Below, one piece after another: positions 1-58,929 of a stretch of DNA of 58,929 nt. Where the stretch lies: contig JBHIBS010000004.1 of NCBI GenBank assembly GCA_046759165.1, positions 1 to 58,929 of the forward strand, given 5' to 3'. The notes below the pieces were generated by a model. The model ran no database searches, was not told the origin of the DNA, and worked only from the letters and a program-made list of their open reading frames with translations. How positions within the stretch are numbered: position 1 is the stretch's first letter; every line of letters begins with the position of its first letter. A program made the position numbers and the translations under genes. The stretch is from a bacterium. Lineage in GTDB: Bacteria; UBA6262; WVXT01.

Positions 1-81
1 GTATTTTCAGTTTATTGATTTTCCGACGAGAAAATAGTTTTGTGACAGGCACAATAGACTATTTTTAAGGAGGGAAAATAG

Positions 82-240
82 ATGGCTATTGTTAGTTTAA
101 CCCTGAATGATAAAGAGAAGATGTGGCTTGAGCAAATTATCTTAGATGAAGATAAACACGAGGCTCTCAGATTCTTGAAGGAATGTATCTACGATAAAGT
201 TAAAGCCCAAGATCAAAGTCATTGTAAGCCGCCGTTTTGA
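82..240 (+). CDS. small hypothetical protein (52 aa, MAIVSLTLNDKEKMWLEQIILDEDKHEALRFLKECIYDKVKAQDQSHCKPPF)
   Basis: ATG at 82 preceded by strong SD AAGGAGGG; open frame to TGA 238-240; directly upstream of the permease. Below the ORF-track cutoff, translated by hand. Confidence 0.7.
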   Translation: MAIVSLTLNDKEKMWLEQIILDEDKHEALRFLKECIYDKVKAQDQSHCKPPF

Positions 241-269
241 TTTAGAATTTTAAAAAGGAGAAAACTTAA

Positions 270-1571
270 ATGGCAGCAGCTACAAATAGGAAAAAACAGA
301 TATTCTTTTTAGTAGTAGTAATTGCGCTTTATGCTTTGGCTGTTTCCTATGTGGCAGTTAATGATTTATCTTGGACGGGGATGTTTAAGGCAGGATTACT
401 TCAGCCTAAAGGTATAACTGGGCTTGAGACAAGGGTGAAAGAGATAGACAACCCCCCATTATGGAATATCCCTCTTGTTATCTGGTATATTATTTTGAAG
501 GGTGCAGCCCTTCTGGTAGAACTTTTGCCTTATTGGCTTATAGGTATGCTTATCGCTGGAGGCTTAGTAGTATTTGTTTCCTGGGAGACGGTAAGAAAGA
601 AAATGGGCTATGGTGGTTTTAAGGCAAATCTTATGGCTACCGGTGCCGGTAGCATAATCCCTATCTGTTCCTGTGGGATAGTTCCGGTTTTAGTGGGCAT
701 GCTTGAGGCGGGAGTGCCTTTAGGCCCAAGCCTTGCCTTTTTGATCGCTGCTCCAATGCTTAATATTCCCACTGTATTTCTGACCGCGGGGTTATTAGGT
801 AGGAAACTTGCCCTGGCGCGTATCATCGGTGTATTTGCTATTGCTATGATTGTGGGCACAATAGTTGCCTGGTGGCAGAAAAGAGGCGGATTGAAGCACC
901 TGATAAAGATATACATTAAGCCCAATCTTTCACCTGAGGTGCAGAAATTTTCTTATCAGATAGGTATAAAATTAGCTGCTAAGCCAGAAGGAATTACCTT
1001 AGAAGAAGTAGGGACAGAAAACTTAAATAAACTAAAGGAATTAGAAGAGGCGGGTCTTATAGAGCAATCTAAAGAAGGCAAATGGAAGCTTGTTAATCGG
1101 GATATGTCAGCGCACCAGAATGCCTGTTTTGTTTTGCCTACGGGAGATGAAAAATTATCTCTTAGAGAAAAAGTCAAAAAGACATTTAGTGTCTCTTGGG
1201 ATTTATTCCTGCAGTTAAACTACTATCTAATTATGGCTGTGTTGATTGCCGGTGCAATTAGAGTTTTAGTTCCGACAAGTTTAATTGTCAATTTTGTGGG
1301 AGGAAAGGCACTTAATTCAGTGCTTATTGCCTCATTTATTGCTGTCTTGGCCTATGTTTGCACTTATGTTGAAGTTCCCACAGCAATGGCTCTAATCGCT
1401 AAAGGAATGGGACCAGGGGCAACCCTGGCTTATCTGTTAGGGGGGCCGGGATTAAGCCTTCCCTCGATAATGATGCTCTCAGCTGCGTTTCGCAAGAAGC
1501 TCTTAGCTTTATACGTGGGTTTAAGTTTCATTGGCTGTGTGGTTGCCGGGTATCTATTTAATTTATTTTAA
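270..1571 (+). CDS. ArsP/DUF318-family permease (putative organoarsenical efflux)
   Basis: Multiple TM segments; family motifs PICSCGIVP, AFLIAAPMLN, YVCTYVEVP, GPGLSLP; adjacent to arsM. Confidence 0.85.
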   Translation: MAAATNRKKQIFFLVVVIALYALAVSYVAVNDLSWTGMFKAGLLQPKGITGLETRVKEIDNPPLWNIPLVIWYIILKGAALLVELLPYWLIGMLIAGGLVVFVSWETVRKKMGYGGFKANLMATGAGSIIPICSCGIVPVLVGMLEAGVPLGPSLAFLIAAPMLNIPTVFLTAGLLGRKLALARIIGVFAIAMIVGTIVAWWQKRGGLKHLIKIYIKPNLSPEVQKFSYQIGIKLAAKPEGITLEEVGTENLNKLKELEEAGLIEQSKEGKWKLVNRDMSAHQNACFVLPTGDEKLSLREKVKKTFSVSWDLFLQLNYYLIMAVLIAGAIRVLVPTSLIVNFVGGKALNSVLIASFIAVLAYVCTYVEVPTAMALIAKGMGPGATLAYLLGGPGLSLPSIMMLSAAFRKKLLALYVGLSFIGCVVAGYLFNLF

Positions 1572-1593
1572 AATTTAAACTAGGTATACTCTA

Positions 1594-2313
1594 ATGAAAA
1601 GAACTGAGATTAAAAATGAGGTAAAGAAAAGATATGGGCAATTTGCAGAGCAAGGGTCTTCTTGCTGTCCTAATTACAGTTGTTGCGATATCGGCTATAG
1701 CATTGATGAAGTTAAAGATTTGCCCTCTGATATATCGGAGTTTTCGCTGGGCTGCGGCAATCCTGTTGCTCTGGCGGATATCAGAGAAGGTGAAATTGTT
1801 CTTGATATTGGTTCAGGGGGAGGATTAGATGTATTTCTTGCTTCCAAAAAGGTTGGTCCTAAAGGCAAAGTTATAGGCTTAGATATGACCGAGCAAATGG
1901 TTGAAAAAGCCAAACAGAATGCTAAAAAGGGGAATTATAACAATGTTGAATTTAAGTTAGGAGAAGCAGAAGATATTCCAGTAAAGGATAATTCAGTAGA
2001 TTTAGTTATGAGTAATTGTGTTATTAACCTTGTCCCAGATAAAGAAAAGGCATATCAAGAAATATATAGAATCTTAAGGCCGAACGGAAAATTTGTCATT
2101 TCTGACCTGGTGACTGAGAAAGAGTTGGATGAGTCTATAAGAAACAATTCAGAGAAATTAGTTGCTTGCGTTGGTGGAGCGCTTACTGAAAAGGGTTATA
2201 TTGGGGCAATTAAAAGATCCGGTTTTAAAAACGTAAACATTCTTAAAAAAAGTACTATGGTAGTAAGCGGGGTTAAGGTATTGAGTGAAACCATAAGAGG
2301 CGAAAAGGGGTGA
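1594..2313 (+). CDS. arsM: arsenite S-adenosylmethionine methyltransferase
   Basis: [18 protein letters not shown] (SAM motif), SNCVINL, CVGGAL; Cys-rich N-terminus. Confidence 0.9.
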
Positions 2314-2319
2314 TTAGTT

Positions 2320-2640
2320 ATGTTAGGTCAAAAAACAGTAAAAATCTTTACCATGGAGCAACAGTTTCCCTGTGGGCCGCAATCGAGCTGCTGTGGGCCA
2401 ATAGGGCAAAGTGAAGAAGAGATAATGTCTTTAAAAAATGCTATAGAAAAAATCGGAATTGACGTGGAAATTTGCGATATCCGGAAAATGAAGAATCTAC
2501 AGGAAAATCCACAAGTGTTTAAACTATTTCGCACATTCGGCCCGCAGGCAATTCCAGTAATAACCGTGGGCGATGAAGTTGCCTGTATGGGGCAGTCTGA
2601 AACTAATGAAATTATATCAGCCATAAAAGGCAAGTTATAA
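2320..2640 (+). CDS. ArsD-like arsenic metallochaperone (thioredoxin-like fold)
   Basis: N-terminal CGPQSSCCGP; ENPQV..LFRTFGPQAIPVITVGDEVACMG resembles the ArsD C-terminal pattern; ars context. Confidence 0.65.
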   Translation: MLGQKTVKIFTMEQQFPCGPQSSCCGPIGQSEEEIMSLKNAIEKIGIDVEICDIRKMKNLQENPQVFKLFRTFGPQAIPVITVGDEVACMGQSETNEIISAIKGKL

Positions 2641-2655
2641 AAGGGGGAAGTCATT

Positions 2656-2874
2656 ATGCCAACATATGAATACTTTTGTCAGGATTGCGAGAAAAAATTC
2701 GATATAGAAGCGACTATTCGGGAAAAGGAAAAAGGGCTAAAGGTGAGCTGTCCGGAGTGTGGCAGTAATAAAACAGTTCAACTCATAGGAAATTTCTTTA
2801 CTTTCTCTAAAAGGGGTGGAGCTGACTTTGGCGGCGGCTGTGGTCCAAACCCAACTCCCGGCTGTTGCGGATAA
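2656..2874 (+). CDS. FmdB-family zinc-ribbon protein with Cys-rich tail
   Basis: MPTYEYFCQDC...CPECGS motif; C-terminal GGGCGPNPTPGCCG. Confidence 0.85.
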   Translation: MPTYEYFCQDCEKKFDIEATIREKEKGLKVSCPECGSNKTVQLIGNFFTFSKRGGADFGGGCGPNPTPGCCG

Positions 2875-2876
2875 AG

Positions 2877-3473
2877 ATGAAAAAGAGCCAAGTTTTATTC
2901 ATATGCACAGGTAATTCTTGTAGAAGTCAGATGGCAGAGGGATTGTTAACACATCTGGCAGGGGATAAGTTTGATGTGTTTAATGCAGGTATCAACCCAA
3001 CACGGGTAAATCCATTGGCTATAAAGGTAATGGACGAGATAGGTATTGATATTTCAAAACAAAGGTCAAAATCTGTTAAAGAATTTTTAAGTCAGCAATT
3101 TGATTATGTGGTTACTGTTTGTGACTATGCCAAGCAAACCTGCCCAGTATTTCCAGGTAAATATGAGAAGATACACTGGAATTTAGAAGACCCTGCTGAA
3201 GCTCAAGGAACAGAAGATGGAAAACTTCTGATCTTTAGAAAGGTAAGAAATCAGATTAAGGAGAATATCCTGAAATTCTTAAATTTGTCTAAAGATATAG
3301 CAAAGTTGAAATGCCCTCATTGTGGCTATATTCGACAAGTAGTTATTCCTCAAAATTCCTGCCTCCATTTCTACGAATGCAAAACATGCCATAAAATGAT
3401 TAGCCCTAGCCCGGGTAGTTGCTGTGTCATTTGTGCCTACTCAGATAAAACCTGTCCTGTATTTGTTGTTTAG
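2877..3473 (+). CDS. arsC: arsenate reductase (LMW-PTP/thioredoxin type) with C-terminal GDCCVxC-like Cys-rich domain
   Basis: CTGNSCRSQMAE P-loop, VTVCD..CPVFPG, WNLEDP; tail CPHCG..C..YECKTC..GSCCVICAYSDKTCP. Start placed at ATG 2877. Confidence 0.88.
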   Translation: MKKSQVLFICTGNSCRSQMAEGLLTHLAGDKFDVFNAGINPTRVNPLAIKVMDEIGIDISKQRSKSVKEFLSQQFDYVVTVCDYAKQTCPVFPGKYEKIHWNLEDPAEAQGTEDGKLLIFRKVRNQIKENILKFLNLSKDIAKLKCPHCGYIRQVVIPQNSCLHFYECKTCHKMISPSPGSCCVICAYSDKTCPVFVV

Positions 3474-3485
3474 AGAAGGAACCTT

Positions 3486-3527
3486 GAGGCAAGCAGGCTC
3501 GTTTGGGCGCGGCTTGCCTTGTTTTTT
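3486..3527 (+). terminator. probable intrinsic terminator after the ars cluster
   Basis: Stem GAGGCAAGC...GCTTGCCTT followed by GTTTTTT. Confidence 0.65.
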
Positions 3528-3581
3528 ACTCGATTATGAGGGCTGGTTAGCGGCGTAGCTATAAACCGACCAACAAATTAC

Positions 3582-3611
3582 TTGACAAAATGACTCTATC
3601 GTTGATAAAAT
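3582..3611 (+). promoter_or_regulatory. sigma70-type promoter for the ferredoxin/AOR cluster
   Basis: TTGACA (3582-87), 18-nt spacer, TGn-TAAAAT (3606-11). Confidence 0.55.
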
Positions 3612-3644
3612 TAACCGAAATGTCGTCTGAAAAGGACCACTTCA

Positions 3645-4028
3645 ATGCCTATTGCAGACCATAAAAAATGCACAGGCTGCCGTATCTGCGAGATAATTTG
3701 CTCAGTTCAACATCATAAGGTAATGAATCCCAAATTGGCTATGGTGAAAATAAACAGCAATTGGCCCTGGGAAGACAGGGTAACAATCTGCAGGCAGTGT
3801 AAAAAGCCAAAGTGCGTTGAGGCGTGCGAGTATGAAGCTATTGAAAGGGTGGACGGCTATTTGAGAATTGACCAGGATAAATGCACTGCCTGTCTTGAGT
3901 GTGTGAAAGCCTGTCCTTTTGAGGGCGTGGTGGTCAGTGAAATAACTCAAAAACCTGTCCTCTGCGATACTTGTAATGGTGAATATCTTTGCGTCAATTG
4001 GTGTCCCCATAAAGTGCTGAGTATTTGA
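3645..4028 (+). CDS. 4Fe-4S dicluster protein (AOR-associated electron-transfer subunit)
   Basis: Four Cys clusters: CTGCRICEIIC, CRQC..PKCVEAC, CTACLECVKACP, CDTC...CVNWCP. Confidence 0.9.
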   Translation: MPIADHKKCTGCRICEIICSVQHHKVMNPKLAMVKINSNWPWEDRVTICRQCKKPKCVEACEYEAIERVDGYLRIDQDKCTACLECVKACPFEGVVVSEITQKPVLCDTCNGEYLCVNWCPHKVLSI

Positions 4029-4058
4029 GAGAGTAATAATAAAACAATTTAAGATTAT

Positions 4059-4081
4059 GCACAGATTGAATCTGTGCCTAT
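4059..4081 (-). repeat. REP-like palindrome (ATAG-GCACAGATTCAATCTGTGC on minus strand)
   Basis: Identical to 19940-19962; related to GTAG-tagged copies at 17904, 19990 and 52684. Confidence 0.75.
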
Positions 4082-4100
4082 AATGGTTTGCACACATTCT

Positions 4101-4119
4101 AAAAAATCACTCTGACCCC
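4101..4119 (-). repeat. solo copy of the RAYT terminal motif (GGGGTCAGAGTGATTTTTT)
   Basis: 19/19 identical to 50464-50482 at the 3' end of the RAYT gene. Confidence 0.8.
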
Positions 4120-4165
4120 CTTTTTCTTTTTGCTTTTTGTGTGTGTAGTAAGGAGAAGAATTTAG

Positions 4166-6007
4166 ATGGCTAAGGAGAAATTTTTTGGTTATGCTGGAAA
4201 GATTCTCACCGTGGACTTGAGTTCCTCTGACTATGTCGTTCAAGATACCCCGTTCGACCTGACGGTAGACTTCATGGGAGGCAAGGGATTTGGGGCAAAG
4301 ATTCTCTATGAGAATCTTAGGGCTGGATGTGACCCACTCTCTGAAGAGAATATCCTGATATTTGCCACAGGACCTTTAACTGGCACTCTTATACCTGCCA
4401 GTGGCAGAGCTACAGTGTGTACTAAGAGCCCGTTGACTGGAATATGGCTAGATACTCTATCGGGAGGGTTCTTTGGACCTGAGCTAAAAATGGCAGGTTA
4501 TGATGCCATAATTTTGAAAGGGAAAGCAAAGAATCCTGTTATCTTAGTTATTGACGATGAAAAAGTAACCATTGAAGATGCAAAAGACTTATGGGGCAAA
4601 GATACTTTTGAAGCTCAAGAATTGATAAGGAAGAAATATGGTGAGAGTTACCAGATTTCCCTTATTGGTCCAGCCGGGGAAAGGAAAGCGAGATTTGCCT
4701 GCATAGTTTCGGGAGACCGGGGTTTTGGACGGGGCGGTTCAGGGGCTGTTATGGGCTCAAAGAACCTGAAAGCCGTTACAGTTAGAGGAACAAAGAGTAT
4801 TTTAATATCGAATTTCGACTACTTTATGAGAATGATCAAAGAAGCATATAATGAACTCTCAGTCAATCCAGATACTAGCGCGGGCAGACCAAAGTACGGG
4901 ACTAACGTAATCTACTCCTTTATTAACGAAGCAGGGGTCCACCCGGTAAAGAATTTCCAGTCAGGTGTTTTTGAAGGCTTAAAAGAGTGTAACGAAGATG
5001 TTCTGGACAGGAAGTATTATAAGAGACATTTAGCCTGTTTCTCCTGCCCTATAAATTGCAGCAAAGCATCTCGAGTTGATGAGGGTAAGTATAAAGGCAA
5101 ATTTACGGAAGGTCCTGAATATGAAAATATGTGGAGCCTGGGTGCCCAATGTGGCAATAGCAACATAGGAGCAATAATCTATGGGGAGTATCTCTGTGAC
5201 AAGTATGGGATAGATGCTATAACGGCAGGAAATGTAATTGGGTTCACAATGGAATGCTTCGAAAAAGGAATTCTGTCAGAAAAACAGATTGGATTTAAAG
5301 CAAATTTTGGGAACGATGATGCAATAATAAAATTTATTGAAATGATGGCTAAGGGAGAGGGTATAGGAGAATTGATGAGCCAGGGTGTTCGCCAGATGGC
5401 TAAAGAGTTGGGTAAGAGCACAGAGAAATTTGCCATGCATGTTAAGGGACTGGAGATTCCTGCCTACGACCCTCGAGGAACGTTCGGCATGGGACTCGCC
5501 TATGCCACCAGCGACCGGGGCGCATGCCATTTGAGGTCGTGGACAGTGGGAGCTGAAATATTGAGCAGGGAAGAGAGGATGGATCCCTTTGCCACAGAAT
5601 TTAAAGCAGAGTTCGTAAAGAATCAACAGGACCTCTTTGCTGTAATGGATTCTGCAGTGGTCTGTCTGTTCCTAACCTTTGCCCTAACTCCTCGCCATAT
5701 AACTCAATTCCTCCAGAGCCTCACTGGAATAAAAGAGTGGAGAACTACAGAGGACATTTTGAAAATGGGAGAGAGAATATACAATCTCACAAGATTATTC
5801 TCCATGAGGGAAGGAATTTCCCGAAAAGATGACACTCTTCCCGAAAGATTGCTTAAGGAGCCTGTGAATGAGGGACCAACAAAAGGCGTTGTGGTTGACC
5901 TCGATACTATGTTAAATGAGTATTATCTGGTGAGGCACTGGGATGAAGAAGGTAGACCTATCAAGGAGAAACTTGCCGAACTCGGACTCGAGAAATACGC
6001 GGTTTAG
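4166..6007 (+). CDS. aor: aldehyde:ferredoxin oxidoreductase (AOR family, probably tungstopterin)
   Basis: GYAGKILTVDL, KSPLTG, GRGGSGAVMGSKNLKA, CFSCPINC, GPEYE, CDKYGID, DRGACH, DDTLPER. Confidence 0.93.
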   Translation: MAKEKFFGYAGKILTVDLSSSDYVVQDTPFDLTVDFMGGKGFGAKILYENLRAGCDPLSEENILIFATGPLTGTLIPASGRATVCTKSPLTGIWLDTLSGGFFGPELKMAGYDAIILKGKAKNPVILVIDDEKVTIEDAKDLWGKDTFEAQELIRKKYGESYQISLIGPAGERKARFACIVSGDRGFGRGGSGAVMGSKNLKAVTVRGTKSILISNFDYFMRMIKEAYNELSVNPDTSAGRPKYGTNVIYSFINEAGVHPVKNFQSGVFEGLKECNEDVLDRKYYKRHLACFSCPINCSKASRVDEGKYKGKFTEGPEYENMWSLGAQCGNSNIGAIIYGEYLCDKYGIDAITAGNVIGFTMECFEKGILSEKQIGFKANFGNDDAIIKFIEMMAKGEGIGELMSQGVRQMAKELGKSTEKFAMHVKGLEIPAYDPRGTFGMGLAYATSDRGACHLRSWTVGAEILSREERMDPFATEFKAEFVKNQQDLFAVMDSAVVCLFLTFALTPRHITQFLQSLTGIKEWRTTEDILKMGERIYNLTRLFSMREGISRKDDTLPERLLKEPVNEGPTKGVVVDLDTMLNEYYLVRHWDEEGRPIKEKLAELGLEKYAV

Positions 6008-6050
6008 AGAGGGTCTTTGGGGATTTTTTAACGCCAAAAGAGTGAGATAT

Positions 6051-6227
6051 GGAAAGGCTTAATTTGTTCGCTACTGGGAAATTTTTTCACGCTTGAGAAC
6101 TTCGGCCTCTTGAGGGCGCAGAATCAAACTCCCCTTCGGGTCGAACAGGATTCTGCTTGGAAGCGAGATGGTCGGCCTCGTTCTCTCGCTAAAATTTTCA
6201 ATGTTTCTCACAAATTAATCCCTTTCC
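6051..6227. mobile_element. MITE-like element, family A (diverged copy)
   Basis: Imperfect TIR GGAAAGGCTTAATTTGT...ACAAATTAATCCCTTTCC; internal AACTTCGGnCTCTnnAGGGCGC shared with the 14371 copy. Confidence 0.6.
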
Positions 6228-6240
6228 CGGGAGTGCTGGA

Positions 6241-6259
6241 GTAGCAGACTTCAGTCTGC
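6241..6259 (+). repeat. GTAG-tagged palindrome (GTAGCAGACTTCAGTCTGC)
   Basis: GTAG overlapping a GCAGACT/AGTCTGC hairpin. Confidence 0.5.
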
Positions 6260-6265
6260 GTCAAT

Positions 6266-6538
6266 ATGAAAGAAATGAAAGTCAAAATTAAAGCCAAATT
6301 TTTTGCTATGCCCAGAGATTATCAAGGCGAAAGAGAACTGGAGATGGAAGTAAGTGAGGACTTCCAGCAGGCTCTGGAAGAGATAGATTCCAGGACAAGA
6401 ATAGGAATAAAAGAGAAACTGGATAAAAGGTTTGTGATTCTTATCAATGGAATAAATTACAGGAGGGCTCTGGAAAATAAGGGTAAATTGGAAGAAGGAG
6501 ATAATTTAGCATTCGTTCCATTCTTAGGAGGGGGGTAG
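6266..6538 (+). CDS. moaD: MoaD/ThiS-family sulfur carrier
   Basis: Ubiquitin-like size, ILING motif, C-terminal PFLGGG; directly after aor. Confidence 0.85.
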   Translation: MKEMKVKIKAKFFAMPRDYQGERELEMEVSEDFQQALEEIDSRTRIGIKEKLDKRFVILINGINYRRALENKGKLEEGDNLAFVPFLGGG

Positions 6539-6544
6539 AATATA

Positions 6545-7492
6545 ATGGCAAACAAAATTTTCAGGCCAGAAGGCGTTTATGCGGCGATGCTTACGCCATT
6601 TGATGAGAAAGGAAAAGTTAACGAACCTGTCCTGAGGAACATAGTCGACTTTCTGATAGATAAAGGGATAGATGGGCTTTATCCAGTAAGCAGTGTCGGC
6701 GAGTTCGTACACTTGAGCCCTGAAGAAAATATGGAAATAATGGATATTTGTATTGACCAGGCAAAAGGAAGGGTTCCTGTGGTTCCCGGAGTGAGCGCCT
6801 CCTGCGCTGAAAAGTCGGTGATTTTGGCCAAGCATGCTGAAAAGATTGGCTGCAAGGGAGTAGTAGCATGCCCGCCTTACTATTTCGCCGTATCCCAGGA
6901 GATTGTAGAAAGACATTTTGAAATTATTGCTGACGCTGTTAATATCTCTGTTGTCCTGTATAATATCCCTTTTACTACCACCAAAATATCCTATGATGTT
7001 GTCAAGAGATTGAGCAGGCGGGAAAATGTTGTTGCCTTAAAAGACTCAAGTGGAAGTATGGTGGACATAGTCCACTTTATGGATAAGATAAGGATAATTG
7101 GTGAAGACCTCAGCCTTCTCTTGGGAAGAGAGGACATATTCTTTCCCGGCCTTATGATGGGTGCGACGGGATGTATGGTGGCTTCAGGATGCATCGTGCC
7201 GGAAATTTTGAAACGGTTACATAAATGTTTTAAACAGGCCAGATACGACGAGGCGAGAGAACTTCAGTTCTCGATACTGATTCTTCTCAGGGCAATGTGG
7301 TCACTTCCTATGCCTATCGGCTTTAAACTGACGATGGAATTGAGGGGATTTCCCATGGGTCCATTCAAGCAGCCTTTATCGGATGCGGAACAGTTTATTT
7401 ATCTGACTACAAAAAGTAGAATCGAGAAATTATTCCAGCCGATTCTGGAAAGAATTGAAAAGATGGAAAAGGAGGAGAAGGCAATCGCCTGA
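6545..7492 (+). CDS. dihydrodipicolinate synthase/N-acetylneuraminate lyase family aldolase
   Basis: AMLTPF, SSVGEF (variant of GTTGE), LYNIP, Schiff-base ALKDSSG. Confidence 0.85.
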   Translation: MANKIFRPEGVYAAMLTPFDEKGKVNEPVLRNIVDFLIDKGIDGLYPVSSVGEFVHLSPEENMEIMDICIDQAKGRVPVVPGVSASCAEKSVILAKHAEKIGCKGVVACPPYYFAVSQEIVERHFEIIADAVNISVVLYNIPFTTTKISYDVVKRLSRRENVVALKDSSGSMVDIVHFMDKIRIIGEDLSLLLGREDIFFPGLMMGATGCMVASGCIVPEILKRLHKCFKQARYDEARELQFSILILLRAMWSLPMPIGFKLTMELRGFPMGPFKQPLSDAEQFIYLTTKSRIEKLFQPILERIEKMEKEEKAIA

Positions 7493-7549
7493 AAAGAATC
7501 TGGCAATCGCACATCTTAAGTTGCACTTTTAAAAAGGGTTGAAAGGGAA

Positions 7550-8179
7550 ATGGGAGAATTCAAAAGAATCGTGGAAGCTATTCTAATTGGGGAAGTTGAA
7601 AAAACGAAAACTTTAACCCAGGATATTCTCAAGAAGGGTGCTTCCCCGCACGATGTGATTGAAAAGGGTTTGATGGAGGGGATGAATTTAGTTGGCGATA
7701 AATTCGAGAACAGGGAGTATTTTTTGCCCGACTTATTAGTGGCAGCAGAGGCAGTAAAACGGGCCACAGAGATTATAAAACCTCATCTCAAAGGGGAAAA
7801 AGGAAGAGGCACTGTGGTCATTGGTACTGTAAGTGGCGATATACATGACCTGGGGAAGAATTTAGTTGCATCTACTCTTGAGGCTTCTGGCTTTAGAGTT
7901 GTGGACGTGGGAGTGGACGTTCCTCCCGAAAGGTTCGTAAACGCTGTAAAAGAGGAAAAGGCAAACATATTAGCAATATCTGCTCTAATTACAACTACTA
8001 TGGTTGGTATGAAAGATGTTATAGAAATGTTGGTGAAAAGTGGCATCAGAAAAGAGGTTAAGGTGATGGTGGGTGGTGCTCCTCTTGATGAGGAGTTTGC
8101 TAGAAAAATTGGTGCAGATAGATATGCGAGTAGTTCTAGGGATGCAGCCAGGAAGGCAGTGGAATTGGTAGATGGCTGA
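7550..8179 (+). CDS. corrinoid (cobalamin-binding) protein of a methyltransferase system
   Basis: B12-binding cap domain (GMNLVGDKFENREYFLP), GDIHDLGKNLV, VMVGGAP. Confidence 0.92.
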   Translation: MGEFKRIVEAILIGEVEKTKTLTQDILKKGASPHDVIEKGLMEGMNLVGDKFENREYFLPDLLVAAEAVKRATEIIKPHLKGEKGRGTVVIGTVSGDIHDLGKNLVASTLEASGFRVVDVGVDVPPERFVNAVKEEKANILAISALITTTMVGMKDVIEMLVKSGIRKEVKVMVGGAPLDEEFARKIGADRYASSSRDAARKAVELVDG

Positions 8180-9332
8180 GATGACTTCCAGGGAAAGGGT
8201 TTTAGAAGCTATTGAACATAGAGAACCTGATAGAGTTCCTGTCGATTTCGGCAACCGGTGCTGGACTATAGTGAACGCTCCTCCCTATGGATATAAGGGG
8301 CTCTGTGAATATTTAGATATTTTCGATTATCCTGAACCAAAAATTGTCTATCTTATGAACATTGTGAGTAATGTTGATGAGAGGATATTGAGGAAATTTA
8401 ATGCGGATATAAGAAATTTGGGTGCCGGGGGACTGGGAGTGCAGAGGCTCCCGGATGGGACTCTGAGAGACTTAGACAATCATGGGATTATATATAAACC
8501 TGCTGGCCCATATTTTTCTATTCCCGATGCGCTTGCTCCCTTCAGGAACGCAACCTCAGAGAAAGATATAGAGGAGTATCCATTCTGGTCAAATTATCGA
8601 AATCCTGTATATTTTAAGGGAAAAGAGGAAGAGGCAAGATATGTTCACGAGCATACAGATTATGCGATATCTACCTGGGTTCCAAATATTTTTCACAGGT
8701 ATGCTTTCGTCCGAGGATTCAATAATCTTATGCTGGATATGAGAATAAATTTTGACTTTTTTATAGCACTGGCAAACAAGATTCTCGAAGCTTCGAAGAC
8801 TTTTGCTCGGGAGTTCCTGGGGAGAGTTGGAAAGTATATAGATATTGTCTGTATCGGCGATGATATGGGCACACAGAGCCAGCCATTTATGTCTGTTGAT
8901 GACTTCCGAACATACGTTAAGCCATACTGGGCCCCTCTGGTTAGAGAGATAAAGAAATATACAGAAGCAAAGATTCTCCTCCACTGTTGCGGCTCGATTT
9001 ACCCACTCATAAATGATATTATCGAAGTGGGCTTCGACGTATTGAATCCTATCCAGCCTTTAGCTTATCAGATGGAGCCAGAGAGGCTCAAGAGAGATTT
9101 TGGGGACAGGATAAGCTTCCTGGGGGGGATAGATATTCAGCGGCTTCTGCCTTTCGGGACGCCTCAGGAGGTTAAGGAAGGAGTTAAAAGAGTCATTGGC
9201 ATACTTGCTCCTGGTGGCGGTTACATTCTTGCACCCTCCCACAACATAGAACCAGAGACGCCTCCAGAGAACATTGTGGCAATGTATAAAGCAGCTAAGG
9301 AGCTGGGGACATATCCAATTAAAGGGAGTTAA
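8172..9332 (+). CDS. uroporphyrinogen decarboxylase/MtaA-CmuA family methyltransferase-like protein
   Basis: MTSRERV...EPDRVP, GDDMGTQ, LHCCG, LNPIQP, GGIDIQ, GGGYILAPSHNI; overlaps the corrinoid gene. Confidence 0.88.
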   Translation: MAEMTSRERVLEAIEHREPDRVPVDFGNRCWTIVNAPPYGYKGLCEYLDIFDYPEPKIVYLMNIVSNVDERILRKFNADIRNLGAGGLGVQRLPDGTLRDLDNHGIIYKPAGPYFSIPDALAPFRNATSEKDIEEYPFWSNYRNPVYFKGKEEEARYVHEHTDYAISTWVPNIFHRYAFVRGFNNLMLDMRINFDFFIALANKILEASKTFAREFLGRVGKYIDIVCIGDDMGTQSQPFMSVDDFRTYVKPYWAPLVREIKKYTEAKILLHCCGSIYPLINDIIEVGFDVLNPIQPLAYQMEPERLKRDFGDRISFLGGIDIQRLLPFGTPQEVKEGVKRVIGILAPGGGYILAPSHNIEPETPPENIVAMYKAAKELGTYPIKGS

Positions 9333-9378
9333 TTCTGTTAGATAAATGGCGAATTTGAACGATTGGTCTGTTCTATTT

Positions 9379-9410
9379 AAGCTCTCCTTTCAATGAAGGG
9401 GAGCTTTTTT
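9379..9410 (+). terminator. intrinsic terminator
   Basis: AAGCTCTCCTT-loop-AAGGGGAGCTT followed by a T-run. Confidence 0.75.
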
Positions 9411-9431
9411 GTTAATTCACTTTTTGGGAGG

Positions 9432-10388
9432 ATGGAATTGAAAGGGCATAGGGAGAAAAGAGACCTAATTTCAATCCTGGATTTGACTTCAGACGAGATA
9501 GTAGAGATTCTTCTTTCTGCAAAAGAACTCAAAGAGAGAAAGGAACCTAAAAGCACCCTAAAGGGGAAAGTTCTGGCAATGGTTTTCCAGAAACCTTCTA
9601 CAAGAACAAGAGTCTCCTTTGAAGTAGCAATGTACCAATTGGGTGGATATACCCTATTTTTGAATGTGCAGGACCTCCAGTTGAGTCGTGGAGAAGCGAT
9701 ACGAGATACGGCAAAGACTCTATCTCGATACCTTGATGGGATAGTGGTAAGAGCATATGACCATCGGGATGTCGTAGACTTGGTAAAGGAGAGCACTATT
9801 CCTATAATAAATGGACTAAGTGACCTGTTGCATCCCTGTCAGATATTGGCAGACATATTCACAATAGCTGAGAAAAAGGGAAGACTTTCTCATCTCTCAT
9901 CTAAAAGGTTATCCGGGATAGAAGTTGCTTTTGTTGGTGATGGTAATAACGTAGCCAATTCTTGGATTAATGGGACAGCAAGATTGGGAATGAAATTGGT
10001 TATTTGCACTCCACCGGGATATGAGCCCGATAAGAAGATTCTCGGAGAAGGCGTGAAATTGGCGAAAGCTACCGGGGCAGATATTAAGGTCTCACATACC
10101 ACAGAAGAGGCAGTCAAGAAAGCTGACGTTATTTATACTGATGTCTGGGTAAGTATGGGAATGGAAAAAGAGAGAGAAGAGAGACTCAAGGTATTTAAGC
10201 CCTACCAGGTTAATGGACGACTCATTGGTAAAGCAAAGAAGGATGTCCTGGTTATGCACTGTCTTCCTGCCCACAGGGGAGAAGAGATAACTGATGAAGT
10301 GCTCGATGGACCAAATTCTATTGTTTTTGACCAGGCAGAAAACAGACTCCACGTACAAGAGGCAATATTGGAATTCCTCATGGCATAA
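9432..10388 (+). CDS. argF: ornithine carbamoyltransferase
   Basis: PSTRTR, HPCQ, GDGNNVA, DVWVSMG, HCLPAHRG, QAENRLH; start at ATG 9432 after GGGAGG. Confidence 0.95.
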   Translation: MELKGHREKRDLISILDLTSDEIVEILLSAKELKERKEPKSTLKGKVLAMVFQKPSTRTRVSFEVAMYQLGGYTLFLNVQDLQLSRGEAIRDTAKTLSRYLDGIVVRAYDHRDVVDLVKESTIPIINGLSDLLHPCQILADIFTIAEKKGRLSHLSSKRLSGIEVAFVGDGNNVANSWINGTARLGMKLVICTPPGYEPDKKILGEGVKLAKATGADIKVSHTTEEAVKKADVIYTDVWVSMGMEKEREERLKVFKPYQVNGRLIGKAKKDVLVMHCLPAHRGEEITDEVLDGPNSIVFDQAENRLHVQEAILEFLMA

Positions 10389-10446
10389 TGTGAGATTCGA
10401 TTCATCGAACTCGAGATTGAAAGGAATAGGGAAGCGGTAGGGAAAA

Positions 10447-11361
10447 ATGGGAAAGGCTAAACTGATATATTCAGAGAAATATAGAGTAGACATTGGTGCG
10501 CACGTATTCCCTACCGAAAAGTATGGATTAATTAAAAAGAAATTAATTAAAGAGAGACTATTTGAGGAGTCGGATTTCCTTTCACCACCTATGCCTGATG
10601 AAAAAGACATCTTATCAGTCCATACTGAGGGATATCTCAATAAGCTTAAAGAGGGAAAGTTATCAATGATGGAGATACTCACCATGGAACTTCCCTACTC
10701 ACCAGAACTCCTTGAGGCTTGTCTTCTCTGCGTTGGTGGAACCATCCAAGCTTGCAGAAATGCAATTGAGAGTGGCTTGGGAATACATATTGGCGGCGGA
10801 TTCCACCATGCCTTTCCCGACCACGGAGAAGGGTTCTGCGTGTTGAATGATATAGCCTGCGGGATAAGGCATCTCCAGAGAGCTAAGAAAATAGTGAAAG
10901 CTCTGATTGTTGATTGCGACCTCCATCATGGAAATGGTACAGCCTATATTTTCAGACAGGATAGAAGCGTCTTCACCTTTTCTATTCATCAGGAGAATAA
11001 TTATCCTGCTATCAAGCCTCCCAGCGATCTCGACATAGGACTGACTGATGGCACTGCCGACGAGGAATATTTAGAAAAACTAAGAGAGAATGTTTCAGAG
11101 ATAATAGGTTCTTTTCAGCCAGAACTGATTCTCTTTGTGGCCGGTGCCGACCCGTATGAGAGGGACCAGATTGGAGGCCTTTCATTGACTATGAAGGGAT
11201 TGAAGAGGAGAGATGAACTTGTAATAGGCTGGGCAAAGGATTCAAATATCCCACTCTGCATAGTTTTGGCTGGCGGTTATGCATATGAGATTAGCGATAC
11301 CGTTGCTATTCACTGTAACACAGTAAGAGCCGCGATTAATCTCTTTTCTAAGAAATTGTAA
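10447..11361 (+). CDS. histone deacetylase-family (Zn-dependent) amidohydrolase
   Basis: GGGFHHA, GFCVLND, DCDLHHGNGT, AGADP, LAGGY. Confidence 0.92.
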   Translation: MGKAKLIYSEKYRVDIGAHVFPTEKYGLIKKKLIKERLFEESDFLSPPMPDEKDILSVHTEGYLNKLKEGKLSMMEILTMELPYSPELLEACLLCVGGTIQACRNAIESGLGIHIGGGFHHAFPDHGEGFCVLNDIACGIRHLQRAKKIVKALIVDCDLHHGNGTAYIFRQDRSVFTFSIHQENNYPAIKPPSDLDIGLTDGTADEEYLEKLRENVSEIIGSFQPELILFVAGADPYERDQIGGLSLTMKGLKRRDELVIGWAKDSNIPLCIVLAGGYAYEISDTVAIHCNTVRAAINLFSKKL

Positions 11362-11432
11362 GAGACGATAATGCAAATTAAAAGGAAGGCAAAGCTTAGG
11401 TTCTGCTAAAGGGGAAGTGATTGAAGGAAATA

Positions 11433-11739
11433 ATGGAGACCCGCTACGCTCGCCTGAGAGATGCTGACAAGCAGATTGAATCATTTAGTTTTCAGAAGGT
11501 TTCCGGAAGGGTAGTGATTGCGCTATTGGATTTGGCTGAAAAGCGCTGTGTCCAGACAGAGAAAAGGGATAAAGATTGATATGGAATTAACTCACCAGGA
11601 ACTTGCTGAAATGGTGGGAACTGCAAGGGAAGTGGTGAGTAGGATATTGAACGATTTCAGGAAGACCAATTGCATCGAGATTGAAAAACACCATACAAAG
11701 ATAACTCATAAAGCAGGATTGAAGATGATGCTCTACTGA
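11433..11739 (+). pseudogene. truncated, frameshifted CRP/FNR-family regulator
   Basis: One frame gives RLRDADKQIESFSFQKVSGRVVIALLDLAEK; after an extra A at 11562-65 another gives GIKIDMELTHQELAEMVGTAREVVSRIL (CRP HTH); sensor domain absent, stops upstream. Confidence 0.8.
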
Positions 11740-11771
11740 GGTTCTTACGGAGCTTGAGTTTAGACTCTTTT

Positions 11772-11814
11772 TGTGACTTTAGTTACTGACAGATTTCAAT
11801 TCTTTTGGTATAAT
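11772..11814 (+). promoter_or_regulatory. promoter with CRP/FNR-like box at the class II position
   Basis: TGTGA-N6-TTACT (11772-87) overlapping CTGACA (11786-91), 17-nt spacer, TGn-TATAAT (11809-14). Confidence 0.55.
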
Positions 11815-11952
11815 AAAGGGCGGATATGGTAAGTGGTGGAGTAAATTTAGATCCGCCCTAATTTTTTGTGGCTAAAACCATATACAAATTGTAGCTCCAG
11901 TCACTGGAATATTGTAATATTCGCATTATACTTAATATTAAAAAGGGACAGA

Positions 11953-12951
11953 ATGGAAAGAAAAAGCGAGCTAATTGGCTTATTCCCGCTATCTGCTATC
12001 TTCCTTCTCTTATTTGTATCTCCAAGCTCAGCAGGAATCTTCTCCAGAGAGAGGGCAGGCACAACTGGAGCAACTTTCTTGAAGATTGAGGTAGGTGCGC
12101 GTCCTGTAGCAATGGGAGGCGCCTTTGTAGCTGTAGCCGATGATGCCAATACTACTTACTGGAATCCCGCTGGACTGGCTCAGCTGGAGGAGAGGGAAAT
12201 TACTGCTATGCACAATGAGTGGCTAGAGGATATAAGGTACGAATTTTTGGGATTTGTACAGCCGATCAAATCGGAAAGAGGAGCCCGGGGATTTGGAGTC
12301 GGTGTGATGTGCCTTTATACGAGTGGTCTTGAAGAGAGAACCGGTGAGACCATAGAGCCGGAGGGAACTTTTGGAGCATACGATATTGCTGTGGCAGGAG
12401 CTTATGCCTGGAAAGTTAGCAAGGTAGTCTCCATCGGCGTCAATGTGAAAGTAATCCACCAGAAGATAGAAAACGAGAAAGCGTGGAGTGGAGCAGTAGA
12501 TATTGGGCTACTCTATAGACCCCCTGCTCCGAGACGAGGATTTTCGAGAGGAAGATTCCAGTTGGGATTTGCAGTGCAGAATATCGGTCCAGAGATAAAG
12601 TTTATTGAAGAAAGCGACCCATTGCCTCTTAATATAAAAGCAGGTATAGCTAAGACTTTTGAACTGAGTTCAATTAAGTCCAAGGTCACTTTAGCACTTG
12701 ATGTGAATGCTCCCATAGATAATGTTCCTAATGGACATCTTGGTGCTGAGTTCGTTTACAGGAAGATGAAGGATACTGAACTTGCCGGAAGGATAGGATA
12801 TAAGACCAATACCATTAAGGACCTGAATGCCTTGTCGGGACTTTCGGCAGGAGTGGGATTTGTATGGAAGAGGATGGCAGTAGACTATGTCTGGGTTCCG
12901 TACGGAGATTTAGGAAATACCCATCGCATCTCCTTGACTATAAAGATGTAA
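11953..12951 (+). CDS. PorV/PorQ-family (UPF0164-like) outer-membrane beta-barrel protein
   Basis: Signal peptide; FLKIEVGARPVAMGGAFVAVADDA..YWNPAGL; C-terminal DYVWVPYGDLGNTHRISL. Confidence 0.85.
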   Translation: MERKSELIGLFPLSAIFLLLFVSPSSAGIFSRERAGTTGATFLKIEVGARPVAMGGAFVAVADDANTTYWNPAGLAQLEEREITAMHNEWLEDIRYEFLGFVQPIKSERGARGFGVGVMCLYTSGLEERTGETIEPEGTFGAYDIAVAGAYAWKVSKVVSIGVNVKVIHQKIENEKAWSGAVDIGLLYRPPAPRRGFSRGRFQLGFAVQNIGPEIKFIEESDPLPLNIKAGIAKTFELSSIKSKVTLALDVNAPIDNVPNGHLGAEFVYRKMKDTELAGRIGYKTNTIKDLNALSGLSAGVGFVWKRMAVDYVWVPYGDLGNTHRISLTIKM

Positions 12952-13069
12952 TCCGGTTTTGGTGATTGGAGAGATGAGAAGGTTCACCTTATTTTCAATT
13001 TTAGTATTTTTTTGGTTCTCTGCACAGAGATGGCAATTGCTAAAGAGGAAACTCGGTTAAGGTGGAAAA

Positions 13070-14374
13070 GTGAAAAGGTTGTTTAGTTTTAAAGGAGGAG
13101 TCCACCCTCCATACTTTAAAGAGGTTACTTCTGGCCAGCCCTTAAGAAGGGTATCTCTGCCTAAGAAAGTGGTGATCCCCCTCTCTCAGCATACGGGTAA
13201 ACCGGCAAGACCGGTAGTGAAAGTCGGCGATGAAGTCAAGACAGGACAACTCATTGGTGAAAGTGACGGGTTCATCTCCTTGCCTGTTCATTGTAGTCTC
13301 TCCGGGAAAGTCCTTGATATCAGACCCTGGCCTCACCCATTGGGTCACACCGAGCTTTCGGTTATAGTCGAATCTGATGGAAGAGATGAATGGATAAGTG
13401 ATTCAACAGGTCATGAAGATTATTTTCGCTTCTCTCCTGAGGAACTAAGAGAAGTTATTAAGAGAGCTGGAATAGCTGGATTGGGAGGAGCGGCTTTTCC
13501 TACTCATGTAAAGCTCACCCCGCCGGAAAATTGCGAGATTGATACGGTGATATTGAATGGTTGTGAGTGTGAGCCGTATCTGACTTGTGACCATAGGTTG
13601 ATGCTCGAATACCCTCCAGAAATACTCGAAGGACTCAAGATAATTATGCAAACGGTCGATGCCCATCGAGGAATTGTGGGAGTAGAAGCCAATAAAACTG
13701 ATGCCATTTCTCTTTTGGAAAAGGAGATAAGGCGAGAACCCGCTATAGATTTAGCAGTGCTCAAGGTGAAATATCCTCAAGGTGCGGAAAAACATTTAAT
13801 TGATGCTATTTTAAAGAGAAGAGTTCCTCCAGGTAAACTGCCGCTCGATGTTGGAGTAGTGGTTGATAATGTGGGGACAGCCTTTGCCGTAAGGCAAGCG
13901 GTCAAAAGAGGGATTCCGCTAATTGAGAGGGCTATTACAGTCACTGGTTCAGGCATTAAACAACCACAAAATTTGTGGGTTCGTTTGGGGACACTATTTG
14001 CGGATGTAGTCTCCCAGTGCGGGGGACTGGAGGGAAATCCAGAGAAGATAATTGCTGGTGGTCCTATGATGGGGATAGCCCAGTATACTCTTGATGTTCC
14101 ATCAATTAAGAGTACTTCTGGCATACTAATATTAAGTGAAGCTGAAACTTTTCCTGAAGGGGACTGTATACGTTGCGGCAAATGTATTGATGCATGTCCT
14201 GTGAACCTAATGCCTACGGTGATAGCCCAACACGTGAAGCACAAGGATTGGGCGAGTGTAAGAAAATACAATCCGTTCGACTGTACGGAATGCGGGTCTT
14301 GTGCTTATGTGTGCCCGGGGAAGATTCCGCTGGTTCAGTATATTAAGTGGGGGAAGGAAGAAGTAAGGGATTAA
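13070..14374 (+). CDS. rnfC: Rnf electron transport complex subunit C
   Basis: FKGGVHP, GLGGAAFPTHVK, NGCECEPYLTCD, KYPQGAEK, GGPMMG, two 4Fe-4S motifs. Confidence 0.95.
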   Translation: MKRLFSFKGGVHPPYFKEVTSGQPLRRVSLPKKVVIPLSQHTGKPARPVVKVGDEVKTGQLIGESDGFISLPVHCSLSGKVLDIRPWPHPLGHTELSVIVESDGRDEWISDSTGHEDYFRFSPEELREVIKRAGIAGLGGAAFPTHVKLTPPENCEIDTVILNGCECEPYLTCDHRLMLEYPPEILEGLKIIMQTVDAHRGIVGVEANKTDAISLLEKEIRREPAIDLAVLKVKYPQGAEKHLIDAILKRRVPPGKLPLDVGVVVDNVGTAFAVRQAVKRGIPLIERAITVTGSGIKQPQNLWVRLGTLFADVVSQCGGLEGNPEKIIAGGPMMGIAQYTLDVPSIKSTSGILILSEAETFPEGDCIRCGKCIDACPVNLMPTVIAQHVKHKDWASVRKYNPFDCTECGSCAYVCPGKIPLVQYIKWGKEEVRD

Positions 14375-14521
14375 AAGATAGTTTGTTCATCGCAAGGGAA
14401 TCTCTTGACGCCAAAAACTTCGGACTCTACAGGGCGCTACACCAAATTCCCTCGCGTTAGGGAATATTTTGCCCTTGTTTTTGGCCAAAATTCCAAAAAC
14501 TTTTCACAAACTGTCTTTTAA
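14371..14521. mobile_element. MITE-like element, family A
   Basis: TIR TTAAAAGATAGTTTGT / ACAAACTGTCTTTTAA (15/16); 5' part homologous to the 16405 and 38021 copies; overlaps the rnfC stop. Confidence 0.75.
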
Positions 14522-14527
14522 ATGGTG

Positions 14528-14550
14528 GTAGTGGCAGAGCGAAACTCTGC
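14528..14550 (+). repeat. GTAG-tagged palindrome
   Basis: GTAG-TG-GCAGAG-CGAAA-CTCTGC. Confidence 0.45.
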
Positions 14551-14564
14551 TTTATAGAGGAAAA

Positions 14565-15491
14565 ATGGAAGAAATTATCTCTCAGAGGTTAGTCGTTTCT
14601 GTTTCCCCACATATCAGAGCAAGGGAAGATGTCAGAACGATAATGTCTGACGTGGTCCTTGCGCTTTCTCCGGCTTTAGTTGCCTCCATTATATTTTTTG
14701 GACGGCGGGCACTTCTTATTGTTTCAGTAAGCATCTTCTTTTCTGTAGCAAGCGAGCTTTTCTGGCAGAGGCTATGGAGAAAGAAGATTACAGTTGTAGA
14801 CCTAAGCTCTGTTGTTACTGGAATGCTTTTAGCTTTTGTCTTACCTCCCTCTTCTCCTCTCTGGATCGTGGCAATAGGTGCATTTGTTGCAATTATTTTG
14901 GGAAAGCAGATTTTTGGAGGGTTGGGATACAATCCATTCAATCCGGCACTGGTGGCGCGGGCTGTCTTATTAGCTTCTTGGCCGGTCTATATGACTACGT
15001 GGACAAGACCCTTTGATGGGGTGACAACTGCTTCACCTCTGGGAATAGTGAAGATGGAGTTAGACCAGAAGTTGCCATCATATTTAGAGATGTTTTTAGG
15101 TAACAGAGCCGGCTGTTTAGGTGAAATTTCTGTTTTAGCTTTGTTAGTTGGAGCAGCATACCTTCTATATAGGAAGCAAATTACCTGGCACATTCCAGTA
15201 AGTTATATTGGAACGGTTGGTTTAGTCTGTCTTCTCCTTAAGAGAGATCCCTTGTTCAACATCATGGCTGGCGGCCTTATTCTGGGGGCTTTCTTTATGG
15301 CTACGGATATGGTTACCTCGCCTTTAACTAGGAGGGGTAAGCTGGTATTCGGTGTAGGTTGCGGGCTCCTAACTGTATTAATTCGCTTCACCGGAGGGTT
15401 TCCTGAAGGAGTCTGTTATTCTATTCTGATTATGAATATGTTAACTCCTATAATTGATAAAATTACTGAACCAAAAGTCTTCGGTAGTTGA
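14565..15491 (+). CDS. rnfD: Rnf subunit D
   Basis: SPHIR, KQIFGGLGYNPFNPA, DGVTTASPL (FMN site), FFMATD..TSP, PEGVCYSILIMN. Confidence 0.95.
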   Translation: MEEIISQRLVVSVSPHIRAREDVRTIMSDVVLALSPALVASIIFFGRRALLIVSVSIFFSVASELFWQRLWRKKITVVDLSSVVTGMLLAFVLPPSSPLWIVAIGAFVAIILGKQIFGGLGYNPFNPALVARAVLLASWPVYMTTWTRPFDGVTTASPLGIVKMELDQKLPSYLEMFLGNRAGCLGEISVLALLVGAAYLLYRKQITWHIPVSYIGTVGLVCLLLKRDPLFNIMAGGLILGAFFMATDMVTSPLTRRGKLVFGVGCGLLTVLIRFTGGFPEGVCYSILIMNMLTPIIDKITEPKVFGS

Positions 15492-15567
15492 AGCAGCAGA
15501 TACAGGGTACTGTAAACAGTACCAAACTAAGGTTTTGACGTAATTCATAATTATTGCGGGATTTCCG

Positions 15568-16401
15568 ATGAAAAAAATTATAATGAGGGGTTTACTACTA
15601 ACAGTTGTGGCATCTTTAGCAGCCTGGGGGCTTAGTCTCACTTATAAGAACACAAAACCAAGAATAGATGCTTACGCTGTACAGCAGGCAAGGAAAGCTC
15701 GGAAAGAAGTTCTACCTGAGGCAGTCGAGTTCGAGCTTGTAAGTATTGGGGAACAGGACTGCTTTATTGGATATGATGAGAAAAGAGAGCGTGTTGGAGT
15801 GACTATAGAGACCAAGATACAGGGTTATGCTGGAACAATAGAAATGATCATGGGATTCAATATGAAGGGAGAGATAGCAGGGCTAAAAATATTGAACCAG
15901 ATTGAGACCCCTGGATTGGGGTCTAAGATTATGGAGGATTGGTTTAGTAAACAATTTATTAAACTGAAAGAGGAGGATTTGAATTTTAGAAAGGAAGATC
16001 CCAAAGGAAAAATAGAAGCAATTACGGCAGCAACTATTTCTTCCCGTGCAGTACTCGAGGGAGCAAAGAAACTGTTCGGTTTATATGGGGACTTCTTGAT
16101 ATACATAGAGAAAATAGAGATTCTCAAATATGTCGGAGATGGGAACTACACTGGCGAAGGGAGGGGTTTTAGTGGGCCGATCAGGGTGGGAGTTACTGTG
16201 CAAAATCACCGAATAGTAAAGATAATTATTTTGGAGCAACAAGAGGTAGTAGAATACTGGTCTAAGGTTAGAGTGAAGATGCCTCAGGAAATACTGGAAA
16301 AGCAGAATATTGATGTGGATGTGGTTAGTGGAGCGACTTATTCCAGTAAAGGATTGATTGAGGCGGTAACTAATGCTCTGGAGAAAGGGATGGAGAGGTG
16401 A
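15568..16401 (+). CDS. rnfG: Rnf subunit G with a second C-terminal FMN-binding domain
   Basis: N-terminal TM, GYAG, ETPGLG, EAITAATISS; second domain DGNYTGEGRGFSG...DVVSGATYSS. Confidence 0.88.
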   Translation: MKKIIMRGLLLTVVASLAAWGLSLTYKNTKPRIDAYAVQQARKARKEVLPEAVEFELVSIGEQDCFIGYDEKRERVGVTIETKIQGYAGTIEMIMGFNMKGEIAGLKILNQIETPGLGSKIMEDWFSKQFIKLKEEDLNFRKEDPKGKIEAITAATISSRAVLEGAKKLFGLYGDFLIYIEKIEILKYVGDGNYTGEGRGFSGPIRVGVTVQNHRIVKIIILEQQEVVEYWSKVRVKMPQEILEKQNIDVDVVSGATYSSKGLIEAVTNALEKGMER

Positions 16402-16404
16402 AAT

Positions 16405-16594
16405 ATTTGAAAGATAGTTTGTTCATCGCTCGGGAATTTCTTAACGCCAAAAAGTTTGGAGTCCCCGATAAAATCGGGGGATGTATTTCACCTCGCTTTC
16501 GCAAGGACTCCAGAATTTTGGAATCCTCCCGAAAGGGAGGAAAAAACCTCCGATTTCATTGGAGGACTCCATATCACAAACATATCTTTCAAAT
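16405..16594. mobile_element. MITE-like element, family A, carrying four GGAG-tagged hairpins
   Basis: TIR ATTTGAAAGATAGTTTGT...ACAAACATATCTTTCAAAT; 5' homology to the 14371 and 38021 copies. Confidence 0.75.
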
Positions 16595-16634
16595 GTCAGT
16601 TGAGAAAAAGTGACTGGGAAGATGGAGAGATGAA

Positions 16635-17828
16635 ATGTTGAAGTTTGGGCAGGCTTTAAATATAGTACTTGAAGATACCAAACCGATGGAATCGGAATGG
16701 GTGGCTCTCTCTCGCGCACACAGAAGAGTGCTTGCTGAAAATATAATTGCTCAGAATAATGTTCCCTATACCGATAATTCGGCAATGGATGGCTATGCAA
16801 TAAAAACAGATGATGTGAAAAGTATTCTCCGAGAGTTGCAGGTGGTGGGGGTTGTGGCATGTGGGAAATCTGTTAAGAAGCGATTAAGGCCAGGTCAAGC
16901 AATGGCTATAATGACAGGTGCTCCGATTCCAAAAGGTTGCAACAGTGTCATTCCTGTAGAGGATACAGAGGCAGTTGGGGCAGGAATTGTGAGAATATTT
17001 CGCAGGATTAGGCCCGGCGAAAATGTGCGCTATTCGGGAGAAGATGTGAGAAAGGGAGAACTAGTCTTAAAAAGAGGCACAGTCATGGGTCCGGCTGAAT
17101 TGGGGATGCTCGCTTCTGTGGGGAGGAACAGGGTGAGGGTTTTTCAGAAACCAGTAGTGGCTATATTAATTACCGGTAATGAAATTATTGAACCTGGCGA
17201 GAGGTTGCGTCCGGGCAAGGTGAGAGATATCAATACTTTCTCCTTATACGGTCTTGTGGAAAAGTTTGGTGGTGTTCCACTTCCTCTGGGAATAGCCGGC
17301 GATGAGAGAGTTAATCTGGTGAGAAAGATGAAAAAGGGACTTAATTCCGATATAATGATTATTTCTGGTGGAGTTTCTATGGGGAGGTTCGATTTTGCAC
17401 GAGAGGCTCTGGGTTCTCTTGGATATAGAGAGAGGTTCTGGAAGGTTGCGGTGAAACCGGGGAAACCGCTCAGTTTTGGCTATATTGGTCGGATGCCAGT
17501 TTTTGGTTTGCCGGGCAATCCTGTCTCTTCGATGGTGTCCTTTCTGGAGTTTGTGCGTCCGCTTATAATGAAGCTGATGGAAAGACCCTTAGATTTGCCT
17601 GAAATTTCTGCTTTTCTAAGAACTCCCATAGTGAAAAAAGATAATAGGAGACATTTCCTCCGGGTGAAATTGGATTACAGGAATCATAAATATTTTGCTT
17701 CTCTCACTGGTCCTCAGGGGTCGGGAATTCTTAAATCGATGATAGAGTGCAATGGCATTGCCATTCTCTCTGAAAATACCAAAGCATTGAAGGCAGGAGA
17801 TAGAGTGACTGTGCAGTTAATAGTTTAG
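16635..17828 (+). CDS. moeA: molybdopterin molybdotransferase
   Basis: SAMDGYA, IMTGAPIP, TGNEI, SGGVSMG, KPGKP, GLPGNPVS, QGSGIL. Confidence 0.95.
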   Translation: MLKFGQALNIVLEDTKPMESEWVALSRAHRRVLAENIIAQNNVPYTDNSAMDGYAIKTDDVKSILRELQVVGVVACGKSVKKRLRPGQAMAIMTGAPIPKGCNSVIPVEDTEAVGAGIVRIFRRIRPGENVRYSGEDVRKGELVLKRGTVMGPAELGMLASVGRNRVRVFQKPVVAILITGNEIIEPGERLRPGKVRDINTFSLYGLVEKFGGVPLPLGIAGDERVNLVRKMKKGLNSDIMIISGGVSMGRFDFAREALGSLGYRERFWKVAVKPGKPLSFGYIGRMPVFGLPGNPVSSMVSFLEFVRPLIMKLMERPLDLPEISAFLRTPIVKKDNRRHFLRVKLDYRNHKYFASLTGPQGSGILKSMIECNGIAILSENTKALKAGDRVTVQLIV

Positions 17829-17858
17829 TTCGGGAATATATTCTACCTTGAGAATTAT

Positions 17859-17926
17859 GCACAAATTGAATTTATATCTACAGTGAGGCGAATACGAGAT
17901 TCTGTAGGCGCGATTTCAAATCGTGC
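17859..17926. repeat. REP-like inverted doublet
   Basis: Degenerate minus copy 17859-81 ending CTAC; plus copy GTAG-GCGCGATTTCAAATCGTGC 17904-26, one mismatch to 52684-706. Confidence 0.7.
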
Positions 17927-17944
17927 AGCGGATGGTGAGCCGGT

Positions 17945-18532
17945 ATGGGTAAGTTGAAGAGTTTTACTAATGGGTTTCTGAGGGAGAACCCGGTTCTAGT
18001 GTTAGTACTTGGGCTCTGTCCTCTCCTGGCAGTTTCCAATACTGCAATTAATGCTCTGGCCATGGGGATTGCCACAATTTTTGTCTTGACTTTTTCCAGC
18101 ACGGTGATTTCGCTTTGGCGTAGAGTGATTGCTGAAGATATTCGTATTCCTGTCTTCGTTATTATTATATCTACTTTTGTTACTATAGCTGATTATTTTA
18201 TGGCTGCATATTTTCCCCCTCTCCATAAGGCTCTGGGTGTTTTTGTTCCCTTGATTGTGGTGAATTGCATTATTTTGGAACGGGCTGAGGCGTTTGCCTA
18301 TCGGAACTCTCTGATAGATTCGGTTTTAGATGCACTCGGGATGGGATTGGGATTTACTTTGGTAATAGTCACGATTGGAATAATTAGAGAGATTTTAGGG
18401 AATGGTACAATATTTGGCTCAAGTAGATTCATCTTTCACCCTGGGTTGATTATGGTTTTCCCTCCCGGAGCATATTTAACTATTGGCTTTCTAATGGTAA
18501 TCCTAAACTGGTGGAAGGGTAGAAGAAAATAA
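17945..18532 (+). CDS. rnfE: Rnf subunit E
   Basis: ENPVLVLVLGLCPLLAV, PLIVVNCIILERAEAFA, PPGAY. Confidence 0.95.
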   Translation: MGKLKSFTNGFLRENPVLVLVLGLCPLLAVSNTAINALAMGIATIFVLTFSSTVISLWRRVIAEDIRIPVFVIIISTFVTIADYFMAAYFPPLHKALGVFVPLIVVNCIILERAEAFAYRNSLIDSVLDALGMGLGFTLVIVTIGIIREILGNGTIFGSSRFIFHPGLIMVFPPGAYLTIGFLMVILNWWKGRRK

Positions 18533-18563
18533 ATTCTTTAATTCAATTTATTGGAGGAATTTT

Positions 18564-19151
18564 ATGGAACAGGCAAGTCTATTCGGTATCTTCATTTCGG
18601 CCCTTTTAATAAATAACATTATACTTATGCGCTTTCTTGGACTCTGTTCATTCTTTGGCGTTTCTCGCCAGATGGAAGTTTCCTTAGGGATGAGCATGGC
18701 GGTTATTTTCGTAATGACTATATCCTCAGCTGTTACCTGGATTCTCTACAAGTTCATCCTGTTGCCACTGAATCTGGAATTTCTGAAAATCTCAACTTTC
18801 ATATTGGTCATCGCCTCTTTAGTTCAGTTGGAGGAACTTTTCTTGAAGAGGTATATTCCTCACCTGTATCGAGCGCTGGGAATATATCTTCCGCTGGTTA
18901 CAACCAATTGTGCTATCCTGGCAGTCGCCTTCCTTCATGTCGATTATAACTACGATTTTATTCAGACTGTTATATATGCTCTGGGAGTTTCTTTAGGGTA
19001 TACAGTAGCTATAATGCTGTTTACTGGAATTAGAATGAGATTGGAAATTGCACCCATTCCAGAACCGCTAAGAGGGTATCCCACAGCATTTTTCATAGCT
19101 GCTTTGATGTCTTTAGCATTTTTAGGTTTTAAAGGTCTATTTGGTTTATAA
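18564..19151 (+). CDS. rnfA: Rnf subunit A
   Basis: NNIILMRFLGLCSFFGVS, LGIYLPLVTTNCAIL, LMSLAFLGF. Confidence 0.95.
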   Translation: MEQASLFGIFISALLINNIILMRFLGLCSFFGVSRQMEVSLGMSMAVIFVMTISSAVTWILYKFILLPLNLEFLKISTFILVIASLVQLEELFLKRYIPHLYRALGIYLPLVTTNCAILAVAFLHVDYNYDFIQTVIYALGVSLGYTVAIMLFTGIRMRLEIAPIPEPLRGYPTAFFIAALMSLAFLGFKGLFGL

Positions 19152-19159
19152 TTTACGAG

Positions 19160-19978
19160 GTGTTTATGGTCCTAATTTCCGTAATTACTTTAGGTAGTCT
19201 GGGACTTCTTTTCGGTCTCCTTTTAGCTCTGGCTGGGAAAAAGTTTGCTGTAAAGGTCGACCCCGGGCAGGAGAAGATATTGAAAATCCTCCCAGGGACT
19301 AACTGTGGCGCTTGCGGTTTTGCCGGGTGTAGGGGTATGGCAGAGGCATTAATTAGAGGTGAAGCCGGAGCGACTTCCTGTCCAGTCGTTAGTGAAGAGA
19401 CTGCTTATAGAATAGGTGAAATTCTCGGGAAAAAAGTTGAGGTGAGAGAAGCAGAAGTTGCCCGGGTTTTGTGTCAGGGGGATGAGAGTAAAGTGAAGTA
19501 TGAGTATAACGGAGTAGAAGATTGTCGCGCAGCCCATCTTTTGGCTGGTGGATACAAGGCTTGTGATTATGCGTGTTTAGGACTTGGCACATGTAAGGCT
19601 GTTTGTCCTTTTGATGCGATTCGCTGGGAAATGGGGAAGACGCCTGAAATTTTGATGGATAAATGTACCGCCTGTGGAAAATGTGTTGAAGTCTGCCCTA
19701 CAAAAGTAATCAGTCTCATTCCTAAAAAAGGGGAAGTCTATATTAAATGTAACTCTCTTGATAAAGGAGCGAAAGTTCGAAAGATATGTAAATTGGGTTG
19801 TATTGCCTGCGGTATCTGCGTTAAGGTTTGCGAGCCTGGTGCGATTAGGATAGAGAATAATTTAGCGAGGATCGATTACGAGAAGTGCACAAATTGTGGA
19901 ATTTGTGTTGAGAAATGTCCAACCAATTCGATAGTATTTGCACAGATTGAATCTGTGCCTATAACAGGAGGTAATTAA
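19160..19978 (+). CDS. rnfB: Rnf subunit B (polyferredoxin type)
   Basis: N-terminal TM, LPGTNCGACGFAGC, several CxxCxxCxxxCP motifs. Confidence 0.95.
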   Translation: MFMVLISVITLGSLGLLFGLLLALAGKKFAVKVDPGQEKILKILPGTNCGACGFAGCRGMAEALIRGEAGATSCPVVSEETAYRIGEILGKKVEVREAEVARVLCQGDESKVKYEYNGVEDCRAAHLLAGGYKACDYACLGLGTCKAVCPFDAIRWEMGKTPEILMDKCTACGKCVEVCPTKVISLIPKKGEVYIKCNSLDKGAKVRKICKLGCIACGICVKVCEPGAIRIENNLARIDYEKCTNCGICVEKCPTNSIVFAQIESVPITGGN

Positions 19979-20012
19979 CGAGAAGATTTGTAGGCACAAA
20001 TTCAATTTGTGC
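19940..20012. repeat. REP-like inverted doublet, first copy inside the rnfB 3' end
   Basis: GCACAGATTGAATCTGTGCCTAT (19940-62) and GTAG-GCACAAATTCAATTTGTGC (19990-20012). Confidence 0.8.
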
Positions 20013-20033
20013 ACTTGTATATGGGGAATGGGT

Positions 20034-20318
20034 ATGGAATATAGATGTGAGTTGTGTGGTAAGAAAATCGCGAGGAACCGTTATCTGGTGAGGATAGCTT
20101 CGTATGCGGCCTATGATGGCTTAGAAATTAATCTTTTGGATTTAACACGTGATTTTGAAAAAGAGACAGAAGATTTATTGAAGAAGATTGAGAAGAAACG
20201 TGGCAAAAGCCTGGAGAAAGATATCTGTGTCAGATTTGAGTTTGTTCTCTGTAAGAAATGTCGGGATAATTATGTAAGGGACCCATTGGGTAAGAAGAGA
20301 TTTAAGTCGAGTGGATAA
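20034..20318 (+). CDS. hypothetical protein with two CxxC pairs (probable Zn finger)
   Basis: YRCELCGK...LCKKCR; start ATG 20034. Confidence 0.75.
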   Translation: MEYRCELCGKKIARNRYLVRIASYAAYDGLEINLLDLTRDFEKETEDLLKKIEKKRGKSLEKDICVRFEFVLCKKCRDNYVRDPLGKKRFKSSG

Positions 20319-20338
20319 AAATTTCAAAGAGGAGATCC

Positions 20339-20674
20339 ATGAAACAGATGGTGCTATTCATTACTTCGGGCAGCCAGGAAGAGGCAAAGAGGTTGGCTAA
20401 GGTTTTGGTGGAGGAGAAATTGGCGGCTTGTGTTAATATTCTCCCTGATGTTGAGTCCATTTACTGGTGGAAGGATAAGATTGAATTGAGCAAAGAGCGG
20501 ATGCTGGTCGTTAAGACTCAGGGGAAAATGGTGAAGAGGGTTGTGAAAAGAGTAAAAGAAATTCATAGTTATAAGGTTCCAGAGGTAATAGCTCTTCCCA
20601 TAGTAGAAGGGAATAGAGATTATTTACAATGGATTTCTGATGCGCTCGCTCCACAAAAAAGGAAAAGGGAATAA
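20339..20674 (+). CDS. cutA: divalent-cation tolerance protein CutA
   Basis: LAACVNI, SIYWW, HSYKVPEVIALP, YLQW. Confidence 0.93.
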   Translation: MKQMVLFITSGSQEEAKRLAKVLVEEKLAACVNILPDVESIYWWKDKIELSKERMLVVKTQGKMVKRVVKRVKEIHSYKVPEVIALPIVEGNRDYLQWISDALAPQKRKRE

Positions 20675-21672
20675 TGAAAGAAGCAATATACTACATACCG
20701 CTGGAAGAAAAGAATAAAGTGCAGTGTTTCTTGTGTCCACATCAGTGTATTATCAATGAGGGAAAGACTGGCATCTGCCGTACTCGAAAGAATGTGGGAG
20801 GGAAACTATTTGCTTTAGTTTACGACCAGTTTACCTCGGTAAATCTGGATCCTATTGAGAAAAAGCCTCTCTATCACTTTTATCCAGGAAGAGAAATTCT
20901 ATCCCTGGGGACAGTTGGATGTAATTTTAGATGTAAGGGTTGTCAAAATTATGAGATTTCCCAGGCTGCAATGGGCGAAGTTCCCACCAGAACAGTAACT
21001 TCTGATGAAGCTATAAGACTGGCAAAGGGGTACGATTCTATTGGCATAGCCTACACTTACAATGAGCCCTTAATTAACTTTGAGTATCTCCTGGAAACTG
21101 CCCATCAAGCACATAAGTACGATTTGAAAAATGTCTTGGTCACTAATGGCTATATTAATGAAGAGCCTCTTGTCAATCTCTTACCCTACATTGACGCAGC
21201 CAATATTGATGTTAAATCCTTTCGGAACGATTTTTATAAGGATTATTGTAAAGGCAAGTTGGGCGATGTTCTGCGTACGGTGGAAATTATGGTCAGGCAG
21301 AAGAAGCATGTAGAAGTCACAAATTTAGTCATTCCAACTCTCAACGACTCTGATAGTGAAGTTGAGGACTTGACCGATTGGCTCTACTCTCTATCCGATG
21401 AAATTCCTTTACATTTCTCCCGTTACTATCCATGTTATAAGATGACTATTAAAGCTACACCTCTACCTACTCTGGAAAGGGTGAGAAGAATTGCTCAGAA
21501 GAAATTGAAGTATGTTTACCTTGGCAATGTCTGGGAAAAGCCCGAATCTAATACCTATTGTTCAAATTGCAAGGAAATACTTATTGAGCGCCGGGGTTAC
21601 CATACCAGATTGGTGGGTCTTGAGGGAGAGAATTGCAGAAATTGTGGAGAGAAAATACACATAAAGATTTGA
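20674..21672 (+). CDS. AmmeMemoRadiSam-system radical SAM enzyme (PflA-like)
   Basis: CFLCPHQC, DPIEKKPLYHFYPG, GCNFRCKGCQN, AYTYNEP, PLHFSRYYP, C-terminal Zn ribbon. Confidence 0.9.
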   Translation: MKEAIYYIPLEEKNKVQCFLCPHQCIINEGKTGICRTRKNVGGKLFALVYDQFTSVNLDPIEKKPLYHFYPGREILSLGTVGCNFRCKGCQNYEISQAAMGEVPTRTVTSDEAIRLAKGYDSIGIAYTYNEPLINFEYLLETAHQAHKYDLKNVLVTNGYINEEPLVNLLPYIDAANIDVKSFRNDFYKDYCKGKLGDVLRTVEIMVRQKKHVEVTNLVIPTLNDSDSEVEDLTDWLYSLSDEIPLHFSRYYPCYKMTIKATPLPTLERVRRIAQKKLKYVYLGNVWEKPESNTYCSNCKEILIERRGYHTRLVGLEGENCRNCGEKIHIKI

Positions 21673-21683
21673 GATTTGGGAAA

Positions 21684-22706
21684 ATGGAAAAATTTAGAGT
21701 TCTGATTTTTTTGTTTCTTATATTTTTCATTTTTGGTTGTGGGGAGAAAGAATATAGTAAAGTCGAATTCTTGATGGATACTGTGGTGGAAATCAAGGTA
21801 TACCACAGGAGTAAGACTGAGGCACAGGAAGCTATTGATAGTTCGATGGAAGAGATGAGAAGAGTTGAACAGAAGATGTCTTGTTTTCTTCCGGGGAGCG
21901 AGGTTTCAAGGATTAATAAGGAGGCTCTCCTTAAGGGGGCAAAGGGCTCTTTATTGGCAGAAGGCTGGATACCAGTTAGCGATGAACTTTTCTCTCTGCT
22001 GGAAGAATCAATTCACCTGTCAGAGCTCACTAAAGGTTGTTTTGATGTGACCATCTATCCCTTGTGGAAAATCTGGAAGTTTGAGGGAGAGAGTGTTAAA
22101 GTGCCAGATGAAGAAGAAATCGAAAGGAAATTACAATTGGTAGATTACAAGAATACAATCATAGAAAACGGGAAAATCAATTTTGCTAAAAGAGGAATGG
22201 GCATAGATTTGGGAGGTATAGCCAAAGGGTATGCGGTGGATGCTGCAATAAAGGCTTTGAAAGAGAAGAATGTAGAAAGTGCTATGGTCAATGCAGGAGG
22301 AGATATATATGCTTTGGGAAGAAAGCAGGAGAAACCCTGGCGGATCGGTATTCGACACCCTCGGAGGGGAGGGGAAATTTTAGGAATTGTCGAGGTGGAG
22401 GATAGGGCAATCGTTACTTCTGGCGATTATGAACGTTTCTTTTTTTCTAAAGGGAAAAGGTACCACCATATCCTCAATCCCAAGACAGGCTATCCTGCAG
22501 ACGAGTGTCAGAGCGTGACTATTATGGCTAAAAAAGCTACCTTTGCTGATGGACTGGCAACCGGAATATTCGTTTTGGGTCCGAGAGAAGGGATGGATTT
22601 GATTGAGAGTTTAGAGGAAGTAGAAGGAGTTATTGTTAATAAAGAAGGAGAAGTCTCTGTTTCTTCGGGATTGGTTTCTAAGATTGAGTATGTTAACCAG
22701 AAATGA
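21684..22706 (+). CDS. apbE: FAD:protein FMN transferase (lipoprotein)
   Basis: Lipobox IFGC; MDT, FDVT, DLGGIAKGYAVD, NAGGD, TSGDYER, YHHILNPKTG, ADGLAT. Confidence 0.93.
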   Translation: MEKFRVLIFLFLIFFIFGCGEKEYSKVEFLMDTVVEIKVYHRSKTEAQEAIDSSMEEMRRVEQKMSCFLPGSEVSRINKEALLKGAKGSLLAEGWIPVSDELFSLLEESIHLSELTKGCFDVTIYPLWKIWKFEGESVKVPDEEEIERKLQLVDYKNTIIENGKINFAKRGMGIDLGGIAKGYAVDAAIKALKEKNVESAMVNAGGDIYALGRKQEKPWRIGIRHPRRGGEILGIVEVEDRAIVTSGDYERFFFSKGKRYHHILNPKTGYPADECQSVTIMAKKATFADGLATGIFVLGPREGMDLIESLEEVEGVIVNKEGEVSVSSGLVSKIEYVNQK

Positions 22707-23055
22707 TAGGGTCCTAATATTTGGATTGGTTATTGTTGCCTTTCTCCTTTTTGTAAGGCTCTTTTTTATCTCAGGTGAGGGGAGCGAAGCTTTAATCAAA
22801 GTTGGTAATAGTCGCGTTCAAAGGTTCTCTTTGAGAATGGATAGGAGGATCGATCTTGAGGGTGAAAAAGGAAAGGTGGTTATAGAGATTAAAGATGGAA
22901 GAGTGAGAGTGGTGGAGTCAGACTGTTTACAAAAGATATGTGTAAATACAGGATGGATAGGTAAGCCAGGCCAGAATATTGTCTGTTTGCCAAATAAAGT
23001 GTTGGTCACTATAGAAGGTAAAGAAAGTCCTAAAATTGATGCAATAAGTTATTAG
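22690..23055 (+). CDS. NusG domain II-containing membrane protein
   Basis: N-terminal TM; VRVVESDCLQKICVNTGWI...IVCLPNKV. Confidence 0.88.
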   Translation: MLTRNDRVLIFGLVIVAFLLFVRLFFISGEGSEALIKVGNSRVQRFSLRMDRRIDLEGEKGKVVIEIKDGRVRVVESDCLQKICVNTGWIGKPGQNIVCLPNKVLVTIEGKESPKIDAISY

Positions 23056-23075
23056 AAAAAGAGAAAAGTGGTCTA

Positions 23076-23103
23076 GTAGAAAAGGGGTCAGAGTCATTTT
23101 TTG
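23076..23103 (+). repeat. solo copy of the RAYT terminal motif (GTAGAAAAGGGGTCAGAGTCATTTTTTG)
   Basis: 23080-23103 is 24/24 identical to 49727-49750; one mismatch to the reverse complement of 50464-50490. Confidence 0.85.
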
Positions 23104-23118
23104 CTTTGACCACTGCCT

Positions 23119-23260
23119 GTTCCCGATTGAAAATCGGGACGAGCGACTGAAATCCCGATTTTCAATGGCCACTCGGAATGACATCTTTTCTTCGATTTTT
23201 TGGCTAAAAATTCTAATGCCTGTGCCAATGGTACTCGCTACACCAAATTGCTCCGCATGG
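23119..23260. repeat. mosaic of repeat fragments
   Basis: Palindrome TCCCGATTGAAAATCGGGA (related to 56405-29); GAGCGACTG...CTCGGAATGACA (RPE-like); CGCTACACCAAATT shared with the 14371 MITE. Confidence 0.55.
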
Positions 23261-23321
23261 TCAATGCAGGGGTTTCGATTCATCAAATCGGTTTCTTGTG
23301 CCTTTGGAGGCAATTTGTGAG

Positions 23322-23879
23322 ATGAATGGGGAGAAGAGAATATTATACATTTCAGTTTTGATTGCTCTTGCTTCCACGCTACAGATAGTGGAGAGTCTCT
23401 TTCCCCATCCGCTTCCCTGGCTGCGGCTCGGGTTGGCAAATATGATTACTTTGACCAGTCTGGTTATCTTCGGATATGCTATAGCAGTTCAGGTGGCTGT
23501 GTTGAGGACGATTTTGAGTTCTTTTCTTCTAGGTACATTCTTTACGCCTGGTTTCTTTTTGAGTTTTTCTGGTGCGCTGATGAGTGCTCTGGTAATGGGT
23601 GGAATTTATAGTCTGGGGAGGGTGGCAAAGGGTAATCCTTCTCGCCGTTATCCGTTTGGTTTTAGCATTATAGGAGTGAGCATTCTGGGAGCAGTGACTC
23701 ATAATGTTACGCAACTTTTTGTTGCCTATTTTTTCCTGATAAGGCATAGAGGGGTATTTTTAATTCTTCCATTTTTGATAGTGGCAGCGGTTATTACTGG
23801 CTTTATAACCGGGTATGGAGCAAATAGCTTGAGTAGGCAAGTGGAGAAGATAACGGTAGAGGCCGGTAAACCCCGTTAA
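23322..23879 (+). CDS. Gx transporter family (heptaprenyl diphosphate synthase component I-like) membrane protein
   Basis: ESLFPHPLPWLRLGLAN, SIIGVSILGAVTHNVTQL. Confidence 0.88.
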   Translation: MNGEKRILYISVLIALASTLQIVESLFPHPLPWLRLGLANMITLTSLVIFGYAIAVQVAVLRTILSSFLLGTFFTPGFFLSFSGALMSALVMGGIYSLGRVAKGNPSRRYPFGFSIIGVSILGAVTHNVTQLFVAYFFLIRHRGVFLILPFLIVAAVITGFITGYGANSLSRQVEKITVEAGKPR

Positions 23880-23979
23880 GGATTTATCTCTAACGGGACA
23901 CTCCAAGCGATTGATTTCTTACACCATCCCTGCCCCGTTGGATGCTTGCTATCTAACCGGGGTGACGGTTTGGCAGACG

Positions 23980-24594
23980 ATGAAGAGATTGATTCTAGCT
24001 TCCAGTTCTTCTCGCAGACAACAGATCCTCTTTCAGCTGGGCTTAAAATTTCAAGTGATGCCATCGCATCTTTTCGAGGAACATCCAGTTTCTTTCAGGG
24101 GGAGATTGGTGCCATCGAGAATAGTGGAGAAATTGGCGTTGCGGAAAGCAAAAGAAGTTTCCCAGAGGGTTTCTGAGGGACTGGTCATTGGTGCGGACAC
24201 GATAGTTGCTCTGAAGACCAGTGAGAGAGGGAGATTGAAATTTGAGATTATCGGTAAGCCTGAGACAGTCGAAGAGGCAAAAGAGATTTTGAGACGATTG
24301 GGTGGCACAAGCCATGAAGTTTATACAGGAGTTGCAATTGTTGATGCTAAAACAGGTAGAAAGGCTTTGGGACATGAAGTTTCCAGGGTGAGGATGAAGA
24401 AGCTCACGAATCGAGAGATCTCCAGGGTAAGCCGTATGCATTTGGACAAAGCAGGAGCTTATGGGGTTAAAGAGAAGAAGGATGGCTTTGTAGAATTGCT
24501 GGAAGGGCCTCTGGATAATGTGGTGGGTATGCCCCAGAAATTATTGAAGGAGTTGCTTGAAAAATTTAGTGTGAAGGTGAAGTTTCAATGTTAG
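23980..24594 (+). CDS. maf: Maf-family nucleoside triphosphate pyrophosphatase
   Basis: LILASSSSRR, IGADT, IGKP, HEVYTG, DKAGAYG, NVVGMP. Confidence 0.92.
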   Translation: MKRLILASSSSRRQQILFQLGLKFQVMPSHLFEEHPVSFRGRLVPSRIVEKLALRKAKEVSQRVSEGLVIGADTIVALKTSERGRLKFEIIGKPETVEEAKEILRRLGGTSHEVYTGVAIVDAKTGRKALGHEVSRVRMKKLTNREISRVSRMHLDKAGAYGVKEKKDGFVELLEGPLDNVVGMPQKLLKELLEKFSVKVKFQC

Positions 24595-24617
24595 AAGTAC
24601 CTTTCTAACATTTCTTT

Positions 24618-25298
24618 TTAGGAGCCTTTTTCAATTTTATCTAAGTTGTTAATTATCTTTGCTTTTTGGTGTAAGCTTATCAGCCATTGTCTGTAGAGAA
24701 GTATCTTCTTTTCCTCAAGAAGATTTTTCTTGAAATCTTCTTCTTTCTCTTTTGTTTTTCTTCGTTCATATTCATCTTTCACTTCTTGATCGGTGACTTT
24801 AACACTGGAAAGGATGAGGCTTCTCAATTTTTGATTGGTAATTGCTCTTTTAATCTGGGTTTCATATGTAGACGGTTCGGTCCGAAAATAGTTGCGGAGA
24901 ATGTAAAAATATAAGTCGGGCTCGAACTTTCCATCTCTCTGGAATTGGGGCAGGGAACGTATTGTATTTATTACTTCGCTCTTGCTTACATAAATTCCGT
25001 ACCTTTTTGCTTCCTGATGCAGGAGCTCTTCCTGGATAAGGGAACTTAACACTCCGGATTTAATTTCCCTTATTTGGGCATCGGTGAGTTCTCCTTCTGG
25101 GTTTTCGTCGTACCAGTTGCGAATTCTTCTGTGGACTACGTCTAAAAAGGAAGAATAGGAAATTTTAGTTCCGTTGACCTGAGCCGCACAATCGATTAGG
25201 CGGCGAGTGGAGAAATTCCAGAGGAAGATGCCGATGATAAAAGCAACAGCAATACACCATAAAAAGGTCTTTACGTTTTTTCTCAGAAAGTTCATCAT
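24618..25298 (-). CDS. SurA N-terminal domain protein (PpiD-like chaperone)
   Basis: N-terminal TM; AQVNGTKIS, LIQEELLHQEA, PQFQRDGKF, VTDQEV. Confidence 0.85.
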   Translation of the reverse strand: MMNFLRKNVKTFLWCIAVAFIIGIFLWNFSTRRLIDCAAQVNGTKISYSSFLDVVHRRIRNWYDENPEGELTDAQIREIKSGVLSSLIQEELLHQEAKRYGIYVSKSEVINTIRSLPQFQRDGKFEPDLYFYILRNYFRTEPSTYETQIKRAITNQKLRSLILSSVKVTDQEVKDEYERRKTKEKEEDFKKNLLEEKKILLYRQWLISLHQKAKIINNLDKIEKGS

Positions 25299-25356
25299 TT
25301 CTCATCACCCAAAATTATTATATTAAAAATTCAACTTGTTGGTCAAGGAAATTGTC

Positions 25357-26250
25357 GTGGAAATAGTGATGCAAGTGATTATTAAATTGGTGTCTAGGGT
25401 TTTTCTTTTCGCATTTATTGGCTATTTTGTAGGAAAGATAAAGAAAAGATTTGTCAGGCCATTAATTGCTGTGGTAATTGATGGTTCCCTCTATTTACTT
25501 ATTCCCTTTTTCTTTCTCCTGTCTATGTGGGAAGGTTCAGCCGACTTTCTTATAGCAAAAAAGGTCGCCCTAATAGCAGCTTTAGTTGTTGTTGCTTGCG
25601 GTCTTATGGCCTATCTTTTTTCCATTCTTTATAGCGTTGAATTTCGTCAAATTTGCCTTCCCATAATGTTTATGAACGCCATATACCTCCCGATTCCCAT
25701 AAATACCCTTTTCTTTGGCAACGAGGGAATGACTTATAGTGTGATTTACAGTTTGGCAGCAGGGATTCTCCACTTTACCCTAGGCATCTATCTGGTTAGC
25801 CGTAAGGAGCACTTTCTGGAGATAATTAAAATGCCATTGATTTATGCTGCCTTAATGGGAGTGATTCTCAACCAGGCTAGAGTCGGTGTTCCAGTGGTTT
25901 TTCTCAATATTTCGCAGGGCCTTAAAGAGGTAGCCCTTCCGGCAATGGTAGGTCTTGTGGGATATCAGCTAAACCTTATCAAGAGGCGACATTTTAAACT
26001 TGTAAATATTGGTGTTCTCCTTCGACTGGGCGGGGGATTTCTGGTAGCTTTAATTCTGGTTAGACTTCTTCACTTCTCTGGTCCAGGAGCCTCTGTAGTT
26101 TTAGTATCTTCAGCAATGCCTTCGGCAGTCCTCACATATATATTTGCAAAAAAGTACGAGGCAGATGAAGACTTTGCCGCAGGGATGATTCTGGTGGGCA
26201 CTCTCCTGAGCATCGTGACCATTCCACTAATAGTTTCTTTCGTGATATGA
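25357..26250 (+). CDS. AEC-family (auxin efflux carrier-like) transporter
   Basis: About 10 TM segments; FMNAIYLPIP, SAMPSAV, TLLSIVTIP; start uncertain. Confidence 0.85.
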   Translation: MEIVMQVIIKLVSRVFLFAFIGYFVGKIKKRFVRPLIAVVIDGSLYLLIPFFFLLSMWEGSADFLIAKKVALIAALVVVACGLMAYLFSILYSVEFRQICLPIMFMNAIYLPIPINTLFFGNEGMTYSVIYSLAAGILHFTLGIYLVSRKEHFLEIIKMPLIYAALMGVILNQARVGVPVVFLNISQGLKEVALPAMVGLVGYQLNLIKRRHFKLVNIGVLLRLGGGFLVALILVRLLHFSGPGASVVLVSSAMPSAVLTYIFAKKYEADEDFAAGMILVGTLLSIVTIPLIVSFVI

Positions 26251-26783
26251 GAAAATTCTATATTTGTTCTATTATTTTAATTCTTTTCTTAAATAGTTGT
26301 TACCCGCGGGTTAAAAGAAGGTTACCTCCTCCCGTTCCTGAGTATCGTGTTGATGAAGAGGCACAGAAGAAGATAAATGAATATCTTATTGAGGTGGAAG
26401 AAATTTGCCAGAATAGCGAAAGCCTGGATGTTGTCGGACAATCTACAATGACGCAATCGGCAAGGCTAATCAACTTAGGTAAGGCAGCTTCACCAATGTT
26501 GGTTGGTGTGGTTCAGGATAAGACTAAACATTGGAAATTTAGGTATTGGGCTTGTGAACTGCTTGGCTATATTGAGGATGAGAGAAACATCCTTCCACTC
26601 ATTGCAGTAATTGAAGACCCTGCTGAACAGGAGAAGATAAGGTTTTGCGCTCTTCAGGCTATAGGTGAAATGGCTAATCCAGAAACTATTGAATATTTGG
26701 AAGTAGCAAAACAGATTGTACAAAGTGGTACTTTGAGGGAGGAAATAACAAAGATTATAGAAAAATTGGGAAAAAGAAGGTAA
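26247..26783 (+). CDS. HEAT-repeat lipoprotein
   Basis: Lipobox LNSC; helical repeats RYWACELLGYI and RFCALQAIGEM. Confidence 0.75.
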   Translation: MRKFYICSIILILFLNSCYPRVKRRLPPPVPEYRVDEEAQKKINEYLIEVEEICQNSESLDVVGQSTMTQSARLINLGKAASPMLVGVVQDKTKHWKFRYWACELLGYIEDERNILPLIAVIEDPAEQEKIRFCALQAIGEMANPETIEYLEVAKQIVQSGTLREEITKIIEKLGKRR

Positions 26784-26801
26784 AATTTGGGGACAAATAA
26801 A

Positions 26802-27200
26802 TTACTTCATTTCCTTTGATTTAAGTTCTGGTTCGATTACTTTTTCCTGGGATTTGCTCATTGCACAATTTCCTTCAAAGACGGCCCCTTCAGCTATATA
26901 GAGTTGTGGTGCGTTGATATCTCCTTTAACCTGGGAGTGGGGGAGCATCTCAATGCTGGCGGAAGCAATGATATTTCCATCAATTTTCCCTCCCACAACT
27001 ACAGTTTGAGCATTTATATCTCCCTTCACTTTTCCATCTGCGCCTACAACAATTGCCTCAGCATTTGCCACTCCGCCATCAACACTACCATCAATTCTGA
27101 CGGTGCCCTTGCTGGAGATTGTTCCTTTGATTTCTGAATCCGGGCCGACCAGGGTATCTACTTTACCGACTTTTCCCACTTCCTCTTTCTTGCCAAACAT
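26802..27200 (-). CDS. bactofilin (polymer-forming cytoskeletal protein)
   Basis: TLVGPDSEIKGTI...VRIDG...IAEGAVFEGNC beta-helix; start at MFGKK after GGAGG. Confidence 0.92.
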   Translation of the reverse strand: MFGKKEEVGKVGKVDTLVGPDSEIKGTISSKGTVRIDGSVDGGVANAEAIVVGADGKVKGDINAQTVVVGGKIDGNIIASASIEMLPHSQVKGDINAPQLYIAEGAVFEGNCAMSKSQEKVIEPELKSKEMK

Positions 27201-27303
27201 GCTTCTGCCTCCCAAGAGAAATTAACATTTCTGGCACCCTAAAGAGTGTTTCACCTGCAGTAGGACTATTTGCTGAAGATAAGAATCTTACGCATTCATT
27301 CAA

Positions 27304-28236
27304 TTAGCGGCTTGCAAAAATTGGCTTGCTTTTTACATAGAGGAGGGGATTTACAGGTTTACCTTTGTACCAAACTTCGTAATGGAGATGGGGCGCAGTG
27401 ACTATCCCTGTGCTACCCACGAGAGCTATGATCTGTCCTCGCTTGACTTTTTCTCTAGGCTTCACCAGTATGGTTGAGTTATGAGAATAACGTGTAGAGA
27501 ATCCGTGTCCGTGGTCAATCATTACACTCCTGCCAAAGGTCCCTTGCCAGCCAGCCAGCACGACTCTCCCATCAGCAGTTGCTCGCACAGGGGTCCCCTT
27601 TAAATTCGCAATATCAATTGCGTGATGGAATTCTCTTTTCGCGGTCAAAGGATGGCGTCGCCAACCATAACCAGAAGTAACTCGACCAAAAATCGGCCAT
27701 ATAGCTGGGGTAGCCAGTAACAGACTCCTCTCATAGGTGAGGAAGTCGCTTATTTCGTGGAAGCTCTGTTTTCTTTCCCAGGCTTCCCTCTTCAGTTCCT
27801 TAACGTTCATTTGGAATAGTTCTTTGCTGAGGCCATTTTCATTCTGCAAGACTGATGCAATGCTAAGCTGATCATCAATCGAAGGTCCACCTATTGCACC
27901 AAGTTCGATTATGTCTTTGGGATTCTTCATATGTAGCAGCCCTCTGAGTTGCGTGTCCATCTCCCTCAATTCACAGAGGAGGTCCCTGTCTTTTGCCAGG
28001 GACTTTGCGAAGTATTCTGCTTTCTCTCGAAGGACCCTGTTAGCTCTGGCAGTTTCCCTGTAGTCTATTTCTCGGTTTATAATGAAGACCGACCAAGTTA
28101 CTGAGGATATCCATAGAATTAGAACAGAAAAAATAAGACCTACTGAGATGCTAGTTCGTAATGGGCGGGACTTATCATGAGGAATTAACAAAACGGTCAA
28201 TCTTCTTGCGAACCACTTGCGGATTCCTTTTCTCAT
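27304..28236 (-). CDS. M23-family metallopeptidase with N-terminal TM and coiled coil
   Basis: HHAIDIA, ATADG, YSH, PHLHYEV; classic pairing with bactofilin. Confidence 0.92.
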   Translation of the reverse strand: MRKGIRKWFARRLTVLLIPHDKSRPLRTSISVGLIFSVLILWISSVTWSVFIINREIDYRETARANRVLREKAEYFAKSLAKDRDLLCELREMDTQLRGLLHMKNPKDIIELGAIGGPSIDDQLSIASVLQNENGLSKELFQMNVKELKREAWERKQSFHEISDFLTYERSLLLATPAIWPIFGRVTSGYGWRRHPLTAKREFHHAIDIANLKGTPVRATADGRVVLAGWQGTFGRSVMIDHGHGFSTRYSHNSTILVKPREKVKRGQIIALVGSTGIVTAPHLHYEVWYKGKPVNPLLYVKSKPIFASR

Positions 28237-28507
28237 TGCCTGCCCTCCCTCATTTTTATATCTTTTAGTTAGGATACAAGAATGTTAACTATATTGTCAA
28301 GTATTTTTTATTGGCGTCCGAAAAATAAGATTCTTAGTGGCTTCGGTCTATTCAAGCTTATATTATTATATCACAAATTTTGTTAGAGTGGTATTAAAAA
28401 ATGTTAAATTTTCACTAACTTCCAAAAATAGCCCATTTTTAAATGGTGAAAAGAGAGGTAGACATATATGAGATATCGAAATCCCGCGACAAGTTATGAG
28501 ATTTTCC

Positions 28508-28523
28508 CTCTTTCCAGTCGCTC
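28508..28523 (-). repeat. fragment of an RPE-like repeat
   Basis: Reverse complement GAGCGACTGGAAAGAG is identical to 52572-87. Confidence 0.6.
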
Positions 28524-28632
28524 CCAAGGACATGATTGTAACGAAGAGCTTCGGCTTGTTTCCATAGCTTATGCTTTAGTAGAGGTAAAAGATTCCCGAA
28601 AGTTCTTCAGACTAAGCGAATTCAGTTTTTGT

Positions 28633-28661
28633 TTGCATTTCATTTGTAAATGTGGTAAAAT
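28633..28661 (+). promoter_or_regulatory. sigma70-type promoter of valS
   Basis: TTGCAT-17 nt-TAAAAT with TGn extension. Confidence 0.55.
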
Positions 28662-28707
28662 TAAAATAAAATAAAAAATTTAACTAACTTGTTCCAGGGG
28701 CCTTAAA

Positions 28708-31422
28708 GTGGATATTCCGACAAGGTATAACCCAAAGGTTACAGAGAAGAGATGGTATGATTTCTGGCTGCAGAGGAAATATTTTCACAGCGAACCCAGG
28801 CCCGATATGAGGCCTTATACTATAGTCATTCCACCTCCGAATATCACCGGCTCCCTCCATATGGGACATGCCTTGAATAATATTTTGCAGGACATTCTAA
28901 TTCGACTGAAGCGAATGCAGGGTTATAATGCACTCTGGCTGCCTGGAACAGACCATGGAGGAATTGCCACTCAGAATGTGGTGGAGAAGGAGCTTCTCTC
29001 CAAAGGATTGACCAGAGAGGAGTTGGGTAGAGAGAAATTCCTGGAAAAACTCTGGGAATGGCGCAACGAAGTGGGGGACACGATTCTTGAACAGTTGAAA
29101 AGGCTGGGCTGTTCTTGTGACTGGGAGCGCACTCGGTTCACTATGGATAGTGTCTGTGAAAGGGCGGTCTTGGAGGCTTTTGTTTACCTCTATCGAAAGG
29201 GGTTGATATATAGGGGGGAGTACATTGTCAACTGGTGTCCCAGGTGCCAGACTGCTCTTTCAGATATCGAAGTGGAGCATGAGGAGATTAGGGGCAAGTT
29301 ATGGTATATAAAGTATCCACTGAAAAGTTCAAAAGTCGCTGCTTTTGTTGTGGTCGCTACAACGCGACCTGAAACTATGTTGGGGGATACAGCAGTTGCT
29401 GTTCACCCGAAGGATAAGAGATATAGGAAGTTAATTGGAAACGAAGTTATATTGCCAATTATGGACCGCTCTATTCCCATCATTGCTGATGGATTTGTAG
29501 ATTCTGCCTTTGGTAGTGGTGCGGTCAAGGTGACCCCTGCACACGACCCGAATGATTTTAGAATAGCCCAGAGACATAGCCTACCAAGTGTCAAGGTTAT
29601 TAATGAACAGGCCAGGATGACCGAGGCTTCTGGAAAGTATCAAGGAAAAGATAGGTTCAACTGTCGCAGAGAGTTGGTAGAGGAGCTGAAGGAGAAAGGG
29701 TATCTAGAAAAGGTCGAAGATTACAACTACTCGATTGGCCACTGCTACCGCTGCCAGACTATTCTCGAACCACTCGTATCCGAACAGTGGTATCTGAAGA
29801 CAGGGGAGATGGCAAAAAGAGCAATTGAAGTTGCCAGACAGAAGAGAGTGCGTCTCATTCTCGAAAGCTGGACTAAACCATATTTGAATTGGCTTGAAGA
29901 ACTGCATGATTGGTGTATTAGCCGTCAGATCTGGTGGGGGCACAGGATTCCTGTATGGCATTGCCAAAAGGGTTGTCCACCTATTGCAGCGAGAGAAAGA
30001 CCGGAAAGATGTCCAGAGTGTGGCAGTAACAATCTTATCCAAGACCCCGATGTATTGGATACTTGGTTCTCCTCGGCTCTCTGGCCCTTTTCCACTTTTG
30101 GTTGGCCAAAAGGAGAAGGCATAGCTTCCAGTAAATCGAAAAGTGGGCAGGTAATTGATGACCTTGACTACTACTATCCTACTTCCGTTTTGGTCACGGG
30201 ATACGAGATTCTCTATCTCTGGGTGGCCAGAATGGTTATGATGGGACTGACATTAATGGATGATATCCCGTTTTCTGATGTATTCATTCATGGCATAGTG
30301 CGAGACGCCAAAGGAAGGAAGATGAGTAAGTCTATGGGGAACGTTATCGACCCGTTAGAAGCTATTGAGAAATATGGAACCGATGCCCTGAGGTTTGCTA
30401 TGGCTTCTGGTGGGGTAATGGGAAGGGACGTTCAGCTCTCTGAAGGAAATTTTAGGGAGGGAAGGAATTTTGCTAACAAGATATGGAATGCTTCGCGCCT
30501 CGTGCTTATGAATCTGGAAGACTTTAAATTATCTCCCGGCACTCAAGCCACAAGTGCCTCTATTAGAGAAAAGCTTACTTTACCCGATAGATGGATTTTG
30601 GACCAGTATAATCGGGCGATAGAAGAGGTCACGATTGTCTTTGAGCAGTATGATATAAGTAGGGCAGCGAGGCTTCTCTACGAATTTATCTGGAGTAAGT
30701 TCTGTGACTGGTACTTGGAACTGGCCAAGATGAGACTTTATGGCCAGGAACCGAGCGAGCGAGAAGTGGCTCAATTTGTGCTCATTTACGTGGTTGAGGG
30801 AACTTTAAAATTGCTCCATCCGATAATGCCATTTATTACAGAAGAGATATGGCACCTCTTAAATAGCATCTCTCCGGCGGGCAGAGAGGAATCGATAATG
30901 ATTGCTTCCTGGCCTCTTCCCAGAAGAGAGGAGAGAGATGAGGATGCCGTAGAGAACATGGAACTGGTTATGGATATAATCTCTCAGGTGAGGAATGTTA
31001 GGAGCGTAATGACAATCCCACACGATAAGATGGTGGAAGTGTTGATTAAACCATCTAAAAGAAAACAAAAGCTACTCTTGGATGAACATATCCCCTATAT
31101 TAAGAGTTTAGCAAAGTGTAAGGAAGTTATAGTGGATATAAGTCTTAAGAAACCAGAAGACTGCGCCGCTTCGGTTGTTGGCGATGTAGAAATCTATATT
31201 CCTCTAAAGGGTATGATTGACATTTCTAAGGAAGTGGAGAGGTTGGGTAAGGAAATCGAGAAGATAGAACTTGAACTGGACAGAATCAACAGGAAATTGA
31301 GAAACAGCGAGTTTCTGAAGAAGGCCCCACCTACGGTTGTGGAGAAAGTAAAGAAACAGAAAGAAGAATACGAAGTTACAAGAGATAAGTTACGAAGAAA
31401 CTTAAAGCTAATTAAGGAGTAA
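28708..31422 (+). CDS. valS: valine--tRNA ligase
   Basis: [32 protein letters not shown]-terminal coiled coil. Confidence 0.98.
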
Positions 31423-31427
31423 AATCG

Positions 31428-32144
31428 ATGCGTGAGGATGGAAGGCAGAACTATAAGATTCGTCCAGTAAAGATAATTCGGAACTACCTTAAGTATGCTG
31501 AAGGGTCTGCTCTGGTGGAAGCAGGTGGAACAAAGGTAATCTGTAGCGCTTCTGTAGAGCAGAAAGTTCCTCCGCACCTGCACGATAGCGGCACTGGTTG
31601 GGTAACTGCTGAATATGCGATGTTGCCCAGAGCAACAGACAGACGCTCAGAAAGGGAGAGGTTCAGGTTGTCCGGACGCACCCAGGAGATTCAGAGGCTT
31701 ATAGGTCGTTCCCTTCGCGCTGTTGTCGATTTAAAATTGCTTGAAGATAGGACAATAATTATTGATTGCGATGTGTTGCAAGCCGATGGTGGCACGCGGA
31801 CAGCTGCCATAACAGGAGGCTTCGTTGCTCTGGTCGATGCGATACGAAAGTTGAAAAGGGATAAGAAGATCGCTTCCTTTCCAGTAAAAGACTACCTGGC
31901 TGCCACAAGCGTGGGGATTGTGAAAGGGCAGATGCTTTTAGATTTAACTTTTCAGGAAGACAATTTTGCCGAAGTCGATATGAATGTGGTTATGACCGGG
32001 AGTGGAGAACTCGTGGAAGTTCAGGCTACTGGTGAAGAGGCGACCTTTCCTGAAAAGAAATTACTGGAGATGCTGGGGCTTGCCAGTAGAGGTATTGCCG
32101 AATTGATAGTAGTGGAAAAGGAAATTCTGGGAGATTTAAAATAG
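31428..32144 (+). CDS. rph: ribonuclease PH
   Basis: [47 protein letters not shown]. Confidence 0.97.
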
Positions 32145-32155
32145 TCAGGGATAGC

Positions 32156-32752
32156 ATGTTAGAAATCGTGCTTGCTACTCGAAATCGCGACAAGATCAGA
32201 GAGATTAAGAAGATACTCCATGGTATCAATGCCAGGTTCCTATCCCTGGACGATTTTTCAGGTTGCCCTGAGGTGGTGGAGGATGGAGAGACTCTGGAAG
32301 CAAATGCCAAGAAGAAAGCACTTGTAGTTTCACAGGATACGAAGAAGGTCTCTCTGGCTGAAGATAGCGGTCTGGAAGTAGAGGCTTTGGGAGGGGCTCC
32401 GGGAATACGTTCAGCGCGGTTTGCTGGCGATAACGTCACCCATGAGGATAATAACAGGAAACTGCTGAATCTTATGGAGAAACTCCCTTTGGAAGAGAGA
32501 AGAGCAAAGTTCAGATGTGTAGCTGCTTTAGGCAAGCCGGACGGTGGAGTGGTAACTTGTGAGGGGGTATGTGAAGGGATAATTGCTTTTGAGATGAAGG
32601 GAGAGAGTGGTTTTGGCTACGACCCCCTGTTTCTTCTGCCATCATACGGAAAGACCTTTGCAGAGCTTGGACAGGAGGTAAAGAACAGGATAAGTCATCG
32701 AGCTCAGGCTCTGGGCAAGATTAAAGAAATAATTGATAACTGGATAGTTTAA
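32156..32752 (+). CDS. rdgB: non-canonical purine NTP pyrophosphatase (RdgB/HAM1)
   Basis: LATRNRDK, EDSGL, GAPGIRSAR, GFGYDP, KNRISHR. Confidence 0.95.
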   Translation: MLEIVLATRNRDKIREIKKILHGINARFLSLDDFSGCPEVVEDGETLEANAKKKALVVSQDTKKVSLAEDSGLEVEALGGAPGIRSARFAGDNVTHEDNNRKLLNLMEKLPLEERRAKFRCVAALGKPDGGVVTCEGVCEGIIAFEMKGESGFGYDPLFLLPSYGKTFAELGQEVKNRISHRAQALGKIKEIIDNWIV

Positions 32753-32828
32753 CTCAAGTTTTATCTGCCATCAGAAATCTATATCATTGACAGGATATGA
32801 GAATAGGTGATTAGATAAATTTTTTGGC

Positions 32829-32906
32829 CGGGGCGTAGCTCAGTTGGTTAAGAGCGCATGGTTTGGGACCATGAGGTCGCTGGTTCGAGTCCAGTCGCCC
32901 CGACCA
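32829..32906 (+). tRNA. tRNA-Pro (TGG)
   Basis: Acceptor CGGGGCG/CGCCCCG, anticodon arm CATGG-TTTGGGA-CCATG, GGTTCGAGTCC, encoded CCA. Confidence 0.96.
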
Positions 32907-33008
32907 TTAAAAATAGGGACAATCCCAGTTATTATATAGTCAGCCAGCGGAATAAAAGCCTTTTAGATTTTGAGAGAAGTTTTACAATTTAGGACTGGAA
33001 AAGGGAAT

Positions 33009-34139
33009 ATGAAAATCGCATATGTATCAACCTATCTTCCTAAGCAGTGTGGGATAGCTACCTATACCGATTACCTCATCCATGGGATAAGAAAGGTAGA
33101 TCCTACATCAGAGATTAAGGTTGTAGCTGAGGAAGGAGCGTCTCTTATAAAGAGAGAAAAATTTGAGGTCGTTTCCTGCTGGGATAGAAACGAGGACTAT
33201 GTAGACCCCATTATCAGACATACAAATGGTAGAGATGTTGTCCATATTCAACATGAGTACAGTATATACAAATTTGATGATAGATTACCCATCCTACTAA
33301 AGGAATTAGATGGGACTGCTAAAAGGGTCATAACTATCCACTGTGTAAGACCAAGCCAATTTTCTGAAAGAGGGGCATTGGATGAGAATTTTGTCAAAAG
33401 AATTGCCGGGTTTGCTGATCAGGTCATCGTTCATCTTCCTTCCCAAGCATCGATACTGACTCGATTGGAAATACCATCAGAAAAGATTCACGTTATTCCA
33501 CATGGAACAGAGCTCAGTGATGAAAATAAGAAGGATTCCCGGAGAAGGCTAAAGCTTCCTGAGGATGGTAAGATAATCCTCATGTTTGGCTTTGTTAAAC
33601 GCCATAAGTGTCTCCATATACTCCTGGAAGCACTTGCCGAAATGCTTACGAAAGTTGAAGATGCATATCTATTTGTTGCCGGAGGTCTTGCTCCTACCGC
33701 TAAAAAGGAAGATAAGGATTATATCGAAGATATTAATAAGAGGATAGAAGAACTTGGTCTTCGGAGGAACGTTATATTCCCGAATAGATTTTTCCCCAAT
33801 AGCGAAGTGCCCTATTTGTTTGGTGCGTGTGATGTCGTTCTTTTCCCCTATTATGAAGAGGACCGATCTGCATCCGGTTCTCTTCATCTTGCGATAGGTG
33901 CGAAAAAGCCTGTTATTGCATCAAGAATACCCAAGTTTGAGGAACTGAGGAATATTTGTGATGAACTGCTCGTTCTTCCATATAACTCTTCTGGAATTGC
34001 AAGGGTAGCTATTCGTCTTTTTGAAGACCCAGAATTTGGAGAATATGTGCTTAAGCGAACAGATGAGTATCGGAATCTTACTTCTTGGGAGGCCGTAGCA
34101 AGGCAACACTTAGAATTGTATAGAAGAACCCTGAAATGA
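33009..34139 (+). CDS. GT4-family glycosyltransferase
   Basis: STYLPKQCGIATYT, VHIQHEY, VIPHG, FGFVKRHK, PYY..SASGSL. Confidence 0.9.
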   Translation: MKIAYVSTYLPKQCGIATYTDYLIHGIRKVDPTSEIKVVAEEGASLIKREKFEVVSCWDRNEDYVDPIIRHTNGRDVVHIQHEYSIYKFDDRLPILLKELDGTAKRVITIHCVRPSQFSERGALDENFVKRIAGFADQVIVHLPSQASILTRLEIPSEKIHVIPHGTELSDENKKDSRRRLKLPEDGKIILMFGFVKRHKCLHILLEALAEMLTKVEDAYLFVAGGLAPTAKKEDKDYIEDINKRIEELGLRRNVIFPNRFFPNSEVPYLFGACDVVLFPYYEEDRSASGSLHLAIGAKKPVIASRIPKFEELRNICDELLVLPYNSSGIARVAIRLFEDPEFGEYVLKRTDEYRNLTSWEAVARQHLELYRRTLK

Positions 34140-35197
34140 AAATAGCAATGCTCTCCAGGTGGAATACAGCTTGTGGTGTATCATTTCATGCTGAAATTGT
34201 TGGCAGAGAATGGGTAAAGAAGGGGCATGGCTTTACTGTCTTTGCACCTAACAATATAAGACCTATAGCGAGAGACGAAGAGTACGTAATTAGATGTTTT
34301 AGTGATGAAGGTGATCATACAGAGACATTTTTTCATACCGGACCTTTTTTGGATACCGATTACGAAATACTGGTTGTGGAACGATTAGAATGGATACCGT
34401 TAGGACCACTGAAAGAAATTTTCTCGAGAATTAGGAAAAAGGCAAAAATAGTTTATGTAGTGCAAGAAAGAAAGCTCCCCACGAATCCTTTATTTTATGA
34501 ATTTGAGTGGGATGCTATAGTCTGTTTTGATGATCGCTATAAGCAGCAATGGCTAAGAAGGTTTGATAAAAATAAGCTCCACGTGATTCCTTATCCTACA
34601 GGATACTTGCGCAAAGGAGATAAACGGAAAGCAAGAAAAGGATTCGATTTACCATTAAGCAAAAAAATAGTGTTTAGCTATGGATGGGCACCAGAATTGC
34701 ATATTTTCCCCATACTTCCTGTAATGCAAAGGTTAAATGAGACTTTTCCATTCATCTACCTTATCTTAGCTGAGCCAAAATTTATTGTCGTAGACATCAA
34801 AAGACTGAGAACCTATAAGTTCATAAAGTTAAGGCACGAACTTCCTCCTCTGGAGCGCATTTATACTTATCTTCATGCATCCGATATCTATCTTATGCAT
34901 AAGCAAAAAGATGAAATAAGAAAAGGTGAAGCTGTGATATCGAGCTCTATTCTGATGTGTCTGGGTGCTTTAACTCCAGTAGTGACCTCGGATACAGAAT
35001 TTAGCTCACTTTTTAATAGAGAGGTTATGAAGTATTCGAATAAAGACGAACTTTATAAGCTGCTGATTAGGATATTTGAACAGAACGAAGTTATTGCCGA
35101 GACTCTAACTTCGGCTGAAAAGTATGTAACTGAACACTCCCCAAAGAAGATTGCAGGAGAATTCATAAGGTTGTTTAATCAACTATTATGGCAGTGA
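34136..35197 (+). CDS. divergent GT-B-fold glycosyltransferase-like protein
   Basis: N-terminus SRWNTACGVSFHA parallels the GT4 motif; VIPYP, YLHASDIYL, PVVTSD; overlaps the upstream gene (ATGA). Confidence 0.7.
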   Translation: MKIAMLSRWNTACGVSFHAEIVGREWVKKGHGFTVFAPNNIRPIARDEEYVIRCFSDEGDHTETFFHTGPFLDTDYEILVVERLEWIPLGPLKEIFSRIRKKAKIVYVVQERKLPTNPLFYEFEWDAIVCFDDRYKQQWLRRFDKNKLHVIPYPTGYLRKGDKRKARKGFDLPLSKKIVFSYGWAPELHIFPILPVMQRLNETFPFIYLILAEPKFIVVDIKRLRTYKFIKLRHELPPLERIYTYLHASDIYLMHKQKDEIRKGEAVISSSILMCLGALTPVVTSDTEFSSLFNREVMKYSNKDELYKLLIRIFEQNEVIAETLTSAEKYVTEHSPKKIAGEFIRLFNQLLWQ

Positions 35198-36384
35198 GTA
35201 GGATGACGCCTTCTTTAAACCGCTTAATTAAGAATTTAGGTAACGGTAAAATCATTCAATTAGCATCAGGGGAATCCATTTTTAAGCTCGATTCCTATCC
35301 AGAAAATCCTATTTTGAAACCTCAAGATATTGGTCTCACCTGGGAGGTGGACGATAAATTACAGATAGGTGCAGTGTTTAACCCTGGAGCTGAAGTTTTT
35401 GAGGACAAAGTGATTCTTCTTCCAAGATGCCATAAAAATTATTCAACAATAGAATATTTCGATACCAAATTAAATAGGGAAAGATACCGACCTGACGAAA
35501 ACTATGTTTCAGAAATCTGGCCTTTAATTAGTGAGGATGGGACCAAATTTGAGAGGTATAAGAATGTAGTCATCCGAGGTGACGGCACAGATCATCAGGA
35601 TTTTATTTATGGGATAGAAGATATAAGAATTATCAAGTACAATCGGAAGTATTTGCTAATCGGCTGCGGTAAAATAAACCCCCCCTTTATGGGTGGAAAT
35701 ACTGATAGAGTGGCCATATATTCTACAGAAGATTTCACTATTATCACTTATCATGGAAAAATTGAGCCTTTTGATAGTCGGAATGCAATTCCCTTTTTAG
35801 TCAATGATAAATGGTATATGTTGTTGAGATTTTATCCTAACATTCATTTGGCTCTGCTTGAGGAAGGAATAGACCAACTATTAAATCCTTCCAAATACGT
35901 GAAGTATTGGGAAAAGATATACGAACAGCGAAATGAAAATCTACTTCTTGAAGCGGGGAAATACCCGCATGAAAAGGAAAAAATAGGGCCATCTAACCCT
36001 CTCATCAAGACGGATAGGGGATTATTGTTTATATACCATGCTGTAGGGAAAATAGGGTCACACATCTCGAGGGAATATGGAATTAGAGAACCAATTGAAA
36101 GGGGCTATTCCATATGTGCAGGCTTGATAGACTTGGAAGACCCTAAAAAGGTTCTCTCAAGAACCAAAAACCCAATCTTCATTCCATCAAAGCCCTATGA
36201 ACTCTATGGTAACAACCAATATCCGGTAGATGTGCCAGCAGTAGTCTTTCCAGTAGGTGGTATTGTAGCGAATGATAAGCTCCTCCTGTATTGTGGAGCT
36301 GGTGATAAATATATCACACTGTTAAGCTGTAGTATAAATAATCTGGTTAATTACTTGTTAGAAAATTGTAGGAGGTCCCAGTGA
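35188..36384 (+). CDS. GH130-like five-bladed beta-propeller glycosidase/phosphorylase
   Basis: ENPIL, AVFNPGA, GIEDIRI, KIGPSNPLIKTDRG..IYHAV, VVFPVG, YCGAGD. Confidence 0.82.
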   Translation: MAVSRMTPSLNRLIKNLGNGKIIQLASGESIFKLDSYPENPILKPQDIGLTWEVDDKLQIGAVFNPGAEVFEDKVILLPRCHKNYSTIEYFDTKLNRERYRPDENYVSEIWPLISEDGTKFERYKNVVIRGDGTDHQDFIYGIEDIRIIKYNRKYLLIGCGKINPPFMGGNTDRVAIYSTEDFTIITYHGKIEPFDSRNAIPFLVNDKWYMLLRFYPNIHLALLEEGIDQLLNPSKYVKYWEKIYEQRNENLLLEAGKYPHEKEKIGPSNPLIKTDRGLLFIYHAVGKIGSHISREYGIREPIERGYSICAGLIDLEDPKKVLSRTKNPIFIPSKPYELYGNNQYPVDVPAVVFPVGGIVANDKLLLYCGAGDKYITLLSCSINNLVNYLLENCRRSQ

Positions 36385-36394
36385 AGATTTTAAT

Positions 36395-36420
36395 GGACAG
36401 ACACGGCGGTCTGTCCCTAC
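36395..36420 (-). repeat. GTAG-family REP (GTAG-GGACAGACCGCCGTGTCTGTCC)
   Basis: GTAG plus an 8-bp perfect stem GGACAGAC/GTCTGTCC. Confidence 0.75.
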
Positions 36421-36425
36421 TGGAG

Positions 36426-37831
36426 TGTAGTTGAGTAGATAGAATTTCCTCTTGCTTTTCAGGTAGAATTTCCTATTTTTGGAAATAGGTCTTTTGTTTG
36501 TATTTGAACTCCTGAATGAACTTGCCATTGTGAAAAACTCTGTTCTTTCCCATTGGATGGATGTGAAGTTCAACAGTAAAGGCAACCATATTGTATTTGT
36601 GGTTTATAGTGTAGATTGAGCCATCGTAGGAGAAAGAATTGTCTTTAGCCACCTTTCTTTGCTCTTTAAGGCAGAATACATCATCCGGGTTAATATCTTT
36701 TGGTACAGGCTTAAATACAGAGGGTTTAAGCCTTTTTATAGGGGGTACACCAGTATTTCGGTTTATCCAGTAGTGATTATACCACTTAATCCATATCTGA
36801 AAGTTTCTATTTAATTCATCCAGGGATTTCACCTGATAGCGTTGTTCTTTGACAAAACGGCCTTCAATGAATCTGAATAATCTTTCAATTTTCCCTTTTG
36901 CTTTTGGATTACCAATGGCATGGTTTATCATTGGGATGCCGAGTTCTAAGAGGGCAATCTCTACATCAGTCTTAACCTGTTGGGGATTAGCATGGTAAGG
37001 ATAAAACTCCATCTGGCCTTTAATCACTCTATGGGAAAACTTTGTGTGAAGGGTGTAGTTAAAAATTGATGAGTTATCTGTATAGAGCATCTGAAAGAGG
37101 CCGTATTTTCTGATAGCTTCTTTTAAAACAAGCATATTGTTGTAAGTGGAATCAGAAGGCAAGAATCTACCCGCCAGGATCATCCTGGAGAAGTCATCAA
37201 TGAGCATAATGAGGTATATTCTGCCAAAATCAGGCCATCTCCTTATGTGGTGGGTATCCATTTGGACAAGCTCACCAAATGAAGACATCTCAAAACGGTT
37301 GGCAGGTTCTTGTTTTGTATAGCTCTTGCTGTATTGGTTTTTCTCTATAAGGATTCTCCTGACAGTGGAGGGATGAATCATTTCTCTTTGTCCAAGCAAC
37401 TTTTGTTCTTCATTAGCGAGATGTTTAGTTAGCATTTCAGCGATATGCTGGCAGGAGCGTTTTTTTCTCTGTTGTTTGAGTTTTGCTACCTTATCCCGAA
37501 TGGGGTCAGGAATTCTGTTCCAGGCAGGATGATTCCGCCTGTACCGCAAGGATTCTATAGAGCCGTTGGATTGTCTTAATCTTTTAACGAGATTTCTTAT
37601 TTGTCTAGTTGACAGATTAAGTTCTTTGGCAGCTTGTTTTTGTTTCATTCTCTTTTCTTTCACCAGAGTAATAATCCGATAGATTCTGATTAATTTCTCT
37701 GGATAAAGACAATTGATTTTCTCCAATTGGTGGTTACCTCCTCTACGGAAATTTACTCTGCAGGAAATATACCACCCGGAGACTAAAATGGGAACTATTT
37801 TAAAATAGGAAATTCTAGCTGCATAACTACA
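36426..37831 (-). mobile_element. insertion sequence, IS481/ISNCY(IS1202)-like, 1406 bp
   Basis: TGT...ACA ends, 25-bp TIR (21/25), internal TAGAATTTCCT sub-repeats, flanks TACTGGAG/TAATGGAG. Confidence 0.85.
36473..37726 (-). CDS. DDE transposase (integrase core, N-terminal HTH)
   Basis: KQAAKELNLSTRQIRNL HTH, GELVQMD, IDDFSR, YTDN, KGKIERLF; probable TTG start at 37726 after AGGAGG. Confidence 0.9.
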   Translation of the reverse strand: MEKINCLYPEKLIRIYRIITLVKEKRMKQKQAAKELNLSTRQIRNLVKRLRQSNGSIESLRYRRNHPAWNRIPDPIRDKVAKLKQQRKKRSCQHIAEMLTKHLANEEQKLLGQREMIHPSTVRRILIEKNQYSKSYTKQEPANRFEMSSFGELVQMDTHHIRRWPDFGRIYLIMLIDDFSRMILAGRFLPSDSTYNNMLVLKEAIRKYGLFQMLYTDNSSIFNYTLHTKFSHRVIKGQMEFYPYHANPQQVKTDVEIALLELGIPMINHAIGNPKAKGKIERLFRFIEGRFVKEQRYQVKSLDELNRNFQIWIKWYNHYWINRNTGVPPIKRLKPSVFKPVPKDINPDDVFCLKEQRKVAKDNSFSYDGSIYTINHKYNMVAFTVELHIHPMGKNRVFHNGKFIQEFKYKQKTYFQK

Positions 37832-37948
37832 TAATGGAGTTGCCAAAATTGAAATATTTTGATATAATATATGAAAGATAGACTGAGAGTCCGGGCATGA
37901 TTTATACTCCAAGCAAATCTGGATGAGTTAATTTAGAGAAGGGTAAAA

Positions 37949-38003
37949 AAACCCCGCAATTATTTTCTCTGGACACACTTTCGTGAAAATTAGTGCGGGG
38001 TTT
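37949..38003. repeat. 19-bp imperfect inverted repeat (possible bidirectional terminator)
   Basis: AAACCCCGCAATTATTTTC ... GAAAATTAGTGCGGGGTTT (17/19). Confidence 0.5.
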
Positions 38004-38020
38004 AATTCAAATGGGTGGAT

Positions 38021-38092
38021 TTTAGAAAATAGTTTGTTCATCACTTGAGGAATTTCGTAACGCCAAGTGGTCTTTATAAACTATTTCTAAAT
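38021..38092. mobile_element. MITE-like element, family A, internally deleted
   Basis: TTTAGAAAATAGTTTGTTCATC..GGAATTTC..AACGCCAA...AAACTATTTCTAAA; homologous to 14371 and 16405. Confidence 0.72.
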
Positions 38093-38109
38093 GTTGAGGA
38101 GGATAGGAA

Positions 38110-39105
38110 ATGATTGGAAAAGGGATTACGGCGATTAATGAGAAGGTGAGAAAAGAGAGTGAGTTTGTTGAGAGCCTGACTGCTGAGATTGGGAAGGTTA
38201 TTGTGGGGCAGAGGTACTTAATTGAGAGGCTTTTGGTAGGTCTTCTGGCTAACGGTCACTTATTGGTGGAAGGCGTTCCCGGGCTTGCCAAAACTATGTC
38301 GATAAAGACATTATCGCAGGCAATAAAAACTAAGTTTCAAAGGCTCCAGTTTACTCCAGATTTACTGCCAGCAGATTTGATTGGCACTCCGGTGTATAAT
38401 CCTAAGGATGGGAGTTTTACTACTAAGAAGGGACCAATATTCGCTAACATTATCCTGGCTGATGAGATAAACAGGGCACCGGCTAAGGTGCAGAGTGCAC
38501 TCCTGGAAGCAATGCAGGAAAGGCAGGTGACCATTGGGGAAAATACTTTTAAGTTGGATGAGCCTTTTTTGGTTATGGCTACACAGAATCCTATAGAGCA
38601 GGAAGGGACTTACCCTCTGCCTGAGGCGCAGATTGATAGATTTATGCTTAAGATAAATATATCCTACCCTGATATGGAAGAGGAACATAAAATTCTTAAA
38701 CGAATGAGTTTTACTGATAAGAAGATTGAAGTTGACCCTGTTATTACCCCTGAAGATATTATAAGGGCGAGAAGTGTAGTTGACGAAGTATATATGGATG
38801 AGAAAATAGAAAAGTATATTCTGGATGTCGTCTTCGCTACAAGAGAACCTAAGAAATACAAATTGGATGAACTAACTGACCTCATTCAATACGGCGCTTC
38901 GCCGCGCGCCAGTATATATCTGACTGTGGCCTCTAAGGCTTATGCTTTTATTCAAAACAGGGGGTATGTAACACCTCAAGATGTTAAGTCTATAGGGCCG
39001 GATGTTCTAAGACACAGGGTCATTGTAAGCTATGAGGCAGAGGCCGAGGAGAAAACCCCAGAAGATATTGTAAAGAGAGTATTTGAGGAGGTGGAAGTGC
39101 CATAA
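38110..39105 (+). CDS. moxR: MoxR-family AAA+ ATPase
   Basis: EGVPGLAKT, QFTPDLLPAD, LADEINRAPAKVQSALLEAMQE, ATQNPIEQEGTYPLPEAQ. Confidence 0.96.
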   Translation: MIGKGITAINEKVRKESEFVESLTAEIGKVIVGQRYLIERLLVGLLANGHLLVEGVPGLAKTMSIKTLSQAIKTKFQRLQFTPDLLPADLIGTPVYNPKDGSFTTKKGPIFANIILADEINRAPAKVQSALLEAMQERQVTIGENTFKLDEPFLVMATQNPIEQEGTYPLPEAQIDRFMLKINISYPDMEEEHKILKRMSFTDKKIEVDPVITPEDIIRARSVVDEVYMDEKIEKYILDVVFATREPKKYKLDELTDLIQYGASPRASIYLTVASKAYAFIQNRGYVTPQDVKSIGPDVLRHRVIVSYEAEAEEKTPEDIVKRVFEEVEVP

Positions 39106-39106
39106 G

Positions 39107-39985
39107 ATGATACCAAAAGAGATTTTCCAGGAAATACGCAGGATACAGATAACCACCTCTCGTATGGTTACGGATGTCTTCGCCGGGCAGTATCAAAGTA
39201 TTTTTAAAGGTAAGGGTATGGATTTTGAAGAAGTTAGAGAATACCAGCCGGGAGATGAAATCCGTTCAATAGACTGGAATGTTACTGCCCGTATGGGACA
39301 TCCCTATGTGAAGAAATTTATAGAGGAGAGGGAACTGACCATTATGCTGCTTCTGGATATGTCGAATTCTTTCTATTTTGGAACTGTAAACAAACTTAAG
39401 AGCCGATTGGCAACAGAACTCTGCTCTGTTCTGGCATTCTCCGCTATTCAGAATAACGATAGAGTGGGATTTATTGCTTTTACCGATAGAATAGAAAAGT
39501 TTGTTCCTCCCAGAAAAGGTATTCGTCATGTGTTAAGAGTTATCAGAGAAGCCCTGTATCTAAAGCCTGAAGGTAAAGGGACAGATATACCTGGTGCGAT
39601 TGAATACTTGAATAGAGTGACCAATCGCAGAACAGTCACATTCATCGTATCTGACTTTTACGCATCTGATTTTAAGAAGCCCTTGTCTATTGCCAATAAG
39701 AGGCATGATGTTATTGCCATTACCATAATAGACCCCAGAGAAATTAGCTTGCCAGATATAGGCATAGTTAAGCTTGATGATGCAGAGAGCGAAAGAAGTT
39801 TTTTAATAGATACTTCTGACCCCAAGGTAAGGCAAGAATACAATAAGAATTCTCTCGAAAGATTAGAAGAAAGAAGGGAATTGTTCCGTTCTATAAATGT
39901 TGATAATATAGATATTCGCACGGATGTGCCGTATTCTCATGACCTGTTCAAATTTTTCAGAATGAGACAGAGGAGGATCCGGTAA
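39107..39985 (+). CDS. DUF58 family protein (VWA-like)
   Basis: GMDFEEVREYQPGDEIRSIDWNVTAR, VSDF. Confidence 0.93.
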   Translation: MIPKEIFQEIRRIQITTSRMVTDVFAGQYQSIFKGKGMDFEEVREYQPGDEIRSIDWNVTARMGHPYVKKFIEERELTIMLLLDMSNSFYFGTVNKLKSRLATELCSVLAFSAIQNNDRVGFIAFTDRIEKFVPPRKGIRHVLRVIREALYLKPEGKGTDIPGAIEYLNRVTNRRTVTFIVSDFYASDFKKPLSIANKRHDVIAITIIDPREISLPDIGIVKLDDAESERSFLIDTSDPKVRQEYNKNSLERLEERRELFRSINVDNIDIRTDVPYSHDLFKFFRMRQRRIR

Positions 39986-39995
39986 GCTGAGGGCA

Positions 39996-40069
39996 GTAGG
40001 GGTCTGGCTGATGTCTGGTCCTCTTCACCTTAGCCCTTTCAGAGATGTGTAATATGGAGAGCTAACCCC
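39996..40069. repeat. degenerate GTAG-REP (39996-40021) plus CTGACCCC-type end motif (40046-40069)
   Basis: GTAGGGGTCTGGC..GTCTGGTCC; 40046-69 matches 42198-42221 at 20/24. Confidence 0.5.
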
Positions 40070-40094
40070 CGGCAAGCTCCAAAAGGGGAGATAA

Positions 40095-41081
40095 ATGAGA
40101 AAGAGTATTATTCCAAATCTGATAATTATTGTGATGCTTGGGATTCTGATGGCTTTAACTTTAAAGGGTTTTTCTAAATTCTCAAAAGCTCAGTTGGCCG
40201 AGAAGGCCTGGAGCCAGCAGAAACAGCTTGAATATGCTAATTTGCTTCTAGCGAAAGGGTTAAAAGGGGAAGCGGCTCTGGCACTGGAAAATTACATAGA
40301 TACAAGTAAAGGTGATAAAAAAGAGCTGGCAAAGGTCTGTTATAGGTTAGGGAATATATATATGGATTTATACGAATATGAAAAAGCGTTAACGTCTTTC
40401 TATAAGGCGGAGATGTTAGACAAAAAAGCAGATTTTAAGGATGAGATGAATGGGAAGATTGTTGAAGCATTGGAGAAATTAGGGATGAGCTCACAGGCAC
40501 AATATGAGCTTGAGGCAAGGACAGCTATAGGTGGGACGCCAAAAAGAGAAGGGAAAGTTGTGGCTCGTATAGGGAAGGAAGAAATTACAGATACCCAGAT
40601 TAATGAAGCATTGGATAGGTTGCCTGAGTGGAGCAGGAAGGAATTCCAAACAGAGGAGGCAAGACAGGATTTCATAAAGGAATATGTGGCGACGGAAGTA
40701 TTATACCGAAAGGCAAAAAGACTGGGTCTGGACAAAACTCCCCAGACCAGAAAAGAAATAGAGGCATTGAAGAAGCAACTTGTTGTTGGGCAATTGGTGC
40801 AGAAGCAGATAAGCGACAAATTAAGAATTACTCCTGAGGAGTTGAAACTTTATTATAAGGCAAATAAGGATAAATATGTTGAAGAAACTAAAACAAAAAA
40901 TGGTAAGAAGGTGAAGAGACAAAAAAAGTTTCCCGAGGTGAAAGTACAGGTTGAATATGACTATAAGTTAGAAAAACAGAAAGAGCTTACCAGTGCTTTA
41001 TTGAAAAAGGCTTTGGAAGAACAAGAGGTAGAAATCTTTTATGAACCGTCTAAGAAGAAAAAACAAAAGAGCAAGAAATAA
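40095..41081 (+). CDS. membrane-anchored TPR protein with SurA/PrsA-like helical chaperone domain
   Basis: N-terminal TM; TPR YRLGNIYMDLYEYEKALTSFYKA; VVARIGKEEIT..LYRKAKRLGLD..ITPEELKLYY; no PPIase domain seen. Confidence 0.7.
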   Translation: MRKSIIPNLIIIVMLGILMALTLKGFSKFSKAQLAEKAWSQQKQLEYANLLLAKGLKGEAALALENYIDTSKGDKKELAKVCYRLGNIYMDLYEYEKALTSFYKAEMLDKKADFKDEMNGKIVEALEKLGMSSQAQYELEARTAIGGTPKREGKVVARIGKEEITDTQINEALDRLPEWSRKEFQTEEARQDFIKEYVATEVLYRKAKRLGLDKTPQTRKEIEALKKQLVVGQLVQKQISDKLRITPEELKLYYKANKDKYVEETKTKNGKKVKRQKKFPEVKVQVEYDYKLEKQKELTSALLKKALEEQEVEIFYEPSKKKKQKSKK

Positions 41082-42060
41082 CCTGATGGGATGTCTGTGT
41101 TTCGTATTTTTATCTTTTTTGATTTCCTCTACTCTGGCGCTCGCTCGGGAGGCAAAGAATGAAAAATCTCCCATAGAAGTTGAAGCCGCGGTGGATAGAA
41201 ACTCCATAAGCATTGGCGATAAGATAAGATATAGGATTAGAGTTAAGACCAGAAAGGATATAGAAGTTGAATTTCCCAGCTTTGCTGAAAATTTAGCTGG
41301 GTTTGCTATTAAAGATTTCGGCTCTGCGGAAAGAGGGTTTCTTGGTAAGAAGACACTGGTGCAGTGGTATTTACTGGATACCTATACGACTGGTAAATAT
41401 ACTATTCCCAAAGCCACTATAAAATACAGAAGGAAAAATCAGAAACAATGGCAGGAGATAGAAACCAATGAACTTAAAGTTGAAGTCAAAAGCGTTTTGG
41501 AAAAGGGAGGCAAGGCAACTGATATACGGGATATTAAAGACCCGGTAGACTTTCCTGGCAAGGTAAATCCGTACCTTATTCTGGCGGCGTGTGTTCTTCT
41601 CGGTGCGGGCGGTTTTCTGTGGGTATTTTTGGCAAGGAAGAAGGAAAAGAAAGAGATTATTCCTCCCAGACCTGCCCACGAGATAGCCTATGAGAGACTG
41701 GAAGAACTTAAGAAGAAAGATTTGTTAAGCCAGGGCAGAGTCAAAGAATTCTATTTTGAACTCTCCCTTATTGTGAGATACTATCTGGAAGACAGATTCG
41801 ACCTGAGAGCTCCCGAGATGACCACAGAGGAATTCTTGCTCAAAGTTAAAGATTCCCAAAAGTTGTCTTATGAGCACAAAGGTGTTTTAAGAGACTTTCT
41901 GTCGCATTGTGATCTGGTAAAATTTGCCAAATATGGACCAAGTGATACAGAAATAAATTCAAGTTTGGAATCAGCAAAAAAATTGATAGACGACACTAGA
42001 CCAGAAGTACGGGAAGAGATACCGCAGGTTAAGGAGGCTATAGGGGTGAGGGAAGGATAA
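41041..42060 (+). CDS. Bat-operon protein (BatD-like Ig domain, TM, C-terminal helical domain)
   Basis: VDRNSISIGD, DIRDIK, TM, EMTTEEF, DLVKFAK; start uncertain. Confidence 0.75.
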   Translation: MNRLRRKNKRARNNLMGCLCFVFLSFLISSTLALAREAKNEKSPIEVEAAVDRNSISIGDKIRYRIRVKTRKDIEVEFPSFAENLAGFAIKDFGSAERGFLGKKTLVQWYLLDTYTTGKYTIPKATIKYRRKNQKQWQEIETNELKVEVKSVLEKGGKATDIRDIKDPVDFPGKVNPYLILAACVLLGAGGFLWVFLARKKEKKEIIPPRPAHEIAYERLEELKKKDLLSQGRVKEFYFELSLIVRYYLEDRFDLRAPEMTTEEFLLKVKDSQKLSYEHKGVLRDFLSHCDLVKFAKYGPSDTEINSSLESAKKLIDDTRPEVREEIPQVKEAIGVREG

Positions 42061-42155
42061 GGGACGACAGGGCGATCATCCCCTGCATGATTGGTTGTAG
42101 GGGCCAGCCGCTGTGGTCGCCCGAAGGAAGGGATGGCAGGGCGGTCGTCCCTTAC
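42061..42155. repeat. BIME-like mosaic of three alternating GTAG-family REPs
   Basis: Minus copy from 42061, plus copy GTAGGGGCCAGCCGCTGTGGTCGCCC at 42097, minus copy ending CTTAC at about 42155. Confidence 0.65.
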
Positions 42156-42197
42156 GGCAGAGAATTTAGTGCACCATAGCTAGGCGGATTGGGAAAG

Positions 42198-42221
42198 TGT
42201 GTAATGTCGAGACCTGACCCC
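42198..42221 (-). repeat. GGGGTCAG-type end motif (GGGGTCAGGTCTCGACATTACACA)
   Basis: Shares the GGGGTCAG core with the RAYT termini; second copy at 40046-69. Confidence 0.55.
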
Positions 42222-42232
42222 AGAGGTGAAGG

Positions 42233-43228
42233 ATGAATTTTCAGGAGCGCTGGATTCTATTATTACTTCCTCTTATAATAGGTCTTATTTTCTATAATAA
42301 GAAAAAATCTCCAAATCCAGGGATAAAGTTCTCTTCTGGCAAACTCCTTGGTGGGCTTAAAAAATCTTTTAAGGTAAGATTGAACCAGAATATTATATTC
42401 TTGAGAGCAGGAGCAATCTTTCTAATAATCCTTGCCCTGGCGAGACCTCAGTCGCCAGTAAAAGAATCGAAGATAAGGACAAAAGGTATAGATATTGTTC
42501 TGGCGATTGATGTGTCTACCAGTATGAGAGCATGCGATTTTAAACTTGGTGGTAAACCCACTAACAGACTCGAGGTGGTGAAAGATGTAGTTAAGGATTT
42601 TATAGCTGGCAGGCAAAATGATAGGATAGGAATGATTGCCTTTGCTTCCCGCGCATATACAGTCTGTCCTCTTACCCTTGATTACGAGTGGTTGTTGGAG
42701 AATTTAGAAAGAGTCAAAATTGGGATGATAGAAGATGGCACAGCTATCGGTTCTGGGATAAGTTCCGCTTTAAACAGGCTAAAAGACACTGAGGCAAAGG
42801 GAAAGGTTATAGTCCTTCTTACGGACGGTAGAAATAATGCGGGTAGGATTTCTCCTTTAACGGCAGCTGAGGCAGCTAAAGCGTTGAAAGTGAAGGTTTA
42901 TACCATAGGTGCTGGCACAAAGGGTCTGGCGCCTTATCCCGTGAGAGACTTCTTTGGTAACATAGTTTATCAGCCTGTGAAGATAGATATTGATGAAGAT
43001 ACATTAATAAAGATTGCTTCCGAAACTGATGCCAGATATTTTAGAGCTACTGATACAAAATCGTTAAGAGAGATTTATGGGGAAATAGATAAGTTAGAAA
43101 AGACTCCTATGGAGGAGAAAGGTTATCTGGAATATAAGGAATTGTTCCCTGTGTTTTTAATTCCAGGATTGGTTCTGTTATCTCTGGAAATTATTTTGGG
43201 AAATACAATTTTAAGAAGGATTCCTTAA
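42233..43228 (+). CDS. batA: BatA-like VWA domain protein
   Basis: LALARPQ, DVSTSM (MIDAS), GTAIG, LLTDGRNNAG. Confidence 0.9.
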   Translation: MNFQERWILLLLPLIIGLIFYNKKKSPNPGIKFSSGKLLGGLKKSFKVRLNQNIIFLRAGAIFLIILALARPQSPVKESKIRTKGIDIVLAIDVSTSMRACDFKLGGKPTNRLEVVKDVVKDFIAGRQNDRIGMIAFASRAYTVCPLTLDYEWLLENLERVKIGMIEDGTAIGSGISSALNRLKDTEAKGKVIVLLTDGRNNAGRISPLTAAEAAKALKVKVYTIGAGTKGLAPYPVRDFFGNIVYQPVKIDIDEDTLIKIASETDARYFRATDTKSLREIYGEIDKLEKTPMEEKGYLEYKELFPVFLIPGLVLLSLEIILGNTILRRIP

Positions 43229-43229
43229 A

Positions 43230-44234
43230 ATGAGATTTGGCAATATTCATGCAATATATCTTCTCTGGTTGATATTGGCTCTTGTTCTGTTTTATTTCTG
43301 GGTTCTTAAGAGAAGAAGAAGAGCGATGGAAGATTTTGCTCAAGAGTCTCTTTTAAGTGAATTGACTTCTTCTTTTGATATGAGGAAAAAGAGATTGAAG
43401 TTATTTTTACTCTCTTTAGCGATATTTTTAAGCCTCTTTTCCTTAATGAGGCCTCAGTGGGGTGTCCACTGGGAGAAAGTGAAAAGAAAGGGTCTTGATA
43501 TATTGATCGCTATAGATACCTCAAATAGTATGCTCGCCGAAGATGTGAAACCTAACAGGTTGGAGAGATCAAAGTTAGCAGTAGAGGATTTGATAAGGAA
43601 ACTGGAAGGCGACAGGATTGGACTGATTGCCTTCTCAGGCACGGCATTTTTGCAGTGCCCTTTGACCATTGATTACAATGGATTTCTTCTTTCTTTAAAT
43701 GACCTGGATACTCATACTATACCCAGAGGAGGTACTTCGATATCGAGCGCTATTAAGGAGGCTATCAAGACTTACAAAGGAGGAGAGAAAAAGTATAAGA
43801 TTTTGGTCCTTATAACCGATGGTGAGGATCACGAAGGCGATCCGATTAAAGTAGCTGAACAGGCTAAGAAAGAAGGCATCAAGATATTCTGCATAGGAAT
43901 AGGAACCAAAGAAGGAGAACTTATACCAATTATGGATGAGTCTGGACACAGAGTATTTCTGAAAGATAGACGGGGTAATTTTGTTAAAACACGCTTAGAT
44001 GAAGTTACTCTCCAGAAGATAGCCTTAACCACAGGTGGAAGCTATGTGCATGCTACTGGTGCAGAATTTGGCTTAGATTTAATCTATAAACAGAAACTCT
44101 CTAAAATGGAAAAAAGAGAACTTAAAAGCAAAATGGCGAAGCATTATGAAGAGAGATTTCAAATTCCTTTGGCACTTTCGCTTCTTCTTCTATTTTTGGA
44201 GCCTCTTATAGGTGAAAGAAAAAAATTGAGATGA
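43230..44234 (+). CDS. batB: BatB-like VWA domain protein
   Basis: RPQWG, DTSNSMLAEDVKPNRL, CPLTID, ITDGEDHEG. Confidence 0.9.
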   Translation: MRFGNIHAIYLLWLILALVLFYFWVLKRRRRAMEDFAQESLLSELTSSFDMRKKRLKLFLLSLAIFLSLFSLMRPQWGVHWEKVKRKGLDILIAIDTSNSMLAEDVKPNRLERSKLAVEDLIRKLEGDRIGLIAFSGTAFLQCPLTIDYNGFLLSLNDLDTHTIPRGGTSISSAIKEAIKTYKGGEKKYKILVLITDGEDHEGDPIKVAEQAKKEGIKIFCIGIGTKEGELIPIMDESGHRVFLKDRRGNFVKTRLDEVTLQKIALTTGGSYVHATGAEFGLDLIYKQKLSKMEKRELKSKMAKHYEERFQIPLALSLLLLFLEPLIGERKKLR

Positions 44235-45103
44235 GGAGAATTTTGCGGGTGGCTATTATACTCGTCACCCTTAGGGGTGAGCGACCAATCCGAGTTGGCA
44301 AGATGAGGAAGGTTCTGTATATATTCATCGGGACAGCATTTTTTCTTTTTTCTTGTTTATCAGTAAGTTATTCTGCATCAGCGGTTAAGACTGTAAAAAG
44401 AGCAAATCGATTATACAAAGACAAGAAGTTTGATGAAGCTCTGAAAGATTACAATGAAGCACAGGCGCAATTGCCTGATTCTGACATAACAAATTTTAAT
44501 ATGGGGGCCGCACTATATAAGAAAGGAGAATATTCTAAAGCCATTGAGTCGTTCACAAAGGCGCTGACTACTGAGGATTCTGTTCTAGAGGCAAAGACAA
44601 ATTATAATATAGGTAATAACAAGTATAAACAGGGGAAGCTTAAACAGAACACGGATTTAGCCAGTGCGGTAGACCTTTATAGAGAGGCTCTGCAATATTA
44701 TAAGAGGGCAATAGAATTAAATGAGAAAGATAAAGATGCAAAATATAACCATGAGTTTGTAGAGAAGAAGTTAAAGATTCTTCTGGATAAATTAAAAAAG
44801 CAAGAAGAAAAAATGAAAAAGGGAAAAAAAGAAGAACAGGGGAAAGAGAAAAAATCACAATTACAGACAGCATCTTCGGGTAGAAAAAAAGAAGAGGGTA
44901 AGAAAGAAGCGAAAGGTGAAAAAGGGGAACAACGCAAGAAACAAGTGGCGGAGGCTAAAGCAGGTCAGGAACAGCCGAAAGAAATGTCTGAACAGGAAGC
45001 AAGAATGCTCTTAGAAGGATATCGGCAGGAAGAGGAATCAAAAGGTAAAATTAAACAGAGGGTAAGGAAAGGTTATTATCCTAAAGTTTTGGAGGATTGG
45101 TGA
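44231..45103 (+). CDS. batC: BatC-like TPR protein
   Basis: TPRs, low-complexity K/E/Q linker, MSEQEARMLL, C-terminal DW; alternative start at 44303. Confidence 0.82.
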   Translation: MRRILRVAIILVTLRGERPIRVGKMRKVLYIFIGTAFFLFSCLSVSYSASAVKTVKRANRLYKDKKFDEALKDYNEAQAQLPDSDITNFNMGAALYKKGEYSKAIESFTKALTTEDSVLEAKTNYNIGNNKYKQGKLKQNTDLASAVDLYREALQYYKRAIELNEKDKDAKYNHEFVEKKLKILLDKLKKQEEKMKKGKKEEQGKEKKSQLQTASSGRKKEEGKKEAKGEKGEQRKKQVAEAKAGQEQPKEMSEQEARMLLEGYRQEEESKGKIKQRVRKGYYPKVLEDW

Positions 45104-46953
45104 TGAGTACTATCAAGAAACAAAGGAATTTTGCGTTTTTGATATTGGTGTTTGGTTTTTGGTTTCTTGTCTTTGGTCTTTTAATAAGGGCACCTGACTG
45201 TTTTGCTAAGGATATAAGTTTTGAAGTTACAGTTGATAGGAATAGAGTCTCTGTGGGTGAGAGTCTGCAACTTAATTTTACTTTTTACAACACCCAGAAG
45301 GTTCCTGCCCCAAAGCTTCCCGAGATAAATGGATTTCAATCCCGTTATCTCGGTCCCTCAACTAGGATGTCTATAGTAAACGGAAAAGTTTCCAGTTCAA
45401 TAACGCATATTTATACACTCATTCCTTTGAAAACAGGCACTTTTCAAATTGGACCAGTGTCATTTCAATATAAAGGAGATACTTATACATCAAGGCCAAT
45501 AACTGTTGAGGTTGTCCAGGGGACTGTTAGTGAGAAAAAGCCGACTGAGATAGCAGGGGGAGCTCAGGCTGAGCTCAAAGATAGGGTGTTCCTAAAAATG
45601 AGGGCGAAGAAAACTAAAGCGTTTTTAAACGAGACTATTCCAGTGACGATAAAATTGTATATTAACAGGTTAGCCATCAGGGACATTCAGTATCCACAAT
45701 TCTCTTACCAAGGATTTTCAGTGGGTAAATTTGGTCAGCCAGGTCGGTATAGAGAAGTTGTGGGTGGCGTGCCTTATGATGTGATAGAGTTTAAGACGGG
45801 GATTTTTGGGACAAGACCAGGTAAGTTTACCTTAGGACCTGCGCAACTTAAATGTAATTTAATTGTTAAAAAAACAAGAAGGAGGACATCTTCTCCTTTT
45901 GGCGATTTCTTTGATGAAGACATCTTTGAAAACTTTTTTGGAAGGTATGAGACCTATCCGCTAAGTTTAAAATCTCCAGCGATTCGTATGACGGTTTTGC
46001 CTCTTCCAGAAGAAGGGAAATCGAAAGATTTTAGCGGGGCTATCGGTAACTTCAGGTTCAGTCTGGAAGCGGAACCTAAAGAAGTAAAAGTGGGAGATCC
46101 AATTACAGTAAAGATGATTATAGAAGGAGAAGGTAATTTCGATACTGTCACCTGCCCGAAACTTAGCTCCCACAAAGGTTTCAAAGTTTATGAGCCACAG
46201 GTGAAACAACAAAAGAACAAAAAGGTATTTGAGCAAATCCTCATGCCTGAGATGGATACAATTAGTGAAATCCCCAAAGTTACCTTTAATTTCTTCGCTA
46301 CTCAAGAAAAGGCATATCGGACTATGACGGAAGGTCCCATTCCCATAAAAGTGACAAAAGCGAAGGAGGAGAAACTGAAAATAGTGGAAATTCCTCAGGC
46401 TGTGGTCACAAAACCGCTGAAGAAGGAGATATTGGGGAAGGACATTGTTTATATTAAGGAATCACCGGGCAGGTTGAAGAGAAGAAGTGCTTATCTCTAT
46501 AAGAATAAAGGATTCCTACTGCTTCAAATAGTGCCTATTCTCATACTGTTTTCAGTAGTAACTATTCATAACAGACGTGAGAAGATCAGGACCGATGTGA
46601 GCTATGCCCGCCGACTTTACGCCCCCAAAAAAGCAAGAAAAGGTATTCAACAGGCGCGCCAGCTTTTGAAGAAAGAGAAGACTGAGGAATTTTATGGATC
46701 AATATTCAGGACTGTACGAGAGTATCTGGGGGATAAATTTCATTTGCCTGTGGGAGGAATAACTATTGATATTGCCGATGAAGTTCTGGAGCCAAAAGGG
46801 ATAAATGAAGAGATACTGAGTAAATTGAAAGATATCTTTAGAGATTGCGATATGGCGAGATATGCACCGTCAGAATTTGGAAAAGGCGAGATGGAGAAGA
46901 CTTTTCAAAAGGTAAGAGAGGTCATTAATTATTTAGAGAAACAGAAAATATGA
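45097..46953 (+). CDS. batD: BatD family protein
   Basis: Signal peptide, repeated Ig-like domains, FSGAIGNF, VKVGDPIT, C-terminal TM and DMARYAP. Confidence 0.88.
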   Translation: MVMSTIKKQRNFAFLILVFGFWFLVFGLLIRAPDCFAKDISFEVTVDRNRVSVGESLQLNFTFYNTQKVPAPKLPEINGFQSRYLGPSTRMSIVNGKVSSSITHIYTLIPLKTGTFQIGPVSFQYKGDTYTSRPITVEVVQGTVSEKKPTEIAGGAQAELKDRVFLKMRAKKTKAFLNETIPVTIKLYINRLAIRDIQYPQFSYQGFSVGKFGQPGRYREVVGGVPYDVIEFKTGIFGTRPGKFTLGPAQLKCNLIVKKTRRRTSSPFGDFFDEDIFENFFGRYETYPLSLKSPAIRMTVLPLPEEGKSKDFSGAIGNFRFSLEAEPKEVKVGDPITVKMIIEGEGNFDTVTCPKLSSHKGFKVYEPQVKQQKNKKVFEQILMPEMDTISEIPKVTFNFFATQEKAYRTMTEGPIPIKVTKAKEEKLKIVEIPQAVVTKPLKKEILGKDIVYIKESPGRLKRRSAYLYKNKGFLLLQIVPILILFSVVTIHNRREKIRTDVSYARRLYAPKKARKGIQQARQLLKKEKTEEFYGSIFRTVREYLGDKFHLPVGGITIDIADEVLEPKGINEEILSKLKDIFRDCDMARYAPSEFGKGEMEKTFQKVREVINYLEKQKI

Positions 46954-47747
46954 GAGTTAAGAACATAGTAGTGAAAATCTGTCGTCCTTTTCTTTTTTAC
47001 ATTTTGTGTCTTGGATTTATTGCCATACTTAGCCGATTAAGTTTTGCAGAGCAAAAGGGAGCTGATCCGAGATATATTTTTTACAAAGGAAATAGCCTGT
47101 ACGAGGAGGCTAAGTATGATGAGGCTATTACTCAATACAGGCGATTGCTCGATGAGGGTTTTGAAAGTGGTAACCTTTACTATAATCTGGGGAATTGTTA
47201 CTTTAAAAAAGGTGGATTGGGGAAAGCAATCCTGAATTATGAAAGAGCAAGACGCTTCATTCCTAGAGATAAAGACCTGAAATCAAATTATGAGTACGTG
47301 AAGTCTTTAGTAAAGAATAATGTGCCAGAAGTCAAGAGAAAATTATTAATAAGATTAGTAGTGAATTTTTTTGACCGATTGACCATTGGCGAAATAGCGG
47401 CTCTGTTATCCATTATTTATGTATTAGTCATTCTAATTATAATCGCAACTATATATCTGAAAATTAGTAAGAGATACTCGGTTACGGCTGTATCTATTTT
47501 GATAATATCTTTTGTCTTGAGCTTTGCTTCGCTTAAAGGCAAAATAGCCCACTTGAATAAAGAGGCTATAATTATAAAAGAATCAGTGGATGCTAAATTT
47601 GAACCTCTTGAGAGTGGGACTGTCCATTATACTCTTTATGAAGGGATGAAAGTTTATCTCCTTTTGTCAGAAGACGGTTGGTATAAGGTAAGACGCTCTG
47701 ATGGAAAGATAGGGTGGATTGAGAAATCGGCTCTGGAGATAATGTAG
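46950..47747 (+). CDS. batE: BatE-like TPR/SH3 protein
   Basis: YYNLGNCYFK..LGKAILNYERA, two TMs, SH3-like LYEGMKV..WYKV..GKIGWI. Confidence 0.88.
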   Translation: MRVKNIVVKICRPFLFYILCLGFIAILSRLSFAEQKGADPRYIFYKGNSLYEEAKYDEAITQYRRLLDEGFESGNLYYNLGNCYFKKGGLGKAILNYERARRFIPRDKDLKSNYEYVKSLVKNNVPEVKRKLLIRLVVNFFDRLTIGEIAALLSIIYVLVILIIIATIYLKISKRYSVTAVSILIISFVLSFASLKGKIAHLNKEAIIIKESVDAKFEPLESGTVHYTLYEGMKVYLLLSEDGWYKVRRSDGKIGWIEKSALEIM

Positions 47748-47748
47748 A

Positions 47749-47897
47749 TGTAAAATTTAGTGGGGAATTGTCTGGAGTGTCAAATGAAAGTTTGACTCCT
47801 GACCCTTATCTTCTCCCCGAGCGGGAGAGGGAATTCCTGACTGGTAAAGCTTTCGCTTTACACTGGAAACCAAAAAAGTGCCCAAGGTTCTTGACAC
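47749..47897 (+). repeat. dispersed repeat B (copy 1), with nested hairpin insert
   Basis: TGTAAAATTTA..GGGGAATT..TGGAGTGTCAAA..CTTTCGCTTTACACT..GTTCTTGACAC shared with 56526-56643. Confidence 0.7.
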
Positions 47898-48020
47898 TAA
47901 TGATAATATAAAAAATGTAGAATTAATATTAAGAAAGTGATATAATAACTTTAAAAAAGCCGGGTCTGATTTCTATTTTAAAGTTGAGTCCTTGTTTAAA
48001 AGGAAGAAGGAGGCATTGGA

Positions 48021-48407
48021 ATGACTTACTACTTTAGCAAAACTTTGAATGTTGATTTTGGTGAAGCTATTGTCAGAGTGACTGAGGAACTGAAAAAAGA
48101 GGGTTTTGGCATCCTCACAGAAATCGATGTGAAAGAAACCTTGAAGAAAAAATTGAATGTGGATTTCAAGAAGTACAAAATCCTTGGCGCATGTAACCCA
48201 CCTCTTGCCTATAAGTCGTTGCAGGCGGAGGACAAGATTGGGTTAATGTTGCCCTGCAATGTGCTCGTTCAAGAGATTTCAGATGGGAAGACAGAGGTAG
48301 CTGCGATAGACCCTGTTGCATCTATGCAAGCCATAGAGAATCCCAAACTACGGGAAGTGGCTGAACAGGTGCGAGCTAAACTGAAGAAAGTGATTGATAG
48401 TCTATAA
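48021..48407 (+). CDS. DUF302 family protein
   Basis: EGFGILTEIDV, YKILGACNP, IGLMLPCNV. Confidence 0.92.
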   Translation: MTYYFSKTLNVDFGEAIVRVTEELKKEGFGILTEIDVKETLKKKLNVDFKKYKILGACNPPLAYKSLQAEDKIGLMLPCNVLVQEISDGKTEVAAIDPVASMQAIENPKLREVAEQVRAKLKKVIDSL

Positions 48408-48521
48408 ATGCCGACTATTCTGATTCGGGGTAAAACCGGGTATGCCTTTTGGGGAGTTGCCGGATGAGTGGGTATGTTCTGTATGCGGGGTTGGTAATCA
48501 TGCATTTGAAAAGGAGAGAAG

Positions 48522-49550
48522 ATGAAAAGTATAGTCCAAAATGAATATTTTCAGTTTTTGCTAATCATAGTTGGTTCGATTATCCTTGCAAAGATTTTCC
48601 ATTTCATAATGACAAAATATGTTAAAAAAATTGCTGAAAAAACAAGAACTGATATCGATGACATTTTATTGAGAATTATTAAGAAGCCATTATACATTTT
48701 CATTATTCTCGGTGGATTCTATTTTGGGTTAAAATCTTTATCTATTTTTGTACCTTATTCTTTGTCGATAGATAGGATATTTTTTATTATATCGGCATTA
48801 TTATTATCTTTGATCGCTACGAGAATTTTTTCTGTTTTAGTATCCCGTTGGTTAAAAGTCCAGAAAAAGTTTGAGAAGACACCAAGACTGATCGGCTCGG
48901 TAGTCACTACTATTATTTATTTGATTGCTTTTTTGATGATTTTGCGTTATCTTAATATTGAGATAACCCCTTTGGTTGCTACTCTTGGTTTAGGTGGTTT
49001 GGCTGTTGGTCTGGCACTTCAAAATACTCTGGCAAACTTTTTTGCAGGAGTGCACATTATTTCTGATAGACCAATAAATGTTGGTGATTACATCGAAATG
49101 GAGGGGAATATAGCAGGATATGTTGAGGATATTGGCTGGAGGTCAACTCGCATCAGAACCTTGCCAAACACTATTGTCGTCGTTCCTAATTCTAAAATCG
49201 CGGAGAGTGTTATCGTTAATGATTATCTCCCAGTGGAAGAAATGTCTGTTGTGCTACAGTGTGGTGTTGCTTATGGTTCTGACCTGGAAAAAGTGGAGAA
49301 AGTTACAATAGATGTGGCAAAAAGAATTCAACAAACAATTCCTGGTGCTGTAAAGACATTTGAACCGTTTATCAGATACCATACATTTGGCGATTCGAAC
49401 ATTAATTTCTCTATAATCTTAAGAGTGGAAAAGTTCGTCGATAGATATTTGGTTACTCATGAGTTCATGAAGGCGCTTAAGAAAAGATATGATAAGGAAA
49501 ATATAGAGATATCCTGGCCGGTAAGGAAAATCTATTCAACAAAGCAATAA
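48522..49550 (+). CDS. small-conductance mechanosensitive channel (MscS family)
   Basis: [44 protein letters not shown]. Confidence 0.93.
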
Positions 49551-49551
49551 A

Positions 49552-49628
49552 GCCCTCGTAGCTCAATTGGATAGAGCAGCGGCCTTCTAAGCCGTCGGTT
49601 GTCCGTTCGAGTCGGACCGAGGGTGCCA
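49552..49628 (+). tRNA. tRNA-Arg (TCT)
   Basis: Acceptor GCCCTCG/CGAGGGT, anticodon loop CTTCTAA, T-arm GTCCG-TTCGAGT-CGGAC, CCA. Confidence 0.93.
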
Positions 49629-49632
49629 ATAT

Positions 49633-49708
49633 GGTGGGTGTAGCTCAATGGTAGAGCACATGGCTGTGGCCCATGTGGTTGCGGGTTCGAATCCCGTCAT
49701 CCACCCCA
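49633..49708 (+). tRNA. tRNA-His (GTG)
   Basis: G-1, acceptor GTGGGTG/CATCCAC, anticodon loop CTGTGGC, discriminator C, CCA. Confidence 0.95.
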
Positions 49709-49750
49709 AATTTTTTGCCGAAGAAAAAAAGGGGTCAGAGTCATTTTTTG

Positions 49751-49779
49751 TTGACAGACATGTTTAGTTTCTTTATAAT
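49751..49779 (+). promoter_or_regulatory. consensus sigma70 promoter of the RAYT gene (near-leaderless)
   Basis: TTGACA-17 nt-TATAAT; ATG only 9 nt after the -10; no SD. Confidence 0.75.
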
Positions 49780-49788
49780 TTATTTGTC

Positions 49789-50478
49789 ATGTCAAGGCAA
49801 CCAAGATTAGTCGTTGGGGGATATCCTCACCACATCGTCTTAAGGGGAAATAACCGAAACGCTATCTTCTACAGTGATGAAGACAGGCGGTTTTTTATTG
49901 ATTGTTTAAAAGATGCCAAAGAGAAAACAAAATCAAAGATATATGCTTACTGTTTAATGACAAATCATGTTCATCTGCTTATTGAGCCCTCGGCGGAAGA
50001 TGGCCTTGGAAATATGATGCAGTCATTGGGTAGGAAATATGTGCAGCACATAAACCATACTTACAAAAGAACGGGCACTCTCTGGGAAGGTAGATTTAGG
50101 AGCAGTTTGGTAAGTAAGGATGAATATCTTTTGGCTTGTTGTAGATACATCGAGTCAAATCCTGTGAGGGCGAAAATGGTAAAAGACCCCAGGGACTATC
50201 CTTGGTCAAGTTTTGGATTTAGGGCAGAAGGTAAACCGGATATTCTTCTTGATGAAGATCCTGTGTATCTAGGTTTAGGGAAAACGGAGGAACAAAGACA
50301 ATTGAATTACAAGAAGTGTTTCTTAAATGTTATTCCTGATAAGGAATTAGATCTAATGAGGACTACGACACAAAAGGGTGGCATTATAGGGGGCAAAGAA
50401 TTTATTGATAAAATTTCAAAATTATTGGGTAGGGACGTTGTTTTGAGACAGAGGGGAAGACCGAAAAAATCACTCTGA
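49789..50478 (+). CDS. REP-associated tyrosine transposase-like (Y1/HUH, IS200-like fold)
   Basis: HHIVLRGNNR, YCLMTNHVHLL (HUH), GTLWEGRF, RYIESNPVRA, DYPWSS. Confidence 0.92.
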   Translation: MSRQPRLVVGGYPHHIVLRGNNRNAIFYSDEDRRFFIDCLKDAKEKTKSKIYAYCLMTNHVHLLIEPSAEDGLGNMMQSLGRKYVQHINHTYKRTGTLWEGRFRSSLVSKDEYLLACCRYIESNPVRAKMVKDPRDYPWSSFGFRAEGKPDILLDEDPVYLGLGKTEEQRQLNYKKCFLNVIPDKELDLMRTTTQKGGIIGGKEFIDKISKLLGRDVVLRQRGRPKKSL

Positions 50479-50524
50479 CCCCTTTTCTACTTTTCTCTCT
50501 GACTGCATTTGAAGGAGAGCTGGC

Positions 50525-50983
50525 ATGAGAATTTCGGATTACTTAAGAGAGGATATGATTTGCCTCGACCTGAAAGCAACAGAAAAGGAAGAAGCAATCA
50601 AGGAATTGGGGGGTTTCATTCGTAAGGCTAAAGAGATAGGTAATTATGAGATGTTCCACAAGGATGTTCTGGAGCGAGAGAAACTCACCACAACTGGTAT
50701 AGGTGATGGAGTGGGTCTGCCTCATGCCAGAACTGATGCTGTTACCGGGTTTGTAATCGCCTTCGGCAAGTCTGAAAAGGGTGTTCAGTTTGATTCTGTA
50801 GATGGGAAGAAAGCAAGACTTCTGTTTTTGATGGGTACCCCGAAAACAGCTGGGCTTGATGAATATCTGGTGTTACTTGCCCATTTGACAAGATTATTGA
50901 AGGGAGAATCTTTCCGTGAATCGCTTCTTAAAGCCAAGAGCTCTGCTGAGATAATCGATATTTTCAGGAGCTTTGAGAAATAG
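50525..50983 (+). CDS. stand-alone PTS EIIA (Fru/Ntr type) domain protein
   Basis: REKLTTTGIGDGVGLPHAR (phospho-His), FDSVDG. Confidence 0.92.
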   Translation: MRISDYLREDMICLDLKATEKEEAIKELGGFIRKAKEIGNYEMFHKDVLEREKLTTTGIGDGVGLPHARTDAVTGFVIAFGKSEKGVQFDSVDGKKARLLFLMGTPKTAGLDEYLVLLAHLTRLLKGESFRESLLKAKSSAEIIDIFRSFEK

Positions 50984-50991
50984 CAAAAAGG

Positions 50992-52188
50992 ATGTTACCT
51001 TCAATGGACCTACTATTTTTGATTGGCATAGTTTTAGTTCTGGGACTTATTGGAGGTAACATTTTTCATAAGTTGAAATTCCCCGCGGTAGTGGGATATC
51101 TTATTATCGGTATCTTTCTGGGGCCTTCCGTCTTTGGCATCTTTAAGCTTGATTTATTGGATCGAATGGGTATAATTACCGATTTTGCCCTGGGAATAAT
51201 CGCTTTTATTATCGGTAGTGAATTGAGATGGACAGCGTTGAAGAAATTTGGCGGGAAAATTATCACTATCCTGTTTGTGGAAGCTATAGGTACTTTTATT
51301 TTAATAACTTTTGGAATCTACATTTTGACGCATAATTTTGCTCTCAGCATAATTCTTGGCTCTCTTGGCGTGGCTACTGCTCCTGCGGGGACGGTGGTGG
51401 TGCTTCAAGAATTTAAAGCAAAGGGACCTTTAACTACTTCGCTCTTAGCTATAGTCGGGCTTGATGACGGTTTAGCGATTATAATTTATGGTTTTGCCAG
51501 CGCTCTAACTATGTGCTCAATTGGTGGGAGTAAGGGAGTTAATCTTCAGAGTGTTTTAGGGTTGCCTTTAGTCCGAGTCGGAGGGGCTGTAGTTCTGGGA
51601 ATTTTATTGGGAGGGGCATTGTCCTATATTGTAAGAAGAAGATATGGTAGAAACGAGATCTTAACTTTTTCTCTGGGCACTATCTTTATCGGTGCCGGTT
51701 TGGCTAACGCCTTTCATTTTTCGCTAATTCTAGCTACTATGGTTTTGGGAGTGACTGTGGGGAATATGTTTTCAGCTTCTGGTAGGAGGACTTTTGAGGC
51801 TATCCAGTCGGTAACTTTTCCCATTTACATTGCTTTTTTTGTTTTGGCTGGCGCTCATCTCCAGGTGGGATTAGTTCCCAAGATGGGACTTTTGGGTCTG
51901 GTGTATATTTTAGCGAGGTCTTTTGCGAAAATTTGGGGAGTATCTTTGGGAGCCCGCATCTCAAAAGCCGAAGCAAATATACGGAAATATTTGGGCTTCG
52001 GTCTGTTTACACAAGCGGGGGTAGCTATCGGTCTGGTTATGGTTGTCCAGAGAGAGTTCGGGCTTTATGGAGAATTGGCAATTGTAACCATTACTATTAT
52101 TACAGCAACTACAGTTATTCTTGAAATTTTAGGGCCTTTGGGGGTGAAGTATGCGATTGGCAAGGCAGGAGAGATAGGGCAAGCCTAA
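50992..52188 (+). CDS. cation:proton antiporter (CPA family)
   Basis: PAVVGYL, ATAPAGT, IVGLDD, FFVLAGA, QAGVAIGL. Confidence 0.9.
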   Translation: MLPSMDLLFLIGIVLVLGLIGGNIFHKLKFPAVVGYLIIGIFLGPSVFGIFKLDLLDRMGIITDFALGIIAFIIGSELRWTALKKFGGKIITILFVEAIGTFILITFGIYILTHNFALSIILGSLGVATAPAGTVVVLQEFKAKGPLTTSLLAIVGLDDGLAIIIYGFASALTMCSIGGSKGVNLQSVLGLPLVRVGGAVVLGILLGGALSYIVRRRYGRNEILTFSLGTIFIGAGLANAFHFSLILATMVLGVTVGNMFSASGRRTFEAIQSVTFPIYIAFFVLAGAHLQVGLVPKMGLLGLVYILARSFAKIWGVSLGARISKAEANIRKYLGFGLFTQAGVAIGLVMVVQREFGLYGELAIVTITIITATTVILEILGPLGVKYAIGKAGEIGQA

Positions 52189-52205
52189 TAGAGGGAGAAA
52201 TTGTC

Positions 52206-52553
52206 ATGGAACTTTTGATAATTGTACTTAATAAAGTTGACCTTTTGAATGATCTTCTTTCTGTTCTCGTGGAAGCAGGAATAACCAGAGCTACCGTTCT
52301 TGATAGTGAAGGTATGGGACATCATCTTGCTTACGAAGTACCCATATTTGCTGGCTTGAGGAAAATGTTAGGAGAGACAGGAGCGCACAATAAGACTATC
52401 CTTGCTTTAATTGATGATAAGAAATCGGTTGCTGAACTCAAAAAGTTGCTTAAAGAAGTGAAAATCGATTTCAATCTGTCAGGAACTGGGATTATGTTTA
52501 CTGTGCCAGTGGAAAATGTGGTCAAACCTGAAAATGAGTCCTTGAAAAGATGA
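52206..52553 (+). CDS. PII-like small protein
   Basis: GITRATVLDSEGMG, PIFAGLR, GTGIMFTVPV. Confidence 0.78.
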   Translation: MELLIIVLNKVDLLNDLLSVLVEAGITRATVLDSEGMGHHLAYEVPIFAGLRKMLGETGAHNKTILALIDDKKSVAELKKLLKEVKIDFNLSGTGIMFTVPVENVVKPENESLKR

Positions 52554-52562
52554 TGTATGTAC

Positions 52563-52680
52563 TGTGATTGCGAGCGACTGGAAAGAGCGTGGCAATCGAC
52601 CCGAAGGGTTGTTATGAGGGCGAAGCCCGTGGCAACCTCGTTATGAACTACGGGATTGCTTCACCTCGTTCGCAATGACA
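52563..52680. repeat. RPE-like palindromic element (TGT[C/G]ATTGCGA...TCGCAATGACA)
   Basis: Terminal inverted repeat; internal GTGGCAATC/GATTGC pairing; partial copies at 28508 and about 23139. Confidence 0.7.
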
Positions 52681-52683
52681 TCT

Positions 52684-52706
52684 GTAGGCACGATTTCAAA
52701 TCGTGC
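52684..52706 (+). repeat. GTAG-family REP
   Basis: GTAG-GCACGATTTCAAATCGTGC, one mismatch to 17904-26. Confidence 0.78.
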
Positions 52707-52721
52707 AAGAGGTGTTTGTGA

Positions 52722-54953
52722 ATGGATGAAGAGAAGGAATCCAAAGCAGGACCTATAGTGGGAAAAAGTATTAAAGAGTTAAGTCTGGCTATCAAGACGA
52801 TGGGTATCTATCCTTCTAACCATCCTGCTATTAAGGCTTCTGTGGAGCGTCTGTTTACTACCATGGAAGGTCTTCTGGAAGCATCTCCTGAACTTAAGTT
52901 AGAGATAGCCCAAAAGAACCTTCTGGTAGGTGGTCAGATTCTGGACAGGAGTAATGAGATATTTAGCGATTTTGCCCTCCAATTTCATAAACGGGGAGTT
53001 GCCTTCGTTACCTTTAAGAAGGGTTTGAGTGTGGAGGAGCTCAGGAAGTTTTTGGAGGTTGCTTCGACAGAACCGAGGGTGCTGCAGAAAAGTGGAGGAT
53101 TTTTAAGGCTCTGTCAAGAAAAAAAAATTTCTCATATTGGTATTGTAGAAATTGACTATCAGAAGGTCTTGGGTGTTGGAGAGGAGATAGGTGAAGAGGC
53201 AGAGGAAGGGAAGGTTAGAAGTGATGAGGAGATATGGATTGACTTGATAAGGAGCCTCGACTTGTATAGTGGCTTGAAGTTGGGTGAAGTCGAGCATAAT
53301 TTTCTCTTGCACCTGGAAGAGGACCCGGGTAAGATGGCTGCTTACCTGGAGGGTGTGGCTTCGAGGAGCTCTCAGGGTGTGAGCGATTTGGGAGAAGTTG
53401 CTGTTAGAAGAGCTATTAATGATATAGGTAACTATATTTTTAGGAGCCTTCCTCAGGAAGAGGAGGTTCATAGAAGGAGATTGGCTGAGGTTGTATCCCG
53501 TCTCGATCCGAAATTGAGACTGCAGTTAATCGATGCAGAAGTTGATATTGAGCCAGGTCAAATAGATGTTGTAACAGAGATAATTCCTGATTTATCGAAT
53601 TCTGTGATAGTGGAGATGATGACCCTGGCTGTTAGTGGTGAAGGCAGGGTCACAGAGCGCTTAGTGAAGCTTTTCCACAAGTTTGTCCCTGAGGAGGAAA
53701 GGAAAAGAGAGGTAATTCCACTTTTTGCGGGGAGTTTGGCTGATATGTCTGGAAGGGAAGACTCCTTGTATATGCGCCGGCTGATTGAAAGTCTGTTTCT
53801 TTCCAAGCCTGCCGAGGATTTCATTTCGGATATGTACAGAAAGACGCTCAAAGAATTGAATGAACAGATTTCCTCTATTGAGGGGATGAAGGAGTATACG
53901 GATTCTCTTAGTGATAGAAAGATAGAGGAACAGGCATCCACTGTGCTTATGGACTTAATCGGGTTGGAGACTGAATCTAGTGACTATGTGGGAATTGCTA
54001 AAAATTTGGGTAAGGCGGCTATGGATTTCTTGCTTACCGGGAGATATGAGAAAGCAAAAGAAATTATTGAAGTTTTAATTGAGGAAGCGAGTCCGGAAAA
54101 GGGAAGAACCGACGAAGAACGTAACGCTTGTAAGGAAGCTATGGAGAAACTGAGAGATATTGGAATCGTGCACGACTTGGTTGCCGCGCTTCGCGATTGG
54201 GGGAGGGAGAAATACGAGACAATCCATTTCATTCTCCTTCAGATGGGTGAAATTGCAGTGGTGCCTCTACTGGCGGCGCTTGGTAGAGAAACCGATAGGT
54301 CACTTAGAAAGAAGATTATCTCTATTGTGGTTGGTTTAGGGGAAGAGGCAATTCCAGAAATTGTCAGGAGGTTTTCCGATAAGAACTGGTATGTGGTGAG
54401 AAATATGGTAAGGATACTCAGAGAGATAGGGACGGAGAAGGCGGTGCGTTATTTGAATATACCTGTTAAACATGAGGACCCCCGCGTTCGGAAAGAAGTT
54501 GTTCATGCACTGAGTACCATTGGAGGGCGGGAAGCATTCAGGTTAGTTTCTCGTATGGCTGATGACCCAGACAGAGAGGTCGGGCGAACTGCTGTTAAGT
54601 ATCTGGGCGCTGTGAGGGATAAAGGAGCTGTTCCTCGGCTACTGAAGTTGATTGATAAGAGAAATCCCTTTGGACGTAACAATTCCCTGATTATTTCTGG
54701 GATTGAGGCACTGGGAGAGATAGGTGCTAAGCAGGCGGTTCCCAGGTTGGTTCGACTGCTTCGAAAATCGACTATTTTTGCCAGAAGTAGAAACGATGAT
54801 GTGAGAATAGCAGCCGCCACTGCCTTGGAGAAGATAGGAAATGAAGAGGCTATGGAGGCTTTGGCACTGGGAACCAGATATAGGAGAAAGATTATCAGCC
54901 GAATGTGTGAGAGGTTGATTCGAAAACATATGGAAAGTAAGAAACAAGGCTAA
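52722..54953 (+). CDS. HEAT-repeat protein with N-terminal YPxxHP domain
   Basis: C-terminal repeats WYVVRNMVRILREIG, DPRVRKEVVHAL, VRIAAATALEKIG. Confidence 0.85.
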   Translation: MDEEKESKAGPIVGKSIKELSLAIKTMGIYPSNHPAIKASVERLFTTMEGLLEASPELKLEIAQKNLLVGGQILDRSNEIFSDFALQFHKRGVAFVTFKKGLSVEELRKFLEVASTEPRVLQKSGGFLRLCQEKKISHIGIVEIDYQKVLGVGEEIGEEAEEGKVRSDEEIWIDLIRSLDLYSGLKLGEVEHNFLLHLEEDPGKMAAYLEGVASRSSQGVSDLGEVAVRRAINDIGNYIFRSLPQEEEVHRRRLAEVVSRLDPKLRLQLIDAEVDIEPGQIDVVTEIIPDLSNSVIVEMMTLAVSGEGRVTERLVKLFHKFVPEEERKREVIPLFAGSLADMSGREDSLYMRRLIESLFLSKPAEDFISDMYRKTLKELNEQISSIEGMKEYTDSLSDRKIEEQASTVLMDLIGLETESSDYVGIAKNLGKAAMDFLLTGRYEKAKEIIEVLIEEASPEKGRTDEERNACKEAMEKLRDIGIVHDLVAALRDWGREKYETIHFILLQMGEIAVVPLLAALGRETDRSLRKKIISIVVGLGEEAIPEIVRRFSDKNWYVVRNMVRILREIGTEKAVRYLNIPVKHEDPRVRKEVVHALSTIGGREAFRLVSRMADDPDREVGRTAVKYLGAVRDKGAVPRLLKLIDKRNPFGRNNSLIISGIEALGEIGAKQAVPRLVRLLRKSTIFARSRNDDVRIAAATALEKIGNEEAMEALALGTRYRRKIISRMCERLIRKHMESKKQG

Positions 54954-54965
54954 TGGGGAGGGCGA

Positions 54966-56354
54966 ATGGAAGAGCAATTAGTAGAAGATTTCATAACTTA
55001 TCTTTCTAATGCCACCCGGAATAAGGTTATATATCCTTCGGGGCATCCGATAATAAAGCGTTCTTTGATGAGGACTTTCGAGATTTTAGAGAGTTTGCTA
55101 GAAGAGAGGGATGAGATAAACATAGCGGTTATGGGAGATGAATTGATATTTGAGGGGATGTCTCTCCACGAATTTAGTGCAGTTCTTTATGGTTTTATAA
55201 GGAATTTACGGCAGAGAGAAATAGAGAAGATTACGTTTCTCAAGGGGTTGAAAAATAAGGATTTCTTAGGGCTTATTGATGTTTTGAGTATTGCACAGGA
55301 GAAGCTCAAAAGTAGTGGTGGGGCAATTAAAGTGTTAACCTCTAAGGGTGTTAAGAATATAACCTTGGGAAAGCTTGGAGCTCCTAAAGAGGCTCACCCG
55401 GAACCGGGGCGTGGTGAGGAGTTTGAAGCTAAGGCTAAGGAATCTTACAGGGACGCAGTTGAGGCAATAAAAAGGCTAGTTGACGATATCAAATTCAAAA
55501 GGAGACTAAATATAGAAAAGGCTCGGTCTGCCATAAATAGTATGGTGGCCAGTATTCAGAGGAATAGAACGCCACTGGTTACCCTGGCTTCTCTTAAGGC
55601 TCACGATGAATATACCTTTAGCCACGCAGTAGATGTTGCTGTCCTGACTCTTGTGCAGGGTGAAGCATTTGGTCTGGACAGGCAGACGTTGAATGACCTG
55701 GGAATAGCTGCCCTACTACATGATGTGGGGAAGCTCAAGGTTCCAGAGGAGATTCTTAAGAAACCTGGCAAGTTGACTTCTGAGGAGTTTGAATTGATAA
55801 AGTTGCATCCTGCCAATGGGGCAAAAATATTGATGAACACCCCAGGTATAAGTAAACTGGCATATGTGGTTACGTTCGAGCATCACATAAGATATGATCT
55901 TGGTGGCTATCCTGTCGTCTCTCGAGAGAAAAGAGGGTTGAATTTAGGTAGTATGCTGATTCGTATAGCCGATACATATGATGCTATGAGGAGTAACCGC
56001 TACTATGCCAAGGAGGTTCCACCTGAAAAGACTATAAAAGAGATGGAAGAAGCCTCAGGAAAAGAATTTGAACCCGGCCTTTTAAGGAGGTTTATTAGAC
56101 TCATTGGCGTCTATCCTCCTGGTACTTTTGTTAGACTGGACACAAATGAGATTGGTTATGTTTTCCAGACAAATCCATCCGACGCTTATCGCCCCCGGGT
56201 GAAGATAGTTATTGATAGTAATGGTTCTAAAATAGAGAATCTGCAGGAAATAAACCTTGAGGAAAAGGCTCCTGAGACAGGCAATTTCAGGCGTTCGATT
56301 AAGGAGTCGGTAGACCCTGAACAACTTGGGCTTGTACCTGACGAATATCTGTAA
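54966..56354 (+). CDS. HD-GYP cyclic dinucleotide phosphodiesterase with N-terminal YPxxHP domain
   Basis: HDEYTFSHA, LLHDVGK, EHHIRYDLGGYP, IADTYDAM, GVYPPG. Confidence 0.9.
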   Translation: MEEQLVEDFITYLSNATRNKVIYPSGHPIIKRSLMRTFEILESLLEERDEINIAVMGDELIFEGMSLHEFSAVLYGFIRNLRQREIEKITFLKGLKNKDFLGLIDVLSIAQEKLKSSGGAIKVLTSKGVKNITLGKLGAPKEAHPEPGRGEEFEAKAKESYRDAVEAIKRLVDDIKFKRRLNIEKARSAINSMVASIQRNRTPLVTLASLKAHDEYTFSHAVDVAVLTLVQGEAFGLDRQTLNDLGIAALLHDVGKLKVPEEILKKPGKLTSEEFELIKLHPANGAKILMNTPGISKLAYVVTFEHHIRYDLGGYPVVSREKRGLNLGSMLIRIADTYDAMRSNRYYAKEVPPEKTIKEMEEASGKEFEPGLLRRFIRLIGVYPPGTFVRLDTNEIGYVFQTNPSDAYRPRVKIVIDSNGSKIENLQEINLEEKAPETGNFRRSIKESVDPEQLGLVPDEYL

Positions 56355-56375
56355 TTCCAAGAGACGTTAACAGCT

Positions 56376-56429
56376 GGAGTCCTCCCGAAAGGGAGGCGAG
56401 AATTGTAGGTCTCGATTTTCAATTGGGAC
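56376..56429 (+). repeat. GGAG-tagged hairpin (56376-96) and GTAG-tagged palindrome (56405-29)
   Basis: GGAGTCCTCCCGAAAGGGAGG matches 16520-40 and 57357-77(-); GTAG-GTCTCGATTTTCAATTGGGAC. Confidence 0.65.
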
Positions 56430-56525
56430 ACTAGGGTTGCCCTCGATTTTAAGCGGGGGTTTTTTAATATTCTTTAGAGCCGTCCGTATCAGGAATCGTT
56501 TAGGATTATTTGCTCCGAAAAATAG

Positions 56526-56643
56526 TGTAAAATTTAATGGGGGAATTAGAATGAGGAATTGTTTGGAGTGTCAAACTTTCGCTTTACACTCCAAAATCTA
56601 TTAATCTGGGCTTTGGAAAAAAGCCCCCCAAAGTTCTTGACAC
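56526..56643 (+). repeat. dispersed repeat B (copy 2)
   Basis: Colinear blocks shared with 47749-47897. Confidence 0.7.
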
Positions 56644-56663
56644 AAATGTTGCGAAAAAAAGAC

Positions 56664-56704
56664 TTGACATATAGAAATGAGATGACTATAATACTAATAT
56701 CGTC
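56664..56704 (+). promoter_or_regulatory. consensus sigma70 promoter of tetR with possible overlapping operator
   Basis: TTGACA-17 nt-TATAAT (56664-92); TGAC...GTCA dyad spanning the -10. Confidence 0.7.
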
Positions 56705-56733
56705 AAATAGTTTTATAACTATGGGGAAGATTT

Positions 56734-57312
56734 ATGATAAAAGATGAGAAGCATAATGTGATTCTGACAGCTGCGCGTAAATTATTCGGTAGATATGGGT
56801 TACGTAAGACAACAGTTGATGAAATTGCCAGAGAAGCTCGTGTTGGTAAAGGAACTATATATAATTATTATACAAGCAAAGAAGAAGTTTTTCAGGCAGT
56901 TGTAGAGGAAGAGGCTCAGATATTTAAGAATGAAATAAAGAAAGCCGTTGACTCACAAGCTACTCCGGAAAAGAAAATACGCGCTTATGTTATAACAAGA
57001 ATGCAAATCATTAATCAATTAGCAAACTTCTATAGTAGTTTTAAAGATGAATACCTTGAGTATTATGGTTTTATAGAAAAAATTCGAAAAAAATATACAA
57101 ATTATGAAATTTCTACTATAAAGGACATACTGAAAGAAGGAATAAACAAAAAGGTATTTTCAATTAAAGATTTGGATTTGACAACATTTGCTGTGGTAAT
57201 TGCTATGAAGGGATTGGAATATTACTGGGCTATTGAGCAAGGCCCTTTAGAGACAGAGAAAAAAATTGATACACTGTTAAAGATCTTTTTCAATGGAATC
57301 TTAAGAAGGTAA
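56734..57312 (+). CDS. TetR/AcrR-family transcriptional regulator
   Basis: ILTAARKLF...TTVDEIAREARVGKGTIYNYYTSKEE. Confidence 0.95.
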   Translation: MIKDEKHNVILTAARKLFGRYGLRKTTVDEIAREARVGKGTIYNYYTSKEEVFQAVVEEEAQIFKNEIKKAVDSQATPEKKIRAYVITRMQIINQLANFYSSFKDEYLEYYGFIEKIRKKYTNYEISTIKDILKEGINKKVFSIKDLDLTTFAVVIAMKGLEYYWAIEQGPLETEKKIDTLLKIFFNGILRR

Positions 57313-57322
57313 CCCCTACGCT

Positions 57323-57377
57323 GGGTTCTCTGCGAAAGCAGGGTTTCCATTTATCACCTCCTTTTCGGGAGGACTCC
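57323..57377. repeat. GGAG-tagged hairpin doublet
   Basis: GGGTTCTCTGCGAAAGCAGGG (+) and GGAGTCCTCCCGAAAAGGAGG (-). Confidence 0.6.
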
Positions 57378-57457
57378 GGAAGCGTAGATTAATGGTGGTG
57401 AATGTGTTCAGGGAAATAAATATATTGAGGAACGGGAAAGTAGGGAATAGTTTAAAG

Positions 57458-58771
57458 ATGAATGCCATTAGATTATGTTGGAAGTTGGGCATGGTGGCTT
57501 TTGCCTTGCAGGTGGTAATTGGAGCCGCTTTTGCTCAGGAGATTTTGACCTTGGAGAGGTGTATAAATTTGGCTTTAGCTGACAACCAGGGCTTGAAAAT
57601 TGCACGAGAGAGGATTCTCGAATCCGAGGGGAGGAAGCAGGAGGCATTCGGTAATTTCTTGCCAAGGTTGAGTGCTTCGGGTACTTATACCAGATTGGAA
57701 GAGTCGCCCAGAATGTATGTCTCTTTTGGTGGCTCTGAGCAGACCTTTGAATTGGGGCCTGAGCATTTATATAGTACACAGCTGACTTTCAGGCAACCTC
57801 TATTTGCCTGGGGGAAGATATACTACGGGGATAGGCAGGCGAGGCTCAATTATAGATTGGTTGATGAAGAATATAAAGAAGTAAAAAATGGTCTCATATT
57901 CAAGGTGAAAAGAGCCTTTTATAATGTCTTGCTCGCCAGACAGTTTGGAATAATTGCCAAAGAAGCAGTGGATGTAGCAGATTCTCATTACAGGACTACC
58001 CGGGCCCTCTATAAAGAAGGGAGGGTTTCAGATTACGATGTCTCCCGGGCAAAGGTACAGTTGGTTAATAACCAGACAAAATTGATTAAGGCTGAAAATA
58101 ATCTGAAGTTGGCAAGAGAAGAGTTGTCTTTTTTGCTTAATGCGAAATTGGAAGAAGATTGGGAGGTAAGAGGAGAATTCTCATTTGAGAAGAGGGAGGT
58201 CGATCTGGAAGATGTTCTTGGTAAAGCGCTTTCCGAGAGGCCTGAAATAAAACAATTAATGTTTCAGGAAGAGATGGGTAAAATTTCTATTAAGTTGGCG
58301 AGAGTTGAGAACCGACCGAATTTAGATTTCCTGGTTAACTATCAGTATACCAATCCGTTCTATAATCGAGAGGAATGGGGTGGAATCTGGAATGCAATCC
58401 TTTCTTTAAATTTTCCTATGTTTAGTGGGCTTTCCGATTTGGGAAGAGTTAAACAGGCGAAGGCCGGATTGGAACAGGTGAAAATCTTGAGGAGTCAGGT
58501 TGAGGAGAGGATAAAGTTGGAAGTGAAGAAGGCTATTTTTGATATGGAAGAGGCTCAGGAGCGGATTGAAGCGCAGAAGGAAAACGTGGGGCTGGCCGGG
58601 GCAAATCTGAGAATTGCTGAGGAGCGACACAGGCAGGGGTTGATGTCTGAGATTGAACTGCGCGATGCCCAGCTTTCTCTGACTCAGGCAGAGACCGATT
58701 ATTTTGAGGCACTGTACGATTATAATGTTGCTGCTGCTTTTCTGGATAGAGCTATTGGTAAATATCAGTGA
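57458..58771 (+). CDS. TolC-family outer-membrane efflux protein
   Basis: Signal peptide ending AFA-QE, LTLERCINLAL, FLPRLS, two OEP repeats. Confidence 0.92.
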   Translation: MNAIRLCWKLGMVAFALQVVIGAAFAQEILTLERCINLALADNQGLKIARERILESEGRKQEAFGNFLPRLSASGTYTRLEESPRMYVSFGGSEQTFELGPEHLYSTQLTFRQPLFAWGKIYYGDRQARLNYRLVDEEYKEVKNGLIFKVKRAFYNVLLARQFGIIAKEAVDVADSHYRTTRALYKEGRVSDYDVSRAKVQLVNNQTKLIKAENNLKLAREELSFLLNAKLEEDWEVRGEFSFEKREVDLEDVLGKALSERPEIKQLMFQEEMGKISIKLARVENRPNLDFLVNYQYTNPFYNREEWGGIWNAILSLNFPMFSGLSDLGRVKQAKAGLEQVKILRSQVEERIKLEVKKAIFDMEEAQERIEAQKENVGLAGANLRIAEERHRQGLMSEIELRDAQLSLTQAETDYFEALYDYNVAAAFLDRAIGKYQ

Positions 58772-58782
58772 GTAGGTTCCTT

Positions 58783-58929
58783 AAAGGAGGGTCGCTGTTC
58801 CGACGAATAAGGAGGAACGGGCCAGCGACGCCTGCGAGTCGGTGAGCAGGCAGGTCACCGAGTGAAGCGAAGCGAAAGGAGGGTCGCTGTTCCGACGAAT
58901 AAGGAGGAACGGGCCAGCGACGCCTGCGA
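58783..58929. repeat. direct repeat, 92-bp period, truncated by the window end
   Basis: 58783-58837 and 58875-58929 are identical 55-mers separated by 37 bp. Confidence 0.9.

Follow-up and report, generated by a model that had tools for sequence, protein, structure and literature searches.

A probable TIRtron downstream of tRNA-His and the dispersed repeats of its ends in an uncultivated bacterium

The stretch of DNA analyzed here (58,929 nt; referred to below as the window) contains a compact unit in which a single gene for a RAYT-branch Y1 HUH transposase is enclosed by two inverted repeats. The unit is probably a TIRtron, that is, a TIRYT gene with its own promoter and two cognate inverted repeats that carry the motif GGGGWSAS. 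The class has several names, and TIRYT is equivalent to TnpA-Y1 subclass 2.1 and to the Group 1 RAYT of Bertels 2017. TIRtrons are already in print as a kind, and the locus adds a fresh example to them. It is not a novel type of system. Contig C4 of a 165-contig, 1.885-Mb assembly (92% complete) makes up the window.

The terms TIRtron and TIRYT were coined by Di Nocera, De Gregorio and Rocco in 2013 (BMC Genomics 14:522, PMC3733652). According to the accessible text of that paper, TIRtrons have the common end motif GGGGWSAS (GGGG[AT][CG]A[CG]), their ends can overlap the gene, and their end families are 'moderately abundant' with single, dimeric and grouped copies, although a repeated end family is a trait of some TIRtrons only. 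Most TIRYTs were placed in TnpA-Y1 subclass 2.1 by Quentin, Siguier, Chandler and Fichant in 2018 (PMC6006769). In the accessible part of that work, the subclass is characterized by NHVH or NH[YF]H, W[EQ], YIELNP or Y[IV]HLNP, a C-terminal extension with a conserved SS and a median length of 238 aa, and REP-like structure was not found for it. Among the true RAYT groups, Group 1 is described as the largest and the one most like an IS, with flanking 16-mers at about 12 per replicon (Bertels, Gallie and Rainey 2017, PMC5581495, accessible text).

Four TIRtron traits are found at the locus: a RAYT-branch Y1 HUH gene, inverted ends that are unrelated to GTAG REPs, GGGGWSAS, and an end family that is repeated in the genome. 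The core of the end motif starts GGGGTCAG, which fits GGGGWSAS. As in the described TIRtrons, the 3' end overlaps the gene, the copies of the ends are moderately abundant and occur singly, as dimers and in groups, and the genome contains several distinct TIRYT genes, each with its own ends. Its host lineage, an uncultivated bacterium sampled in a vent-type metagenome, and its end sequence are both new and set the locus apart from the described TIRtrons. Five further features were not found in the accessible text of Di Nocera 2013: flanking A/T runs, an AT-hook-like tail, a left end that abuts the promoter, solo copies behind stop codons, and a family-wide end motif with a single intact gene. 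The hallmark of classical REPtrons, GT[AG]G at the foot of a stable palindrome, is absent from the unit's own ends, and the locus departs from IS200/IS605 elements in its model score, single copy, inverted ends and single ORF.

Architecture of the unit

The unit lies beside two tRNA genes and is composed as follows.

49552-49628, plus strand: tRNA-Arg(TCT), identified by ARAGORN and Rfam
49634-49708, plus strand: tRNA-His(GTG), identified by ARAGORN and Rfam
49724-49749, plus strand: left terminal inverted repeat (23-nt end, 49727-49749), with an A run (49724-49730), a 13-nt core (49731-49743) and a T run (49744-49749)
49751-49779, plus strand: sigma-70-type promoter, with TTGACA (49751-49756), a 17-nt spacer and TATAAT (49774-49779), 12 of 12 consensus positions
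49789-50478, plus strand: probable TIRYT gene, 229 aa
50464-50486, minus strand: right terminal inverted repeat, with the G variant at core position 12

From its start, 16 nt 3' of tRNA-His, the element spans 763 bp (49724-50486), with a single ORF between the two ends. A sequence-only reading of the window had described a gene tightly enclosed by inverted 23-nt ends, with the right end supplying the last codons and the stop and the left end abutting the -35 hexamer of a perfect promoter. This description is confirmed. The ends at 49727-49749 and 50464-50486 are identical at 22 of 23 positions and differ only by a C/G exchange, the right end encodes the final four codons (K-K-S-L) and the TGA stop, and the promoter begins one base past the left end. 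Because the -10 hexamer ends 9 nt ahead of the ATG, the transposase mRNA is likely to be leaderless or nearly so. The left-end core opens with a GGGGWSAS-type octamer and, judged by information content, the repeat unit consists of approximately five A residues (5-7), the 13-nt core and five to six T residues.

The same reading had proposed terminal inverted repeats rather than GTAG-tagged, GC-rich palindromes, which is borne out, and had called the ends non-palindromic, which needs qualification. No GC-rich palindrome is present, but complementary A (5-7 nt) and T (5-6 nt) runs flank the core, and the arm folds weakly at -2.1 kcal/mol through an A:T stem only, a value reached by 5% of shuffles. 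A scan of the whole window at the Rfam gathering thresholds returned three tRNAs and no other RNA family.

The transposase and its cognate ends

The 229-aa protein has the fold and catalytic motifs of REP-associated Y1 HUH nucleases. It matches Pfam Y1_Tnp (E 2e-16) and the NCBIfam REP_Tyr_transpos equivalog (85.8 bits versus a cut-off of 80), whereas it scores only 24 bits against the IS200 equivalog NF033573, below the cut-off of 55. The HUH motif is located in NHVH (H60 and H62), the catalytic tyrosine in YIESNP (Y120), and the C-terminal extension is helical. In an alignment of 31 relatives (49-81% identity), residues H60, H62, Y120 and N124 are invariant, and the sequence contains the aligned motifs NHVH, LWEGRF, YIESNP and W139-S140-S141, with WSS invariant or nearly so. 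A by-eye comparison with Table 1 of PMC6006769 relates these motifs to subclass 2.1 through NHVH, WE, YIE.NP, a length of 229 aa against the median of 238 aa, and the conserved C-terminal extension. Low copy number and the lack of a canonical REP are shared with subclass 2.1 and Group 1, and the flanks are moderately repeated as in Group 1, with about 22 copies here versus about 12 per replicon in Bertels. The protein is a short form that differs from the long members of the subclass (about 320 aa) by the absence of their DnaA-C/HTH domain, and a Pfam scan of residues 140-229 yielded no HTH or DnaA-C match. The tail ends RQRGRPKKSL, and G223, R224 and P225 are each conserved in at least 90% of the 31 sequences. 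The tail matches the AT-hook family (PF02178) below threshold (E 0.37; 11.2 bits versus a cut-off of 17.4). An AT-hook has an R-G-R-P core with basic flanks and binds the minor groove of A/T tracts.

The AlphaFold model of the protein (mean pLDDT 86) finds its best solved-structure match in 4er8_A, the E. coli TnpA-REP protein bound to a REP hairpin (Foldseek E 4e-8), with a Z score of 16.4 and an rmsd of 2.7 over 159 residues. IS608 and ISDra2 TnpA follow at Z scores of 8-10. These structural matches bear on residues up to about 177 and barely cover later residues. The Pfam, NCBIfam and 4er8_A matches agree with the initial identification of a RAYT-like HUH transposase.

Among known systems, the REPtron of E. 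coli (TnpA-REP, PDB 4er8; Ton-Hoang 2012, Messing 2012) is thus the closest in structure. It also resembles the unit in placing the gene between inverted cognate repeats and in dispersing the repeats in intergenic DNA, and by analogy the two systems probably use the same single-strand HUH/Tyr chemistry. The unit differs from the REPtron in that its own ends lack a GT[AG]G tag and a GC-rich bulged palindrome, its repeats number about 20 rather than hundreds, and its protein has at most 21% sequence identity and about 65 additional C-terminal residues. IS200/IS605 elements encode a TnpA of about 150 aa, have subterminal hairpins, occur in many near-identical copies and often carry tnpB. The locus shares the Y1 HUH fold with the TnpA proteins of IS608 and ISDra2, but it has inverted ends instead of same-strand subterminal hairpins, a Y...NP rather than a Y...Q tyrosine motif, and a single copy without tnpB.

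The end sequence co-varies with the protein, both within the genome and across genomes. The assembly contains two intact Y1 genes and one fragment. No near-identical second copy of the 229-aa gene was found in the assembly, and its nearest paralog, on contig C40, has 34% identity. The C40 paralog is flanked by inverted ends of its own, which again combine an A run, a GGGGWSAS-type core start and a T run, and good copies of this end type number 7 genome-wide, an inverted doublet on C16 among them. A third end type lies 3' of the Y1 fragment on C118.

In the wider search, 28 of 61 genomes proved to contain a homolog (E 1e-10 or better), as did 54 of 401 in a profile search at 1e-45 or better; a single-protein scan of the collection contigs gave 3 loci only. 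The collection includes 12 genomes of the window's phylum and 2 of the phylum of G055. Flanking inverted repeats (score of at least 30) were found at 62 of the 71 homolog loci with usable flanks and correspond to 54 distinct arms, in agreement with the expectation of the sequence-only reading that homologs carry cognate inverted ends. GGGGWSAS fits 23 of these arms strictly, and GGG[AT]C occurs in 46 of the 54 (hand count). Orthologs from other metagenomes with 65-99% protein identity have an identical 13-nt core and keep the A/T runs, and in several of them the ends consist of two tandem arms each. Classical GTAG palindromes accompany the more distant short RAYTs of the homolog set. A promoter with at least 9 of 12 consensus positions that starts within 12 nt of the left arm was found at 13 of 48 distinct homolog loci.

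The dispersed end repeats and their history

Copies of the end motif are dispersed in the genome. The window contains 4 matches to the 18-nt end pattern, where 100 shuffles predict 0.03. Genome-wide, 23 copies contain the 13-nt core (at most 1 mismatch) with A/T runs, one of which is counted twice across overlapping contig ends, and a 20-nt pattern occurs 22 times, whereas its reversed control occurs 0 times. All copies lie outside long ORFs and occur as singlets, tandem pairs and inverted doublets. These counts substantiate the proposal that the motif is scattered as solo copies, and the two distant exact copies that had been named in the window are present.

4101-4125 (18-nt pattern exact at 4102-4119), minus strand: solo copy of the right-end (G) type, between divergently oriented genes
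23080-23102 (18-nt pattern exact at 23084-23101), plus strand: solo copy of the left-end type, approximately 28 nt past the stop of a small co-oriented ORF

A palindromic sequence follows the second solo copy, and no tandem repeat was found at 22000-25000. After subtraction of the two arms of the unit, an inverted doublet on contig C32 and the duplicate, 18 solo or tandem copies remain, of which 16 are located on the G-rich strand and all but one represent the left-end variant. Thirteen of the 16 solos with an upstream neighbor are co-oriented with it, and in 9 of these solos a stop codon precedes the core by 3-19 nt. Most solos are followed within about 25 nt on the 3' side by a hairpin of unrelated sequence, as judged by eye without a control, which is probably the terminator of the gene. 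The majority-gene strand has a GC skew of about +0.20, and minority-orientation genes, some of which may be mislabeled by the crude ORF caller, still show +0.12 (positive in 74%); the positive skew in minority-orientation genes indicates that the skew follows the replication strand and not only the genes. Because about 92% of the genes are co-oriented (988 versus 85), the strand bias of the copies is inseparable from gene direction. IS608 is known for an orientation bias to one replication strand, and the bias observed here is similar.

Other repeats noted by the sequence-only reading fared unevenly. A GTAG-AAAA string that had been seen before copies does occur, with GTAG directly 5' of the A run in 2 of 21 copies, and at this frequency is not part of the motif. 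Among three sites listed as looser relatives, only 42203-42221 represents another end type well, and the sites near 40069 and 47795 differ at four or more positions. The copy at 42203-42221 is the single exact one of its type, with a few weak copies besides in the genome, and no cognate long-form gene for this type was found in the assembly. A separate, true GTAG-REP family exists in the same genome.

In close relatives, both the unit and gene-less miniatures derived from it are found at different loci. A 93-95% identical relative (L035) shows the same synteny of an mscS-like gene, tRNA-Arg and tRNA-His, as does another genus of the family. In L035, the unit is present at the same tRNA-His site with a doubled left arm; with its site shared at this level of identity, the gene does not look recently mobile. 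The sequence-only reading had suggested a search of relatives for empty sites downstream of tRNA-His. Apart from the unit in L035, a solo arm lies just 3' of the same tRNA-His in four genomes of another genus (G004, G005, G003 and G008), differing at one position in G003 and G008, and no solo arm was found at this site in G007. Relatives at 83-89% identity contain a full unit (L036) or internally deleted units (L039, L041, L042 and L044), at loci that are syntenic with C5, C4 56349-56753 and C66 and lack a unit in this genome. The left arms of L039 and L044 start at the TAA of a co-oriented upstream gene. The flanks of the L036/C5, L039/C4 56349-56753 and L044/C66 pairs are 83-89% identical and too diverged for exact junctions or target duplications.

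Between 5 and 33 copies of the 20-nt pattern were counted in each of the nine family genomes, whereas the reversed pattern gave 0, and an intact cognate gene is found in one of them, the genome analyzed here. The other family genomes have paralogs of at most 38% identity or fragments inside mini-elements, and a search up to E 1 detected no homolog in G006 (16 copies; 92% complete) or G007 (5 copies; 83% complete). The copies without an intact cognate gene in eight of nine genomes therefore either outlast the enzyme or belong to assemblies that miss it. In G001 and G002, many copies are arranged as inverted doublets, which are found repeatedly at several loci, have their cores 61-174 nt apart and fold as long hairpins. 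Two loci of G002 share one doublet and spacer type. The hairpin-folding doublets resemble REPINs of the REPIN/RAYT system (Bertels and Rainey 2011, PMC3116915, accessible text), but the arms are no REPs, and the present genome has mostly singlets, with 1 doublet among its 22 copies. The C32 doublet is orthologous to doublets of G001 and G002 but lies inverted. It retains about 35 nt of the 3' end of the gene; the similarity between its interior and the gene interior is by itself not significant, as 18 of 300 shuffles score at least as high. In related strains (X4 and X5), compared through Logan contigs of sequencing runs, the solo at 23084 is kept with a 7-nt deletion just upstream, and 49 other letters replace 4007-4175. 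Apparent joints at 23102/4101 and short-sided joints were rejected as rearrangements; the matches run through the repeat itself.

These distributions bear on whether the locus is instead an ordinary autonomous IS200-like element whose solo copies are scars of insertions, deletions and decayed doublets, which is considered unlikely. Whole and internally deleted units at different loci in relatives, the remnant of the gene's 3' end in the C32 doublet, and the solo arm of the other genus, which sits beside tRNA-His exactly where the left end lies here and fits gene loss that left one end, would all be expected of such an element, as would the IS-like character ascribed to Group 1 (PMC5581495). 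However, the assembly contains one gene copy without a near-identical second, none of the 18 additional copies, all singlets or tandem pairs, shows remains of a second arm in the inspected flanks, and nearly all solos are of the left-end variant, although the decay of doublets should leave both variants. The score below the IS200 equivalog cut-off and the inverted arrangement of the ends also separate the locus from IS200/IS605 elements.

Less probable still is that the motif is kept mainly for the host, as a 3'-UTR RNA element or a protein-binding DNA site, with the transposase an occasional companion. Retention of copies that are perfect or one-off in all nine family genomes with an intact gene in one, persistence of the tRNA-His copy in four other genomes despite diverged flanks, and the placement of the solos behind co-oriented genes, with the left ends of L039 and L044 beginning at a TAA, agree with a host role. 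The motif lacks an Rfam family match, however, and copies are least numerous, with the smallest proportion of perfect ones, in the homolog-less genomes (8 of 16 in G006 and 3 of 5 in G007, versus 18 of 22 here; hand count), which looks like decay after enzyme loss. In addition, the motif co-varies with the protein paralog, as a recognition site would, and ordinary REPs are also reported close to stop codons. A distinct, undescribed HUH-transposase/repeat system, as the sequence-only reading had it, is very improbable: arms that lack a GC-rich hairpin or GTAG tag, and the REP-like structure not found for subclass 2.1 in the accessible text of Quentin 2018 (PMC6006769), speak for it, but the same gene type, inverted-end layout and end motif are all in print (PMC6006769, PMC3733652, accessible text), and the locus matches the described TIRtron/TIRYT class with the same ends, an outcome that the reading itself had named as its refutation.

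A proposed mechanism and its meaning

With the locus read as a TIRtron, it bears on how a Y1 HUH enzyme of the class handles ends without a stable hairpin. A literature search on TIRYT and TIRtron returned descriptive work only, without a biochemical test of any class member, and nothing was found that pairs an AT-hook with TIRYT- or RAYT-type enzymes. The biochemistry of Corneloup 2021 (PMC8266576, accessible text) concerns RAYT groups 2 and 3 only.

The arms of the homolog set vary in their folding. A hairpin of at least 4 bp that includes the G run is formed by 29 of the 54 arms and by none of the other 25, and the fold lies at or below the 5% level of shuffles in 17 of 54. Several related end families form 8-12-bp stems of A/T plus GGG/CCC, and about half of the end families here fold as such small hairpins, unlike the description of subclass 2.1. 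Cross-tabulating the tail motif with an A run next to the G run gave 18/5/8/23 of 54, counts that ignore shared ancestry and score two broken genes as lacking the tail.

If the enzyme works like TnpA-REP and IS608 TnpA, it would bind one strand of the end motif, single-stranded at the replication fork, and would cut and rejoin it through a 5'-phosphotyrosine link, so that the full unit, doublets and perhaps single arms could be moved or copied. The A/T runs may pair at the foot of a weak hairpin and so present the G-rich core, and the conserved RGRP AT-hook-like tail may read this foot. In E. coli, the C-terminal tail of TnpA-REP contacts the tetranucleotide at the foot of the hairpin (PMC8266576, accessible text). 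Since the left end abuts the -35 hexamer, protein bound there could also shut off its own promoter. In a tentative generalization, which is more probably wrong than right, TIRYT ends would be minimal hairpins with an A:T(+GGG:CCC) foot and a G-rich loop, the AT-hook-like RGRP tail would read the foot as the E. coli tail reads GTAG, single 24-nt units would be put on the lagging-strand template behind stops, and the family would outlive its enzyme.

The locus is suited to a first assay, with 763 bp, a consensus promoter, an intact gene and one 24-nt repeat unit, and the natural mini-elements of the relatives add to its value. Testable leads are provided by the A:T foot and AT-hook-like tail, self-repression through the left end, strand-biased placement behind stop codons, and repeats that outlast the gene. 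If the generalization holds, repeats that outlast their enzyme across a bacterial family would hint at an acquired host role.

Second TIRtron, a partial paralog, isolated ends and a mini-TIRtron

The genome that holds the window (G000) contains a second intact TIRtron outside the window, at C40:2349-3097. Its TIR-associated tyrosine transposase (TIRYT) shares 34% identity with the TIRYT of the window, and the unit is bounded by its own cognate inverted ends, which are built from an A run, a core and a T run like those of the window's unit. Arms of the C40 type are also found apart from this unit, and on contig C11 they are combined with window-type arms in a head-to-tail cluster. A partial third TIRYT paralog with an in-frame TAG is located at a contig end (C118:2031-2469) and is followed by a third end type, which also flanks intact genes in G003 and G008 of the same bacterial family and at locus L003. 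Isolated copies of a further end type are present in the window and on contigs C73 and C146. Elsewhere, this type flanks long TIRYTs (about 320 aa) in other phyla; no TIRYT gene of this long form was found for it in the G000 assembly. The two C146 copies form an inverted pair with a spacing of about 280 nt.

Copies of the C40 and long-TIRYT end types in G000
C11:6354, 35963 and 36044, solo arms of the C40 type
C16:13970-14090, doublet of the C40 type
Window 42203-42221, minus strand, long-TIRYT end type
C73:402, long-TIRYT end type
C146:90 and 372, long-TIRYT end type

A 103-nt mini-TIRtron (C32:1987-2089) retains the last ~35 nt of the transposase gene. The element occupies an orthologous locus in three genera (G000, L087 of G002 and L098 of G001), and the G000 copy is inverted relative to the flank that all three have in common.

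Genome organization and contig breaks

The whole genome exhibits very strong strand asymmetry: the GC skew is about 0.2, and roughly 92% of the called ORFs share the orientation of their neighbours. Six contig ends lie in, or at most about 70 nt from, a copy of the window's 24-nt unit, and a contig from sequencing run X2 also terminates at window position 4100. Assembly breaks seem to result from the 24-nt repeats themselves or from differences among strains at these sites.

Copies of the 24-nt unit at or near contig ends
C38:9-38
C39:13440-13452
C59:63-75
C85:4020-4064
C130:6-18 and 2048-2060

The gene just 3' of the window's unit (50525-50983) encodes a 152-aa product that, judged by eye from its sequence, looks like a PTS EIIA/PtsN-type regulator. 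In another genus of the family, this gene was not detected in the first 1.5 kb after tRNA-His.

A GTAG-tagged REP family and a possible small repeat family

Immediately after the solo copy at 23080-23102, window positions 23117-23170 contain a palindrome whose half recurs there as a second copy in inverted orientation. Related strains (runs X4 and X5) display 32-nt skips in this segment, which looks like another small repeat family.

Genome-wide, G000 also contains at least 32 copies of a classical GTAG-tagged REP family, whose unit is a 24-nt hairpin with a GC stem (for example, C66:427-450); another copy is located in the right flank of L039, an internally deleted unit in a relative. The G000 assembly contains no classical RAYT gene and only two TIRYT genes. 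Either the GTAG-REP family in G000 is served by a TIRYT, or its own enzyme has been lost or was not assembled.
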